From a virus (taxonomy: Duplodnaviria > Caudoviricetes): a DNA stretch of 64,000 bases. This document shows, in pieces, positions 1 to 64,000 of the stretch. The notes beneath the pieces are model-generated. The model saw only the letters and a program-made list of their open reading frames with translations. It was not told the DNA's origin and did not search any database. Where the stretch lies: positions 32,001 to 96,000 of IMG/VR virus record IMGVR_UViG_3300034053_000029. One strand, given 5' to 3'. Made by a program: the position numbers and the translations under genes. Every line of letters begins with the position of its first letter. The first letter of the stretch is position 1.

Positions 1-53
1 CCATCCACCATCATTGATGACGGTGTTAGCGTACTCGATAAATTCTTGTCGGT

Positions 54-302
54 TCATGAGTGTTTTAGTAAGTAAAATGCTAGTTTATCTGGATCGTCTG
101 AGGCAATGAATATATCCCAACAACCATCTTCCTCTTCTATTATACAATAGTTACTGCCAAGAGGCAACGGAAAAAGTTCCCATAGTAGTTGGTACATAAA
201 ATTATTTGTTTCATCATCATAAACGTATGAACCAATTGCCTCTCTCATATACCACACAATTTTTCTTGGGCATTTAAGTTCTGTAATCATACCTTTTTCC
301 AA
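54..302 (-). CDS. Small hypothetical protein, C-terminal FxLK family
   Basis: 82 aa, ends LAFYLLKHS. Confidence 0.6.
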   Translation of the reverse strand: MEKGMITELKCPRKIVWYMREAIGSYVYDDETNNFMYQLLWELFPLPLGSNYCIIEEEDGCWDIFIASDDPDKLAFYLLKHS

Positions 303-573
303 ATTTTAATAAGAACAACATAGCGTGTTCATCTGGCAATTCAAACGAAATGATTGATCTGATTTCCCATGATGTATGATCTTGAAAATAGTCGAATGTT
401 GGTTGGCACTCTTGCGGCATTTCTTGCTCGTTCATCCAATCGAACATTGGTTTAAGAATGTCCTTATGCCATTTCATTATTGTTTTGTGTTTACCATATT
501 TGTCAGCAGAATCCCACTCTGGTTGCGACAAGTAAAAATCGTCCATAGGTGGGAGTGCGTACCTGACTTTCAC
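274..573 (-). CDS. Small hypothetical protein, C-terminal FxLK family
   Basis: 99 aa, ends EHAMLFLLKFGKRY. Confidence 0.65.
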   Translation of the reverse strand: MKVRYALPPMDDFYLSQPEWDSADKYGKHKTIMKWHKDILKPMFDWMNEQEMPQECQPTFDYFQDHTSWEIRSIISFELPDEHAMLFLLKFGKRYDYRT

Positions 574-2530
574 TTTGCCTCTGACATATATTTTAACAAA
601 TACAATTGCTCTAGAGTGTCGTAGAAACTTTGATCAAGATCGGGAAACGACATAGCAACGACTTGATTAAGTTCTGAACTCAATACTCTTCGACATAATT
701 CTTCTAGTTCTAGACCATCACGCAAGAGACCGGTCACTCGATAAGAACTACCACCAACACCTAAGAATGTGACTTCATCTGCCCCATTGGATATGGTTTG
801 TTTTAATATCCAAAATAGCAGTCGGAATTGGTTGTTTGAATATTTGTCTACGACCCGTGGATCAAATCTGTGCAATGGAACTATCATAATGTTTTGACAT
901 CTTATAAAGGAGATAGAAATTATTGAACGCTTCCATAGTTGCTGCATTCATTTTATCACGATCTAACATATCACACAACTCTACAATTTCTTCTAATCGA
1001 ACTTTCGGTAATCTCAATTCAACCATAGTTACATATTGATCTTTTAGTACGACATCTGCATAATTGCCACCAAATTGACCATTCAAATGAATTTGCTCAT
1101 ATTGGCGTTGATCCTTCATACGAATATCAGTCACCGAATAATTTTGTATGAATCGGTCAAATGCGCTTCTATTCACGGAGCATAGCCTCAATTAATTTAA
1201 AATTTTCGTAAGCGATCTTCAACGCTTCCCACTTCTCAAGTTTAGCAGGATCGGGAACCAGAATCAATAGTCGTTCATTAATCCCCTCGAATGTCTTTTT
1301 GAGTGATTGACCATCCATGATAATGTCACCTTTTACTTCCAATGCGCTAGGAGTAATGTCTGCTGATGATATCGATAGTGTATGGTTAGTCAATGATCCG
1401 TTTGTGGTGTATATGAACGGCGTTGGTCCATTAGGTGGAGTGATGGTGTAAGTGCCAGTCGTAGTGGCATTCACCGACCCCGATACATTACTATGTGGGC
1501 TACCAAGACCGCCGCCTCCGGCACCTAGTATTGTGGTTGTCATGAAAACAATGCCCAATGGAGAAACCATACCACCAATCCAACGATTGAAGAATATATC
1601 GCCATTAAAATTGCAACTTCATTAGGGGTCATTGGGTCATCCCAATGCTTTTCGTCATCACTCATTTTTTAAATTCCTCAATCTATCCAGTTCTTCATGT
1701 AATTTATTTAATTCCTCTGCAGCCTCTTCTAACAGGTCTGCAATACGATCTGGCATACCTTCTTGTACGGACTTCCTCGTTGGAATCTGCCTACGGATTC
1801 TGGCACGTTCCTTGAGACGAAAGATCAGATCGTCTTTCATTGTATGATATCTTCTCTTACAACACTAGCACGTTGTAATTGAATAGCATAAAGTGCTTTT
1901 AGTTGAGCAATGCTGTCCGAAGTATATCCAACAGGCCCAACTCGCAAATGTGCTAAAATTGATTCAATCGCAATTTGTAGTTCTTTGTTAGTCATTGTAT
2001 AGGTCATTACTATTCCTCTTCGTGGTAAGCTCGACTCATGTCCTTCGCAGCAATAGCAGACTGCTCTAAGATTTTAGCGTAGGCAAGTGCCAATTCTGGT
2101 GACAACCACGTTGTTATTGCGCCACCTTCATTGGTTTCCAATTTGATAGTAACCATAGCATAATTGTCATTATGATTTACGTCAATTCCGATTAGCATTA
2201 TTTTATGTCCTCCCAAGTGAACCCAAGTATCAATCGCATCATAGTTCTATGAAACCAATTTGGTTTATAAAACACACTAAATTTAGTTGCATACGCTGGG
2301 TGCGATCCAGGAAACACCCAATATCCTTTTGGTTTAGGATAATCATTGAGTCCAATTGGTTTATTGTTATCCATCATTTGATGTTCCCACATTCCTTAAT
2401 GTTTGGATTATGCTTCATAGCATCGTAGCAAGCAATTTGAACTTGCGCCTGTGTGTATTTCGTAAAAGATAATGCAGCAAACCCACCTATACCTATAATG
2501 AGAATACTCACAACGATAAGAACAAAATCA

Positions 2531-3652
2531 TTATTCATAATACTTCTCCAATAATTTCACACGTTGGCTCATGTCCATTGATTCAAATGCCTCGTAAACA
2601 CCAACCCCGTCCTTTCGTGCCTTAAACATAATCGGTGCAACCTTTCGATCCTTTACTAATAATGCAAAATCCTTTTGGGATTCGATTTTCTTATTCGCAC
2701 AATATACTTCAACTGCCTCATCTAGCAATTGACGCAGAGCATCTTCAATAGGATCAACGTATTCTTTGAACATCGGAAAATAAGTAAGCAGTTCGTCTTG
2801 TTCATTCATCAGCACCACTTCCATCATGCGTGATACTGACGGAACTCCATTACCACGAAGATGATGAACTGCCGCATACGTCTTGCTCTTGATCTTCACA
2901 CGCTCACCAGTATTATGATCGAATACGACGAAACCCTCTTGCAGGTTCGGCAATGAATCCGCCAACTTCACAAGATCGTCACCAGATGCCGCTTCATATC
3001 GCTGCGGCATACGGACATTCATCCACTCTGCAAAGAACGGAAAAGAACAGTCCGGAGATTCTTCCTTGCCAGTTTTGTTGTCGATTACGCCAAGAAAAAC
3101 CATGTGGAGTGATTCATATCGAGTAACGATTTGGTTCTCCGGACCTACGAACTCCATCAGGAAAGTTATACCATGATCAACGTCCGACATATTGCGTTGG
3201 AATTCATCGAATGAAACACCCATCGCTTTCAGAATCCAGTCCTTAAATTGACCACCAGAAGCAGTCATCGAGAATACGAAGTTGCCTTCCGCATACGCCA
3301 TCCCACGAGTGCCTATCTCCCAACGATTGTCCTCCGGCGACCAATAGATCATCACAAGAGTACCGTCTGCCTTTTCCCATACGGTGCAGTTAGAGAAGTC
3401 GAAGTCCTGCGTCCAACCCTGACCAAAATTATAGAATCGCTTGAACGGACGGCAGATCACCTTGGAACGATTTTGATCGTCTACCCAAAGCACAACGCCA
3501 CGACATTCATCGGAAATCGGATGGAAATTCGGTGAATCGATTTGTGAATAATTCAACTTCACATATCCATTCGGATAACGCTTGACTTCAACGCCAAGAT
3601 GCTCAGTTAGAGCATCTAAGCCATTATCAAATATGAATTCTTGAACTTTCAT
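2531..3652 (-). CDS. rnlA: RNA ligase 1 (T4 Rnl1/gp63-like)
   Basis: Nucleotidyltransferase motif I WEKADGT, ECRG, PFKRFYNF, EGFVV and RVKIKS motifs; 373 aa. Confidence 0.9.
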   Translation of the reverse strand: MKVQEFIFDNGLDALTEHLGVEVKRYPNGYVKLNYSQIDSPNFHPISDECRGVVLWVDDQNRSKVICRPFKRFYNFGQGWTQDFDFSNCTVWEKADGTLVMIYWSPEDNRWEIGTRGMAYAEGNFVFSMTASGGQFKDWILKAMGVSFDEFQRNMSDVDHGITFLMEFVGPENQIVTRYESLHMVFLGVIDNKTGKEESPDCSFPFFAEWMNVRMPQRYEAASGDDLVKLADSLPNLQEGFVVFDHNTGERVKIKSKTYAAVHHLRGNGVPSVSRMMEVVLMNEQDELLTYFPMFKEYVDPIEDALRQLLDEAVEVYCANKKIESQKDFALLVKDRKVAPIMFKARKDGVGVYEAFESMDMSQRVKLLEKYYE

Positions 3653-4313
3653 TTAATCCTCGTCTACTATGTGAGCAGCAAGACCGGCAACAAGTTTAGC
3701 AAACGTCTTAGCATCAACCCAAGAAGCAACATCGTCGTACTCCATTTCACATAATCCGAAAATCTGCATCCACACTTGCTTAGTGACGAAGTTGCCATCT
3801 TTGTCGATGATGGCAACTTCGACGTTGTGGCTCACACCATTTTCGCAAGTATTGGTGCATTGAATTGCAACACCATTGGAAAAGCTCAAAGTCAAATCAC
3901 CAAAATCGATGGTACAGTTATTAACAAACTCGTTTGTGCGAATCTTAAACATTTTTGGTTTCTCCTACGAACACTACAGGACGATGCGGTAAGAAGTTAA
4001 TCGGATCAACACAGAGATTGCCATACATATCGGAACTGATATACATCTGAGTGTCGATGAACATATTGGCATTCATCCAACCATTACCAACGTGTGGTAC
4101 GTTCATCGTAATACGAGTAGCAACTGTAGGAGCGATTTTCATGATCATTGTCCGTAACCGTTAAGAAAGTTAAGCATATCGTGATCTAGCGTATCAAAAT
4201 CTGTAACCCCACACATTTCTAGAATGTGCATACTCCATGCATTATCTAGCAAGCTATATCTGGATGTATATTTGTTAAACATTTTGAACACTCATGTATC
4301 AGTCGATGAGTGA

Positions 4314-4350
4314 ATTATAAACGAACCAATCTAGAAGTCAACAACTTTAG
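4314..4350 (-). promoter_or_regulatory. Early sigma70-type promoter cassette (copy 1)
   Basis: Minus strand TTGACT-16-TATAAT with conserved upstream AAAGTTGTTGAC. Confidence 0.8.
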
Positions 4351-4699
4351 TAACTCTTTGATTTCTTTACGATATTTCGTTGCTTTTCCCATACCCACCC
4401 AGTTGCTCGTTGGGTGTTATTGTATGAGGTTTGATCTTCGCTCCAAGTTTTCTTGCAATCTAGACACTTGAATTCGTACCAATACGAATCTGTGTGGGGA
4501 TCATAGTTGCCAGTGTTAGCACAAGCGGTTTGCTCTACGTTCATATGGGTACAATACCTCTCCTGGGTCGGTGTTGCTATCGGCGTTGGGTGATCCTTTT
4601 CGTACCTTATTAAGAGAGAATACAACCAGTGAGTATCAACTCCAGAGGTTGGGTAGTTCATATTGAACCAATCTTCAAAATTATCGTAGTCCATTTTAT

Positions 4700-4933
4700 T
4701 CATCCAAATTTTAACTTAAACATAATAGCGTCTTGTTCAAACTCAAACCAAAACGATCTTCCGTATTTGTGATATCTGCCGGTTATGATGTTTTCTAATA
4801 GCTCGGCCTCGCTACGACTGAACATCGGAAATGACTTGAAAGGATGACCGAATCTTACCATCGTCCAATCTCGGTCGTGGTTGATGCCAAGAAGGACAAT
4901 GTCCTCTAATGAAACGTGTTTAGTCATTTCCAC
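4700..4933 (-). CDS. Small hypothetical protein, FxLK family
   Basis: Ends FEQDAIMFKLKFG. Confidence 0.65.
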   Translation of the reverse strand: MEMTKHVSLEDIVLLGINHDRDWTMVRFGHPFKSFPMFSRSEAELLENIITGRYHKYGRSFWFEFEQDAIMFKLKFG

Positions 4934-5094
4934 TTCAACAAGTCAAATAAATTGTCAAAATACACTTTCACAATGTAATGTTTTTCTTGGTCGTCGTATC
5001 GTTCGTATACTGTTTTAGTTTCCTCGGCCCACCACATAAACTCTAATGCTTTGTATTTTGAGGTCAGGTCAACATCGGCAACTAATTTGGTCAT
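4924..5094 (-). CDS. Small hypothetical protein missed by the ORF track (56 aa)
   Basis: MTKLVADVDL...YFDNLFDLLKWK; overlaps both neighbours by stop/start. Confidence 0.55.
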   Translation of the reverse strand: MTKLVADVDLTSKYKALEFMWWAEETKTVYERYDDQEKHYIVKVYFDNLFDLLKWK

Positions 5095-6741
5095 TTCTTC
5101 TCAACAGGAACACCAACAACTTTACAATGTTGATCCCTTGGCAACGATTTCTCGCATTCAGCAATAGCAGTTTTATATCTACTCACACTTGAATCGGCAA
5201 ATCCAAGTAGTAACATTAGCAAAATGACACCAGTAAACATACCAATGATGAATGCATAGCCATTGCTATTCAACATACCCAATCCTTTCCATAATTTCTT
5301 CCAGTGTCATCTTGCGTAGGTCATCTACATTGATGAATTGGTTATTCTTTACTTCTTCGTAAGCGAGTTTCTTACCTACTTCGAAACCAGTATTCCATCC
5401 GTCTTGTTTTGATTTACGATCCTCAGACGCTTCTGACCTAAGAAAGCGATGCGAACTAATCAAATTCTGAATGGTCATCTCCACCACGCCAAGTTCCTTG
5501 CGATATTCATCAAGTGCTTCCAACACTGGTCGAGAGTCCATTGCGTCGTAGTAGTAATCCTTATTCACCATTACTACATCGGCATTGCTGAATATTGCCG
5601 TAGGCGATATACCCTGATCGATATCCTTGAATGTTTGTAGGATCATTGTTTCGCTGTGTGGAATGTTCTTATTCGTCATCTTTATTGTCCTCGTATTTCC
5701 TTAGAAATCCTTCTTCATACAATCGTTCTTGCAACCAATCGGAATCTTCGCCTTCGTTAATCTCATTGGCACACGCATACCATCCTTCTGCAAAAATGTC
5801 TTTGATCTCTTGTAGAGTAACACCTCTGAGTATCATAAAGCCAGCCCTTTGACCACCAACAAGTGAGGCAGTAAAAGCGTCAAAACTTTCGTCAAGAGTT
5901 CGATGCGATTTCACGGGCAACTCCATTGCGGATTGATTGTAGAATTAGTGCTTCGGTATCAACTTTACTTTCATTGTTACAGTCATATTCGTTATACCAC
6001 CTGACTTCTTTTTCAGTGATCCACTCAGTCTTTTTCTTCTTGACTGAATCATACGAAGTGAATAAGCCAAAGAAACTTTTTCGCTTTTCTACTGTCCATC
6101 CTTTGAACTCTACTTCAAACTCGATATAACCGTTGTCCCACATTCGCCACTTGCCGGTTGGTTTGCATTCAGAATCGTCGACCCACTTACCCAACGGATA
6201 ATTGATCGTCCAATTTGGCATGCCAACATTTACATAAAATTCTGTGGTCATCATTTTACTCCTACTTTGTAATTTTGACCATTGAATTTAGCGGATAATC
6301 GTTCATATTCTGCACGTTCTCGTTGCAAGTTATCTTCAGCGACCTTACGTTCTTTCTCTACCTTTTCTTGCTCAAGTTTAGATGCCTTTTCATCGGCAAT
6401 CTTCTTAAGTCTTGCAATTTCATTATCACGGAGCACTTTGATTTCTTCAAACAATGCTTCATGGCTTTCAATAATATCATCAAATCCATCATCAGAACCA
6501 TAAGTATAGTTGTATGCATACTCCACGGGAGCACCGTTTATGAGAATGTCAAAGTCATAATCTGGTTCACGTCGATCATGCTCGTGTATATTTTTCCATT
6601 GAATTTGACCCCATCGTTTGGCAATGCTTTCTTTATTAAGATATGTCTCAAGAATAAAGTCTGCGCCCCATGAATCCATAACACCTCCTCGACATGTATC
6701 GACACCATCACGTTTGTATGCAATCAATGTAAATATTGTGG

Positions 6742-7029
6742 TCATAATTTCACTCCGAAGTGTTCTTTTATCTTACATTCCATTACGCTATAAGGCATCA
6801 TTTTTAGTTGACAATATTCTGCCTGCTCAATTGCTATTGGTATACATTCCTTCACCGCACACTCAAATCCTTCTTGGAATGTTTGCCAATGATCCTCGAC
6901 GGTTGGATTACTATACTCTCCGTTTGGTAAGCGTGGGTAAATCTCTTTGCTGCCATCAAACGAAAGCACTGACAACCCAAAACTAGGTGCCGTGACTTTC
7001 TCAAACAGTTCTCTGATTTTATCGTTCAT
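6742..7029 (-). CDS. Small hypothetical protein, divergent NERI/HFGVE family member
   Basis: MNDKIRELFE...CAVKECI...KIKEHFGVKL. Confidence 0.65.
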   Translation of the reverse strand: MNDKIRELFEKVTAPSFGLSVLSFDGSKEIYPRLPNGEYSNPTVEDHWQTFQEGFECAVKECIPIAIEQAEYCQLKMMPYSVMECKIKEHFGVKL

Positions 7030-8540
7030 TTCATTTCCTTCCCAAGTTTGGCAGCAAGTTCAACGATAACACGCCGAGCCGCAGCAAGAGGATCAGTCAC
7101 GCCATCTTGTCTTGCGGAACGATAGTTTGGATCATAACCAACATTGTTCTCAGCACACACCATTCTTGCCTTCACATTATCAAACGCACAATCAACATAT
7201 AGATTCAAGTTCAACTTCACCATTAGTCGGAAAGCATCGCCATCGTCGGTAAGTGGGTCCCATATTCCATTGATAAGGGCATCGAATTCCTCATCAACGC
7301 TGAGTTCGCTATCAGGGTCTGGTAAGTATTCCTTGTAAGTAATGCCCGCTGCTTTTGCTGCCAACTCAAGAAGTTCCCTATCGTTTTCGTTCATAGTGTT
7401 GACTCCAATTTTGGCACCGCCAAACATCGCATTAGAGCCGCTTCTGCCTCTTGTATTTCTTCGTGGGTGCTTGCACGATCCCATTTAACTATTGCACTTC
7501 GACACTGTTGAGCATACGCATTACATCTGATGAGAGTATTACGAAGATTGTCTGTAAATAGTGCAATGTCTTCTTCCCACTTTCCAGAGTCTGACTTACA
7601 ATCCATTCCGATTGCCTTACAGTGTGAATAAAGCCAGATCAACTCTGGCGGCGGAAGTTTCTTATCGTTCATACTACACTCTCCTGTTCCACTTGTCAAT
7701 CGCTTCTTGCTTAGAATTACCAACCATTTCTACACCACACCCACCTGTAGTTTCGGGGCAATTCATACTGTAGCACCACTGTTCTTTTGGCACATCACGG
7801 AAACTGACAAAATGCCTAAGACCACTTCGCTCACTATATGCCCAACCAACACCACTTGGATATAGTGTATCGGGTTCTTCCATATCAACTTCTTTACCGC
7901 AGAACGGACAAGGTTTCATTTATTATCCTCAACGATATTTCAATAAAAGCAAAGTGTATTGCTCGTCTGTGAATTCCATTGTTGTCAATGGGCTGTATCT
8001 ATTATACGCAACCGAACCAGCAAATACTGGTACTACATTCCCGCCAAATTCTTCAACTAACGCATCAACGACAGAATTTTTCTTTTCTTGTTTCACTTGT
8101 TCTATCCAATAATCTGCTGCATTCTCTCTAACACGCTGTGGCAAATCATTCCAACTAACACGGATCATTATCCAAACCTCAATACAAGCATAGTGGCAGT
8201 TTCTTCGGTTGTGTAGATGACATTATTTCCGCCATCGAGACGACGGATATATCCGATATCTTCCAACCATTCCCAAATCTCGTCCAACTCACGAAGAAAA
8301 GCATTATGAACTTCTACTCTAACGACACTTCCGGTTGGAGGTACTTTGGAAATGTTGAAGTTCATTTTATCAACCCAAAATGATATTTGATTGAACTAAT
8401 AGCATCGTCAATCGCATCTTCCTTTGCTGCCATTCGCTCGTAGTAATCTCGTGACTCGTAGCCGCCAACATCAGCATACGACGCTTTCATATCCTCTAAA
8501 ATCTCCAACACCGTTTCCAAATCTGATTTAACTTTGGTCA

Positions 8541-8774
8541 TCATTCTACTCCGAAATAGTCCATAATATAGAATGGAAGTTTCTCTGGTTCTTTCTCGAA
8601 AACACCAATCAACCTTGCCGAATTTACAAAACTAGCACACTCTTTGACGATCAACTCTGCGAAATTTTCGGCAAATGTTTTTAGTTCGGTATTATATGAT
8701 ATCTGTTTATTGATATCTTCTTCAGCCATTATCTTTGCCTGAACAGCAAGTGCATTGATTCGCTCGTTCATCAT
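8541..8774 (-). CDS. NERI/HFGVE family microprotein
   Basis: MNERINALAVQA...FAELIVKECA...YFGVE. Confidence 0.75.
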   Translation of the reverse strand: MMNERINALAVQAKIMAEEDINKQISYNTELKTFAENFAELIVKECASFVNSARLIGVFEKEPEKLPFYIMDYFGVE

Positions 8775-8956
8775 TCTACTATTCCAAAATGTTCATTGAT
8801 GAAGTGTCCTGCCAATGGCTGAAACTTTTTATATGCAACATCAGTACATTCTTTGATAATCAACTCTGCGAATTTCTCCATTCCTGGCTTGCACATATCA
8901 TACACATCAGGATGATATCCAGCCTGTGCCGCAAGTTCTTTGATTCGTTCATTCAT
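8771..8956 (-). CDS. NERI/HFGVE family microprotein
   Basis: MNERIKELAAQA...KFAELIIKEC...HFGIVE. Confidence 0.75.
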   Translation of the reverse strand: MNERIKELAAQAGYHPDVYDMCKPGMEKFAELIIKECTDVAYKKFQPLAGHFINEHFGIVE

Positions 8957-9121
8957 CTTCGCTTACTCCCGCAATCATTTCATCCATTTCTTCAGCCAAT
9001 TCCGCTAACTCTAATCTCGCAGCAATCCGAGAAGGAATTGAGAAAAAAACATGAGAATCCTCACTGTTTAGTGCTTCCCGCAACCGCAAGTATTCTTCTA
9101 ACACTTCGGAAAATTTACGCA

Positions 9122-9367
9122 TCATTCTACTCCAAAGTGTTCTTCGATTTTACATTTCAAATCCCAGGTAGATATAGTCCGATCTTCTAGCAACTTACAA
9201 TTCTCTTCCTGGACATAACCCACCGCCACTTGAGCGCATTCCTTGACGATCAACTCTGCGAACTTTTTATACATCACCATTGGTTGTGCTACAGTATCTG
9301 TTGGTTCTTCTTCTACTGCTTCTCTTGCTGCCTGTAATAAAAATTCTGCAAGTCGCTCGTTCATCAT
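9122..9367 (-). CDS. NERI/HFGVE family microprotein
   Basis: MMNERLAEFLLQAA...KFAELIVKECA...HFGVE; start trimmed to MMNER. Confidence 0.7.
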   Translation of the reverse strand: MMNERLAEFLLQAAREAVEEEPTDTVAQPMVMYKKFAELIVKECAQVAVGYVQEENCKLLEDRTISTWDLKCKIEEHFGVE

Positions 9368-9619
9368 TCTAACTCCAAGTATATGCGTGATCAATCAGTG
9401 CGTCAATATAATCGAATGCGTAGGACTGGTAGTACCAATCTTTTCCGGCACACGATACCTCATACAAAGAATAAAGGTTGCCATTGCGAACTACTTTTGC
9501 ACCAGACTCGCTAAACCAATTGATATAACATTCTTCACCATCTGCGAGTGCGAGGACTTTTTCTTTGTCTTGTTGCTTATTTGGCATTTCGTTGCTCCGT
9601 TTCGTCATTCGATGAACAA

Positions 9620-9670
9620 ATTATAGCATACCCAAACCAAAAATCAACAACTTTGGTAAGTCGTTGATTC
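9620..9670 (-). promoter_or_regulatory. Early sigma70-type promoter cassette (copy 2)
   Basis: TTGATT-16-TATAAT; plus strand CAACAACTTTGGTAAGTCGTTGATT. Confidence 0.75.
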
Positions 9671-9857
9671 ATAACCACTTTAAAGTGAAAAGTGTCGCAT
9701 CCTCTTCATTTTGAAACACTATCTCATCGTAGGAATCAATGTACCAGTTAGTATGATGCGGTTGCCCAAAATGCTCGATACACCACGCCCAAAATCTAGG
9801 CAAGTTTCCCACATAATCAAACCGAGTAGCAGCAGGAACTTTGACTTTTACAACCAT
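9669..9857 (-). CDS. FxLKW family microprotein
   Basis: Ends FQNEEDATLFTLKWL. Confidence 0.7.
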   Translation of the reverse strand: MVVKVKVPAATRFDYVGNLPRFWAWCIEHFGQPHHTNWYIDSYDEIVFQNEEDATLFTLKWL

Positions 9858-10036
9858 TTCATTGCAAACAGAATAGCGTCTGCTTCCTTGTCGAAAAAAT
9901 AATCGATCATAGTTTTATCGTAAGTGTAATATCCGTCTTGATGTAAGTCATTAGTGATATAGCTCTTACAGTTCTTTCTCGCCCAAGTCAATGCCTCCCA
10001 AGTCGGATCGTAAGGTAGAGTAACATGAATACTCAC
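9848..10036 (-). CDS. FxLKW family microprotein
   Basis: Ends FDKEADAILFAMKWL. Confidence 0.7.
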   Translation of the reverse strand: MSIHVTLPYDPTWEALTWARKNCKSYITNDLHQDGYYTYDKTMIDYFFDKEADAILFAMKWL

Positions 10037-10290
10037 TCTTTGAATTCCTCTGCCATCATAACCGCAAGTAGAATATCATGCTTGGATGGACGTTTACCTT
10101 TCTTTACATCTTTCTCCCAACGCTTCTTATCTACATTATATAACCAATCTGCATACATTCGTGCGCCACGAGGAAGATGTTCTCTGAACTTGACATACCC
10201 TTTCACCACTTCACAATTAGCACTATATCGACTATAGTTCCATGCTTGAGGACGAAGTGGAGAATCGTCAGGGAAATATCCAATGATCAT
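10033..10290 (-). CDS. Tandem triplet paralogue 1 (85 aa, MIIGY start)
   Basis: ATG at 10290 overlaps the upstream TGA; A-x-W-x-Y motif. Confidence 0.65.
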   Translation of the reverse strand: MIIGYFPDDSPLRPQAWNYSRYSANCEVVKGYVKFREHLPRGARMYADWLYNVDKKRWEKDVKKGKRPSKHDILLAVMMAEEFKE

Positions 10291-10544
10291 TTGTATGGTT
10301 TCGCTTTCAAGAGTGCCCAAGTAAGTTCTTCATTTGTTGGACCACCAACAATTTTATTTTTCAAAAATGCACCTGTTGTAGTATCGTATAACCAAGTTGC
10401 ATGGTACATAGCATATGACGGCAATGCTTGATTTGGTAAAAGACTACATGAGTCAAAAGATGTATATTCGTGAAGTTCTCTTCTACCTCCAATTGTTATT
10501 ACACCCAGTTTACGGTCAAATTCTTCATAATAACCGATTATCAT
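10287..10544 (-). CDS. Tandem triplet paralogue 2 (85 aa, MIIGY start)
   Basis: ATG at 10544 overlaps the upstream TGA; ATWLYD...PTNEELTWALLKAKPYK. Confidence 0.65.
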   Translation of the reverse strand: MIIGYYEEFDRKLGVITIGGRRELHEYTSFDSCSLLPNQALPSYAMYHATWLYDTTTGAFLKNKIVGGPTNEELTWALLKAKPYK

Positions 10545-10774
10545 TTGTATGGTATCGCTTGTAACATCATCCAACAAAGTTCTTCTTCGGTGGGTGTAGT
10601 ATTATCCAATGTTCGACTTTTAATCACTTGCTTTGTGTCACAGTCATAAATCCATTGTGCCATTTGGATGAAATTTAAACTATACCTGCCGTGGTAAGAG
10701 TATATCTTTTCCTTTTTAAAAACAATGACGTTGGCAGAACTATTGGGGTCGTGTAAAAATTTACCTATCATCAT
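10541..10774 (-). CDS. Tandem triplet paralogue 3
   Basis: AQWIYD...PTEEELCWMMLQAIPYK. Confidence 0.65.
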   Translation of the reverse strand: MMIGKFLHDPNSSANVIVFKKEKIYSYHGRYSLNFIQMAQWIYDCDTKQVIKSRTLDNTTPTEEELCWMMLQAIPYK

Positions 10775-11255
10775 TTTGATTTGTCTTTCGAGAGAGTTGC
10801 CAACATGATGTAGTTATCGTGTGCTTGTTTCGTTGCTTCGTTGGTATTTACTTCTTTCGCTTTTTCAGCAATCCGATCCATGATTTTTCTTGTTATGTCA
10901 AACTTATTTGGATATCGAATACAAAATCTACCACCAAATGCTTCCTCACATTTATGCCATGCATCTAATTGCTCTTGTGTAAATGGTTTAGATGCATCTG
11001 GTTCTGCCAATGATGCAGTTAATATAACATCGATCAATTCGTTTTCCATAATCAATGCCGCCGCCTCGATGGACGCAAAGTCGGGATCAACATTGTATCG
11101 AGTGATTGCACTGTTCTTAGATACAACTGTTATATGATTACCAAATTGATATGCTCGACCAGATTCATAATATTGGGTTTCATACTCACCAACAGGTTCA
11201 TAACGTGGTCTGCCACCAGTTTGAACTTTCTTGTAGTAAAATTGTCGTTCTGGTT

Positions 11256-11663
11256 TCATGATACTCTTAATCCAGCTTTACGAAGAGAATCAATTGCAGT
11301 ATGACGATTCACCCCATCATCCAATTTCAATGTTTTAGATACGCCAGAATCAAGTTCATCTGCAATATCTTTTGCCTCTCTCAAACCAAGACCACTAGCG
11401 AAACGAATCTGTTTAATAATAGAAACAAAGTTGTAGTCTTGTCGACAGTTTTTACCGTACAACGTAATTGTGCTAGTGGTTTTTCCAGATAGCATATCCA
11501 TAAACACGGCATGTTTGAACTCGGTGCCAACTACCTCAGACAATCTATCCCAAGTAGCATGACCATCTTCTACGCCATACGCATCGGTAATTGCGGCAAG
11601 AAGTTCTAAACCACAATCGATTATCCGATCTTTTTGTTCGTTAGTAATGGCGTTAAAGTTCAT
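11256..11663 (-). CDS. Hypothetical protein with ribosomal L7/L12 C-terminal-like motif
   Basis: VSIIKQIRFASGLGLREAKDIAD resembles the L7/L12 CTD motif VIKxVRxxTGLGLKEAKxxV; start trimmed to MNFNAI. Confidence 0.5.
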   Translation of the reverse strand: MNFNAITNEQKDRIIDCGLELLAAITDAYGVEDGHATWDRLSEVVGTEFKHAVFMDMLSGKTTSTITLYGKNCRQDYNFVSIIKQIRFASGLGLREAKDIADELDSGVSKTLKLDDGVNRHTAIDSLRKAGLRVS

Positions 11664-12067
11664 TTCGCTTTCTCTTGTTTCATTATTTGAATGAGTCGAT
11701 TCTGTCGACAATTCTCTTCAAATTTCTCAATCCTCTTTGCATCTGCTGCACCTATTACTCTAACATATTCAAGCGCCGCCTGCCAACCAACCAAAAACGA
11801 CATAGCACCTGCAACCGTACCATAATAACCAAACTGAGTATCAGGAGCGTAGCAAGGTAGGCAATCGTGAGTATCATCACGTTTAGGAATGAGAGCAATA
11901 TCGGCAAATTGGTATTTAGAAGAAACAACAGAGAAACCGAGTTTCTCTGCTATAGTCTCCATATCTTTGATGTCTTTGTAGTCTCTGTAGTTCATCACAG
12001 TCCTCTTCTAAAATCTTCGTTTTGATAAATAATATTATAACCAAAGGAGAATCAATATGTCCAGCAC

Positions 12068-13348
12068 TTATTCATAATGAAGAGTTTCTCCGTGCGGTGC
12101 TTTAGCAGATTGGTTTTTATACATTAACCAAATTGTCGAAAACTTATCTGCATATTCCTCGCCCCAAGACGAAACATAGCCATCAGTAAAAATAATCGCT
12201 TGTTTTGGATTGTGATCATTTTCTTCGCACCACTTCCAGATACACGTTGGGTCAGTTCCACCACCACCTTTATATGTGGCATTTACAATAGCATCTATAC
12301 CATCGTCTTCTGTGAATTCGCCAGTATAATAAAAGTCAGTATCCCAAGTTCCAATTGTAATCTTATATCCAGAATATTGACCACAAATCCCAACGATTTC
12401 AGACATAAAATCACGCATTTCTGTTTGACCAATTGATCCACTAAGATCGAGAAACACACTCAATTCAATCGTCGGTTCCTTTTTCATCGAAGGAAGGATT
12501 GCATCGCAACCCCAACCACGACGAGAAGGTTTCATGAACGTGAAGTCATTCTTGATCTGAGAATCGATCTGTTGCTGAAGATACGATCTCCAATCCATTT
12601 TGCATTCTGTCAGGCCATCGATGTAACGACGGATTCCTGCAGGAATTTGGCCAGGTTGAACCGATTGTGCAGCAGCAAGCATTGCCTCTTTCAATTCATC
12701 TGCAATGGCTTGCTTTTCTTCTGCTGACAATTTTGGTCGACCTTTTCCTTCACCTTCTTCGTCGCCATCTCCTTCACCATCACCATCTTGATCACCATCA
12801 AGGTGTTCATCAAGCAATTGCTTTGCAAGTTGCTGCATATCGATCTTCTCGGCATTCTCATAAAGAGAATCATAAATTTCTTCTGATGCCATACCCTTGT
12901 ACTTTGGATCAAACAAAGTAGGAACCGTAGTAATGCGTTCTCCAATACGTTGATCGATCAGGTCACGGTTAATCGCATAGTCTGCGGCAATGTTCCATAG
13001 TTGAGGAATGCGATGACCACAACGACCACTCAGACCAACGTGATCGTATATGCAATGTAGAAGTTCATGCCCAACCAAGAATGTAACTTCCTTGTCCTTG
13101 AGCTTATTCACAAACTCAGAATTGTAATAAAGGTTACGACCATCTGTAGCGGCAGTCGGACACCAATCGTCAGCATTAACCAGTTGCAACCGAGTTGCGA
13201 TATTACCAAAGAATGGTTGTGAGAAAAGCAACGAAATGCGAGAGACAATGATCTTCTCTTTCGCCGCCTTATCCGTAGCAGGATTGGTTACGGTTCCAGT
13301 CTTTTCTTTCTTCGCTGAGACAACTTCTTTTGTCATTTTGAACCCCAA
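12068..13348 (-). CDS. DUF2201-type putative metallopeptidase plus vWA domain protein
   Basis: TAATDG, HELLH (HExxH), WNIAADYAIN, acidic linker, vWA MIDAS DLSGS, GGGGT, IFTDG. Confidence 0.85.
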   Translation of the reverse strand: MGFKMTKEVVSAKKEKTGTVTNPATDKAAKEKIIVSRISLLFSQPFFGNIATRLQLVNADDWCPTAATDGRNLYYNSEFVNKLKDKEVTFLVGHELLHCIYDHVGLSGRCGHRIPQLWNIAADYAINRDLIDQRIGERITTVPTLFDPKYKGMASEEIYDSLYENAEKIDMQQLAKQLLDEHLDGDQDGDGEGDGDEEGEGKGRPKLSAEEKQAIADELKEAMLAAAQSVQPGQIPAGIRRYIDGLTECKMDWRSYLQQQIDSQIKNDFTFMKPSRRGWGCDAILPSMKKEPTIELSVFLDLSGSIGQTEMRDFMSEIVGICGQYSGYKITIGTWDTDFYYTGEFTEDDGIDAIVNATYKGGGGTDPTCIWKWCEENDHNPKQAIIFTDGYVSSWGEEYADKFSTIWLMYKNQSAKAPHGETLHYE

Positions 13349-13570
13349 GGTTGATCGTATTTCATTATGTAGTACAACTTCACTTGTTCCATCATTTCTT
13401 TTAGCACAGGATCATTTGCTGCTGCCATCCTGATGCTATGCCACAATTGAGTTTCCTGCAGCGCAGAATTTAATAATCGCTGAGAACTCGGACCTACCAT
13501 GTGCATCATATTTTGCATATCTTGAATGGGACAACATGATTATATTTCACATTGTCCCAAGTGTCAAGAA

Positions 13571-14680
13571 TTATTGTTGAGAAGACTTCAGAATGAGCTT
13601 TCCGTACTTGCTGTAAAACTCACCGAAATTGGTCATCTTCGCAGGGTTCAACGGCAGGTTGTACTGTTGCAGCATTGCACGAACCGACATCACCGTGATT
13701 TCAACCGAGAAGTTATCCATCATGAACTTGACGCAGTTATCCACCATTTCATGCCACTTGGATTCGTTCTTCTTATCCTTGCTATATTGGTTCTTCCAAC
13801 TATCGTCAAGCTCATAAGCACAAGACGTAGCAAGAGAATACATGGCCGAGATTTCCTTCGTCTTCAACTCCGTCACTTTCTTGGTGAAGATTTCCATTGG
13901 AAGTGGCAACTTTGAACTTACCTTGCGGTGAGCAAAGAACTTGAGTGCAAGACCTTCACCAACGGTTCCAGACACAAGATCAGTCGTTGTGGTTTCGTCT
14001 TGATCGTCCTCAGAAATCAACTGAGAAACGAATTCCCAAGAACGAGGGGTTGCGAATGCCTTGCTGTTTGACTTAGGATCAAAGTCGTACAGACTGTTCT
14101 TGCTGAAGTTCAAGAATCCAACCACATCAGAGTGAATCTTGTTCTCAAGTGCCCACTCATGCCAAGAGTCAAAATCGACACGAAGTTCAAGGTGGACGAA
14201 ACGATTTGCCAATGGTGTTGGCATACGATAAGTTACCCCACGATCACCATCACGATTACCTGCAGCAAACACCACCACGTTATCAGGCAACGTGTAGGTT
14301 CCGACCTTGCGATTCAGAATCAATTGGTATGCTGCTGCTTGGGTTGCAGGTGCGGCAGAATTCAATTCGTCCATGAACAGGAACACGATAGGATACTTCG
14401 ATGCAGTTTCCAGATCAGGAAGATCGATAGGTGGTGCCCATTCCATCTTGCCAGTATCCTTGTTGTAATAAGGCATACCACGCAGATCGGTTTGCTCGAC
14501 AGTGCTTAGACGCATGTCATACAAACGACCACCCATTTCACGACAGAGACCGGCAACGATGTCACTCTTACCAACTCCTGGTGGCCCCCAAATCATTGCA
14601 GGACGCTTTGCCTTGATGCAACGCTTCAGGGAACGACGGAGACCTTGGGAGGTAACGGTGCGACTTTCGGTAACTTGCAT
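13571..14680 (-). CDS. MoxR-like AAA+ ATPase
   Basis: Walker A GPPGVGKS, Walker B FLFMDE, AAGNR, LANRF, TPRSW. Confidence 0.88.
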   Translation of the reverse strand: MQVTESRTVTSQGLRRSLKRCIKAKRPAMIWGPPGVGKSDIVAGLCREMGGRLYDMRLSTVEQTDLRGMPYYNKDTGKMEWAPPIDLPDLETASKYPIVFLFMDELNSAAPATQAAAYQLILNRKVGTYTLPDNVVVFAAGNRDGDRGVTYRMPTPLANRFVHLELRVDFDSWHEWALENKIHSDVVGFLNFSKNSLYDFDPKSNSKAFATPRSWEFVSQLISEDDQDETTTTDLVSGTVGEGLALKFFAHRKVSSKLPLPMEIFTKKVTELKTKEISAMYSLATSCAYELDDSWKNQYSKDKKNESKWHEMVDNCVKFMMDNFSVEITVMSVRAMLQQYNLPLNPAKMTNFGEFYSKYGKLILKSSQQ

Positions 14681-15460
14681 TTCTATTTCCTTTTAGATAT
14701 GGAGGTTAGATTATATTACGATTGTTTCTGAGTGTCAATACGTTCGACTTGTTTATCGAGCAACCAACCACGTTTTGTTTGACGGGTCTTTTCGACTGCC
14801 TCGATCCATTTTTGCTGCATACGTTCATTGTCTTTAAACAATAGTGTAGCACGTTCTTGAAGAGTTAGTTTATTGATAATCATGCGTTGTATCCTTGCCA
14901 ACCGAAACAGTTTCCACGAGCAGACTTGATCCCCATTGCAGACATTTTACCGAAACGGTTAATAGACTGCAGAACGTAACGAACCGACTTTGCATCAATT
15001 TTGACTACCACTTTACTCTCCTATTAAACTAAGGTTATACGAAGTGCCTTACACGCAGCTTTGATTGCAGCATCAGCAGATTTGTGCTTGACACGAGAAT
15101 GTCGATAATGGACTGAACTATACCACTCCCAACCATTATAAGTTTCCCGCACGACACACACCTTGATGCTATCGCCATCTTCAAATGTGGCAACAAGATC
15201 GTTGCCATTTCTTGAATATTTTGTGGTCATGATTCAGTCCTTACAATTGTATTCGGATTTGATACGATCAACATACCGCTGCGCTGCTGCTGCAGTTTTA
15301 AACAAACAACACAATTTGTTAATAGTTGTCCAATATGTCTCTTGACGAATCGTGTCAAATTTAAGTTGCCGAACAAGAACAAAGTTTGGGGAAATTATTG
15401 ATACGGTTGTTGGTAATGTTTTATCCATTTCATTTCTCCGTTTTGTCATTCGATGAACGG

Positions 15461-15512
15461 ATTATAAACGAACTAGGAACTAAGTCAACAACTTTCGTAA
15501 GTGATTGATTTG
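15461..15512 (-). promoter_or_regulatory. Early sigma70-type promoter cassette (copy 3)
   Basis: TTGACT-16-TATAAT; plus strand GTCAACAACTTTCGTAAGTGATTGATT. Confidence 0.82.
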
Positions 15513-15881
15513 TCTACGAAAAACCAGAAAACTTTAGATGGGTCGGCAAACCAGTCTGGACAAAACACATCAACCCCAACATTGTGAATCTTCTCACCCA
15601 TTGTCCTAGAAAGATAATTAACGAGGTTTCCATCATGCTGATAATCGGAAAGATCAAAGTCGAACTTACATCCAATTCTTTTTGCTTTCATGACAGCATC
15701 ATACTGCAATTCCCACAACGAATCCTTCATCGCATTCGATGGTTGGATTTTATTAAATATGGACGATGCCACAACAAATGCAACTTGCTTATGCATAAAG
15801 ATGCCACACCAAAAACACATATCATCGTTGAAGATCACCGGCTTGAACGACATAACCGATAGCATTCTGAACTGATCCACT

Positions 15882-16469
15882 TCAGAAGGCATTTTCATAA
15901 TCACAATCTCCACCGTTATACACATCACTAAACAAAAACTTGGTATCACCAGATTCAATTTTAGAAATTGATTCTGGACTTAATGAATATCCATATGACA
16001 TATACTTCAATGTACGCTTAATTGCATTCTCAGGATTGAACCTAGTGAAGTTGATCTGTTTTGACTTGTCATCTTCTATTGCTTCTTTTGTTGCAAGGCA
16101 CGTTTTTCCGTCAGTTAAGAACTGACACACTCTGATATCGAAATGTCCTAATAATTCCTCGGCAGATGCGAAAAATTTCTTTATCAGTTGAATCCTAATT
16201 CCGGTTCCTCTGAATGAAACTGCATTCGCAGACTCATAGAACTGGTCATAGATCGGAGATAAGATATTATACAAACGATCAAACTGCGCTTTGTTAGCCA
16301 CGAAAATGTCCATGTCAGCACGACCAACATTGACACCATGATGCCATCGAAGAGGCGCACCACCTGCGATCCAAGGTCCATGTTCGATATTGAAATCCAC
16401 CTGAGAAAAGATTTTATTATCTTGTCTAGGGATGTTCATTCTTGTTTTGACTAAATCTATGGTTTGCAT
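15882..16469 (-). CDS. Class II nucleotidyltransferase-like protein (CCA/poly(A) polymerase head-type)
   Basis: WIAGGAPLR...ADMDIF catalytic motif and FDIRVCQ. Confidence 0.65.
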   Translation of the reverse strand: MQTIDLVKTRMNIPRQDNKIFSQVDFNIEHGPWIAGGAPLRWHHGVNVGRADMDIFVANKAQFDRLYNILSPIYDQFYESANAVSFRGTGIRIQLIKKFFASAEELLGHFDIRVCQFLTDGKTCLATKEAIEDDKSKQINFTRFNPENAIKRTLKYMSYGYSLSPESISKIESGDTKFLFSDVYNGGDCDYENAF

Positions 16470-17952
16470 AATGCCCTCATAAGTTCAAACGCTTCCTTTG
16501 CGTCTTTTAGTCCTGGATGCTTTTTACATAGGTCTTCAATGTTCTTTTCTTCCATCATCTTATTATATGCCCAATCAAGTGCGTGTTGATAATGAGGTTG
16601 AAGATCGACTGACGGAGTGTCTGGATAAAACTCATGTTTATTGCCATATTCATCAATTACGAAAAATTTATGGTTATGGTTGTCCCAAAATAATGGACCA
16701 CTTCCGTTAGGGACGCTGTGTGCATATACAGGTTGAAATTGTGAACCTACTTTAATATCACGAACTATCATAGACGCATAATTTCCATCGCAACGTGTTG
16801 ACCGATAACTTGGGCATAGTCATCGTTTTCTGGAATGACTAGCAGTTTCTTGAATGAACGATCCTTCTGATGATCCCAATGATATTGCTGAAGTACAACA
16901 CCCCCTTGAGCAAAATGAATGGTAAACTTTAGCTGTTTCTCACTTAAATCTTCATCACAAGCAACCAGAGTTTGATTTGGTTGTGCTGCGTTATATTTGT
17001 GGTTGTCTTCATCAACTGCTTGACTAACCATTCTTCGTAGCCAATGTCTAAACCATTTCATTTGATGCCTTTCATTTATAAATGGTGCCCCTGGTCTGAT
17101 TTGAACAGACGATCAACAAATTATGAGTTTGCTGCTTTCACCACTAAGCTACAGGGGCGTATTCCTCACCGTTGAAGAACTCTCAAGAACAGATTCTGCT
17201 CAAGTTCCTCAATGTACTGATTAAGATTTTCAACTTCGGCTTTATAGGTGGAAGTCTTTTTTGCACCGACACCCAATTTGGATATTTTGGAAACCCACTT
17301 GCGAAGATTGACTACCAATTTATAAGCCTCTGCATCCATTAGTTTGCCGCCTTGCGGATCATCATACCAACAGAATTGATCGAGCAATTCCTTCTCGATC
17401 TGCCACCAATCGTTTGCTTCCACAAGTTTAGTCACCATAGACCCCTCAGAGGATGTTGCGTTCTTTTACTCCGGCTTCAAACATATCCCACAGACGATTA
17501 AATTTAATTTCGTATATGGTCTTCATACCCAAGATTATATTAGCAGTCTGGTCTTGTGTCAAGTCACGTTCAAGCACTTCCTCAAGAATCATGTCAAGAT
17601 CGTCTGTGACATTCCAGCACTTCAAAAGTTCCTGCTCAAAGTCAAATCGATTAAATTTCATTTCAAATTTTCTCCTAAAGGTTCAACTCGCTCAACTACA
17701 ACATTATCGGCAATTACGTTTGCCCTTGCAATCGCTTGTGTCGGTGTTTCTGCGACAATCATGATAGCCTCTCGCAAATTAGTTTGTCGCACGACACCTT
17801 GTAAAACATACAATTTATTTTTCATAAGTTTCCTATGCTGTTAGCCATTTAGTGACAAATACTACGGTTGCGACAAAATATGCAATCATAATAATGATCA
17901 AGATTATGTTGTACCAGTTTATTCTACCATAATCGTCTTTAAGATTCCACAT

Positions 17953-18729
17953 CTAAATCTCCACTACCATATCCGTGTAAGGTTTCCCCATATTGTTACG
18001 TTCACGATAATATCCATAAGGGTTACGAACTACTCGCATTCCATTGGTGGGCCAAATCATATCAAGTGGGTCATGCGAATGTCCCTGGCACCAAAGAGTG
18101 ATTCCTTCCATGTCCATAATGTCATCGCACTGAGCAGTAAAATACCAATTAAGAGTATCTGTCCCAGGATTCTGTTTCCACTTAGGATCAACCGTTTCGT
18201 AGCTCGACATGAAGTGAGTTACCACGACGATCTTCTTATCTTCAGCACGAAGTTTCTCGACCATCATTTTCAAGTAAGCACGATCAGCAAGATGTTTATC
18301 ATAAGCCATTTGTGGAGTGAATCTGGTTCCACCATTGTTTGCGGTAATAACCCGAAAGTCATTAATACAATCTTTTGCCGCATGCATAACGAAGAAGTCT
18401 TGATTCTTGAAGTCAGTCCATAGAGTTACACCAATGAATACGGTATTGTAATATTGCCAAACACCACGATCAAGAAGATGAACATTCTTGCTTAAAAGGC
18501 GTTGATCTGGTCGCCAGTCAATGTCTTTTCTGTAGAAAGAATGGTTGCCTAGAACACAGATTACATGTTTGAATTTTGTCGAAATCTCGTTGATAGATAA
18601 TTCAAACTTCCTAGAGTCGATATCACCTGCGACAACCGCAATATCTGCCTTTGGAGTAATCATCGACCAGATCGTTGCCGGATCATGGAATTGTTCACAG
18701 TGAACATCTGAAAAAATTTGCAAGCGCAT
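17953..18729 (-). CDS. Calcineurin-like metallophosphoesterase
   Basis: DVH, AGDI, GNH, VVVTH, GHSH motifs. Confidence 0.9.
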   Translation of the reverse strand: MRLQIFSDVHCEQFHDPATIWSMITPKADIAVVAGDIDSRKFELSINEISTKFKHVICVLGNHSFYRKDIDWRPDQRLLSKNVHLLDRGVWQYYNTVFIGVTLWTDFKNQDFFVMHAAKDCINDFRVITANNGGTRFTPQMAYDKHLADRAYLKMMVEKLRAEDKKIVVVTHFMSSYETVDPKWKQNPGTDTLNWYFTAQCDDIMDMEGITLWCQGHSHDPLDMIWPTNGMRVVRNPYGYYRERNNMGKPYTDMVVEI

Positions 18730-18792
18730 AATATCTTTCCTAAAAAGTATGTAATTATTTTACGATTTTTCACTGAAAATGTCAAGCAGCAT

Positions 18793-18865
18793 GATAAATA
18801 TCATGTAGCAACAAAAAATGCTAGTCACGAAGCGTCAACTTCTACTAGCCCTAGACATTCTAACA
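18793..18865 (+). promoter_or_regulatory. Late promoter plus structured leader, family A copy 1
   Basis: GATAAATA 18793-18800; GCTAGT-CAC-GAAG-CGTCAA-CTTC-T-ACTAGC-CCTAGA at 18820-18855. Confidence 0.75.
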
Positions 18866-18883
18866 TTTATCAAGGAGACAAAT

Positions 18884-19573
18884 ATGTCCAGCACTAGTAT
18901 TTATCAATTCAAACCTACATTTCTATACATCAAACAACATACCGTAACTGGTAAATTATACTTTGGTAAGACTACCAAGAATCCAGAAACATATCTTGGT
19001 AGTGGAAAATATTGGAGAAACCACATCAAGAAGCACGGAATAAAATATGTAATAAATTTGTGGTATTGTTTATTTTTAGACGAAAGCGATTGTAAGAATT
19101 TTGCATTATCTTTTTCTGAACAAAATGATATTGTTGAGTCGAGTATATGGGCAAATCTGATTAATGAGAATGTGTCTGGTGGTGGAAATATTGGAAAATT
19201 AAACGGAATGCACAAATCCAATAGAGATTACGATACCGATAAAGAAAAGAAGAGAATTAACAACATGAGAGCATCGAGAGCATTAGCATCAAAAGACCAA
19301 AATGTAAAATCATATTCTAGAGTCAAATCTGAAGAAGAACGTAAGAAGATTAGCGATAAAGCTAAACATCGATCTTTAGTAATATGTCCACATTGTGGCA
19401 AAGAATGTAATCAAATAAACGCAATTAGACATCATTTAGATAGATGCAAATCAAACCCAAATATATCAGAAGAAGATATGTTTATCAATAAGGTGACTAG
19501 AATACACGACAGAAAGTTAATGCAAATTGGTGGTTTTGCTGCTTGGATAAAGTGTAGCAAACATCTTCCTTAA
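18884..19573 (+). CDS. Seg-like GIY-YIG homing endonuclease
   Basis: FLYIKQH...LYFGKT, YLGSG; start MSSTSIY after AGGAG; antisense to neighbours. Confidence 0.85.
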   Translation: MSSTSIYQFKPTFLYIKQHTVTGKLYFGKTTKNPETYLGSGKYWRNHIKKHGIKYVINLWYCLFLDESDCKNFALSFSEQNDIVESSIWANLINENVSGGGNIGKLNGMHKSNRDYDTDKEKKRINNMRASRALASKDQNVKSYSRVKSEEERKKISDKAKHRSLVICPHCGKECNQINAIRHHLDRCKSNPNISEEDMFINKVTRIHDRKLMQIGGFAAWIKCSKHLP

Positions 19574-20138
19574 TCTTCATTCTTGCCTCACTACTATGTC
19601 AGATGGATATCCATCACGATTAATCAAAGTGTCTCGCACATATTTTTCGGTGCAACTGACATTATAGAATACTATGTCGTATTCAGTCAAATACCCTGAT
19701 TCCTCGGAGTAGCGATAAACGATAAATCTACGCATGATTAGTTACAATTGTCCCAACAGATGCTGTAATATTCATATTTGTTTGGAAACTCAGTTTCCAA
19801 TTTGTCAATCATTTTGTATTCCTCACCGACTTGATACTCTCCATCAAAACAAGACCATTTGTCTCGACTTCCGTCTGACTTGATCCCATAGACGGTAGAA
19901 ATGTCACTTCGACGTTCTTCATAAATTTTAGCCATGCCAGTACCTAACTATTCCAATAATATTAATAATACCAAACATCACATTAACTTCAACCAAAGAA
20001 CGTGACGCATTCGATTTGTATGCCAACCAACCACCAAGGATACTGGACATAAGGAACAACCAGTATCCTGTGACATTTTGACCGACATTGAGTGCAATCA
20101 ATACCGCACCAATAAGACTACTGGCACGGTAGAGATTT

Positions 20139-20534
20139 TCACACCAATTCATAAGCACGGTCCCAACGACCGATCTTCACTTCGACGTAGTGCTTAACGT
20201 GATGGTAATCGGACATGATATCGGACTTGTCGAACCAACCCTCACCACGAAGTGCTTCAACAGCGGCAACTGCAAAATCCTTAGCCTTGCCAGTGAATTG
20301 TTCCTTCACCCAATACGGATTCACATTGATGCTATCCTTCGCCGGATTAAAACGAGGATCATTCTTGTGAGTTTCGTTGAAGTTCTTGATGAAGTCGATC
20401 TTACCGGACTTTACCGTGAGAACCAACGTCGAATGATTATCAACCGACAACGAACCAGAAAGACCGTATTGCTTCAGAAGTGCCTTGATCTTCGGGGCAA
20501 TCGCTTTTTTCTCAGATTGGGAAATGTAAGCCAT
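20139..20534 (-). CDS. Conserved early hypothetical protein
   Basis: First gene after promoter copy 4, AGGAG RBS; FDKSDIMSDY motif. Confidence 0.7.
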   Translation of the reverse strand: MAYISQSEKKAIAPKIKALLKQYGLSGSLSVDNHSTLVLTVKSGKIDFIKNFNETHKNDPRFNPAKDSINVNPYWVKEQFTGKAKDFAVAAVEALRGEGWFDKSDIMSDYHHVKHYVEVKIGRWDRAYELV

Positions 20535-20566
20535 TTGTTTCTCCTAGTGCGTTGTCGATGTGATGA

Positions 20567-20612
20567 ATTATAAACGAACGATTCTGGAAGTCAACAACTT
20601 TCGTAAGTGGCT
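20567..20612 (-). promoter_or_regulatory. Early sigma70-type promoter cassette (copy 4)
   Basis: TTGACT-16-TATAAT; GTCAACAACTTTCGTAAGTG. Confidence 0.82.
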
Positions 20613-20616
20613 GAAA

Positions 20617-21183
20617 CTAAAGGGTTTTTACATACTCCACTACATCATCGAAAAACGAATTGCCCTGATGGTCGGCAGAATCATAGAATCTTTTGTATGG
20701 GTGATATTCGGGAACATCATACGGATCAACCACTTGGTCGTTCTTTGCAATAAAGAAATGACGATTCACCAGACTGCCTTTTGATGAGTACTTATTGAAT
20801 GACTCAACAATTTCACAAGTCATTGATTTGCTTGTGTTTGTTTGGTAATCAACATAGCCGGAATCTAGATATTTCTTGAGCGAAATTTCTGGTGACATTG
20901 CAGGATTAACAAGCACTTGCGTTGCATCCCACTTCTCACCCATTCTTGCCGCCCAAAACCCACCTAGACTAGTTCCAACAAACACGACCTTAGTGAAACT
21001 TCCATCGTAGTAATGTTTTGTTATTACCCGATCAAGAAAGTCATCTAATGTCGCTTCTGCTTTGACTGGATCAACTGGGATACTAGGTGCCTCAACCAGA
21101 AACCCTGCGTCTCGTAAGTCTTTGACTTTACTAGAGTTTGGTGAACCACCAAGTCCGTGAAAATAAACAACTAAGGTTTTCAT
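20617..21183 (-). CDS. YqiA/YcfP-like alpha/beta hydrolase
   Basis: YFHGLGGSPNS, nucleophile elbow GTSLGG, VNPA, D-x-V-V, DH. Confidence 0.85.
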   Translation of the reverse strand: MKTLVVYFHGLGGSPNSSKVKDLRDAGFLVEAPSIPVDPVKAEATLDDFLDRVITKHYYDGSFTKVVFVGTSLGGFWAARMGEKWDATQVLVNPAMSPEISLKKYLDSGYVDYQTNTSKSMTCEIVESFNKYSSKGSLVNRHFFIAKNDQVVDPYDVPEYHPYKRFYDSADHQGNSFFDDVVEYVKTL

Positions 21184-21235
21184 GATAAATTAAAAATCTC
21201 ATTTAGGAGATACCATTATATTCGATATCTAACAC

Positions 21236-21751
21236 TCAGTCAAGATATACTAAGTGTTTGTTTTCAAAGCGTTCTAGAACTGCTTCAATGAGTTTATCTA
21301 GCAGCACCTTTTTACCGGCAACCTGACCTTTATATTTTGGTCTTTCAAAATCATCAACTGGTTTGGTATGGTCTAAGTAAGTTTCGTGTTCGATCTTACC
21401 ACCACGAACATAAGTGACGATTTTATGACCGGTGGCTTTATGTATAAAACAAAACTTCCCATCCGTCAGCTTTCCACTTGCTCCGACATTATTTTTCTCA
21501 AGCCAGTTATGTGCTTTCTTAATATGCACTTTGACTGACGATAATGGAAGAGGAAGATTCTGCTGATTGACTCGTCTTGAATTGACTCTGGATATGAAAT
21601 GGGACGAATACCTGACATTACGACCATTATCTATTTCGGTTGCATCACCATCAAAATTTGTTTGGTGTGAATCAGATTGTCTAAATTTATCTATGTTAGT
21701 CATCTGTATCCTTTGGCTTTCCGTACATTGCTTTCTTATGAATATGCCCAC
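21236..21751 (-). CDS. Hypothetical late protein
   Basis: 171-aa ORF within the late cluster. Confidence 0.6.
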   Translation of the reverse strand: MGIFIRKQCTESQRIQMTNIDKFRQSDSHQTNFDGDATEIDNGRNVRYSSHFISRVNSRRVNQQNLPLPLSSVKVHIKKAHNWLEKNNVGASGKLTDGKFCFIHKATGHKIVTYVRGGKIEHETYLDHTKPVDDFERPKYKGQVAGKKVLLDKLIEAVLERFENKHLVYLD

Positions 21752-22262
21752 CGATTAATCTTGTGTAATGATGACCGTCATCATCTTTTGAAATTATTTC
21801 TTTGCCTGTGAGACGTTCTGCTTCTGAATTTGGAACTTTATTTGCTCCCATCTTCTCAGCAACTTTAGCAGCAGGACCAGACTTTTCTGCCCATGCATTT
21901 CGTTTATGCTGACCACGATCTAGATCATCTTCTCGTGCGATTTCACGATAACCTTTTTTACCTTCAACAGAACCATCTGTGCTTGACACGACGGCCTTTC
22001 TACCAAATTGTTTCTTGTAACCAGACCACGCAACCACCTTACCATTTCGCTTTACACCTTTAATGGTATGAATGCTATCTGCTAGTTCTTCCGCAGAAGC
22101 GGCACCTGCGTACCCACCCATAGGTTCATATGACTTCTGTAATTCATCCCAATGGGATTTTACGAAGTCATGCTTGGCAGCAACATAATCGTCATGCTTA
22201 TCGAACTTGTCAGGATGAATTGTTATCATCCTTTCTGTGATGAAAGTCTTGAATGTGATCAT
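21696..22262 (-). CDS. Putative capsid-targeted internal head protein
   Basis: Starts MITFKTFITE; late promoter CATAAATA at 22289-22296. Confidence 0.7.
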   Translation of the reverse strand: MITFKTFITERMITIHPDKFDKHDDYVAAKHDFVKSHWDELQKSYEPMGGYAGAASAEELADSIHTIKGVKRNGKVVAWSGYKKQFGRKAVVSSTDGSVEGKKGYREIAREDDLDRGQHKRNAWAEKSGPAAKVAEKMGANKVPNSEAERLTGKEIISKDDDGHHYTRLIGGHIHKKAMYGKPKDTDD

Positions 22263-22504
22263 ACCTATCCACAATAGTTATTTGTGAATATTTATGCATA
22301 CTCAATAACCAGTGATGGTGATGGTCAGGGTATCAAAGGAAGCACGGAATGCGATATTCCGAGTGGTCATAGCAGCACAACCGTCAAAGAACTCTTCAGC
22401 AGTATTGAAAGTGATGATCATGATAGTCTCCTTGTTGATGTAACGAATTATAGAGACTTTCTGAAACTTGTCAATGAGTTTATTAAGTCATTGATTTACA
22501 AAAG

Positions 22505-22540
22505 AAAAAAGGCAACACCCTTTCGGAATGTTGCCTTTGT
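22505..22540 (-). terminator. Intrinsic terminator
   Basis: AGGCAACA-CCCTTTCGGAA-TGTTGCCT hairpin with plus-strand A tract (U tract on minus). Confidence 0.75.
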
Positions 22541-22554
22541 GGTGCGACTTGTGA

Positions 22555-24288
22555 TTATTTTTTCTTTTTCTTTTTCAATCCGCTAATATCAACTGCTTGA
22601 GCAGGTGCGTATGTCTTACCTTTCGCAGACTCTTGATCGTGTGGATGGTCGATATCCCAAATACCACCGTTATGCTTTGCCTTCTCAGCAGCACCCCTTG
22701 CATCATGGGTGAATTCGCTACTAGCAGTTTTTTCTAGATTAGTTGATAGGGTTGGTGATGTAGCAACGATAGCACCATGAACACCTTTTTTGGATTTGTA
22801 TCTGTCTTTTGGCAAATACTCATCATCTTTAAATCGAGCATCAGATGGGGTTGCATGCCCATTGACCATCACAGTTCTATGCAATCCGTGAAGAACATGC
22901 TGATTATGATAACGGTATAACGTACCATTAACTTTCAGATGACCTGAATGTGCCTTATCTGGAGTGGTTGGCTTACCGTCACCATCGTAGTGTGCTTCTG
23001 ATGGAAGATTCTTTTCTTCTTCAGTTTGATCCTTATGAGCAACACCACTCGACCAATACCTAGCAGTCTTTACATGAGTTGCAAATTCTTTTTCGTCTTC
23101 AGAACCTCTGCGTAAATTGTGAACAACATATGAATGTTTTGCAGGAACTTCATGTCCCTCATCGTTCTTTACCTTGTCTCCATTAGAATCTGTCGATGTA
23201 ATTGTTTGTCTTACTCTGGTTGCGTCTCTTCCAACGTTTTCATCAATGGTGCCACCATTCTTTACTTTTGGGCCAGTGTTTGAATAAGTTACATGGTGAT
23301 CGTTCTCTGGATCATTCAATGCATTTGTCTTGCTATATTGATATGAAATAATCGAAGACTTTCCTTCAGACTTGCGCTGTTTGTTTAAATGCTTTAGAAC
23401 GTGTCTAGTCGATCTATCATTTTCTGCCAATGTGTTTGGACGAACAACGTGTCTCTCACCATTCTTATCTGATCTTTCAGCATCATTTCTAACGCTATGA
23501 GTATGAGCTAAGATGTAATCATGTGTCATTGCAGGATCATGCATTGCTTGAGTATTTGCAGCACGACCTACCGCAGCATGAGCATATTGTGTTTCTGCAT
23601 TGTGAGCAAAACACGCACCTTTTCTAACATCGGCACCACCAGATGAATCAATGCCACCACCACACCCTTTTGTTTGACCAGGGCAGGTATTGATGATGTG
23701 ATGTTTTTCTGATTCTCCAGTGCCGGAAGTGTATACAGAATGTCCTGCAACGTGCTTACAAGCAGAAGCGGCAAATGGTCTACCCTTCTCATCATGTTCA
23801 AATTTAATTGAATCAGTCTTTTCACTGTCTGAAGTTGTTCTGCCAGATGTGGATAAGTGCTTTGCCTTTTTTAATCTTTCAACTGCAGCTTTTTCACGTT
23901 TAATCTGCTCGTCTTTTGGAAGTTTAAAATGTTCATCTAATGCTGCTTTATGTCCTCTCTCAACTTCACCAATACTAAGTGGTGGTCTGTCTTCATGACC
24001 ATAAACTTCTGCTCTAGCTTTATTTCTTTCTTGCATACCAATGTGGTTTTTACCATTTTCCCACATATGTTTTGGCACATTAACAGATGATGCGGCCTTA
24101 CCCTTAACTCCGGCATCTGCTTTAACAATTATGCGACCCGCATGATCTGGATCGTTCTCTACAGACTCATGTAACTCTTCATTATGAATAGTTTCAAACT
24201 CATCAAAATGTTGTTGTTGAACTTCATTTTCTCTTGGCGTACTATTCGCTTTAAACGCTTTAAATCTAATCATTATTCTCTCCATCAA
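22555..24288 (-). CDS. His-rich 577-aa late protein with Gp88-like Cys motif
   Basis: MIRFKAFK near the N-terminus; NTCPGQTKGC...CFAHNAE...VRPNTLAEND...YQYSK; late promoter 24309-24316. Confidence 0.7.
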   Translation of the reverse strand: MMERIMIRFKAFKANSTPRENEVQQQHFDEFETIHNEELHESVENDPDHAGRIIVKADAGVKGKAASSVNVPKHMWENGKNHIGMQERNKARAEVYGHEDRPPLSIGEVERGHKAALDEHFKLPKDEQIKREKAAVERLKKAKHLSTSGRTTSDSEKTDSIKFEHDEKGRPFAASACKHVAGHSVYTSGTGESEKHHIINTCPGQTKGCGGGIDSSGGADVRKGACFAHNAETQYAHAAVGRAANTQAMHDPAMTHDYILAHTHSVRNDAERSDKNGERHVVRPNTLAENDRSTRHVLKHLNKQRKSEGKSSIISYQYSKTNALNDPENDHHVTYSNTGPKVKNGGTIDENVGRDATRVRQTITSTDSNGDKVKNDEGHEVPAKHSYVVHNLRRGSEDEKEFATHVKTARYWSSGVAHKDQTEEEKNLPSEAHYDGDGKPTTPDKAHSGHLKVNGTLYRYHNQHVLHGLHRTVMVNGHATPSDARFKDDEYLPKDRYKSKKGVHGAIVATSPTLSTNLEKTASSEFTHDARGAAEKAKHNGGIWDIDHPHDQESAKGKTYAPAQAVDISGLKKKKKK

Positions 24289-24311
24289 TAAAGGGTAATT
24301 TGTTATTATAT

Positions 24312-24791
24312 TTATGGTTTCATTCCATTACGGTGTAACCAATCATGCCAATAAGTTTTGCTTCCAATCCTTGAAGATTCGGCTTTATTGACACCCATCT
24401 TGTCTTTCCATTCCTTTGATCGTTTCTTGCTTTCCTCAACATCAAATCCTGTGTAGTCATCTTTTACCCATTGATGTTTATGGTGCCATACTTTAGGTGG
24501 ATTCGATTGTTTTGTGAGTTTGGACTTTCCATTTGCATGAACCTTGATTGAATCTCCAACCGTAGGTTCATGGGCAGTATCGAAATCTGGAGAATGAATG
24601 AACGAGAAAGAACCCTCTTTCTTGTTATGCTTTATTGCGGTATATTCAAAGTCCTTTGGGAGTTGTCCCTTGGCTTTATTTAATTCATCTTGAGGAAGGA
24701 CATGATCATATGATTTATGAATATAATGATCATGTCCCATCACCTTACCGACTTCGACCTTCTCTTCCAGATATTGCTTGAAGGATATCAT
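24312..24791 (-). CDS. Putative internal head protein resembling the non-MTase domain of DNA phosphorothioation-associated putative methyltransferases
   Basis: MISFKQYLEE; GKV...YIHKS, SPDFD, SNPPKVWHHK, DDY, RIG...W..WL. Confidence 0.6.
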   Translation of the reverse strand: MISFKQYLEEKVEVGKVMGHDHYIHKSYDHVLPQDELNKAKGQLPKDFEYTAIKHNKKEGSFSFIHSPDFDTAHEPTVGDSIKVHANGKSKLTKQSNPPKVWHHKHQWVKDDYTGFDVEESKKRSKEWKDKMGVNKAESSRIGSKTYWHDWLHRNGMKP

Positions 24792-25378
24792 TTTTTGGTT
24801 ACAGTATGAACACCATTTTTTATACTATGATCATATTCACTTTCTGGAAATACATTATGCATAGCTTCTTGATAATGTGGATCATTAAGTTTTTTGTGGT
24901 GTTGCCAAGATTGGTCCTTTTGAGTCATTCTACCATTACCACTAGAGTCTCCGGTGTAAACGGAAAAATGAAATTTGCTGCCGGATGCAGGTTTCATAAA
25001 ACTCTTACATTGTTTTAGATGAGAAACTAGATGTTTCTTTTCTTTGATGACATTTCCGACATTATTTGAAAAAACGTGATCGGACTTACCACTATTTTGT
25101 TTCTCTACTTTGTCGTTGTGTTCTTGTGACCTGTTGAATGGGTCGAACACAGATGCATTTGCACCAGTAGTATCTTTGATGTGGGCAACACCTTTGTCAT
25201 ATTTTCCACCACCAACATCAGTTACCACATGATCTGGCTTAATGATACCTTTGGATGATACTTGTTTAATTGCAGATGCAACCTGATTTAGTGATGTTCC
25301 TGCTGACTTTTCCTTTTGGTCATCAAAATCACCAATACGTTCCAAAATCATTTCTAATATAATGGCGTTTAGTGACAT
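24788..25378 (-). CDS. SAM-dependent methyltransferase-like protein
   Basis: Motif I VTDVGGGKYD, FDPF, SNNVGNVI, later T..D.SWQ segment. Confidence 0.7.
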   Translation of the reverse strand: MSLNAIILEMILERIGDFDDQKEKSAGTSLNQVASAIKQVSSKGIIKPDHVVTDVGGGKYDKGVAHIKDTTGANASVFDPFNRSQEHNDKVEKQNSGKSDHVFSNNVGNVIKEKKHLVSHLKQCKSFMKPASGSKFHFSVYTGDSSGNGRMTQKDQSWQHHKKLNDPHYQEAMHNVFPESEYDHSIKNGVHTVTKK

Positions 25379-25379
25379 A

Positions 25380-25760
25380 TTACTTCCCCGATAGTTTTAC
25401 ATTATGACGATCTTCCAACTCTGCAGTAGTAGGTTTCGTGTTATGCACTTTTGTTGTTGCATTCACGCTGACCGGAACTGGATTCTCCAATTCATGGTAT
25501 TCATCGCCAGATTTTTTATCAGGATCAGAATTTGAACTTTGAGTAAGCCTCGAATCCCATGTCTGTGTATATCTTGCACCTGCAGGTGGAGTTTGACCTT
25601 TACGAACCCTAATATGAGTGTGCTTATTACCTGCTTTATCTGATGCATCTTGGGCATCTTTAACTTCATCATAGTTTGAGTCGGATTTGCTACCAAATCC
25701 CTCTAAAATCTTTTTGATCGACTCGTTGTATTTTTTATTATCAAACCCATTCTCATTCAT
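25380..25760 (-). CDS. Hypothetical late protein
   Basis: TATAAATA at 25794-25801; ...KKILE motif. Confidence 0.65.
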   Translation of the reverse strand: MNENGFDNKKYNESIKKILEGFGSKSDSNYDEVKDAQDASDKAGNKHTHIRVRKGQTPPAGARYTQTWDSRLTQSSNSDPDKKSGDEYHELENPVPVSVNATTKVHNTKPTTAELEDRHNVKLSGK

Positions 25761-25969
25761 GTAATTATCCTTTATGATTGATTCATATGAATATATTTAT
25801 AGAATGTCCTTTTGGAGAATTTTCCATAATAATTCCATCACTTCTATATATCGGATAATATGTCAATGTGGTTGATGCCTCAATGACTTCCGAATTACCC
25901 AACGTCACTACATTGTATTGTGTCGAAAGAACACCACACGGAGAGACGTATGGGTAATATGTCGGGTAG

Positions 25970-26521
25970 TTACAGATCACCATGATGGTCGAATGTCACT
26001 GGAATTTTTTGCATTTCGGCAATGAGGTCTTCCATATTGTAAAATTTAAAATTGTTGGTGTCAATCCCAACGTCTTTAATGCGACCTTGGAGACCAGTAG
26101 GACTAGAATGACAGTGGCCATGAAAATGTATTGCTCCATGCCCCATACCATTCCATCGAGCCATAGGGAAATGGCACATAACAATCTTCTGTTTGTTGAT
26201 CGTGATTTCCTTTAGCTTTTCGACCCAAACAAAATATCGATGAAGCTCGACTTCCTTACGGATTCGATAATCGTGGTTTCCAAGAACGAGCTTGATTTGT
26301 CCTGTGAGCTTTGGCAGAAGATCATACAGACGTTCCTTGCGACCCATAGCAAGATCGCCAAGCACATAAATTTCATCGTGTGGCTTGACCGTTGAAGTCC
26401 AGTAATCAAGTAACGCCTCACTCATGGCATCACTTGTGTCAAATGCGCCACGAGATTCTTGGCAGTATTTTACGATATTCTCATGGTAAAAATGGGTATC
26501 CGCTGTAATCCAAATTGTCAT
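25970..26521 (-). CDS. Calcineurin-like phosphoesterase
   Basis: ADTHFYH, LGD, GNHD, CHFP, HGHCH. Confidence 0.9.
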   Translation of the reverse strand: MTIWITADTHFYHENIVKYCQESRGAFDTSDAMSEALLDYWTSTVKPHDEIYVLGDLAMGRKERLYDLLPKLTGQIKLVLGNHDYRIRKEVELHRYFVWVEKLKEITINKQKIVMCHFPMARWNGMGHGAIHFHGHCHSSPTGLQGRIKDVGIDTNNFKFYNMEDLIAEMQKIPVTFDHHGDL

Positions 26522-26736
26522 AATTTACTCCTAATCAGGTAATGCCTTGTAATGTGCAAGATGTTCAAAAAGTTTGATGATGTAACCGGCAGATGATCCA
26601 GAATGGTCTCGACCATCCAATATGGATAACATCTTAATTACATCGGTGCACAATATCTCTTGCATACCGTCTTTCCAAACTCCGTCAGTAACCCAACCTT
26701 TCCTGACAAACTCACTCATAGCAAATTCTGCGCTGT

Positions 26737-27129
26737 TCATACTTTAATCTCCCATTGAAAACGTGCCTTCATGCGTTCAATAGCTGCCTCTGGCACGTTA
26801 TGAATTGATCCAAACTCACCTTGAACGGTAATAATTTGCAACTTAATTCCCTTCTCTTTCGCCAGATCGATATACGGTTGACATTCCTTTTGAGTAGTGA
26901 AGGTGTTCGATACAATTACACTCATATTGTGACCGAGATATTCATCGGTCTGCCGGAAGCACCACTGATGAGCAGAATGCAATTTCGATTGGTCAAAAAC
27001 GTATTGACCATTTTTCATGAAATACATATCTGCTTCAAAATTAATGGAGTTATTATCTGCACCTAGTGCCTTAGCCAAAGTGGATTTACCTGACCCAGGA
27101 AGACCACGGATGAGTGTTAGTGTTTGCAT
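26737..27129 (-). CDS. P-loop kinase (AAA_33 / polynucleotide kinase-like)
   Basis: RGLPGSGKST, EAD, VIVSNT, HNVP. Confidence 0.85.
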   Translation of the reverse strand: MQTLTLIRGLPGSGKSTLAKALGADNNSINFEADMYFMKNGQYVFDQSKLHSAHQWCFRQTDEYLGHNMSVIVSNTFTTQKECQPYIDLAKEKGIKLQIITVQGEFGSIHNVPEAAIERMKARFQWEIKV

Positions 27130-27572
27130 TATAATCCCTTAATTGTGTCCTTCAACTCCAAATACATTTCATTGTATTTGCGAAGTCGAGCAGTATCTTT
27201 TTCCGTTATCCCTTTAAGCCTACGAATGTCGCTGTTATGACGAAGATCAGCAAGTTTTACAAGAATGGCATCTTTATTGGTCTTAATCCCATCAACATAT
27301 TCACGGTGAGTTTGTCCACGGTATTTGGTCAATAGTCGAAGTGCATCAACTACCCTCTTGGTGAATCCCATTTCAGATAGATCATTAAACGTAACGTCAG
27401 TGTCTTCAACAACATCGTGCATCACCGCAATCATCATAACTTCAAGATCATCAGTTTTGGTGTAATGCATAACTTTCAATGGATGCAAGATATAAGGCAT
27501 ACCACCTTTATCGAATTGCCCCATATGTTTTTCAGAGGCAAGTGCAATTGCTTTAGCTAGAAGAGTTTTCAT
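27129..27572 (-). CDS. HD-domain hydrolase, SpoT/Mesh1-like
   Basis: PYILHPLKV, AVMHDVVEDT, VKLADLRHN. Confidence 0.85.
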   Translation of the reverse strand: MKTLLAKAIALASEKHMGQFDKGGMPYILHPLKVMHYTKTDDLEVMMIAVMHDVVEDTDVTFNDLSEMGFTKRVVDALRLLTKYRGQTHREYVDGIKTNKDAILVKLADLRHNSDIRRLKGITEKDTARLRKYNEMYLELKDTIKGL

Positions 27573-27782
27573 AATACGTCATCCTTAATTTCTTTTTTAT
27601 GAGCAGCACGTTCCGATTTCCAAAACACTCGCTTGCACCAACGAAGGTGTTTCCACCATTGCGGAGACCGAGTTCGTGTTCCTTTTTTAACTGATGCCAT
27701 GATGCCTCCTGTGAAGATTGAATTATACGCCTTATTTAGAACAAGTCAAGAAAAATATAAGTTATTGATTTACAAATGGAAA

Positions 27783-27812
27783 AGGGACAAACCCCTTACG
27801 AGATTTGTCCCT
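27783..27812 (-). terminator. Intrinsic terminator hairpin
   Basis: AGGGACAAA...TTTGTCCCT with adjacent plus-strand A run. Confidence 0.65.
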
Positions 27813-27825
27813 CAATTCGACATTG

Positions 27826-27873
27826 TATAAATAATATGTGGATCACGATGCGCTAACATCTATCCACCCTAGA
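27826..27873 (+). promoter_or_regulatory. Late promoter plus structured leader, family A copy 2
   Basis: TATAAATA 27826-27833; GTGGAT-CAC-GATG-CGCTAA-CATC-T-ATCCAC-CCTAGA at 27838-27873. Confidence 0.75.
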
Positions 27874-27900
27874 ACTTAAACTAAACATGGGAGTCCCAGC

Positions 27901-28542
27901 ATGAATATTTATGCCGAAATGATATCAACAATTGCAATTAAAAACAAATATACCAAATGGTATCTGTCGATTATTTCAAACTCAAAATATAAAGAAGGGT
28001 ATTGTGAAAAACATCATATTCTTCCAAAGTGTTTCAAACTTGGTGGAGAAAAAGACCCATCAAATATCGTCAAATTGACTGCTAAAGAGCATTTTGTTTG
28101 TCATTTGTTATTGACTAAAATGTTCTTAGACAAAAAGAAATTTCAAATGATATACGCTTGCAATCGGATGTGTTTCAAACAAACACCAAATCACAAACGA
28201 GAATATGCAGTTTCATCTTCAGTATATGCTATAGTTAAATCAGAACAATCAAAGTATATGAAAATTAACAATCACAATAAAGATGGCAGTCAATCTAAAG
28301 CAGCATGGGATGTTGCATCCGAAGAAAGACATATAAATCAATCAGCAGTTGCAACTAAAAGGAATATAGAATATTGGGCAACAAGAAAGAAACCAATATT
28401 AGATTTTATATGTGAAGTGTGTGGAATTGAGTTTACATCAAAAAAGGAAAATCGTCGTTGTTGCGGCAAATCTTGTGCAGCAAGACTCAGAAATAAAATG
28501 CGGTGGCTTGGGAAACAAGGTATGCCACCAACCCCGGTTTGA
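27901..28542 (+). CDS. HNH homing endonuclease
   Basis: EKHHILPK...NIVKLTAKEHFVCH; C-terminal CxxC...CxxxC. Confidence 0.85.
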   Translation: MNIYAEMISTIAIKNKYTKWYLSIISNSKYKEGYCEKHHILPKCFKLGGEKDPSNIVKLTAKEHFVCHLLLTKMFLDKKKFQMIYACNRMCFKQTPNHKREYAVSSSVYAIVKSEQSKYMKINNHNKDGSQSKAAWDVASEERHINQSAVATKRNIEYWATRKKPILDFICEVCGIEFTSKKENRRCCGKSCAARLRNKMRWLGKQGMPPTPV

Positions 28543-28800
28543 GTACTCCTTATGCTGCTAAGGCCCAAACAGCGTCATTAGATGCGCCATTTACATAGTT
28601 TATCATCTTCGACCGAGTTGCCCCAATCCTAACGGCTTCTGATTATTGCCGATTCTCCAGATCATATCTATGCCCAATCGAAAGGATTATACAGGCCCAT
28701 GGATAAGCACACATCTCTATGTGCTTATTGGTGGACCTGACGGACACCACGCCGTGTCTTGAACATTTCAACTTTCCTTCAACGAATTCTTAAAATCCTT
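28500..28800 (-). ncRNA. ssrA: Circularly permuted (two-piece) tmRNA
   Basis: 3' acceptor CAGGTCC-A-CCA (ends 28729) lies upstream of 5' GGGCCTG (starts 28698), with a G3:U70 pair. 30-nt hairpin intervening segment. TTCGA-TTGGGCAT pairs with ATGTTCAA-GAC. Tag frame GGC GCA TCT AAT GAC GCT GTT TGG GCC TTA GCA GCA TAA (28588-28550). Outer ends approximate. Confidence 0.88.
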
Positions 28801-28905
28801 CTCTATTCACAAATAATGCACCGTCATAAACCATCCATGATCCACAAAATGTTAACCAGTCACACTTAGATTCTTTCCATACATCAAAGAACTCTTTTTT
28901 CATGT

Positions 28906-29760
28906 TCATGATTTAACCCAACTCGAATTAACCTTAATGAATCCACTAAATGACTTTGGCTCACGTTTCAAAAATCCATAGTCAAGTTTCATGAATCCTT
29001 TTGTCGTTGCGGTTTCTCCGGTATTCCTATCAGTATCTTTAGACACACTCATGTATGACGAATCATCATGGTCGGAATCACGGAACAATACTTGTCCATG
29101 TTTCTTGTCAATACCAAATAACATTAATGCATGATACATATGATTATCATCAGAGACAGATTTCTTTCTGAGCTTCAACGTACCATCAGATAAAAACTTA
29201 CTATTCATAATGGTTCCTGCAGTCTTTGCCATAGCAATAACAGGAACACCGGTCTTGACAACTTCCAATGCAGAATCCAAATCATCAACTTTCTCAGCAT
29301 CGATGGACAACTTCTTACCATTGATCACGACGTTCTTAGACAACCCATCGATAACCTGTTCTAGCGTCAAACCCTTCGTAGGAATTTTAGGATACCATTG
29401 ATCTGAAATAACGGATGGAGAGATACCAAGTTGCATAGCAACCGAATGGACTACCTGCAGGTACAAACAGGCATCACCCTTCGCCTTGATTTTTTTAAAT
29501 TCTTGGTGATGGAGTGCGTTCTTCAAGAACATTAGATTTTCATCGTCATGAATATGTGATGTAGTTGACTCCGAGTTTTTCTTGATCGGAATCAACTCAC
29601 CGTGCGCCTGACGATAAACTGCTTTTCCATCCTTGCCCCAACGAGCAACGTGCATATAGGTTAATCCCATATCTTTTGCACGTTCACTCGTTTCAGACTC
29701 AAGAATCTGATTCACCATTTGTTTTACTTCAGATAACGGTTTCATAGGATAATTCCACAA
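28906..29760 (-). CDS. Papain-fold (C39-like) peptidase domain protein
   Basis: DACLY (Cys), GVPVI, YHALMLFGID (His), FRDS. Confidence 0.6.
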   Translation of the reverse strand: MWNYPMKPLSEVKQMVNQILESETSERAKDMGLTYMHVARWGKDGKAVYRQAHGELIPIKKNSESTTSHIHDDENLMFLKNALHHQEFKKIKAKGDACLYLQVVHSVAMQLGISPSVISDQWYPKIPTKGLTLEQVIDGLSKNVVINGKKLSIDAEKVDDLDSALEVVKTGVPVIAMAKTAGTIMNSKFLSDGTLKLRKKSVSDDNHMYHALMLFGIDKKHGQVLFRDSDHDDSSYMSVSKDTDRNTGETATTKGFMKLDYGFLKREPKSFSGFIKVNSSWVKS

Positions 29761-30344
29761 TGTTGTTCCAAATATTTAGGTACTCTTGAATGTTTGGGTA
29801 TGAACCCTGCTACATATTCTGCTTGATCTGCTAGGATATTACGGTTAGCGAGAATCAATGCTTCATATCTATTTGGTATATAAGGAACCCAAAGTAGTTC
29901 CATGCCGACATCTTCTAAAAACATATTTCCTTTTTTACCATTACATTTTTTGCACGACGAAATGCAGTTCATCCACGAGTCCTTACCACCTTTAGAAACA
30001 GGTATGATATGGTCTCTAGTCAAATGCGACTCTGAAAAATGATGACCACAATATCCACATATTAAGAGATCACGCTTAAATAAAGATGAATTACTCAGTA
30101 CTGGAGTTTTTGCTGCTTGATGTTTGAACTTACCCTTGATACCGATTATCGTACCAATGGTCATAGACGTTCTTTCTCCGGTCATGCGAGAAGTTCCTCC
30201 CATGATCATGTCTGGATCACCTAGTTCAAACGAAATAAGATTTTTTGCTTTTGCTGTCACTGCTGTTTCCCAATGTAACCATTGGTGCGGAAGTCCATCA
30301 CTTGTTAAACCTAAAACTAAATTATGTCTCATCTCAATATCCAT
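29742..30344 (-). CDS. HNH endonuclease (McrA-like Zn/HNH)
   Basis: CGYCG...TRDHIIPVSKGG...NCISSCKKCNGKK. Confidence 0.88.
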   Translation of the reverse strand: MDIEMRHNLVLGLTSDGLPHQWLHWETAVTAKAKNLISFELGDPDMIMGGTSRMTGERTSMTIGTIIGIKGKFKHQAAKTPVLSNSSLFKRDLLICGYCGHHFSESHLTRDHIIPVSKGGKDSWMNCISSCKKCNGKKGNMFLEDVGMELLWVPYIPNRYEALILANRNILADQAEYVAGFIPKHSRVPKYLEQHCGIIL

Positions 30345-30348
30345 TTCA

Positions 30349-30428
30349 TATAAATATATAGGTTAGCTAATATCGTCACATATCAGCAACTCGCTCGGAG
30401 ACGAGCTGTCCCTATGACAATATTTATT
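30349..30428 (+). promoter_or_regulatory. Late promoter plus structured leader, family B copy 1
   Basis: TATAAATA 30349-30356; TATAGG-TTAG-hairpin-hairpin-TGTC-CCTATG. Confidence 0.65.
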
Positions 30429-30440
30429 CTCGGAGATTAT

Positions 30441-31310
30441 ATGTATAACAACCCAAGATGCTCATGTGTTCTTTGTCACTTAGAGGTGTCATCTACTGTA
30501 TTATCAAAACATATTGGCGGAAAACTGTGTCAGGAAACAGTGAAATTCCCAAACAAAAAAGTTGGATTTTGTAAATACTGTAATATTGATATATCAAATC
30601 TAAATAAAAGTGAAAAACAAAATCATGTTCAATGGTGTAGTCACAACCCAAATAAAACCACAAAAAGAAAACAAGTTTCAGAGCAATTGAATGCGTCTTG
30701 GAAAACAAATAAAGACGATAGAATCTCTAAAGTTAAATACACTAAATCAATTAGGTATGGTGATGAAAACTATAATAACCCATCAAAGAATAAGGAAACA
30801 AATATTATCAATAATGGTGGTTATTCAAACAATAGAGAACAAGCAAAAGAGACTTGCATAAACAAATATGGTGTTGATAACCCAAATAAACTAAAATGTG
30901 TCAGAGATAAAATAGAAAACACAAATTTAGAAAAATATGGTGTTAGACATTTGATGCAAGATCATAATGTTTTTGAAGAGAGGCAATCCTACAGAAAAAC
31001 AAACAAACAATTCACTTTTCCTTCTGGAAAAGTTGTGAATGTTCAAGGGTATGAGCCTTTAGTCATACAACAACTTTTAGATTCAGGGTATTCTGAAGAT
31101 CAAATTCAAGTTACAGGAAGAAAAGGATTTAAATATGTGTTTGAAGGAAAAGAACGAATTTATCATCCTGATATTATCATACCACACGAAAATCGTGTAA
31201 TCGAGGTCAAATCAAAATATTGGTATGAAAGAGAACTAAGTAAAAACCTTGCCAAACAACAAGGAACAATATCTGCAGGATTTACCCACGAATTTGTTAT
31301 CGTAAAATAG
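30441..31310 (+). CDS. Putative homing endonuclease with PD-(D/E)XK C-terminus and KYGV repeats
   Basis: N-terminal CxxC motifs, KYGVDNP/KYGV repeats, YHPDIII...IEVKS; start trimmed to ATG after GGAG. Confidence 0.75.
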   Translation: MYNNPRCSCVLCHLEVSSTVLSKHIGGKLCQETVKFPNKKVGFCKYCNIDISNLNKSEKQNHVQWCSHNPNKTTKRKQVSEQLNASWKTNKDDRISKVKYTKSIRYGDENYNNPSKNKETNIINNGGYSNNREQAKETCINKYGVDNPNKLKCVRDKIENTNLEKYGVRHLMQDHNVFEERQSYRKTNKQFTFPSGKVVNVQGYEPLVIQQLLDSGYSEDQIQVTGRKGFKYVFEGKERIYHPDIIIPHENRVIEVKSKYWYERELSKNLAKQQGTISAGFTHEFVIVK

Positions 31311-31361
31311 AACCATAATCAATCCTTTCTATTTACGGTAAAATCCTTACCGTAGTAAGGA

Positions 31362-31760
31362 TCATGTTTGTTTGTATCTCTTTTTGTAGTCGGCGTATTG
31401 AAGATCGTACCATTCAATGTGGTTCTGAAACTCTTTTATTATTTCTTCGGCAACATATTTAGCCGAGTCTTTATGCTTAACAACTGTGGCTAGTCTTCGT
31501 TTAAGAAATGAAATTAGAATTCCATGCGATTCTTTATGCGCTTCGAGATATGGATATTCAAAACTTGCCATAAACTCTTCTTCAGTTTTACAATGAATTT
31601 CAAGAACCGTTTGTAATTGAGAAATAAGAGACAATAGGATAACGTCATCCACTTCAGTATATTTCCATTTCATATTTTCTAAAATGGCAAATATTTGTAG
31701 ATGTTCTTCATCGACTTTCTCGACTCCGACTTGATAGTACTTGTAGCGTTCTTTATCCAT
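31362..31760 (-). CDS. Bacteriohemerythrin-like protein
   Basis: VDEEH, HCKTEEEFM, AHKESH, NHI...DLQY ligand pattern; late promoter 31765-31772. Confidence 0.8.
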   Translation of the reverse strand: MDKERYKYYQVGVEKVDEEHLQIFAILENMKWKYTEVDDVILLSLISQLQTVLEIHCKTEEEFMASFEYPYLEAHKESHGILISFLKRRLATVVKHKDSAKYVAEEIIKEFQNHIEWYDLQYADYKKRYKQT

Positions 31761-31923
31761 CTATTATTTATGATAATCGTCACAACTGACATCAAACATA
31801 ATAAATTCTTTGGACACTACATGACATTTACCAAAATCGTCCTTGAATACCTTAGTTACAGGTATCGTGATACAACCAGATAAAATAAGGACTACTATCA
31901 CAGTTTTCATAATTAAATCCAGT

Positions 31924-31970
31924 TGCGGAAGGATGGTAGAATCGAACTCTATGTTACATAACCTTCCGTA
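31924..31970 (-). pseudogene. tRNA remnant (acceptor stem plus T arm only)
   Basis: CGGAAGG...GAGTTCGATTCT...CCTTCCG; no D or anticodon arm. Confidence 0.55.
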
Positions 31971-32136
31971 TGTTAATCAATTTTATTAATTGCTACCACA
32001 AACAGGACGCAGAACATAATTAAATTAATCACCGCCCAAATTTCCATAGACTCTGTACCAACTCCAACTATGGTCGGTAAAGTAATGTAACCAGTCAAAA
32101 GAAATTCTGTTAAATCGTCCATTTACTATTTATGCT

Positions 32137-32167
32137 TGGAACATGAGACAGGAATCGAACCTGCTTA
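32137..32167 (-). pseudogene. 3' tRNA fragment, copy of the tRNA-Gly 3' end
   Basis: TAAGCAGGTTCGATTCCTGTCTCATGTTCCA, 29/31 identical to 36384-36414. Confidence 0.7.
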
Positions 32168-32179
32168 GAACTCAACTAT

Positions 32180-32262
32180 GATAAATATATGTGAGTTAGA
32201 TGGTTATTGGTCGTAACCATCAGCTTGAGGAAGACTACAAGTTGTCCTCACATACTATTTAT
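32180..32262 (+). promoter_or_regulatory. Late promoter plus structured leader, family B copy 2
   Basis: GATAAATA 32180-32187; TATGTGAG-TTAG-hairpin-hairpin-TGTC-CTCACATA. Confidence 0.65.
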
Positions 32263-32275
32263 TAAGGAAGACATT

Positions 32276-33088
32276 ATGAAAAATCAAACCTGCAAGCACT
32301 GCAATCAGACACTACCGAACCTTTCACCTAAGGTATTTTCTAACCACGTTAGGTGGTGTGATAAAAATCTGAATAGAAAGAAAGTAGGCCCAATTGGTAT
32401 AGCCAAAAGGGCAAAAACGATCAAACAGAATACTTTTAATAGAAAAATAATATTATGGAAAGAATATTACTTAACACCAAAAATATGTGTTGAATGTAAA
32501 AATGAAATTGATTGGTTTAGAAAAGACCAGATGTGTTGTTCTGCATCGTGTGCAGCAAAAGTTTCTAATAGAAATAAAACACCAGAACAAAAACACAAAG
32601 CAAAAAATTGTGGTAAATTGCTAGGCAGAAATAATAAAAAGGTTAAAGAACCAATTGCACCATATTCAAAAGTGTATAAGTGTACTTGTAAGGTATCTGG
32701 TATTGTTTGGTACAGTAAAACAGTAAAGCATATACACCCTAGTGTAACTGAAACTAAACAACAGTACTCATATCAATGTAGATTCAATTTCCAAATTAAA
32801 ACTTATTCTAATTGGTTTTATTATTCATCAGAGTTGATCAATCATTTTGGTTGGTATGCTGCCAAAAATAAAGGTGACAATCTAACCGGATGTTCTAGAG
32901 ATCACTTATACTCTGTAAATGACGGATTTATCAATAATGTTGATCCAAAAATAATTTCTCATCCAGCTAATTGTGAGATAAAACCACATAAACAAAATCA
33001 ATCCAAAGGCAGATCATCTTCAATAACTTTAACAGAATTGTTAGATAGAATTACAACTTTTGAAAATAAGTATGGGAGAGTGGTATGA
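32276..33088 (+). CDS. HNH-type homing endonuclease with Zn fingers
   Basis: CxxC motifs; SRDHLYS...HPANC...HKQNQSK; start trimmed to MKNQ. Confidence 0.78.
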   Translation: MKNQTCKHCNQTLPNLSPKVFSNHVRWCDKNLNRKKVGPIGIAKRAKTIKQNTFNRKIILWKEYYLTPKICVECKNEIDWFRKDQMCCSASCAAKVSNRNKTPEQKHKAKNCGKLLGRNNKKVKEPIAPYSKVYKCTCKVSGIVWYSKTVKHIHPSVTETKQQYSYQCRFNFQIKTYSNWFYYSSELINHFGWYAAKNKGDNLTGCSRDHLYSVNDGFINNVDPKIISHPANCEIKPHKQNQSKGRSSSITLTELLDRITTFENKYGRVV

Positions 33089-33147
33089 GAATCGAACTCA
33101 TTTGATTAGTTTTGCAGACTAACACCTAACCATTCGGACAACCACTC
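33074..33147 (-). tRNA. tRNA-Cys(GCA)
   Basis: GAGTGGT/ACCACTC acceptor stem, U73, loop CTGCAAA; encoded end is CCC, not CCA. Confidence 0.88.
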
Positions 33148-33188
33148 TCACATAATTACTCTAGTCATTCGGCCAACGTCATATTGTT

Positions 33189-33262
33189 TGGAAGGGGTAC
33201 TTGGAATCGAACCAAGTCTAATGCTGTCAAAGAGCATGGTGCAGCCAATACACTTTACCCCT
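33189..33262 (-). tRNA. tRNA-Gln(TTG)
   Basis: Cloverleaf, loop CTTTGAC, CCA. Confidence 0.9.
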
Positions 33263-33268
33263 ATTGTT

Positions 33269-33342
33269 TGGTGGGTCATGAAGGTACTGCCCCTTCGTCG
33301 ACTGGTTAAAAGCCAGATGTTCTACTATTGAACTAATGACCC
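33269..33342 (-). tRNA. tRNA-Lys(TTT)
   Basis: Loop CTTTTAA, atypical T loop GGCAGTA, CCA. Confidence 0.88.
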
Positions 33343-33918
33343 GAAATAGGCGAGTTTCATTTCTCCCTAAAGAAACTAATCCTCGATCTTCACTGTTATT
33401 CCACAGCATGGCAGACTAGCCACTGTTCCAATTAAAAGGGATAATGACAAGCGGAACATAATCTCTAGTTACTCGTCATTATTTTTCGCTCACGATTTTG
33501 CTCTCTACCACAAAGGGAGCGTGGTAGGCGAGGAAGCACCGAAGTTCTTATTTGCTAATATGTACCAATGCCCACAATGCTACGATTGGAGCAATGACCA
33601 ATCCAATTGCTATAATTCCACCGATCATGTGACTCTCCTATCGAAATAGCAGCAATGGAACTGCTGCACTTACCATAAACAATGCGACACCGTGTATCGC
33701 TAACCATAGACTGAATTTTAGTTCATCTACGACTTTATCAATCACGACGTGTATCCTTGATATCACGCATAATCATTGATTCTGCTAGTTGACGATGTGA
33801 GTGTGATTCAAACGTGGAAAGCCACTCTAGAAATTTAATAATTAAAGTCATGTAATGCTCCTAATGAAAGATAATATTTATGCTGCAATGCAGCACATTT
33901 CTCCTTCTCCAACCCTCA

Positions 33919-34443
33919 TTAGGATTTATTCAAACTAAGTTTCTGCGGCACTTTTAATGACGATTCTATTGCCCTAGAAAGTGGGACTTGTCTAACATAT
34001 TCATTACTTGCTTTGCGGTTATTCCACGGAACAAGATCATATTCTAATATTACGTTACTGTCAAGAACAACAGCACGAGTACAAAGATTATTCATCTGAA
34101 CGTATTTCACCAGAAAGTTATTAGCAAACTTGAATGGGACATTCTTAAATAGCTTTTGTTCTTTTTTCCAAAGACAATCTTTACGTTCAATGCAGTTGAT
34201 CGTTTTAAATGGAAAATCAATATCGCCTTTCCAATTTTCATGTCGCACTTCAACTTCCCATGCAGCAATAACTTTTTTATCAGCATTCAACGATAAAACA
34301 TCTATTCCAAATTTGTTAGGGTTCTCGATATGAAATGGGACATCTGTAATTCTATACTTCAATCTAGCAATCAGTGCATCTTTACCTTTTTTATCCCATT
34401 TATTGTGTTCTTCCTCATCGAATGGTTTTAATGATCCTATCAT
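33919..34443 (-). CDS. Hypothetical protein, possible PD-(D/E)XK fold
   Basis: GIDVL...WEVEVR; start trimmed to MIGSL because the longer ORF overlaps a tRNA. Confidence 0.6.
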   Translation of the reverse strand: MIGSLKPFDEEEHNKWDKKGKDALIARLKYRITDVPFHIENPNKFGIDVLSLNADKKVIAAWEVEVRHENWKGDIDFPFKTINCIERKDCLWKKEQKLFKNVPFKFANNFLVKYVQMNNLCTRAVVLDSNVILEYDLVPWNNRKASNEYVRQVPLSRAIESSLKVPQKLSLNKS

Positions 34444-34458
34444 ATGATCCTCATAAAA

Positions 34459-34553
34459 TGGTACTCCCGACTGGACTCGAACCAGTATCATCAGCCAATC
34501 TAGCCGCAATGCCGAGGTATAAGCTCGGAGTTTTACCGTTAAACTACAGGAGT
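34459..34553 (-). tRNA. tRNA-Ile(TAT) with long variable arm
   Basis: ACTCCTG/CGGGAGT acceptor stem, CCGAG-CTTATAC-CTCGG anticodon arm, about 25-nt extra arm, CCA. Confidence 0.82.
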
Positions 34554-34619
34554 ATTAAATAAAACTGGATACGCATAGTTGAGTAAAAGTCAATTGTGAT
34601 TGCTGTAGGTATCCAAAAC

Positions 34620-34696
34620 TGGTCGGAGATGAGAGATTCGAACTCCCGACATCTTGCTCCCAAAGCAAGCGGTCTACCAGACTGACCTAATCTCCG
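34620..34696 (-). tRNA. tRNA-Pro(TGG)
   Basis: Loop TTTGGGA, CCA. Confidence 0.92.
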
Positions 34697-34703
34697 ATAA
34701 TGC

Positions 34704-34778
34704 TGGCGCCCCCACACGGAATCGAACCATGAACTAGACTTTAGAAGAGTCCTGTTATATCCATTTAACTATAGGGAC
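34704..34778 (-). tRNA. tRNA-Arg(TCT)
   Basis: Loop CTTCTAA, CCA. Confidence 0.92.
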
Positions 34779-34785
34779 GAAATTC

Positions 34786-34864
34786 TGGCTCCGTATCTAG
34801 GGAACGATCCTAGCTAGTCAGTGATTAACAGTCACGCCCATGCACCAAGCTCGGGTTATACGGA
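34786..34864 (-). tRNA. tRNA-Asn(GTT)
   Basis: Loop CTGTTAA, G73, CCA. Confidence 0.9.
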
Positions 34865-34872
34865 ATTGTTAC

Positions 34873-34946
34873 TGGTGCCTATTGACGGAATCGAACCGCC
34901 ATAACAAGATTACAAATCTAGCGTAATACCATTATACGAAATAGGC
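34873..34946 (-). tRNA. tRNA-Thr(TGT)
   Basis: Loop TTTGTAA, CCA. Confidence 0.9.
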
Positions 34947-34953
34947 ATAAAAC

Positions 34954-35026
34954 TGGTTGCGACCACGGGAGTTGAACCCGCTTCCATCTTGGCTTATGAG
35001 GCCAGAGTCTACCACTAGAAGTCGCA
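34954..35026 (-). tRNA. tRNA-Met or Ile2 (CAT), short D arm
   Basis: Loop CTCATAA, TGCGACT/GGTCGCA acceptor stem, CCA. Confidence 0.8.
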
Positions 35027-35259
35027 ATTAATTAAAAGTATCTTGTCTTGGGTTTAAGGACACCATTTAATCCTCCTTACAGGTCTCTAGTAATCATCTA
35101 GCATAGCAAGGATATTGACAGTGACTTTGACAAGCAAGTTCGTTGATTAGACGATTTGTTCCCATACTTATTTAAACGGAATGACTTTTTGCTCCTTATT
35201 TTTATGTCCGGTAAGCAAACGGACTGCCATTAAATTGATTGCTGTAATCATTCCAAAAC

Positions 35260-35335
35260 TGGTGGAGACGGTCGGAATCAAACCGACCACAGAATCATTG
35301 CAAGTGATTCTCGCCCTCTTGGTACATTCGCCCCC
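35260..35335 (-). tRNA. tRNA-Ala(TGC)
   Basis: Loop CTTGCAA, G3:U70, CCA. Confidence 0.9.
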
Positions 35336-35393
35336 GTTATTTCTGTAACATATGCATAGTATATAGTGTCTGCATATTGAAGTCAAGTAATTT

Positions 35394-35476
35394 TGGTGGG
35401 ACAGGAGAGATTTGAACTCTCAAGCCGAAGCGTCTGAGCTTAAATCAGATGTGTTTGCCAATTTCACCACAGTCCC
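35394..35476 (-). tRNA. tRNA-Leu(TAA)
   Basis: Loop TTTAAGC, variable arm, CCA. Confidence 0.9.
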
Positions 35477-36229
35477 ATGTTCTTTAATTTGTTCAAGAAT
35501 ACCATCCCAATTAAATGATCTCTTATCTGAACTTAGTAATATTATTATGCTAACTCCAAGCTCTATTTCACAAAGATTAATTTTTTGTATTTGTAATTCT
35601 TGTATTTTGATTATTCTTTCGCTTCGTTCATTTGTAGATTTCTTACACCACATACTCTTTGGGTCTAAATAAACATTAAAATCTGGTAAATAAAAATCTG
35701 GTTCATACTTACGACCATCTGACAATACTAGTGGTGTTGGTCTCGACCACACAATTCTATTTTTATCCAATATATTAGCAACTTGCCATTCATGTATAGA
35801 TTCTAAATTAAACTTTAACCCAAATGAATCTATGTAAGGTATATAATTTCTTTTCCACCGTAATGTTGGATTTGCTGCTACTCCAGCTATACTTGGTTTC
35901 CATTTTCCAATGATGAACGATTCGTGTCGAGATTCTATTTGTTTTGATATACTTTGGTGAGTATCTTTTGTGTGCCCTTTACTCCAGTTCATCTTATCCT
36001 TAATTTCTTGAGGTAAGTTTTCATATCTTTGTTTGGCAGGTACTCTGCCACCATTTATATATGATTCTTTCGTACCTTTGCTATTTTTCTCTTTACATTT
36101 CGGACATTGTGTTGATCTAGGACTACACATCAAATTGCCAGATAAGTTTATATATTTTGCAATCTGATTACACCCATAATGACAAAGTTCTGCTGTTATT
36201 ATTTGTTCTGATTTTCTATGTTTTCCCAT
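35420..36229 (-). CDS. Putative homing endonuclease, PD-(D/E)XK type
   Basis: N-terminal CxxxC/CxxC; YEPDFYL...YLDPKS; start at MGKH after GAGG; C-terminus runs into tRNA-Leu. Confidence 0.78.
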   Translation of the reverse strand: MGKHRKSEQIITAELCHYGCNQIAKYINLSGNLMCSPRSTQCPKCKEKNSKGTKESYINGGRVPAKQRYENLPQEIKDKMNWSKGHTKDTHQSISKQIESRHESFIIGKWKPSIAGVAANPTLRWKRNYIPYIDSFGLKFNLESIHEWQVANILDKNRIVWSRPTPLVLSDGRKYEPDFYLPDFNVYLDPKSMWCKKSTNERSERIIKIQELQIQKINLCEIELGVSIIILLSSDKRSFNWDGILEQIKEHGTVVKLANTSDLSSDASA

Positions 36230-36301
36230 TTGTGCCTCGATGATAAATGTATACATATATTTATCATTTTACACTCTTGAGTATACCAATTATTTAAAAT
36301 C

Positions 36302-36375
36302 TGGTACTTCGTGATGGTTATGCTCCACCGTAGCCGCTTTATCAAAACGGTATTCTTCTATTGAATTAACGAAGC
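36302..36375 (-). tRNA. tRNA-Ile(GAT)
   Basis: Loop TTGATAA, CCA. Confidence 0.88.
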
Positions 36376-36383
36376 ATTATTAC

Positions 36384-36470
36384 TGGAGCAGGAGACAGGA
36401 ATCGAACCTGCTTACGGCTTTCGCCTTACTTGATTGGAAGTCAAGCGCCTAACCAATAGGCTACACCTGC
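36384..36470 (-). tRNA. tRNA-Gly(TCC) with long variable arm
   Basis: CTTGA-CTTCCAA-TCAAG, U73, extra arm GGC-GAAA-GCC, CCA. Confidence 0.85.
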
Positions 36471-36477
36471 ATAATTT

Positions 36478-36551
36478 TGGCGAGTCTGTAAGGAATTTAA
36501 CCCTATCCGCCGAGGTTGGAACTCGGAATGCTAACGTAACACTTCAGACCC
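36478..36551 (-). tRNA. tRNA-Trp(CCA)
   Basis: Loop TTCCAAC, G73, CCA. Confidence 0.88.
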
Positions 36552-36560
36552 ATATTGTTT

Positions 36561-36632
36561 TGGTGCCCAATGAAGGAGTCGAACCTTCTCAGTCGTGATT
36601 CGTATTCACAACGCCGTTCCGTCGGATTGGAC
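36561..36632 (-). tRNA. tRNA-Arg(ACG)
   Basis: Loop ATACGAA, short D arm, CCA. Confidence 0.82.
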
Positions 36633-36638
36633 TTTATT

Positions 36639-36714
36639 TGGTGCCGCCTCGTGGTTTCGATCCACGCTTTCCACCTTTTCAGGGTAGCACTTTCACCAGA
36701 TTAGTTTAAGCGGC
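36639..36714 (-). tRNA. tRNA-Phe(GAA)
   Basis: Loop CTGAAAA, CCA. Confidence 0.9.
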
Positions 36715-36721
36715 AATGATT

Positions 36722-36808
36722 TGGTGCGAGTGACAGGCATCGAACCTGTAAGACCGTTAAGTCGCTGACTTCTAAAGACAGTGTGTTTCCCAATTTCACC
36801 ACACTCGC
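36722..36808 (-). tRNA. tRNA-Leu(TAG)
   Basis: Loop TTTAGAA, variable arm, CCA. Confidence 0.9.
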
Positions 36809-36818
36809 ATTGTGTTAC

Positions 36819-36915
36819 TGGAGGAAAAGGTGAGATTCGAACTCACGGCCCACGGATGGTTACGGGACGCTGGTTTTCAAGACCAGAGCAATAAACCGGA
36901 CTCTGCCACTTTTCC
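36819..36915 (-). tRNA. tRNA-Ser(TGA)
   Basis: Loop CTTGAAA, long variable arm, CCA. Confidence 0.92.
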
Positions 36916-36925
36916 ATTGTGTTAC

Positions 36926-37015
36926 TGGCGGAAGAATGAGGTCACGATCCCCATGCCATATTTCAGGCACCTATCGTTTAGCAAACGATGCTGTCACCTT
37001 GACAATTAATCTTCC
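36926..37015 (-). tRNA. tRNA-Ser(GCT)
   Basis: Loop TTGCTAA, long variable arm, G73, CCA. Confidence 0.9.
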
Positions 37016-37024
37016 ATTTAATTT

Positions 37025-37100
37025 TGGTCAGAGTGGGGAATTACGATATCCCAACCTCCTGTATCCAAGACAGGCCGTCTTCCTTTGACAATACACTCAG
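37025..37100 (-). tRNA. tRNA-Pro(TGG), second divergent copy
   Basis: CCTGT-CTTGGAT-ACAGG, CCA. Confidence 0.82.
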
Positions 37101-37108
37101 ATAATTCT

Positions 37109-37183
37109 TGGTATCGCACTGGGGTTTCGATCCCCACTCACTAGTTTGAAGGACTAGTTGCCACGCCAGCTGCATCGTGCGAT
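37109..37183 (-). tRNA. tRNA-Glu(TTC)
   Basis: CTAGT-CCTTCAA-ACTAG (C at position 33), CCA. Confidence 0.8.
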
Positions 37184-37294
37184 GTATAAATTCTTGCTAT
37201 GTCCTTTTGCGAGGACTCTAGTTGTGGCTTGAGAGGCATCGTTCCTAGAATCGAGAGGCACTTCCACCAAACCGTAAAGCGACGGTCTGCATTT

Positions 37295-37369
37295 TGGCGA
37301 CACGGAAGGGAATCAAACCCTCATAAGTCTCCTAGACAGGGAGATGCATTATCAATCTGCCACCGTGCC
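37295..37369 (-). tRNA. tRNA-Asp(GTC)
   Basis: Loop CTGTCTA, G73, CCA. Confidence 0.9.
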
Positions 37370-37375
37370 AAATTT

Positions 37376-37454
37376 TGGGGTGATCGACCAGACTCTCACT
37401 GGCTAATATACTACTTCACAGGTAGTAGGCTCGAATACTTCGCTTTCGATCACC
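37376..37454 (-). tRNA. tRNA-His(GTG)
   Basis: Loop CTGTGAA, G-1:C73, CCA. Confidence 0.88.
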
Positions 37455-37835
37455 ATTGAATTCTCTCTCAGATCAAGGGCGTGTCTGAGATTGTGTAATT
37501 TGCCCGACTGCACTAAGGCAGTCTTACACTTTTGAATGATTAAGAGCATTCACGACTCTAATTATTCTTTTGTGGAAGTTAGGAAGTCGTTTCGATGGCG
37601 GGTCATTGGCGCCCTACTTTCCACCGCTAACTTCCACGAATTCTGTGGGGTGTGGATTTTACGAGCTTGCCTAACGCCCCTTTGCTCGATCTACGGGAGT
37701 GATCCAGCCTGCAGTAACCAAATCATCCTATCTTAATTCAAATCTTCTTTAGAATCGACTCACATGAAACAATGTAGGCTGTTGGATGCGCCCCATTTGA
37801 CCGAACCAACTTCGGCTCATGTAAATCTCAAAAGA

Positions 37836-37894
37836 GATAAATAATAATGCTAGTCACGAAGCGTCAACTTCTACTAGCCCTAGACATTCTAACA
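37836..37894 (+). promoter_or_regulatory. Late promoter plus structured leader, family A copy 3
   Basis: GATAAATA 37836-37843; 49 bp (37846-37894) identical to 18817-18865. Confidence 0.78.
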
Positions 37895-37912
37895 ACTTGA
37901 AAGGATCAAATT

Positions 37913-38743
37913 ATGTCCAGCACCAGTATTTATCCATCAACGAAGATCGTTCCTTATGTTTATAAGTTGACTCATAAAGTCACTAAACAATTTTACTTTG
38001 GTGTTAGGTTTAGTAAAAACCAAAAACTACCATCGCACATCGATTTAGGAACACATTATTTCACATCATCGAAATGCATCAAACAACTTGGTTTTGATAA
38101 CTTTGACACCGAAATCCTAGCAGAATTTCCTTTCGACGGCGGAAGAATTGATGCTTACTTACTTGAACAACAATTAATCGAAGAGAACTTCTCAAATTCA
38201 CTCATCTTGAATAAGAACATATCAAAAACCAATAAAGGTTCTTTTTACTTTTGGATGCACAAAGGATCAACTTGTCAAGCAATCTCAGATGCAAACAAAG
38301 GCAGGAAATTAAGAGATTATGATTACAAACATTCGCTAGAAAGTAAAAATAAAATTAGCGAAGGTGTTGGTCGTAAATGTTCTTGCATATTATGCAAAGT
38401 CGAACTATCATCAATTACATCACTTAAATCACACTTCAAAAGTTGTTTTGAAGATTGGGAATCGATGCAGTGTTTATTCCCAAACTTAAATCAAAAGAAA
38501 CATCTCATCAAACCAAAAAGAATTAAGTCGCCCAAAATTATAAAACAAAAGCGAATCAAAAAAGAATTTAACAACTGTTTAGAATGTCAATCTAAAGTAA
38601 ATCGTCGTTCTAAAAAGTTTTGTAATTCGTCTTGTGCAGCAAAATACAACAATAAACTAAGACCCAAAGGGCACGAATCAAGAATAAAAAGCAATGAATC
38701 GAGAATAAACAAATTAAAATCTAGGTGTGCGTCTAATCTCTAG
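37913..38743 (+). CDS. Seg-like GIY-YIG homing endonuclease
   Basis: PYVYKL...FYFGVR, YFTSS, C-terminal Zn motifs; starts MSSTSIY. Confidence 0.85.
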   Translation: MSSTSIYPSTKIVPYVYKLTHKVTKQFYFGVRFSKNQKLPSHIDLGTHYFTSSKCIKQLGFDNFDTEILAEFPFDGGRIDAYLLEQQLIEENFSNSLILNKNISKTNKGSFYFWMHKGSTCQAISDANKGRKLRDYDYKHSLESKNKISEGVGRKCSCILCKVELSSITSLKSHFKSCFEDWESMQCLFPNLNQKKHLIKPKRIKSPKIIKQKRIKKEFNNCLECQSKVNRRSKKFCNSSCAAKYNNKLRPKGHESRIKSNESRINKLKSRCASNL

Positions 38744-38995
38744 AAAATAAACACACACCTAAAATTTTAACAAGCAGACTTCTTTCCGACAATACTTTCA
38801 CATAATAAGGGACGACTCGAACGTCCATCGTCGGCTTGAGCGCCGATCTGCCTCCCAGCACTTATTCCACTACTGGCATCATCTTCGATCTGTCTTTTGC
38901 TTGTTGATCAGACAAGTGCTTTATCGTTCTTACCCAATCTCAGGCGACCGACTTGAACGGTGCATCGAACTATGTCGCTTCACAGCGAGATATTT

Positions 38996-39085
38996 TGGTG
39001 GGGCATGGACGGAATCGAACCTCTTGCCTAGAAGGACTGCGTTTACAGCGCAGCGGCGACACCAGTCTGCCCTTATTGCACACCC
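38996..39085 (-). tRNA. tRNA-Tyr(GTA)
   Basis: Loop CTGTAAA, variable arm, CCA. Confidence 0.9.
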
Positions 39086-39268
39086 CAAATTTATTAGCGG
39101 AGAAGTACCATCTTCTCCTTTCACCTGTACTCAGGATCACCTTTTGGGCGTGACATTAACTGTTTGGTAATGTTGCCTCAGTGGATACCAACCACCTTAC
39201 TAGAGGTTACAGTAGCATTGTCTACTCAACAATAACAGTCAAATTTATTACGCACTCTTTTGAATGCG

Positions 39269-39359
39269 GATTGTTAAGTATTCTTGAAAGAATCGAACTT
39301 TCGTCCTACCCGCCCCCTGCCGGAAAGCCTCAGACACCATTTAAGAACACTTAACAATC
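39269..39359 (-). ncRNA. tRNA-like small RNA with T arm and 17-bp closing stem
   Basis: GATTGTTAAGTGTTCTT / AAGAATACTTAACAATC; GAAAG-TTCGATT-CTTTC. Confidence 0.6.
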
Positions 39360-39531
39360 GGTGGCTCGATCACTCACACCACCTGATGTTTTCGATCTAT
39401 CTCCCACGATAGCTTCTCAACACCCTCCGACTTTTCACACCATGTTTTAAGTGCGGTGCCTGGCCTCGTTACCAGATAACTTAACACACTCTGCTACTGA
39501 GACTACATTTTATTCTACTTCTGAAACCTTG

Positions 39532-39648
39532 TCAATAACTATTTTGGTACTTCTCTTTCCGTTTGAAGGAACCCTTACCCTTCTTGGAACCAACAACACG
39601 CATCCGGTACTTTGGAGTGCGAAGGTCTTTAGCGATTGGGTTTTTCAT
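39532..39648 (-). CDS. arfA: ArfA-like alternative ribosome-rescue factor (38 aa)
   Basis: KNPIAKDLRTPKYRMRVVGSKKGKGSFKRK aligns by eye with the ArfA core [29 protein letters not shown]. Confidence 0.75.
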   Translation of the reverse strand: MKNPIAKDLRTPKYRMRVVGSKKGKGSFKRKEKYQNSY

Positions 39649-39803
39649 TTTACTTACCTTTAGCAAAAAGTGTATAACCAGAAACCCGTTGCAACACAAC
39701 CACCGCAAGCATATTATTAACACATTTCCACTCACGATGCACAGGATTAAAAACGTAGTATTTCATTTCCGTATTCCTCTTGTTGCGTCATTCGATGGAA
39801 CGA

Positions 39804-39852
39804 ATTTTACTCTCTTTTAAACTTTCGTCAACTACTTTCGTAAGTGACTGAT
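39804..39852 (-). promoter_or_regulatory. Early sigma70-type promoter cassette (copy 5)
   Basis: TTGACG-16-TAAAAT; CAACTACTTTCGTAAGTGACTGATT. Confidence 0.75.
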
Positions 39853-39859
39853 TTACAAA

Positions 39860-39890
39860 AGAAAAACCCGAAACTTTTTGGGTTTCGGGT
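39860..39890 (-). terminator. Intrinsic terminator
   Basis: ACCCGAAAC...GTTTCGGGT hairpin with adjacent plus-strand A tract. Confidence 0.7.
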
Positions 39891-40622
39891 CATCTTTGGT
39901 GCCACATTTTTTACTTTTAAGATGACCCTACATACAATCTCCCTGCTCGGAATACGCACGACCAAAGAGACTAACTGGCATTGGATTATGCCATAAGTTA
40001 GTTCTAATTGTAGTGGGTATGCGTTTCATTGGTCTTTTTATTCCTAAAAATTTATATGATTCTATTATACTTATATGGTATTTATGTAAATTGGGATTTC
40101 TCTTACAAACTGTTACAACTCTGGATGGAGTTCGTGATATAACCCGCACTACAGGGAATGTCTTTCACATTCAGTCATTGGCGACTTTTACCAATTAGCA
40201 GATAGTCTTTCCTACCAGTCAACCGTCTTTCCAGTTTGTCATCCACTTTTAGGATTTCTCCCTACTTATGATATTAGAATGTCTTTTTATTTTTGCAGAA
40301 TCCATCCAATTGTTTATTTATACTACCTGATTACTTGAGAACTGCAGACTTCATTCCACGATGACCACGCCAATGAATCTTTGCATTACCTGCCTTGGTG
40401 TATTCTACCTTGGAAACAGTTACGGTGCGTGGAAGATGAAGTTTCTCCTGAGTGCCGTTATCGTTAATGCGAGTTCCTGCAGGAATCATAACCTTTGATC
40501 CTTCGGAAATCATTGACTTGATGGTTTGGGTGGTTTGTGTTGTCTTCATATGTGATACCTTTCATAATAAATGTCGCAGTTTAAAAAGAAAGCTAGTTTG
40601 CGACATGACTAGCATTCGGAAA

Positions 40623-41000
40623 TCAAATTTTCTTTAATCCATTAATATGATCTTCACTATCCATTGTATCGGAGTGCCACATCTTATGCAGAAAATCATG
40701 GTTCAATCTAATCCAATCTTTCACTTTCTCAACATGATCAGAGGGGATTTTTACTTGTCCTGCTCTCTTTTGTGGATCATGCTCAATTGATAGGGAAAAA
40801 GAATCATCAAAATCAAATTTACCTTTAGTGTTTGAAACTTTAACTCTTGGGCCATGTTTTGCTCCACCTTTACCAGACACAAATATTGGATATTCTAATC
40901 CAGTATGCTTCGATGCCAAATTTGTCATCTCATAAAGAGACATTTGATCCGGAGCGATTATGTTATATATTGCCTCGTATAGTTGAGAAACCTTGTCCAT
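40623..41000 (-). CDS. Conserved hypothetical protein
   Basis: LYEMTNL...TGL...HGPRVKVS. Confidence 0.65.
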   Translation of the reverse strand: MDKVSQLYEAIYNIIAPDQMSLYEMTNLASKHTGLEYPIFVSGKGGAKHGPRVKVSNTKGKFDFDDSFSLSIEHDPQKRAGQVKIPSDHVEKVKDWIRLNHDFLHKMWHSDTMDSEDHINGLKKI

Positions 41001-41003
41001 ATT

Positions 41004-41288
41004 TTATCCTAGCCTAGATGACAAATCAAGACCAGATGTTTGTTGCAGATATGCAGTTTCAATTTGAAGTGGCGCTTCGATCTTAGTGACGATTGCGCCA
41101 ATAGCAATACTGACGGTTTCATCTGGTGCTGACATGATGTATGGAACTAGTGCTGCTCCCATACCTTGTTGGGTTTGCATCATTTGGAACACACGAGGCT
41201 TTTCATAAACCATACCAAACACTTCTCCAACCTCTCGTGCGATTACTTCCTCGCCGCTAACCAACTTAATAACAACTATATCACTCAT
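41004..41288 (-). CDS. Conserved T4-like small beta-barrel protein
   Basis: VIKLVSGEEVIA N-terminus. Confidence 0.65.
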   Translation of the reverse strand: MSDIVVIKLVSGEEVIAREVGEVFGMVYEKPRVFQMMQTQQGMGAALVPYIMSAPDETVSIAIGAIVTKIEAPLQIETAYLQQTSGLDLSSRLG

Positions 41289-42231
41289 TTATAATCCTTT
41301 CAATATCTAAAATACATTTTTGTTTTTCGGCATTCGCCATTGAGAGGATTTCTTTTGACCACGAAAATCCATCCAACATTTTTACTTTCGATAGTATATC
41401 TGCACCACTAGAAACAATCAAGTCTTTCGGGAAAATATTTTCATAACCAGAAAGCGTTAATGTGTTTAGACAATCAGCATCAAATAGAAGAGGAACATTA
41501 CTATTCAATGCTTCATAGAATCGATTCGCAAGACAGCTATAATCAGTATGCGTTGTCTTATCTTCAATATACAACGACGCTGCATATTTTGTCAATCCAC
41601 CAGAAAGAATATCTAGTCTAGGGATGAATCTAGAATTTACTCCAATTTCCCTAAATTTGTCGATGTTCTTTTGGTGCGTCGATGTTATGCAAGATGGAAG
41701 ATACTTAACAAACGACTCGGCACGATCTTTTCGATAAGCTCCATAGTAGCAGCACCACTTAATTTTATCATCAAAGAAATCGCTCAGAAAGCTAGATTGG
41801 AATGTTGAAGTCAAATTCGGATCAAAAATTAACGCATTCAAATTTGTCACTTCCCACCTATCAATCCACTTGGTGTTTGCCTTTAATGAATACTCCATCT
41901 TGTGATTTGCAATCACGGTATATTTCTTGTCTGCCTCTTTGACGTAAGCCCACAACAACATCGACTCACCTAGCACATAGTCATTACTCAAGAAGAATAA
42001 CTTTGCATTGGGACTATTCTTTACCCAATCGGTACTAACAAAAGAATATGCGCTTGAATGACAAAATATGATTACATCATAATCCGATTTTATATTATCG
42101 TTGACCGTTGGGTATGACCAGATCAAATCTCCACCAAAATGATCGGCAAGTATTTTGGCATTTTGCCAATGCAATGATACCTGTGGATTGCTGTTACTCG
42201 ATTTATGAGAATCTATAATTAATATTTTCAA
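41281..42231 (-). CDS. GT-B glycosyltransferase, T4 beta-glucosyltransferase-like
   Basis: MKILII start; YYGAYRKDR and LYIED...NRFYEAL resemble the T4 Bgt YGGSFR and LRVWE motifs. Confidence 0.65.
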   Translation of the reverse strand: MKILIIDSHKSSNSNPQVSLHWQNAKILADHFGGDLIWSYPTVNDNIKSDYDVIIFCHSSAYSFVSTDWVKNSPNAKLFFLSNDYVLGESMLLWAYVKEADKKYTVIANHKMEYSLKANTKWIDRWEVTNLNALIFDPNLTSTFQSSFLSDFFDDKIKWCCYYGAYRKDRAESFVKYLPSCITSTHQKNIDKFREIGVNSRFIPRLDILSGGLTKYAASLYIEDKTTHTDYSCLANRFYEALNSNVPLLFDADCLNTLTLSGYENIFPKDLIVSSGADILSKVKMLDGFSWSKEILSMANAEKQKCILDIERIINE

Positions 42232-42872
42232 ACTGAACCTTTCAAGTGCTTTGAAATTTCGTTATACCGTTGAGCAACCTTTTGATCATACCCGTTTGGT
42301 GCAGCATTCGATCCATTGTAACATAACAAGGCAGAACTTGTCGACTTGAACTTGGAAAGACAATCCTTCAAGACCCATGACCCCAAGTAAATGTTCGTAT
42401 GGATATCAAATAATTCTGGAGTTCCAATATCCTTGATTGCTGCCTTTAGCTTTGACAGATGCCATGATGGAATGACTTGCATCACTCCCAAGGCACCTGC
42501 ACCACTAATGCTATGCTTATTGAACGTGGATTCGACCTCTTGAACTGCTAGAACCAGACGGTAATCGACACCAAACTCTTCAGACCACTTGAGACTAGAC
42601 TTTGCAATTTGAATTGCGTCAGCATCATCGATCTTCTGATTTTTATTTTTAATGTAGTCTACCACCTTTTGCGTCGTTGTTTTTTGATAAAATCCTGCAG
42701 CCTCTATCGCTTGATTATACATATGACTTGAGGTCTCTTGGGTGACACTTGTACCACCAATAAACACACCAATCAGCATACCAATCTTGATGCCACGCAG
42801 AAACTTGTTCTTTAATACATACTTGCCATTTTTAAAGTAATACTCTCCCAACGATGGAATCGTTGTTCCCAT
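42228..42872 (-). CDS. Lytic transglycosylase (SLT domain)
   Basis: LAVQEVESTFN, SGAGALGVMQV, NIYLGS, YNG. Confidence 0.9.
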   Translation of the reverse strand: MGTTIPSLGEYYFKNGKYVLKNKFLRGIKIGMLIGVFIGGTSVTQETSSHMYNQAIEAAGFYQKTTTQKVVDYIKNKNQKIDDADAIQIAKSSLKWSEEFGVDYRLVLAVQEVESTFNKHSISGAGALGVMQVIPSWHLSKLKAAIKDIGTPELFDIHTNIYLGSWVLKDCLSKFKSTSSALLCYNGSNAAPNGYDQKVAQRYNEISKHLKGSV

Positions 42873-43075
42873 TTTACTTCTCCTATCGAATGATTACTCC
42901 GACTTCTGGATCAAATTGGATTTTTGCAGGTACAAGAGTACCGTTTCCATCGTCCATCAAAACATTGGGTGGTTCAAATCCAGAACCAACTTCTAAGCGC
43001 CCATTCGCCTTAGCCCATACAAAGTAATCGTAGTTAATTTGCTGAAGTTCCTTGATAAAGGAATCCAGAGATATA

Positions 43076-43648
43076 CTATTTAGCATTATGAATTCCCCAA
43101 CTTAGTGCTTGATTATAGAATGAACGAACCGACTTGTCAATGATAGCGATGTTTTCGTATATCATATTCTTTTGGATTTCACGAATCCTCTCGGAAAATG
43201 TCGTACAAATTGCCGCCTCTGCTAGTGCAGTCTCATGGTCATTCACGATACGCATACCCAATTTCTTAGCAATGGTTTGCATGGGTTTGTTATCTCGCAA
43301 ACACTCCATAACTAGCTTAGTGACACCTGATGCCTTGCACCAAGTGATAATACGCTTCATTAGATCGACACCTAGACCTTTGCCCTTATATTCATCAGAA
43401 ACTGACATACCAAGTTCATATTGGTCGGAATCGACTTTACCTAGATGAACGAAGGCAACTAGATTTGCTCCAGAGAAACACCCAAAACACACATCACCAT
43501 TCCATCGAATACGCTCGACATAAGATTCGATTCCAACATTGGTAATATTGGAAAAGAATCGTAGTCTACGGTCATCCTCATTGAGAGCAAACAAATGATC
43601 TAGAATTTGATGATCATTGGTTTCATTCAATTCACAAATTGGTAGCAT
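43076..43648 (-). CDS. GNAT acetyltransferase
   Basis: RRLRFF, SVSDEYKGKGLG, N..M..IAKKLG. Confidence 0.82.
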   Translation of the reverse strand: MLPICELNETNDHQILDHLFALNEDDRRLRFFSNITNVGIESYVERIRWNGDVCFGCFSGANLVAFVHLGKVDSDQYELGMSVSDEYKGKGLGVDLMKRIITWCKASGVTKLVMECLRDNKPMQTIAKKLGMRIVNDHETALAEAAICTTFSERIREIQKNMIYENIAIIDKSVRSFYNQALSWGIHNAK

Positions 43649-43655
43649 ATATGTC

Positions 43656-43889
43656 CTATGAATATTTTAATAGTAAAAGTATAAAGGCATTTTCTTCCAT
43701 TTCAAACCAATCGTCGCCAGAAAGTTCGGCTCGATATGAATTGGATGGTCTCGGCATCGTCTTCGCATTATGTTCGGTGATGAACATCTGCCAAGGAGAT
43801 TCATAACCAGCGGCAATATATCCTTGGACAATTACATCTTTGAACTTCTCCGGAAGATGCTCTTGCCAACAACGAATAATATTAGCCAT
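43656..43889 (-). CDS. FxLK family microprotein
   Basis: Ends EENAFILLLLKYS. Confidence 0.6.
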   Translation of the reverse strand: MANIIRCWQEHLPEKFKDVIVQGYIAAGYESPWQMFITEHNAKTMPRPSNSYRAELSGDDWFEMEENAFILLLLKYS

Positions 43890-44913
43890 CGTTTTTCAAG
43901 AGCCAACTATTACTGATTGCCTTGAATGAAGTCGATCCATCAACCGCTTTGAACACTACTCCCTCACGAGACTTTGCATTCAGTGATGGGCCTTCTGCAT
44001 ACTTTAGAATGTCATCGACCGTATTCAATTCAAGATCAGACAATCGATCAAAGTTAGCAAGGATAGGAACGTGCTTCAATCCAAATTGCTTACATAATTC
44101 TTGTCTACGAGCAGTTGACAGATATTCACATTCAACTGGATCATATATGTCAAATACATACAGGTCTTGTCCCTTGATCCCTTCCTTGTTTCCTTGGACA
44201 CCTTCACCAATCAATTCGCCACTGATTTGAATTGGTCGACCATACGCCTTCAGTTGTTCTTCCAAGTTATATTTCTTGCATACTTGAACAAACGAATTAC
44301 CTTCCTGATCCGTCTTGAGATTCATATTACGACTACAAACGGTGTAAGTCAGGTCGTTGACCAATCCAACAGAGCAAGATGATCCATCGAGTTTGATCGT
44401 GACTTCATACTCATGCTGCTTCAAGTAATAGAATTCTTTGTTAGAAAATCCTTGGATGCGCTCTTGATCGGTCTTGCGCCACTCGGACGGGAAATTACCA
44501 CGAACCGTTCCAGATAGACAAGCAGCAATTGGTGCTTCCCACTTTTGAATACGCAGTTCATCGGTAACATCTTCACCTTCAACAAAGATAGGAGATAGTG
44601 CATGATCTACCAATAATTCAATTGGTAGAATCAAACCTTGACTGATCTGACCACGCAGTTTTACTGTACGAAGACGCTCGCCCTTCACTCCGTTGTATTC
44701 TCTTGGGAAAGCACCTTTCGACAAGAACGGAGCAAGTTCAGTAGGAACCCAAGAATCGATTTCCAGATAGATAACCAGATCACCGATATTGAACTCACCA
44801 CGCTTGACAACAACCCACCAAGAATTGATCTGCGCTTTTTCAATTGCGTCTGCCCCCTCGATAGGTTGAATATCTACGATCTTTTGAATGGATGCTAGTT
44901 TACGTTCAGTCAT
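43882..44913 (-). CDS. RNA ligase, DRB0094/Rnl2-type family
   Basis: RKLASIQ...IEGADAIE, TIKLDGSS, GELIG, YVFDI, REGVVFK, FKAIS. Confidence 0.9.
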   Translation of the reverse strand: MTERKLASIQKIVDIQPIEGADAIEKAQINSWWVVVKRGEFNIGDLVIYLEIDSWVPTELAPFLSKGAFPREYNGVKGERLRTVKLRGQISQGLILPIELLVDHALSPIFVEGEDVTDELRIQKWEAPIAACLSGTVRGNFPSEWRKTDQERIQGFSNKEFYYLKQHEYEVTIKLDGSSCSVGLVNDLTYTVCSRNMNLKTDQEGNSFVQVCKKYNLEEQLKAYGRPIQISGELIGEGVQGNKEGIKGQDLYVFDIYDPVECEYLSTARRQELCKQFGLKHVPILANFDRLSDLELNTVDDILKYAEGPSLNAKSREGVVFKAVDGSTSFKAISNSWLLKNDG

Positions 44914-45422
44914 TATTAATTCGCCTTAGTCACCGAGGTCTTGAACAGGAAATTAGACAAAATATACAAACCCCATGCTTGCAGTAAAGTAATTTCACTC
45001 ACACCTGCAACCACACCAACCAAACAATAATTCCACAGCAGCATAATAGGGATTGCAAGCAATATACCAAATACAATTACCAAAGCAATAAACATCACAC
45101 CAAGAATAGCACCTTCTTTCATTTTATTTCCTTCACTCAAAAGATTCATCAATCGCCTGATACAGATCAGACTCATTTACCATATATTCTTCAGCAACCA
45201 ATTTGACTGCGAACTCAATCGGCATCCCTGCCATAACGTGCTTTCGCACTTCGTTCAGAGCATCACGATAGCAGAACATATTATTTCTCCAAAATACGAA
45301 CGGTGTAACCTTCGTCTTGCCAGTAATCGGCAAGACTTTGTGCTTGCTTCTCAGACTTACAGTTATACGCTTCGATTAGGTTATCACCAGAATAAACAAG
45401 AACTGACATTTCAATCTCCCAA

Positions 45423-45941
45423 TTAAATGAAGGACTTCGACTTACCAGTATATTCTACCTTACTTCCACACGATTTGCAACTAACTGTCTTGCGAGGATT
45501 TTGAAGGGCAAGAACAGTTTTCTTCGTCACCCAATGAGACTGACAGGTGCAAACAACTTCATAGCGAATCTTAGTGCGAGTTTGCTTGACGCTAGATACA
45601 TCATATGAATGGCACCGTGTTCCACGCCCACCAAGGCTTTTATCGACTGCCTTAAACTCAGGGCCATGTGCTTGCTTGGCATAGGGTCGCACTTTGTGAG
45701 TGACCAAATGAGCAACTTCATGGATGATCGTATCAACAAAAGATGACGCATTTTCTTTCGCCAACACTTCATTAAACTCAAGACGATTTTTCTGGCAATA
45801 TGCCAAACCTGCATGACCACCTTTGGAATAAAAGCCAACGGTTGGAACGGTAAGCCGGAGATTAGGATAAATCCGGTTAGCCTTCTCGACAATCTCGACA
45901 ACCTTAGCTTTGATGGTAGTACGATCCATGATTCGCTCCAC
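45423..45941 (-). CDS. SprT-like metalloprotease
   Basis: TIIHEVAHL, HGPEFK, CxC/CxxC; first gene after promoter copy 6. Confidence 0.85.
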   Translation of the reverse strand: MERIMDRTTIKAKVVEIVEKANRIYPNLRLTVPTVGFYSKGGHAGLAYCQKNRLEFNEVLAKENASSFVDTIIHEVAHLVTHKVRPYAKQAHGPEFKAVDKSLGGRGTRCHSYDVSSVKQTRTKIRYEVVCTCQSHWVTKKTVLALQNPRKTVSCKSCGSKVEYTGKSKSFI

Positions 45942-45961
45942 ATCGTTAGTTGATGGGATGA

Positions 45962-46012
45962 ATTATAAAGATCGTACTACATCTTGTCAACAACTTTCGT
46001 AAGTGGTTGATT
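45962..46012 (-). promoter_or_regulatory. Early sigma70-type promoter cassette (copy 6)
   Basis: TTGACA-17-TATAAT; GTCAACAACTTTCGTAAGTGGTTGATT. Confidence 0.85.
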
Positions 46013-46572
46013 TAAAAGGCTTCTACTCCAAAGTTGTCTAGTAATATTCTGGTCTGTTCGAGAGAATCTTCTAGTGCGTCATGGAATGTCTTGTCGGACT
46101 TTGCTCGAATTGCTCTAACGTCAATCCCCAAAACCTTACATAAAGTTCTCATGTCCATTTCACGATGATAGTCCCAAGGTGCAACCATCTTACACCTTGA
46201 GTAAGCGGTTTTCAATACTGCCGCATCAAAAGAAATTCCGTTTGCCCAAAAACTATACTCTTGACCATCACTAAACCATTGTTCAAATTTCAACAATGCC
46301 TCTTTGATATCGATCTGATTAGTCTGCCAAGAGTGTTGTGCTGTTTTAGATTGCTTTGCCCACCATTCACAAGTGTCTTTGCTAATGTGTAGTCCGACAC
46401 TCTTACAAGAAATTGGATCAATATTCACTTTGAATTTGTCTAGTATGACCGACCCTCGAAAATCAAACTTACATGCGCCTATCGAAACGATACACGCATG
46501 AGTTTCCGTGCTGAGTGTCTCTAGATCGACCATACAACCTTTTATGGTCTGGAATGCTAACAACTCACTCAC
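46012..46572 (-). CDS. DEDD 3'-5' exonuclease (DexA-like)
   Basis: VDLETL, WANGISFD, DMRT, HDALED. Confidence 0.85.
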   Translation of the reverse strand: MSELLAFQTIKGCMVDLETLSTETHACIVSIGACKFDFRGSVILDKFKVNIDPISCKSVGLHISKDTCEWWAKQSKTAQHSWQTNQIDIKEALLKFEQWFSDGQEYSFWANGISFDAAVLKTAYSRCKMVAPWDYHREMDMRTLCKVLGIDVRAIRAKSDKTFHDALEDSLEQTRILLDNFGVEAF

Positions 46573-47129
46573 GATAAGTTTCCAATAATGTCGCAGATAC
46601 CAAACTTCTTAGCCTCTTCTGCATTCAAATATACGTCTTGATGTGGTAACAAGTATTTCTTGATATCTTTTTCGGATATTCCTGTGAATTTTTTATAGTG
46701 CGCCAACATTCTTTCACTAGTTAGGTCGTATTCTCTTGTCGCTGCAATCAACTCATGTTGTTTTCCGACATTACCCCAACTCCAAGTGTGACTCATGATG
46801 CTTGTATTTTTTGTTAAAGTTCTAAATCCCTTTTTTCCTGCTAAGAATATCATCAATCCTGCTGATGCAATTTGTCCTAATCCAATTGTTCTAATTGGAA
46901 TATGCGACCCAATCATCACATCGATAATACTAAATGCTGCATGCATATCACCACCAGGACTATTAATCAGCATATTCAATACTTCAGGTTTATCTTCAGC
47001 AAAATTTGAATCAAATACCCATTGTGTAATTTGTTCCGATCTCTCTAAGCTAACATCACCATACAACATATAAAATGATTGATTTGGTCGCTTGTTGTCC
47101 ATCTGTAAATCATTTAGCTTTAATAGCAT
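46569..47129 (-). CDS. clpP: ClpP-like protease subunit
   Basis: INSPGGD, GQIASAG (Ser), IMSH (His), QDVYL (Asp), AKKFGICD. Confidence 0.85.
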   Translation of the reverse strand: MLLKLNDLQMDNKRPNQSFYMLYGDVSLERSEQITQWVFDSNFAEDKPEVLNMLINSPGGDMHAAFSIIDVMIGSHIPIRTIGLGQIASAGLMIFLAGKKGFRTLTKNTSIMSHTWSWGNVGKQHELIAATREYDLTSERMLAHYKKFTGISEKDIKKYLLPHQDVYLNAEEAKKFGICDIIGNLS

Positions 47130-47191
47130 AGATTCTCCAATTGTATAAATATATCAATAACATAACAAAAAGTATAACTAAAATTCGGGAG

Positions 47192-47380
47192 CTAATTGCT
47201 CCCTTCTTTTTTAGAGTACCCATTCTTGTAGTTATAACCAGTAACAAATCCTTTTGGTGCAGGAATTTGCTTCTCCATAACGAACTCACATCTATGACAG
47301 GTAACAATTTCAGAAGAAGTTCTCACCGACATTTCCTGCAAAATACCACACTGTGGACATTTATAATCAAAAATCAACAT
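47192..47380 (-). CDS. FmdB-type zinc ribbon protein
   Basis: FDYKCPQCG...CHRC. Confidence 0.7.
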   Translation of the reverse strand: MLIFDYKCPQCGILQEMSVRTSSEIVTCHRCEFVMEKQIPAPKGFVTGYNYKNGYSKKEGSN

Positions 47381-47997
47381 TAACTTTCCTTATATGATGA
47401 CATTATTTTATTATAACTGTTAAGTCTATCATCAAGACCATTGTAACCTCCATTGATAGCTTTGGTCAATCCTTTGAAGTCATTTTTATCAACAAATCGA
47501 TTCAGATCGTTCTTTGACCAGTACCAACATGCAGAAGTAATAGACCAAGATGGAGATAAAAGTAAATCTGGATTCGATATGAACTGCTCATTACCAACTG
47601 CCCATTTAGAGAAAGATGAATAATTATTCTTTCCGGTTATCTGTAGGATTCCTCTTCCTCGATATCGATACCCATCGCCAGAAGCAACGTCGCCATTACC
47701 CATTCTATTAGCATAGACTCTATTTGCAATATCCATAGGTTTTCTTGCAAAAAGTTCAGCATCTTTCTCGTTGAAGTATTTTGGAAATACTCGTAGAAGT
47801 CCTTCCTTCGAGTAATTTAAATTCTCAACAAATACCGTAAATCCACCGGACTCGTGACCACATTGAGCAAGAAATGCACAAATTCGATCCTTTGAATCGA
47901 TATTATGTTTAGGTAATATCGAATTCAAATTTTCAACAAATTCTTGGGCATTAGAACATTTTGGGAACCAAGATTTAAATTGCAAAAGATTTATCAC
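47380..47997 (-). CDS. Glycoside hydrolase family 19 endolysin
   Basis: AFLAQCGHESGG, YANRMGNG, YRGRGILQITGKNNY, INGGYNG. Confidence 0.92.
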   Translation of the reverse strand: MINLLQFKSWFPKCSNAQEFVENLNSILPKHNIDSKDRICAFLAQCGHESGGFTVFVENLNYSKEGLLRVFPKYFNEKDAELFARKPMDIANRVYANRMGNGDVASGDGYRYRGRGILQITGKNNYSSFSKWAVGNEQFISNPDLLLSPSWSITSACWYWSKNDLNRFVDKNDFKGLTKAINGGYNGLDDRLNSYNKIMSSYKES

Positions 47998-48737
47998 ATC
48001 AACCCCTCAACAGTTAGAATAAGTTCTTTACAGAATCCTGATCGACAAATATCTTGTGGATAGAAATGAATAACGTCGAACCAATTAGGCATTTTTTGAG
48101 TAACATTCAACAACCAATCGAAGCACGATTCTTCTTTTCGTTTATTTAGATCGGTTTGTTTGGTATCACCCAAAAGAATGACTTGACAATTCTCACCAAC
48201 ACGAGTTAATACGCTATAGATTTCTTGGACATTGGCGTTTTGAAATTCATCTACGATAACGATACAATCATCTAGAGTAATTCCTCTAACATATGACGTT
48301 GTAATAAACTCAACCATTTCCTTTTTGGTGAGTACTTCCCAAGCAGTACCGTTTGCACACATTTGATTAATCAACTGCTTGTATGGTATTTTATATGGAT
48401 CGGCCTTTTCTTCAAGACTGCCAGGAAGGAATCCTAGATCACGGCTTGCTACTGCACTTCTAACGATTACGATCTTTTTTGTCTTTCTAGCAAAAAGTTG
48501 CACCAAGGCATGATTTATTGCACAATACGATTTTCCAGTTCCTGCGCTTCCATGGGCAACTACATTCATACCCTCTTGCATTGCATACATCATTTGCCTC
48601 TGACCTTCGGTTAATGCACTAAATCCTTCTTTGAGAGCTAGATGATCCTTATTTATTGCTTGTCTTGGTGAGTAGCTTTTTGATGGTTGGGCAGATGGTT
48701 TCTTTGTCTTTCTTTCCTTGGTGATAGATGTTTGCAT
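47994..48737 (-). CDS. phoH: PhoH family ATPase
   Basis: GSAGTGKS, GFLPG, RGITL, DEFQN, GDTKQTD. Confidence 0.92.
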   Translation of the reverse strand: MQTSITKERKTKKPSAQPSKSYSPRQAINKDHLALKEGFSALTEGQRQMMYAMQEGMNVVAHGSAGTGKSYCAINHALVQLFARKTKKIVIVRSAVASRDLGFLPGSLEEKADPYKIPYKQLINQMCANGTAWEVLTKKEMVEFITTSYVRGITLDDCIVIVDEFQNANVQEIYSVLTRVGENCQVILLGDTKQTDLNKRKEESCFDWLLNVTQKMPNWFDVIHFYPQDICRSGFCKELILTVEGLM

Positions 48738-48760
48738 GGGTTCCTTTATTATTGTTGTTA

Positions 48761-49033
48761 TTAAATCTTACTGATGGTTGATGAAGTTGCAAGATTCGAC
48801 CCAGGAGTTCTTTCGTGGATACGTTTCAAAAGTGAATTAAACTCATTACTAGGTTTCTTTAGCCCAAGTCGAGTCGGATCGCCAAATGACGGCATTTCTA
48901 CCTTTTTAGCAACCTTACCAATAACTCCACATGAAGGACAAGGATTATTTACAGGAATATCTCTTTCAGATATTACATGTTTTTCTTCCCATTCATTTGA
49001 ACAGGAATCACATATATAATTATAATACGGCAT
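48761..49033 (-). CDS. FmdB-type zinc ribbon protein
   Basis: MPYYNYICDSC...CPSC; start trimmed. Confidence 0.72.
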   Translation of the reverse strand: MPYYNYICDSCSNEWEEKHVISERDIPVNNPCPSCGVIGKVAKKVEMPSFGDPTRLGLKKPSNEFNSLLKRIHERTPGSNLATSSTISKI

Positions 49034-49180
49034 TTTGCTCAGTCTTAATACGAAATACGTTCCACTTGGTCTGATATGTTTTAAATAATTCTTCAATTAT
49101 CCATTTTGATTTACTCATAACATGTATCTTTTGCGTTAGAGAATCTACGATCATGTATTTCATATAATGCTCCTTGAAAA

Positions 49181-49621
49181 TTATTTAACGTATTGTGGGA
49201 GTACCTCTTGAACAAGTTCCTTAGTAAGCCATGGATAAATTTCATGCAATGCTTTATCTTTAGCGGAAACTAAAATATCTGCTTCTTTTGGATTGATGCC
49301 TTCAAGCAACTGAATAAACACTTGCTCTTTTTTAATTTGTCTTGTTCTTGTGTCGGACTTTAGACAAAGCATAATTCTCTTGATACAGGATGCCAATGGT
49401 GCATATAGGTCTTGGTGGTCTGATTCATTACGATTATAAGGTGGCATTCCTTCTGGCAAAGAAAATATGACAGTAGAATCAAAATTCATTGCAAGCAAAT
49501 AATTTAGTGGTGGTAGTTGACCATAATCCCACAGGGTCGCTTTTCTATTATCCGATTTCTCGATAGCCTCAAAAAATTCGTGAGCGAATTTGGGCTTAAT
49601 ATTCTTATACTCTTTCATCAA
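49181..49621 (-). CDS. Conserved T4-like hypothetical protein
   Basis: LPEGMPPY...FIQLLEGINPKEA. Confidence 0.65.
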   Translation of the reverse strand: MMKEYKNIKPKFAHEFFEAIEKSDNRKATLWDYGQLPPLNYLLAMNFDSTVIFSLPEGMPPYNRNESDHQDLYAPLASCIKRIMLCLKSDTRTRQIKKEQVFIQLLEGINPKEADILVSAKDKALHEIYPWLTKELVQEVLPQYVK

Positions 49622-50520
49622 AATTCTCCTATATGTTCAAACAACTGTTTGCATCTATGTGTAGATAGATAGCTCATGATTTTACTTTTTGAACCACTGA
49701 TTTCATATCCTATATATGTATCCACTATAGATTTCTCGATATCTGGTGGAATGAAATCAAAATCGATAAGAAGTTGATTTCGATTCCAATTTCTTTTTTC
49801 TTGATCAGTCACACAGGCATTTCTACCTTTTTCAAGAAACTTCTGCAGATACTCTTTTTTAATTGGAGTTTGTCTGATCTGTTCCGCAATGCAATTATCA
49901 TTACTCAATATATTGGGTATCGCATCGTCCGAGGCTTTTACGATGTGTTCAATAACAAATTCACGAAGCGGAACGTCTGGAGAAATATATTTACATTTTC
50001 GTGGTGCCCATTGCCTAATATTTTTATACTTCTGAAGCTGAAAGAAGTCCATATCCTCACTAACAATTAGAATGTCTTTTGGTTTATCCATCATCCCAAT
50101 CTGAGTAGTATAATTTTCCTGACTCCATTTGCATAATATCGCAATGATATCATCTGCCTCTGCTCTATCAACTTCAATAACTTTAAACCTGAAATTATCT
50201 TTAATATCTTGTTTAAGATTGTTCAATGTTTCGGATAAGAATTTCCAATCCACTTTGGATTTTTCACGGTTACGCTTTCGATCCCCTTTATAGAATGGGA
50301 ATACTTCTCGTCTCCAATAATTTCTACTATCACAACAAATTACTAGGTCGCCAAATTCTTTAAACTTCTTCTTGTATGAGACTATTGAAGATAAAACAAG
50401 ATGGCGAATAGCAGACTTATTATCGTCACTTTCAACAAGCGATTCCCCTGCAAAAGCAGAGAGAACCGCATTGATCGAAACCTGATTATAGTCAAATAAA
50501 ATAATTTTTGTTACTCCCAA
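49618..50520 (-). CDS. rnh: T4 RNase H (5'-3' exonuclease)
   Basis: FDYNQV, WRREVFPFYKG.R, EADDIIA, DMDFFQL, D.IPNI, RNQLLIDF. Confidence 0.92.
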   Translation of the reverse strand: MGVTKIILFDYNQVSINAVLSAFAGESLVESDDNKSAIRHLVLSSIVSYKKKFKEFGDLVICCDSRNYWRREVFPFYKGDRKRNREKSKVDWKFLSETLNNLKQDIKDNFRFKVIEVDRAEADDIIAILCKWSQENYTTQIGMMDKPKDILIVSEDMDFFQLQKYKNIRQWAPRKCKYISPDVPLREFVIEHIVKASDDAIPNILSNDNCIAEQIRQTPIKKEYLQKFLEKGRNACVTDQEKRNWNRNQLLIDFDFIPPDIEKSIVDTYIGYEISGSKSKIMSYLSTHRCKQLFEHIGEF

Positions 50521-51131
50521 ATCGAATCATTGAATTTTAAGATGCTCACCAAACTTCGACTTGAACATTTCAACATACGCATCTGCAAGTTGGGATGCAA
50601 TTGGCAACTGTTTAGCACTAACAATCTTACCACTAGTAATTTGTGCCACCATTGCTTCACGCCAAATCAAATCCAAATTGACTACAGGCTTATATGTTTC
50701 CTTAGCTTGCCACACACTAGGATTTGGATTTGATTTTTGTTCTGGATTACCTTTTGGTTCTTTATCAACTTCTGGTACATTTTTTAATGCAGCTAGGTTC
50801 GCTTTTCTAACTTCACGAGCTTTAGCTAGACCCTCAAGTTGCTTTTGCTTCCTCTCGTCGAACCTTGAGGTAAGCACATCGGTTGTTGCTTGAATCTTCA
50901 TTTCATCTGGATCAGTCATAATTTCCTCACGTTATTTGCTGCACACAATGGTATTTATTCATCTGTCTGAGTGAATGCATCCTTAGTTCTCTTGGTTCCC
51001 TTATTTCTAAAATAGGTAGACGAACTAGGATTCCACCAAGAGTTTTTCTTAGCCTTACAACGTGATCCATTGATGTTGAATGGTTGTGCTGCAGGATTTG
51101 ATGGGTGGTTCTTATATTGCATATATTCTCC

Positions 51132-51407
51132 TTATGCGTTTTGTACTGCGTCCCAAAGGGCAGAAAAGTCTTCAAACTCAACTTCTTTTTTCTCGAAGTC
51201 TGCACGATGTTGATGACGAATGAGTGCAGAGATTGTGGCTTTTGGAAGCTCGAACTCTTCGACGGCAGTTTCGATAATTGACTTTAGTTGATCTTTCTCA
51301 GAATCAATACGAAGAAGACAATCACACCCTTCTTGCACGAATCCCTTTAGCTTCTTCAGATCGGCAGGATTTGTTGGAATGATGATGGTTTTAGTTGCGT
51401 TTGTCAT
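51132..51407 (-). CDS. dsbA: T4 DsbA-like dsDNA-binding protein
   Basis: PTNPADLKKL... helical protein in the T4 gene order next to rnh. Confidence 0.72.
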   Translation of the reverse strand: MTNATKTIIIPTNPADLKKLKGFVQEGCDCLLRIDSEKDQLKSIIETAVEEFELPKATISALIRHQHRADFEKKEVEFEDFSALWDAVQNA

Positions 51408-51409
51408 AT

Positions 51410-51664
51410 TTAAATTGAACCTTTCACATAAAATTGGATAACAGAGTCTTTTCTAAAAGACCTCCATGCTTGCTTCTCTACATCAAAAACTCTAACTACT
51501 TCATCGGACAAGTGTCGCTTAGTTCCTTGTCCATCCTCATATTCTACTTTAGGAAGAACATCCTCGTCAAGAGTACAAACCATATTTCTTTTTGACCCAT
51601 CGACTTTCGTAAATTCAACACAAACTTCATTATTTTTCAGCAACTTAATCAAATCTTCAATCAT
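51410..51664 (-). CDS. WYL_2/DUF2693-like small protein
   Basis: VEFTKVDGSKRNMVCTL...VFDVEKQAWRSFR; start trimmed. Confidence 0.75.
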   Translation of the reverse strand: MIEDLIKLLKNNEVCVEFTKVDGSKRNMVCTLDEDVLPKVEYEDGQGTKRHLSDEVVRVFDVEKQAWRSFRKDSVIQFYVKGSI

Positions 51665-51692
51665 AAATACCTCACAAAGAAAAGGAACCCAC

Positions 51693-52142
51693 ATGTGGAA
51701 ATACAAAGGCAAAGAAATCACTGATGAAGACATTAAAGAATCTTATATCGGATTCATCTACCTCATTACTCAAAAATCTACTGGTAAAAAATACATCGGT
51801 AAAAAACTTCTAACTTCTGCTGCAACAAAAACTGTCAACGGAAAAAAGAAAAAGATCAGAAAACCTAGTGACTGGAAAAATTACTGGTCATCGTCACCAT
51901 CCATCAAAGAACTCATAGAGCAATGTGGAGAATCGGATTTTGACCGTGAAATCTTAGTGTTCTGTTCTAGCAAAGGATCACTCCTATATAACGAAGAAAT
52001 GGCACTATACATGGTTGGTGCATTAGAAGATGATGTATGGATAAACGCAAACATCCGTAGTAAAGTTTATTCTTCTTGGGTAAAGAAAGACGAATCAGTT
52101 GAACTAAGACAAACCATTAGGGCATTATCTATTTCAGCTTAG
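51693..52142 (+). CDS. Short GIY-YIG-type nuclease
   Basis: GFIYLIT...YIGKK, YWSSS; CATAAATA at 51662-51669. Confidence 0.8.
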   Translation: MWKYKGKEITDEDIKESYIGFIYLITQKSTGKKYIGKKLLTSAATKTVNGKKKKIRKPSDWKNYWSSSPSIKELIEQCGESDFDREILVFCSSKGSLLYNEEMALYMVGALEDDVWINANIRSKVYSSWVKKDESVELRQTIRALSISA

Positions 52143-52281
52143 TCATCTTCAAACTCATTTGATTCTTCTTGAGCTAGTTCTGCTCCGCATGACGGACAAT
52201 AAGTTACGTCAAATCCTTTTGGCATATTAATCGTAAAATTAGCATCACACTCATAACACAAATATTCTCTTTTTGGCATTT

Positions 52282-52581
52282 CTAGTCTCCGTTAACAAAC
52301 ACATTGGGTGATCCATTAGCGGCAACTTCATCACAACTAATACTATCTCCTGCCCTATGGATTGGTGTGTTATTTATAAGAACATTTGGTGAACCGCTAG
52401 TAGCAGTTTCTTTAGTTTCTGGATCATGATCTGTGATGTGATCGACGTATTCGTTACCAACAATAACTGCAAGTATTCCATTAACATATACGTTAGATGA
52501 ATTTCCTTGTGATGTTACTCTTGGTTCAAATGGATCATGCCCAGCCGACTCATCTACACCTTGTCTAATTACTTTTGGCAC
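52282..52581 (-). CDS. PAAR protein (T4 gp5.4-like spike tip)
   Basis: HDPF, NVYVNG, GSPNVLIN, HRAGD, GSPNVFVNG. Confidence 0.88.
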   Translation of the reverse strand: MPKVIRQGVDESAGHDPFEPRVTSQGNSSNVYVNGILAVIVGNEYVDHITDHDPETKETATSGSPNVLINNTPIHRAGDSISCDEVAANGSPNVFVNGD

Positions 52582-52805
52582 GTTTAACCTCTATCCATAG
52601 CATCGTATTTTCCATCACCAAATAAGAGAATATAGCAAGTAAACTTGTTTCTTTATCACAATCTGATAAATTTTCACTATTTATGATATTTTGATATTGT
52701 TCAATTGCTCCTAGAATCGCTACTTGCTTAACAGAATCATAATTAAATGACTCGAAATCAATTGGCTTTTCCAAGGCAATTTCATCTACCAATTCGGAGA
52801 TATAT

Positions 52806-53435
52806 TCAATCTTCATTTGATTTTAGCTTCTTTTTTGAAATAATCATATGCTTATTTCTTGTAGATTCATCATATTTTTCTTCTGAAAATGATTTTGATA
52901 AGTGATCTTCCATAACTTCATGAGTAGTCTTATGTAACTTATTACCATCCCAATGATATACATGATGTCCGGAATCTAATGCACGTTTAACTATCCTATG
53001 CCAAAGTTTATGTCCCTCGGTATATTGTTCATCTGACGAACGTAATGGATTCTTGCTTTTCAAAAAATGATTCCAGATAACATTTGTTGCATGTCCTTTT
53101 GGTAAATCAGAATTATCTTTTGTGTGTTGTCTACTTACTTGTTTTTGTTGATCGTGTTTATATGGAAACTCTTTAGTTGGTTCAACTTCGTTCACCGCAG
53201 TTTGATGTAATGCTTCTTTTTTGTTATGGTCTAACGTAGTGTATGTAGTCGAAGAATTGTCACCAAACTTAGATTTATCGATATGAACCTTGATATTGTC
53301 TGTAATGTTTTCGTGTTGCTTATCTTTTTTATGCCTATCATACAATACCAACCTATTTGGTTTACTATCAAATAACGAATACGGTCTACCTATATTGACT
53401 GCCATCTCTTTTATTAATTGTAAATATGATTTCAT
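52806..53435 (-). CDS. Putative capsid-targeted protein, GNAT-like
   Basis: MKSYLQLIKE; KGHAT...SSDEQYTEGHKLW. Confidence 0.6.
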   Translation of the reverse strand: MKSYLQLIKEMAVNIGRPYSLFDSKPNRLVLYDRHKKDKQHENITDNIKVHIDKSKFGDNSSTTYTTLDHNKKEALHQTAVNEVEPTKEFPYKHDQQKQVSRQHTKDNSDLPKGHATNVIWNHFLKSKNPLRSSDEQYTEGHKLWHRIVKRALDSGHHVYHWDGNKLHKTTHEVMEDHLSKSFSEEKYDESTRNKHMIISKKKLKSNED

Positions 53436-53730
53436 ATTGAAACACTTTCCCCGTTAGTTGATATTGATATCGATTTTATTTCATTATTTTCATAATGTAT
53501 CAAATATTTAACACCATTTCTTTCAAATTCTAACCCATTCATCATATCAAAATAAAAGAAACCACGATCTAATATTTTATATAGGGACGAATTTATATTC
53601 TTGTTAGATAAATCTAATGTTTTAATAGCAGAGAGTATGAGATTTACATAACTAGAATCTATAATGTCTAAAAAAGGAATCATGGACATTATAGATTCTT
53701 GGTCGAACTTGCCGTTAATTACGGAGTCTT

Positions 53731-53955
53731 TCATGCTTCTAGCAATAGCTTAGAAATATTTTCCACGCCACCTTGAATCAACATTCCATCTTGGTAGAAT
53801 TGTGGAACTGATCTATGACCTTCGGACAAAAGAAACTCTCTAGCAGAAAGAGTTTCATCTATCTTTATTTCGTTAAATTGGATGTTCTTAGAACGTAGTA
53901 TCATTTTCGCACTATCACATGCAGGACAATTGTTTTTTGAATATACTGTAATCAT
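53731..53955 (-). CDS. Glutaredoxin (NrdC/NrdH-like)
   Basis: CPAC, SVPQF, IQGG. Confidence 0.9.
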   Translation of the reverse strand: MITVYSKNNCPACDSAKMILRSKNIQFNEIKIDETLSAREFLLSEGHRSVPQFYQDGMLIQGGVENISKLLLEA

Positions 53956-53980
53956 ATTTTTCTCCTTAAAATAAAAATCA

Positions 53981-54038
53981 TATAAATATACTTGTGGATC
54001 ACGGTTCTGTCAAACCCATCCACTCTAGACATTCTACA
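53981..54038 (+). promoter_or_regulatory. Late promoter plus structured leader, family A copy 4
   Basis: TATAAATA 53981-53988; GTGGAT-CAC-GGTT-CTGTCA-AACC-C-ATCCAC-TCTAGA at 53994-54029. Confidence 0.75.
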
Positions 54039-54053
54039 TTGAAAGGAACCAAT

Positions 54054-54839
54054 ATGTCCAGCGAAACTATTTATACATCAGAAAAAATTCTCCCATACGT
54101 CTATATTTGTATCCACAAAACCACCGAAGAGTTTTATATCGGATATAGAAGTGCAAATAAAGTTCCATCTAGCGAAGATTTGGGTAAAGTATACTTTACT
54201 AGCTCGAAACGAGTAAAACCAATATTCGAAGAATTTAATTTTTACATTATAGCAGAATTTTTTGATTCTAACGATGCATATAACCACGAACAAACTTTAA
54301 TAAAAGATCATTTTAATGATGCTCTATGTATAAATCAACACTACATTTCTCCAGACAATTTTTACGGTAAATTTAATCCAGGAACAACAAAAATAAGTAG
54401 AGAAAAAGCAAAAAGTAGAATGTTGTCTGAACACAATCCTTGTTACAACCAATCAAAAGAAACTAAGAATAAATTATCTAGTATTGTTTCGCTCAGAAAT
54501 TCAAAATTAACATCGGATGAAAAGAAACTAAAGTACGGCAATTATGCCGAAACCAATGGATTCTACAAAAAGAAGCATTCAGAAGACACAATTTTGATAT
54601 TAAGAGAGAAAAACACTAGATACGAATACAAATTAATTTCACCATCAGGAGAAATTTTTACAACATTATCTCTTAAAAACTTTTGCAATGAACATAATTT
54701 AAATAGACAGAGTTTAAATAGATTTATGAATAAAGGAAAAGTACCACCAGCTAGAATTGACGCAAAAGAACAAAGAATCAACACAAGCGGGTGGGAAGTA
54801 TGCATATTAAATGAGACACCCACCCGCCATGCAAGATAG
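54054..54839 (+). CDS. Seg-like GIY-YIG homing endonuclease
   Basis: PYVYIC...FYIGYR, YFTSS; starts MSSETIY; 3' end overlaps nrdJ. Confidence 0.85.
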   Translation: MSSETIYTSEKILPYVYICIHKTTEEFYIGYRSANKVPSSEDLGKVYFTSSKRVKPIFEEFNFYIIAEFFDSNDAYNHEQTLIKDHFNDALCINQHYISPDNFYGKFNPGTTKISREKAKSRMLSEHNPCYNQSKETKNKLSSIVSLRNSKLTSDEKKLKYGNYAETNGFYKKKHSEDTILILREKNTRYEYKLISPSGEIFTTLSLKNFCNEHNLNRQSLNRFMNKGKVPPARIDAKEQRINTSGWEVCILNETPTRHAR

Positions 54840-56684
54840 CGTTTGAGCGCCAACAGTTTGATCATCCAATTCGAAAAATTTACTCCAATCGATGTCTGGA
54901 GTTTTTGTCATCATTTCGTTATATTGTTCTTCAGTAACTTCTTGGAATGGTGCTTGAACATAACTATGATTTGTATGCGGTAGGAATGACACACCACTAA
55001 CCTCATCAAAATTCTTATACGTCCATGCACCAACCTCAAGCCACTCATGTTCCTTGACGTAGATCGTCACTGAAGGTTTATGCTCACACCAATGTCTCTG
55101 GAACATTAACCAATGATCTAATTGCTGAATTGCGGTTCTATCGTCACGGAAAACCGCATCTTTTGGTGACTTTTCAGGGAAATAAAACACGGTGGTATTA
55201 TCCGGTTTCATTACGTCTGCTTCATGATACACACCTTGCTCGATTAGGAATTTTGTTAATGGGTCTTTGTTGTCCTGACGAATCGTTCTAAAATAAAATG
55301 GAGCATACCTAGAATGAAGACCACCTGTTCCTGCATCAACCAATTGTGTGCTTGATCCCTCTGGTTTTACACAAGTAATAGCGCAACTAGGCTTAATATC
55401 AAGTTTTTCTGCCCACTCTTCATTTACTTTTCTTGCATGGACACGAAGTTCATCAAGCATGTCCTCTGCCTCTTTGCATACTTTATTCAGAATAGGATGA
55501 TCCATGATTCCAGTCATCGAAACTCCAAGAAGTCTTTCTTCTTCAGTATTCTTTTTCCATTCTTCTGATAAGAATTGAAAATCAGTTAACGACGATTGGA
55601 AAGTCCCTAGAATAGTAGCAACACCAATTTTTCTCTTCAGAGTTTCTAGAGTATCTGTTGCTCTCACGGTAATCGTACTCAAATTACAAAATTGCTTATC
55701 ACGAAGAATAATTTCGGAACATGGGTTTGTTCCATAATTCATATCTAATGCTCGTAGCCCATACTTTGCCGCTTGCTTTTGAGCAGCAACTCGACTGAAA
55801 ATCCCACGCTCTCCAGACTTTGATTTAATCAGAGACAACCACTCTTCCATGAATGTTTCAATTTCTGGTTTCTCGGTATATACAGCACTATTATTTGCCA
55901 AAGCACGTTGTGGCTGAGACTCCCACCACGCACCGATCTTGGCATGGCGCATACGATCATCTGATAGATTTGACAGAGAGATTAATGCTGAACGACGTAC
56001 TCCACCAACAACGACAACTTCACCAATCTTACACATTATGTCATGGACTTCGATGGAAGTCAACTTTCTTCCTAGTGATTGATTGAACACATGAATACTA
56101 AAATCGAATAATTCTTTCAATGGCCCAGGGCCACTAGCACGACCACCAAATGTTTTTAATCTAGCACCTGCAGGTCGAAGTTTTGAATAATCAATCTTAG
56201 GAATGTCACCGTCATATAGGGACGAAATCAATTTCTTATACGCTTTTGCCCAACCAATTTTTGAATCATCCACGACAATCATATTATCGGTTTGCTTCAA
56301 TTGATCTGGAACTACTGGAAGTCTAGCAATTTCTTGACGCTCACATGAAAACCCTACACCAGTACCATTCATGAGAATGTATAACGCTTCACTAAAAGAA
56401 CGCTTATTGTTGATAGCAATATACGAACAATTATATGCAGAAATATTATCACGCTCAACCGCTTTACCTGCAGTCATCAATAATCGAAGTGACGGAAGAA
56501 CTTCCAAATTGGATATCTCATTATACACTTCAGAATATGGGAAAACCTCACCAAACTTACTCTTCCAATAATCACAATATCGACTAACAGTTTCTTCCCA
56601 CGTTTCACGCCTCTTTTGATCATCTAGATATCGTGCGTATCTAGATTTATGCATAAACTCTTGTTTCGTTGTCATTGTTACCAT
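54807..56684 (-). CDS. nrdJ: Class II (B12-dependent) ribonucleotide reductase
   Basis: YNCSY, VVGGVRRSA, TNPCSEI, CNLS, TCVKPEG, C-terminal CxxxxC. Confidence 0.92.
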   Translation of the reverse strand: MVTMTTKQEFMHKSRYARYLDDQKRRETWEETVSRYCDYWKSKFGEVFPYSEVYNEISNLEVLPSLRLLMTAGKAVERDNISAYNCSYIAINNKRSFSEALYILMNGTGVGFSCERQEIARLPVVPDQLKQTDNMIVVDDSKIGWAKAYKKLISSLYDGDIPKIDYSKLRPAGARLKTFGGRASGPGPLKELFDFSIHVFNQSLGRKLTSIEVHDIMCKIGEVVVVGGVRRSALISLSNLSDDRMRHAKIGAWWESQPQRALANNSAVYTEKPEIETFMEEWLSLIKSKSGERGIFSRVAAQKQAAKYGLRALDMNYGTNPCSEIILRDKQFCNLSTITVRATDTLETLKRKIGVATILGTFQSSLTDFQFLSEEWKKNTEEERLLGVSMTGIMDHPILNKVCKEAEDMLDELRVHARKVNEEWAEKLDIKPSCAITCVKPEGSSTQLVDAGTGGLHSRYAPFYFRTIRQDNKDPLTKFLIEQGVYHEADVMKPDNTTVFYFPEKSPKDAVFRDDRTAIQQLDHWLMFQRHWCEHKPSVTIYVKEHEWLEVGAWTYKNFDEVSGVSFLPHTNHSYVQAPFQEVTEEQYNEMMTKTPDIDWSKFFELDDQTVGAQTLSCMAGGCLI

Positions 56685-56693
56685 ACAATCTCC

Positions 56694-57137
56694 TTACTTA
56701 TTTGTTGAACCGAATCCACCCTCACCACGTTCAGTTTTTGATAGTACATTTTTATCATATACTTGATACCAAGAGAATTTTGGTGGTTGATACAACGTAA
56801 TTTGTGCAATTTTATCCAATTTCTTAATGCGATACGGGATATTTCCTGTATTCCAAACGAGTACACCGAGTTGTCCACGATAATCGTGATCAATCTTACC
56901 TACACTGTTTGCAATTCTAATTGGAGTCTTTAACGAAAGACCTGATCTTGGGAACACTAAAATTTCATATCCATCTGGAATTTCAAAATATAATCCTGTT
57001 GGAACAACTTGTGTCTCCCCTGCCGGAATATCAATATCAACACTAGACATCACATCCATGCCTGTAGAACCTAAAGTCTCATACTTTGGTAGTGGCATTT
57101 CTGTCTCATTAAATACTTTAACCTCAACACTTCTCAT
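56694..57137 (-). CDS. dut: dUTPase
   Basis: GMDV, VPTGL, PRSGLS, GKIDHDYRG, RGEGGFGST. Confidence 0.95.
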   Translation of the reverse strand: MRSVEVKVFNETEMPLPKYETLGSTGMDVMSSVDIDIPAGETQVVPTGLYFEIPDGYEILVFPRSGLSLKTPIRIANSVGKIDHDYRGQLGVLVWNTGNIPYRIKKLDKIAQITLYQPPKFSWYQVYDKNVLSKTERGEGGFGSTNK

Positions 57138-57166
57138 AATGTATCCTTTCTCAATTGGTGTCTTAT

Positions 57167-57730
57167 TTATACAATCTTGTTTTTCAAATCGTAGTAGTAA
57201 TACAAGAAATTTTCATATGCTTCTATGCTAGAAACTGGTCGCTCAAACTCTTGTAATTTTTTAAATGAGACCTTTGGCAAGTCCCATTCTGACCCTCTGC
57301 TATACATGAAATTATACGCCTCAACTGCCCTCTGAATCAAGTCTGCTTCATGGACTTTTTCGGCATCTTCCTTAGATGGAAGAGGAATGGTCAATGCTTC
57401 GTAAATCTTATCCACTAGTCGACTCTCGACCTTTTTAATCTCTTCTCTCAAACTTGGAATGTGTTTGATTGGTGAAGGGATATCTCCTATATATGCCTCT
57501 CCTGCATCATGAAGCAATCCATGCATTTGCATGATAGGTGTATTGACTGAGAACTCTCGCATGACTTGAATAGAATGTTGGGCAACCGAATAAGGAATAC
57601 TTGGTATGGTTGCCCCACAGAATCTAGGCAGTCTGGATAAATGCCATGCGATATCTTCGATATCAATGTCCTTAATATCTGGATCAAGGACATTGATTTT
57701 TCGACCACTTACGGTTTCAAGTGTTGACAT
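57167..57730 (-). CDS. HD-domain 5'-deoxynucleotidase (YfbR-like)
   Basis: RFCG, YSVAQHS, LLHDAGEAYIGD. Confidence 0.88.
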   Translation of the reverse strand: MSTLETVSGRKINVLDPDIKDIDIEDIAWHLSRLPRFCGATIPSIPYSVAQHSIQVMREFSVNTPIMQMHGLLHDAGEAYIGDIPSPIKHIPSLREEIKKVESRLVDKIYEALTIPLPSKEDAEKVHEADLIQRAVEAYNFMYSRGSEWDLPKVSFKKLQEFERPVSSIEAYENFLYYYYDLKNKIV

Positions 57731-58389
57731 TAGTCAGTCAGAACCTCTTCAAGTGATGGGAATTCGGCAAGGATAACCTTCCATGCCTTATCTGCAATGT
57801 CCATGTGTTCTTTTTGAGTTCCATTTGAACGACGTAGATCGCAGTAATGTAGCCATGAACGCAAAGTACCTGCCATATACATTGTACTTTGAGTCATACC
57901 TTCTGGAAGCAATACTCTTGCTTGTTCCTTAGCAATACCCATTTCCAGTGCATTCTTATAATGCGAACCACATATTTGTTGCACATCTTTTTGCATTGCT
58001 TCCCATGCAGCATGCATCTTTGAATCTGGATCAATGGTGATGCTGTTTTGACGATTCTTTTGATCTTGCAAACGTGCTTCTCTTGTTTCAAACTGATCCG
58101 TAACAGCAGCATATCGTTGGCTAAACTCTTGGAATGAAAACGAACGATGACGTAGAATCTGTCGACCAATGTCCCTAGTGGTTTTAATTTCAAGTGTCAG
58201 TGAGACCATTTCAAATGGACTCCAATGACTATGTTTTGCCAAGTACTTCAGTAACTTTGGTGCAGTTGAATTATTGATCTGATTTCCAGGGTTAGATACT
58301 CTTGCTGCATAAGCAATGAATTGCTCTGCAGTATTTACCCCTTCAATACCGACAGGATGTGTGATTGCAACTAACTTAACTTCACTCAT
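57730..58389 (-). CDS. thyX: Flavin-dependent thymidylate synthase
   Basis: HWSPFE, RHRSFSFQEFSQRY, EQAR..LP, QKEH. Confidence 0.95.
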   Translation of the reverse strand: MSEVKLVAITHPVGIEGVNTAEQFIAYAARVSNPGNQINNSTAPKLLKYLAKHSHWSPFEMVSLTLEIKTTRDIGRQILRHRSFSFQEFSQRYAAVTDQFETREARLQDQKNRQNSITIDPDSKMHAAWEAMQKDVQQICGSHYKNALEMGIAKEQARVLLPEGMTQSTMYMAGTLRSWLHYCDLRRSNGTQKEHMDIADKAWKVILAEFPSLEEVLTD

Positions 58390-58607
58390 AACGATCTTCC
58401 GATGCTGACACGAAATTTCCTTCTTTGTTGACTACACCAATTTGTGCTTCATGGTCGAATACAAAACCACAACCCTTCAGAAAATCGAAGAACTTCCACA
58501 TAGGGCCATCATATCCACTCCATGTATCACTCTCGGTCTCAAATTGAACGACAGTTTTAGTTTGATCATCGTCATCAAAACATTCAAACGAATACACCTT
58601 TGCCATA

Positions 58608-59624
58608 TTAACTCCTTTTCCACTTGTTTAATTTCATAATACCGGATGCTCCTTGATATGTGTTTTCATCAATCATCTTCACCAGAGCATCAGGCATCAT
58701 ACCATGTTGTAACGCCTCGTTCAAGTCCTTATGAAAATAAGTTTCTGGTGGTATGAATACCGACTTGCCAGATCGTAACGCATCACCAATCATCTTCACA
58801 ATTTCTTTATTTCTTCTTTCATTATCCCACACAAACACAACCTTTTTACTAGAATCATCAAAAGTTGTCAATGCACTAGAACCAACTGCAACGCAATTCG
58901 GAATGCATAGGCTATCTATTGGACCTTCGACACAATAAATTTTCTTAATAGTATCGACCCTATCCATACCAAATACTTTGTCGTAATGCTCGTCTAGGAG
59001 TATCGTGTAGTATTTCGGGTCTTCGCCATTAATCGATCTTGCTTGATACCCAAATATTTCTTTATTCTCATTCAACCACGGAATGATTATTCTAGGATGA
59101 TCCCTTGATCCTTCTTTATATTCGAATTTATCTGTATTTGAAGATGCCCATTTAAAAAATGACTCAGCATAATAAAACATCTGATTATGTTTCTCAGGGA
59201 GCTTCCTAGACATGATGTACTGTTTTGCAATATGGTCATCATCCAACTCGATGACCTTTGGTAAATCATCCAAAATAGATTTCTTTTTGGTTGATTGTTT
59301 CGGTATCACTATTTTCTTTGGTTGGACTCTTTCTTGCCTATCCGAACCTTGATATTTTTCCATCACAAATTGCTTAAAAACAAACGGATCAAATTGTTTT
59401 AGGAAATTGTAGAATGATGCGGCATATGAACAATTATGACAATAGAAAAATAGCGAACCTTCCTTCTCAAGAAAGTAACCACGACGTTTTCTTTTATTTG
59501 ATTGAGAGTCACCACATTGAGGACATTTACAAATGCTCATATGTGGTGATACCTTCTTCTCTGTCCATAGAGACAGTCTAGATGATATTTGTTTTAAGTA
59601 TTTGATTTCTAACCAAGCTGACAT
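58608..59624 (-). CDS. DNA primase (T4 gp61-like)
   Basis: CPQCGDS...CHNC Zn finger, YQARS, VEGPIDS, WDNE, KDLN. Confidence 0.92.
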   Translation of the reverse strand: MSAWLEIKYLKQISSRLSLWTEKKVSPHMSICKCPQCGDSQSNKRKRRGYFLEKEGSLFFYCHNCSYAASFYNFLKQFDPFVFKQFVMEKYQGSDRQERVQPKKIVIPKQSTKKKSILDDLPKVIELDDDHIAKQYIMSRKLPEKHNQMFYYAESFFKWASSNTDKFEYKEGSRDHPRIIIPWLNENKEIFGYQARSINGEDPKYYTILLDEHYDKVFGMDRVDTIKKIYCVEGPIDSLCIPNCVAVGSSALTTFDDSSKKVVFVWDNERRNKEIVKMIGDALRSGKSVFIPPETYFHKDLNEALQHGMMPDALVKMIDENTYQGASGIMKLNKWKRS

Positions 59625-59679
59625 GATCCCTCACCTTTAAGATGAGTTATTATCACACGAAAGCTGACCTAATTCAAGC

Positions 59680-59967
59680 CTACTTAGCGTTTTCGAACAA
59701 CTTTTTGTTAGCTATTGATTTTACTATGTTTTCTAGCTTTTCTGCGTACTCTGCGAGAGAAGAAAAGTCTTTTTGAACCGATCTTGACAGGTCGCCATGA
59801 TTTGTGATATCAGAATTTGTGCCCAAAACAGGTCTTTTGGGAACCTCTATAGAGTATTCCTTATACACAGGTCTATCTGCACATGGGTCTTTTGGCGGGT
59901 CTTGTGTAGTTGCACACCCAACCAAAACCAACGATAATAATATAATTTTATTCACTTTGCATTCCAT
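59680..59967 (-). CDS. o-spanin (Rz1-like lipoprotein)
   Basis: Lipobox LVGC, Pro-rich; follows the i-spanin. Confidence 0.7.
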   Translation of the reverse strand: MECKVNKIILLSLVLVGCATTQDPPKDPCADRPVYKEYSIEVPKRPVLGTNSDITNHGDLSRSVQKDFSSLAEYAEKLENIVKSIANKKLFENAK

Positions 59968-60323
59968 CGTTCTGTAATGTCAATCACAACAGATTTTAGT
60001 TCGACCATCGAATCTGGACACGAAACTGGTACTGGTTTATTATTCCACCAATCTTTTCGCAATTTCTCATATTGGGTAGAAACTGCTTGGTTTTTTCCAT
60101 TGGCAATATCAAGCTCTCGTTGAGTTGTCAAGAACTTCGACTCAGCTTCCTTGAGGGATTCGTTTTGTGATTCTATACGATCCGCAAGTTCTTTGTTTTT
60201 AGATTCCCACAAGATTTTCTGAGATTCAAGAACTTCAATCTTAGAAGACTGAATCTTTATGTATGCACCAATACCGGCAACAATTGCGGCTATGGCAATA
60301 TAGAGGTAGATTTTATTGAACAT
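59952..60323 (-). CDS. i-spanin (Rz-like)
   Basis: N-terminal TM helix, coiled coil, C-terminal Cys. Confidence 0.7.
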   Translation of the reverse strand: MFNKIYLYIAIAAIVAGIGAYIKIQSSKIEVLESQKILWESKNKELADRIESQNESLKEAESKFLTTQRELDIANGKNQAVSTQYEKLRKDWWNNKPVPVSCPDSMVELKSVVIDITERWNAK

Positions 60324-61260
60324 GATTTATTTAATGCTGCACGAAGTTTTCTGGAACGCTTTTCGTTTGATGCTTTATAATCAGATTGAATTGATGCCGA
60401 CATTGGAGATATTGCATTTGCTACTTGTCCTGCAAAATTTCCGTCCTCAACAATCATAGATATTTCTTCAACAATATATTCTTCGGTGTGATCAAGATAG
60501 TATTCAAAATGCTCTATGAATAATTCATCATTCTTTGCAAGCAAACATTCTCTCATTGCAGAGTATGCAGCACCAACGGCAGGTAGCATTGCTTTATTTG
60601 ATATCGACCAGTTAGTAAAATTTGATGACGGCATATTCTTACCAAGATAATATTGCCCTGCAGAGGATGGTAATACCCAATTAGTACCTCTACCGGAAGT
60701 TTTTAATAGGTCTTTAACTCGTAACACGAGAGTATGAAACATATTAAAAAACTTGGTCTCATTTGAGTTTTGTGGATTTCGTTTTACGTTCCCATTGGAA
60801 TCAATTATACCAATCCTACATGCTTCCCACTGACTAATTGGAGTAACTAGGTAATGAATGAATCGTTGTGCCGTCAGATTATCAATTACAGTTTGATCCA
60901 CTATATTCCCCTAAGAAATTCAACAAAATCCCAATCCAAATCGATTGATGTCATATCAATATTTATATCCATCGGGAGATAATTAAGGAATGTTGCAACT
61001 GTTTTTATATATGTGTAATGATTTTCCGGAAGTTTATGAAGTAAAATCACAGTTCCGGCCTTTGGGTCGAACACGTTATAGAACATCATAAAATTGTTTA
61101 GGAGAAGTTGATAATTAATATCTTCTCCAATCAATTTTCGGTTAATTAATTTCTTGATTCTTAGTGTTAAGTTAAAATCATTCGTAAACTCTTCCGCAGT
61201 TTTGCAAGAAGGGTTGTTATAATGTTTTATCGCATAATTAAAAAGTTCACTGTCAGTCAT
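60290..61260 (-). other. Two conserved T4-like hypothetical late genes (60290..60901, 60901..61260)
   Basis: LGIID..G-like motif; YAIKHYNNP...LLLNNF motif. Confidence 0.6.
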
Positions 61261-61263
61261 TCA

Positions 61264-63175
61264 TTAGACTACTATAGACGCAAGATGTAAGCTAAGAACG
61301 ATCCATTTTCCACCAACGTATTTGAATTTTGCACTTGACCCGATAGAGGTAAGTGTAACTTTGTCAAACCCTAACGTAGATGCCGGATCAATATATGCTT
61401 TTGCTCCATTGTTAGAATACCACATGATAATTGTTTTCTCTTGCCCGTTTGTTCCTGCACCTAAAATATACGTTTGATCGGTTGTCACAGAAACCAAAGT
61501 AGTATCATTGTCTGCAGTAATCGTTAATCCACCATCTGCATCATGTTTTAGGTTATATTGTCCAACCATAACTCCAGATTGTGCGGCAACCAATGATACG
61601 GTTGGAGTATCTGGAATTACTGCAACTGGATTTTTTCCAACTTGCATTGAACCATAAACGTGCAATTGTTGTTGTGGATCGTCGGTTCCTATTCCAACTT
61701 TATTTGTCGTAGAGCCAACGGCAGAAAAAATGACAGTACCATTATTTGTAACTTTTAATTTGTTTCCTTGAACATTGAAATCAAAATCTAATGAAGATTT
61801 CATCCCATTGAATAATGTGGCAAGGGATACCTTTTTTGACGATGTTCCCTGAATAACCAAAAATAATTCCGAACCAACCGTGGTTGCTAATGATGGCAAT
61901 TGAGATATTTTTACGCTAGGCAATTGTGACTCCTTTGCTACCTTTAACATACCAATATCCAGATACATTCTTTAGGTAAACAGTATTTCCTGTTTGATTG
62001 AATGTGATGGTGGTTACACCAACACCAGAAGTAACGGTAAGCGTACCTGTATATGATGGCGTCATGGACTTAACGACTATTTCTTTTTCTAAGCCATGAG
62101 TTCCTGCCGCAAGTGTTAATGTGATGTTACTTGAAACCGCAGTATCGATTATAGTTGTTTTCGTGGTTAGTGAAATTACACCACTAGCAATAGTTTCCGG
62201 AGTATCCTTAACTACTGGAGAGACAGGAATATTCGAGAACAATACTGAACCCGAAACTTTTCTAGTCTCTCCACCTTGAACCATAATGAAGGTGTCTGCT
62301 GCTGCCACCGTAGTAGCAGCAGTTAACTCAGATATTTTACGATCAGTCATTTATTAAGCTAGAATAATTCCAGTTACGTCTTGACCAACCCAGTTTGGTG
62401 TCACAGCATTTCCACCAATATCCGTGATCGTAGCGCCGTTAGCATCATGAGTTACAGAAACTATTTGACCTGCAGCAGAAACTGCAGCATTGTTCTGATA
62501 CTCATACACTAAACGATTTGGATTAGACTTTAATGGATCATAAACTGCATATTCAGTAACACCAGAACCGAAGTTGAGAATTGCAATTCTTGGTGTGCCA
62601 GATACCGACAATGACTCATTTGACTCTAGGACAAAACGTAGGATTTCGGCATTAGCGTATGTCTTATCTGCTGGAAGAGTATATGTAATAACTGGTGCTG
62701 TTGTACCATCATTGCTTTGTGATTTTGACAAACCAAAACGCACCGCAGATACGATAGTGTTTGGTGTAGTTGCACGACCACTCAAACGACCGGAAGTAGC
62801 AACTTCAAATCCACGATCAGTTAATGTATATGTGTATGCAGTAACGATTTTCTTCGTACCATCGGCAGCATCAATTCTCTTTAGCTCATTTGTATATGCC
62901 AATGAAGTAGCGGTCATTGCTGCAGCAGCAGACTTGTTAAACACAAGTGCACCAGACCAAGTTGAAGGCGCACCAACGGCTCCCTTTACTTTGATCTTGT
63001 TATTTACAGTATCAACACCGGATACTCTGCCGAAACCACCACCTGCAGAAGTTACCTTCTCACCAACTTGAACATCTGCCAAGTTTGCGGTAGTTCCACC
63101 TACGGTAAGTGTTGCGAATAAATCTGCTGGTGCTTTAAAGTTCGCAGCAGTCGTTGAAAGATTTTGTTGTGACAT
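61264..63175 (-). other. Three putative virion structural/fibre genes (61264..61968, 61916..62350, 62354..63175)
   Basis: KISELT/KISQLP starts, Thr/Gly/Ala-rich beta-strand composition, VGIGT motif. Confidence 0.65.
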
Positions 63176-63195
63176 AATTACTCCTTTTGTTTTTA

Positions 63196-63961
63196 TTATT
63201 TAGTGACGGACTTAACGATGCCAAGAACTCTCGATGGTTGTTCAACTTTAGCATTCACATATTGTTCAAGTTGAATCGCTTTTCTATAAGCAGACTTGAC
63301 AGTGGCATCAAATGTGAAATTGGTTCCTTCGGCAATAATTGTATCCTCATCAAGAATGAGATATTTGTGAGTATTGCCTTCTTTAATGATTTCGATTTTC
63401 CAGTTGTCCATTTGAATGTCTTCCTTCTTATATTTTTGATTTCCTCTTAAACTATAATCCAATGCACCATGAATATTTGATGCTTTTGATTTTGCTAGTT
63501 TGTGCGCTTCACTTGTTGTTTTTTGTTGGGCGATTAAATTACGACCAATATTAACTACACTATGAACATCTGGATGTGATTTTTCAGTCACACCTGCTTT
63601 ATGGAGTTCTCCTACAATACCAGAATGCCATGTATCGGCATATTCTTGTGGTGTGATAAGGTTTTTTGGAAGTAAGTGAAATGCCAACTTTGCTAATACG
63701 TTGGCAACACCTTCTTCCAATTGTGAAGATTGATTAGTCATTTTTATTTTCCTGACTGACGAAACTCTCTTCATATGCCTCTTTCAACTGTCCAAGAGTA
63801 AATGAAGCTATGACATTTTCATGCATACGTTCATGATCCTTCATGGCAATTTTAGCGGCACCTTGTTTACGATATCCAGTTAATTCATTTCCATCTTTAC
63901 CTTTAACGATTACACCAAGATGATCAACAACTGAGAACCCTTTACCTGGGATCATAGTCAC
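63196..63961 (-). other. Two hypothetical late genes (63196..63774, 63734..63961)
   Basis: ORF track; consistent strand and spacing. Confidence 0.55.
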
Positions 63962-64000
63962 GGAGAATCTTTCATGATTGATTGCAGGACCATGTTGTGC

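Follow-up and report, generated by a model that had tools for sequence, protein, structure and literature searches.

Can a phage peptide of 38 residues, ending at an ordinary stop codon, work as the ribosome rescue factor ArfA, which Escherichia coli makes from a non-stop mRNA? The question is raised by a short open reading frame (ORF) in the 64,000-nucleotide stretch of DNA analysed here (the window), which corresponds to bases 32001–96000 of a virus genome that is complete at 210,171 bp and carries direct terminal repeats. The phage is T4-like, as shown by a 448-bit match to the Gp23 capsid protein. The earlier note on this DNA had called a 38-aa ORF at this place, and we located its ATG and TGA on the minus strand. 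The gene, here named mini-arfA, and the features around it are collected in Table 1.

Table 1. Position of mini-arfA and of neighbouring features, in window coordinates
Feature	Position	Strand	Remarks
tRNA array	33073–37369	minus	12 tRNAs by ARAGORN, 14 by Rfam; downstream of mini-arfA
Homing-endonuclease gene	37913–38743	plus	weak NUMOD3 match; separates mini-arfA from the tRNA array
ORF-free region with tRNA-like folds	38750–39500	minus	richer in G+C
Class-II tRNA-Tyr(GUA)-like gene	39001–39085	minus	
Second sigma70-type promoter, TTGACA-17-TAAAAT	39507–39535	minus	11/12 matches; faces the tRNA-like RNA region
mini-arfA (P0001)	39532–39648	minus	38 aa; ATG at 39648, TGA at 39534–39532
Upstream 38-codon ORF	39650–39766	minus	good Shine-Dalgarno sequence, AAGAGGAA; stop one base before the mini-arfA ATG
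Repeated early-type promoter element (~70 nt), one copy	39794–39866	minus	repeat families D1–D3 and D8
Terminator-like hairpin	39865–39891	minus; readable on both strands	G+C-rich stem and T-run; closes the upstream unit

By sequence comparison, the ORF product is a true member of the ArfA family (PF03889), a minimal ArfA that we term mini-ArfA. An HMM search with the Pfam profile, which the earlier note had proposed as a check, gave 33.5 bits (E = 3e-8, profile positions 20–44 of 44) against a gathering score of 25.5, and a profile scan of the whole phage genome returned mini-arfA as its single PF03889 match. ArfA chains (5U4I, 5MDV, 5H5U) were the only matches of mini-ArfA in a phmmer search of PDB sequences; residues 3–36 align to residues 14–47 of E. 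coli ArfA with no gap, which bears out the claim that the ArfA core, KKGKGS included, is kept. BLASTP against ArfA of MG1655 showed 17/34 identities (E = 7e-9). Shuffle controls show that composition does not explain this match. The ungapped BLOSUM62 score was 77, compared with 23.4 ± 4.6 (maximum 45) in 3000 shuffles of the same residues, and the stretch ahead of the KKGKGS core outscored 19,999 of 20,000 in-register shuffles. All of the closest clusters in the ESM Atlas belong to PF03889, with lengths of 38–43 aa. NCBIfam returned no match, and PHROGs returned only weak matches to families of 'unknown function'.

KKGKGS occupies residues 22–27 and is followed by F-K-R-K-E-K, in alignment with K33–K44 of E. 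coli ArfA. Upstream of this motif, P12, Y14, R15, R17 and V18 correspond to P23, F25, R26, R28 and V29; these residues (with Y for F25 in the phage), KKGKGS and the basic R41/K42/K44 are common to mini-ArfA and E. coli ArfA (YhdL; PDB 5MDV, 5U4I, 5H5U, 5MGP, 7OJ0), its relative within the same Pfam family. Among 25 homologues, G24, K25, G26, S27 and R30 are invariant, and K13, Y14, R17 and V19 are conserved in at least 90%. The N-terminal motif formed by N3, A6, D8, L9, K13 and Y14 is conserved as strongly as GKGS, and alignments show the contact-equivalent positions to be invariant or nearly so across the family. ArfA residues 15–31 contact RF2, with F25 placed in a V198/F217 pocket (PMC6299226; contact roles also from PMC5378476). 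The equivalent central segment, a putative RF2-docking site with Y14 as its F25-type aromatic, is kept in mini-ArfA.

An ORF this short, whose 3′ end is overlapped by a promoter and whose opposite strand holds longer frames, might be no gene but a chance opening in a promoter-rich spacer. This reading is barely credible given a Pfam match above the cut-off, homologues numbering in the hundreds, and the pattern of substitution relative to the closest relative, which lies on a 20-kb IMG/VR contig (L006) and shares 79% amino acid identity. The two genes differ at 7, 5 and 24 first, second and third codon positions, respectively; 16 of the codon changes are synonymous and 8 non-synonymous. Their flanks cannot be aligned (29% and 21% identity). 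The Pfam match and the codon-position bias led us to exclude a chance ORF. The third-position bias and synonymous excess, set against flanks that fail to align, identify mini-arfA at the sequence level as a real coding gene under purifying selection. An AAGG lies 9 nt 5′ of its ATG, and the 25 homologues start within 1–4 residues of this position in the alignment, which favors the ATG at 39648 over a GTG at 39735.

The protein had been said to stop soon after its core, at a stop codon of its own, and to lack the C-terminal tail. Both statements hold: the TGA follows 11 residues after KKGKGS, and the last residue is the equivalent of E. coli ArfA residue 49. Mature E. coli ArfA has 52–55 aa (PMC3989591), and only 46–48 residues are ordered in the ribosome-bound form (PMC8012679). 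Folding of the phage mini-arfA mRNA gave no long helix (z = +0.09 and +0.92), and a terminator search found none inside mini-arfA or just past its end; the control fold of E. coli arfA mRNA recovered the known hairpin of roughly 20 bp inside the ORF. With its own TGA and no arfA-type hairpin or terminator, the gene lacks the non-stop design that allows repression by tmRNA. Mini-ArfA should escape the tmRNA control to which E. coli ArfA is subject, and the term 'constitutive', applied to it in the earlier note, is best taken to mean that tmRNA tagging does not gate it and that an early promoter drives its expression. A special meaning of the UGA stop was considered and rejected, as viral homologues end at TAA (39), TGA (28) or TAG (13).

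The N-terminus is also short. About 11 ArfA residues (1–11) are missing, Pfam positions 1–19 are unmatched, and 10 residues precede the profile-matched part in mini-ArfA versus 21 in E. coli ArfA. Cryo-EM has shown that a minidomain of E. coli ArfA, in which aa 2–16 become ordered, stabilises the open, active RF2; T7/K8 lie on h44, and A18 packs on I11 and C1914 (PMC5378476). This minidomain (aa 2–20: T7/K8, I11, A18, L19) is not conserved in mini-ArfA, where K7 aligns with A18. Of the three hydrophobic-patch residues in contact with W319 of RF2, two are likewise not kept: L19 aligns with D8 and L24 with K13.

These losses raise an alternative, in which the peptide would bind the empty mRNA channel and A site of stalled ribosomes and, without the minidomain, could not open RF2. 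Such a plug would compete with tmRNA-SmpB, ArfA or ArfB, and could spare unfinished phage proteins ssrA tagging or blunt a host response. Besides the missing N-terminal residues and unmatched profile positions, it is consistent with the behavior of the E. coli A18T variant, which binds with RF2 yet releases no peptide (PMC5378476), and with the occupation of the same channel by the tails of ArfA, SmpB and ArfB (PMC8012679). We nevertheless consider it unlikely. Conservation of the N-terminal motif to the same degree as GKGS suggests a partner contact, and ArfT of Francisella tularensis, which has 40 aa and its own stop codon, is a proven release factor-dependent rescue factor that works with RF1 or RF2 (PMC6299226). 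By analogy with ArfT, small size would be no obstacle to rescue by mini-ArfA.

Homologue searches, which used the 67-aa GTG-extended frame and alignments as query, placed the window protein in a wider family. They gave 466 matches among 5.8 billion proteins; of the 120 listed, nearly all have 36–57 aa and most carry PF03889, and several are named ArfA by JGI. An exhaustive search of representatives yielded 130 clusters, and at least 183 IMG/VR viral contigs carry a mini-ArfA relative. All 80 viral loci analysed have their own stop codon, at a median of 14 residues after GKGS and within 17 in 73 of them. When 80 Pelagibacteraceae loci are taken together with these, the stop lies 5–25 residues past GKGS in nearly all. 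We define the mini-ArfA subfamily by a length of 36–50 aa, the motifs N-x-x-A-x-D-L...K-Y-x-x-R-V-V...KKGKGS and a stop within ~17 residues of GKGS on its C-terminal side; the window protein, with its tail of 11 residues, belongs to it. As judged from these searches, the short, stop-bearing ArfA is a large family of phages and SAR11 chromosomes and not a peculiarity of this phage.

Several subtypes were seen, marked by an N-terminal KWDG(K/R)SR extension and/or a C-terminal EDGWSGIV tail, by tandem duplication or by loss of GKGS. Two metagenome ORFs, P0003 (82 aa) and P0007 (70 aa), hold two mini-ArfA units in one frame. Two close relatives (L206:5980–6105 and L207:1073–1228) keep NxVAKDLRTPKYRMRVV and have lost GKGS. 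The 86-aa gp18 of Pelagibacter phage HTVC115P (L002:2495–2755) starts with the mini-ArfA motif NPIAKELRTPKY, followed by KVV and a run of lysines; its C-terminal part is unrelated, acidic and without GKGS. Among cultured phages, megablast of the locus gave no match, and tblastn of the peptide against phages, with the low-complexity filter on, gave only partial matches, in HTVC115P and HTVC027P. A tblastn match inside a Roseobacter phage protein of 313 aa was dismissed as chance. The NrdJ-type reductase of the phage has its best matches, at about 60% identity, in Methylophilales, Pseudomonas and Vibrio phages.

A scan of genome collections returned more than 281 loci, and the best 80 are all from Pelagibacteraceae (SAR11), among them Pelagibacter ubique HIMB058 and a contig of 1.2 Mb. 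PF03889 was present in 96 of 151 sampled Pelagibacteraceae genomes, in one copy each. Among the best 80 of the >281 loci, the copies have 36–40 aa, and every one ends at its own stop 5–13 residues after GKGS. A winged-helix response-regulator gene lies directly 5′ of 71 of these 80 copies, which is a chromosomal context. The SAR11 gene usually overlaps the stop of the response-regulator gene (L086–L165; for example L138:2992–3111). The SAR11 proteins, called 'ribosome alternative rescue factor ArfA' by the NCBI and JGI pipelines, have the same short architecture and the same N-terminal and central motifs as the window protein, with 59–78% identity over the aligned part. They differ in being cellular and single-copy, whereas the phage clade is marked by a distinctive RMRVVG and a KEKY/H tail.

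In each of three SAR11 genomes, just two RF-1-domain genes were seen, both with frames of about 350 aa, one verified as RF2 and the other taken as RF1; none is ArfB-sized. The SAR11 RF2 keeps V198, F217 and W319. Together, the own stop codons, single copy, chromosomal context, absence of an ArfB-sized gene and retained RF2 residues suggest that the short form may be a working cellular back-up rescue factor in SAR11. The single chromosomal copy also weighs against the channel plug: where no ArfB-sized gene is seen, as in the three genomes examined, a gene that did nothing but inhibit rescue could hardly persist. A 2024 survey counted 0 arfA genes in 2,376 Alphaproteobacteria (PMC11633108), so the SAR11 genes seem to have been missed, and our literature search found no paper on them. 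The presence of the gene in SAR11, with no ArfB-sized gene in three genomes, bears on how trans-translation is backed up in the most abundant marine bacteria.

Comparison with known rescue systems places mini-ArfA closest to E. coli ArfA, and its expected mode of action would be the same, in that an empty mRNA channel is sensed and RF2 is recruited. The differences lie in length (38 aa compared with an ORF of 72 codons), in the N-terminal residues and L19 and L24 described above, and in the absence of both an RNase III/terminator hairpin and a dispensable hydrophobic tail, so that no tmRNA gating is expected. Unlike E. coli arfA, mini-arfA is carried by a phage, behind an early promoter. Two phage proteins have been labelled ArfA. 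Gp30 of Pelagibacter phage HTVC027P, highly expressed early and again late (PMC12753301), combines a PF03889-type core with a stop codon of its own 9 residues past a G(R)GS motif; at 58 aa, it carries an N-terminal KWDGRSR-type extension that the window protein lacks. The other is g10 of Citromicrobium phage RXM (PMC8953757). The hosts of HTVC027P and RXM are Alphaproteobacteria. In the literature, we found no paper on the stop codon, short N-terminus or activity of phage ArfA, gp30 and g10 being named in passing.

ArfT resembles mini-ArfA in its length of about 40 aa, its own stop codon, the lack of tmRNA-linked control and a basic KKGGS-type tail. As described in PMC6299226, on which this comparison relies, its tail reads KKGGSTNKK, and it has no F25-type aromatic and no detectable homology to ArfA. 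The window protein was not filed as ArfT because it belongs to PF03889. BrfA of Bacillus subtilis is also a small, RF2-dependent rescue factor; its sequence is unrelated to mini-ArfA and it is made, like E. coli ArfA, from non-stop mRNA (PMC6881298). ArfB and the RF-1-domain proteins of phrog_3122 share the rescue function and carry their own catalytic GGQ domain, needing no release factor, while mini-ArfA has no catalytic domain.

Our preferred reading, to which we give a probability of roughly 60%, is that mini-ArfA is an early-expressed, RF2-dependent rescue factor free of tmRNA gating. The peptide would be made early in infection from an ordinary stop-containing mRNA, with tmRNA neither tagging nor repressing it. 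Its basic C-terminal half would enter the mRNA channel left empty in ribosomes that have stalled at the 3′ ends of broken messages, its central segment PKY-RMRVV (corresponding to ArfA P23–V29, with the F25 aromatic) would dock on RF2, and RF2 would then release the peptide without a stop codon. This could add rescue capacity at a time when ribosomes would otherwise be locked up through phage-induced decay of mRNA or by host nucleases acting on mRNA or tRNA, and a place at the head of tRNA genes would fit a module that keeps translation running. Ribosome binding, activation of RF2 without the minidomain and a benefit to the phage are all steps that we infer. Counted against rescue through RF2 are the missing minidomain, the two missing residues of the W319 patch and the loss of GKGS in L206 and L207. 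Moreover, ArfA–RF2 pairs can be species-specific, with a heterologous pair trapped in an inactive state (cited in PMC5378476).

If the short form is active, a minimal ArfA of about 36–38 residues would be able to switch RF2 without the minidomain seen by cryo-EM, and control through non-stop mRNA would not be universal in the ArfA family. Ribosome rescue would also join tRNAs among the host functions supplied by aquatic phages themselves, and would be relevant to phage translation during mRNA shut-off or abortive-infection attack on mRNA or tRNA. Still more tentatively, and with doubt about the whole, mini-ArfA might be a distinct, tmRNA-independent branch of ArfA in which little more than a central docking strand and a channel tail activates the release factor. 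This branch would be the only protein back-up for rescue in SAR11, a role at odds with the picture of ArfA as exclusively beta- and gammaproteobacterial and always made from non-stop mRNA. Phages would have captured it repeatedly and, at the head of tRNA arrays in T4-like phages, it would form part of an early counter to host nucleases that stall ribosomes by cutting mRNA or tRNA anticodons.

The catalytic partner might differ from that of E. coli ArfA, with RF1 used as well as RF2, or with a GGQ-domain protein of the phage itself in their place. ArfT, a peptide of comparable length, can use either RF1 or RF2 (PMC6299226), the patch that contacts W319 of RF2 is only partly kept, and the same genome has an RF-1/GGQ-domain gene (phrog_3122) about 52 kb away. 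We regard another partner as quite improbable, since the aromatic for the RF2-specific V198/F217 pocket is conserved. As for the GGQ gene, it lacks RF domain 2, the docking site of ArfA, and can be read through only by a −1 shift in an A9 run. It is also missing from five other viral contigs with mini-ArfA, of which two have a completeness of at least 93%, and a general pairing of the two proteins was rejected on its absence from these five. The GGQ gene itself (L004:1456–1838, equal to G000:C1 19578–19960, minus strand, outside the window) is annotated 'RF-1 domain peptide chain release factor', and its Pfam RF-1 match of 33 bits is just below the cut-off. It is split into two frames right after GGQ, at the run of nine A; a protein of about 127 aa would result if the frames were joined by a −1 frameshift, by slippage of transcription or through an assembly error in the homopolymer.

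The earlier note had mini-arfA leading a tRNA operon. This is true in so far as the tRNA-like RNAs and the tRNA array lie downstream on the same strand, and no terminator was found between mini-arfA and the tRNA-like RNAs, which begin near 39500. However, these RNAs have a separate, stronger promoter, which probably supplies most of the transcription of the tRNA-like RNAs and tRNAs. The order of arfA followed by a tRNA array recurs in L006, with the array about 730 nt downstream, and in L206, where a Tyr-led array begins about 1.4 kb downstream. Overall, tRNAs occur downstream on the same strand in 13 of the 80 viral loci, in about five lineages. This recurrence is only suggestive.

The neighbourhood might also point to a diverged role, as a small basic RNA-binding peptide that processes or chaperones the neighbouring tRNAs or tRNA-like RNAs. 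The 13 viral loci with nearby tRNAs, always downstream on the same strand, would fit this, as would L206 and L245, and L206 and L207 retain the rest of the protein without GKGS. We think such a role very unlikely. No tRNA was seen in 67 of the 80 viral loci (at most 5–6 kb per side, often less) or in 78 of 80 metagenome loci (many on contigs of 1–2 kb), the SAR11 copies stand directly behind a response-regulator gene in 71 of 80 cases, and the conserved positions are those at which ArfA contacts the ribosome and RF2. The RF2-dependent rescue factor remains our preferred reading.

A few other elements near tRNA genes were observed. In L245, a 345-kb metagenome contig, an arfA-like ORF ends near 6100, and a CUA (amber-reading) tRNA follows about 500 nt on, at 6585–6660. 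In the window, a tRNA-sized element of 76 nt (35260–35335, minus strand) carries an encoded ACCA end and a good T-arm, and its acceptor stem, GGGGGCG, includes a G3-U70 pair. The element matches both ends of the tmRNA model at 24 bits, below the cut-off of 47, and neither ARAGORN nor Rfam at gathering score called a tRNA there; a weaker element of similar kind lies at 34954–35026. A tmRNA or SmpB partner encoded by the phage was rejected, as no SmpB match was found and the matches to the tmRNA model are sub-threshold and tRNA-sized. Two plus-strand endonuclease-like genes are preceded by leaders (18814–18908 and 37843–37937) that are 87% identical, start codons included; the second of these genes is the one at 37913–38743.

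That mini-arfA lies downstream of a copy of an early promoter, as had been claimed, is confirmed by a sigma70-type promoter, TTGACG-16-TAAAAT (−35 at 39831–39826, −10 at 39809–39804), inside the repeated ~70-nt element. At least six copies of this element are found in the window (near 4299, 9605, 15446, 20552, 22437, 39794 and 45986), and the exact promoter pattern was seen 3 times against 0.19 expected. An attenuator between promoter and mini-arfA was rejected, the interval holding no terminator or significant fold. Eighteen of the 20 amino acids occur in the product of the 38-codon ORF in this interval, which matches no family and lacks a conserved counterpart in L006. The stop of this ORF lies so near the mini-arfA ATG that translational coupling of the two is possible. 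At the other end of the gene, the second promoter is stronger than the upstream copy, and its −35 hexamer contains the mini-arfA stop codon. Ribosomes ending mini-arfA and RNA polymerase at this promoter would share the same few bases.
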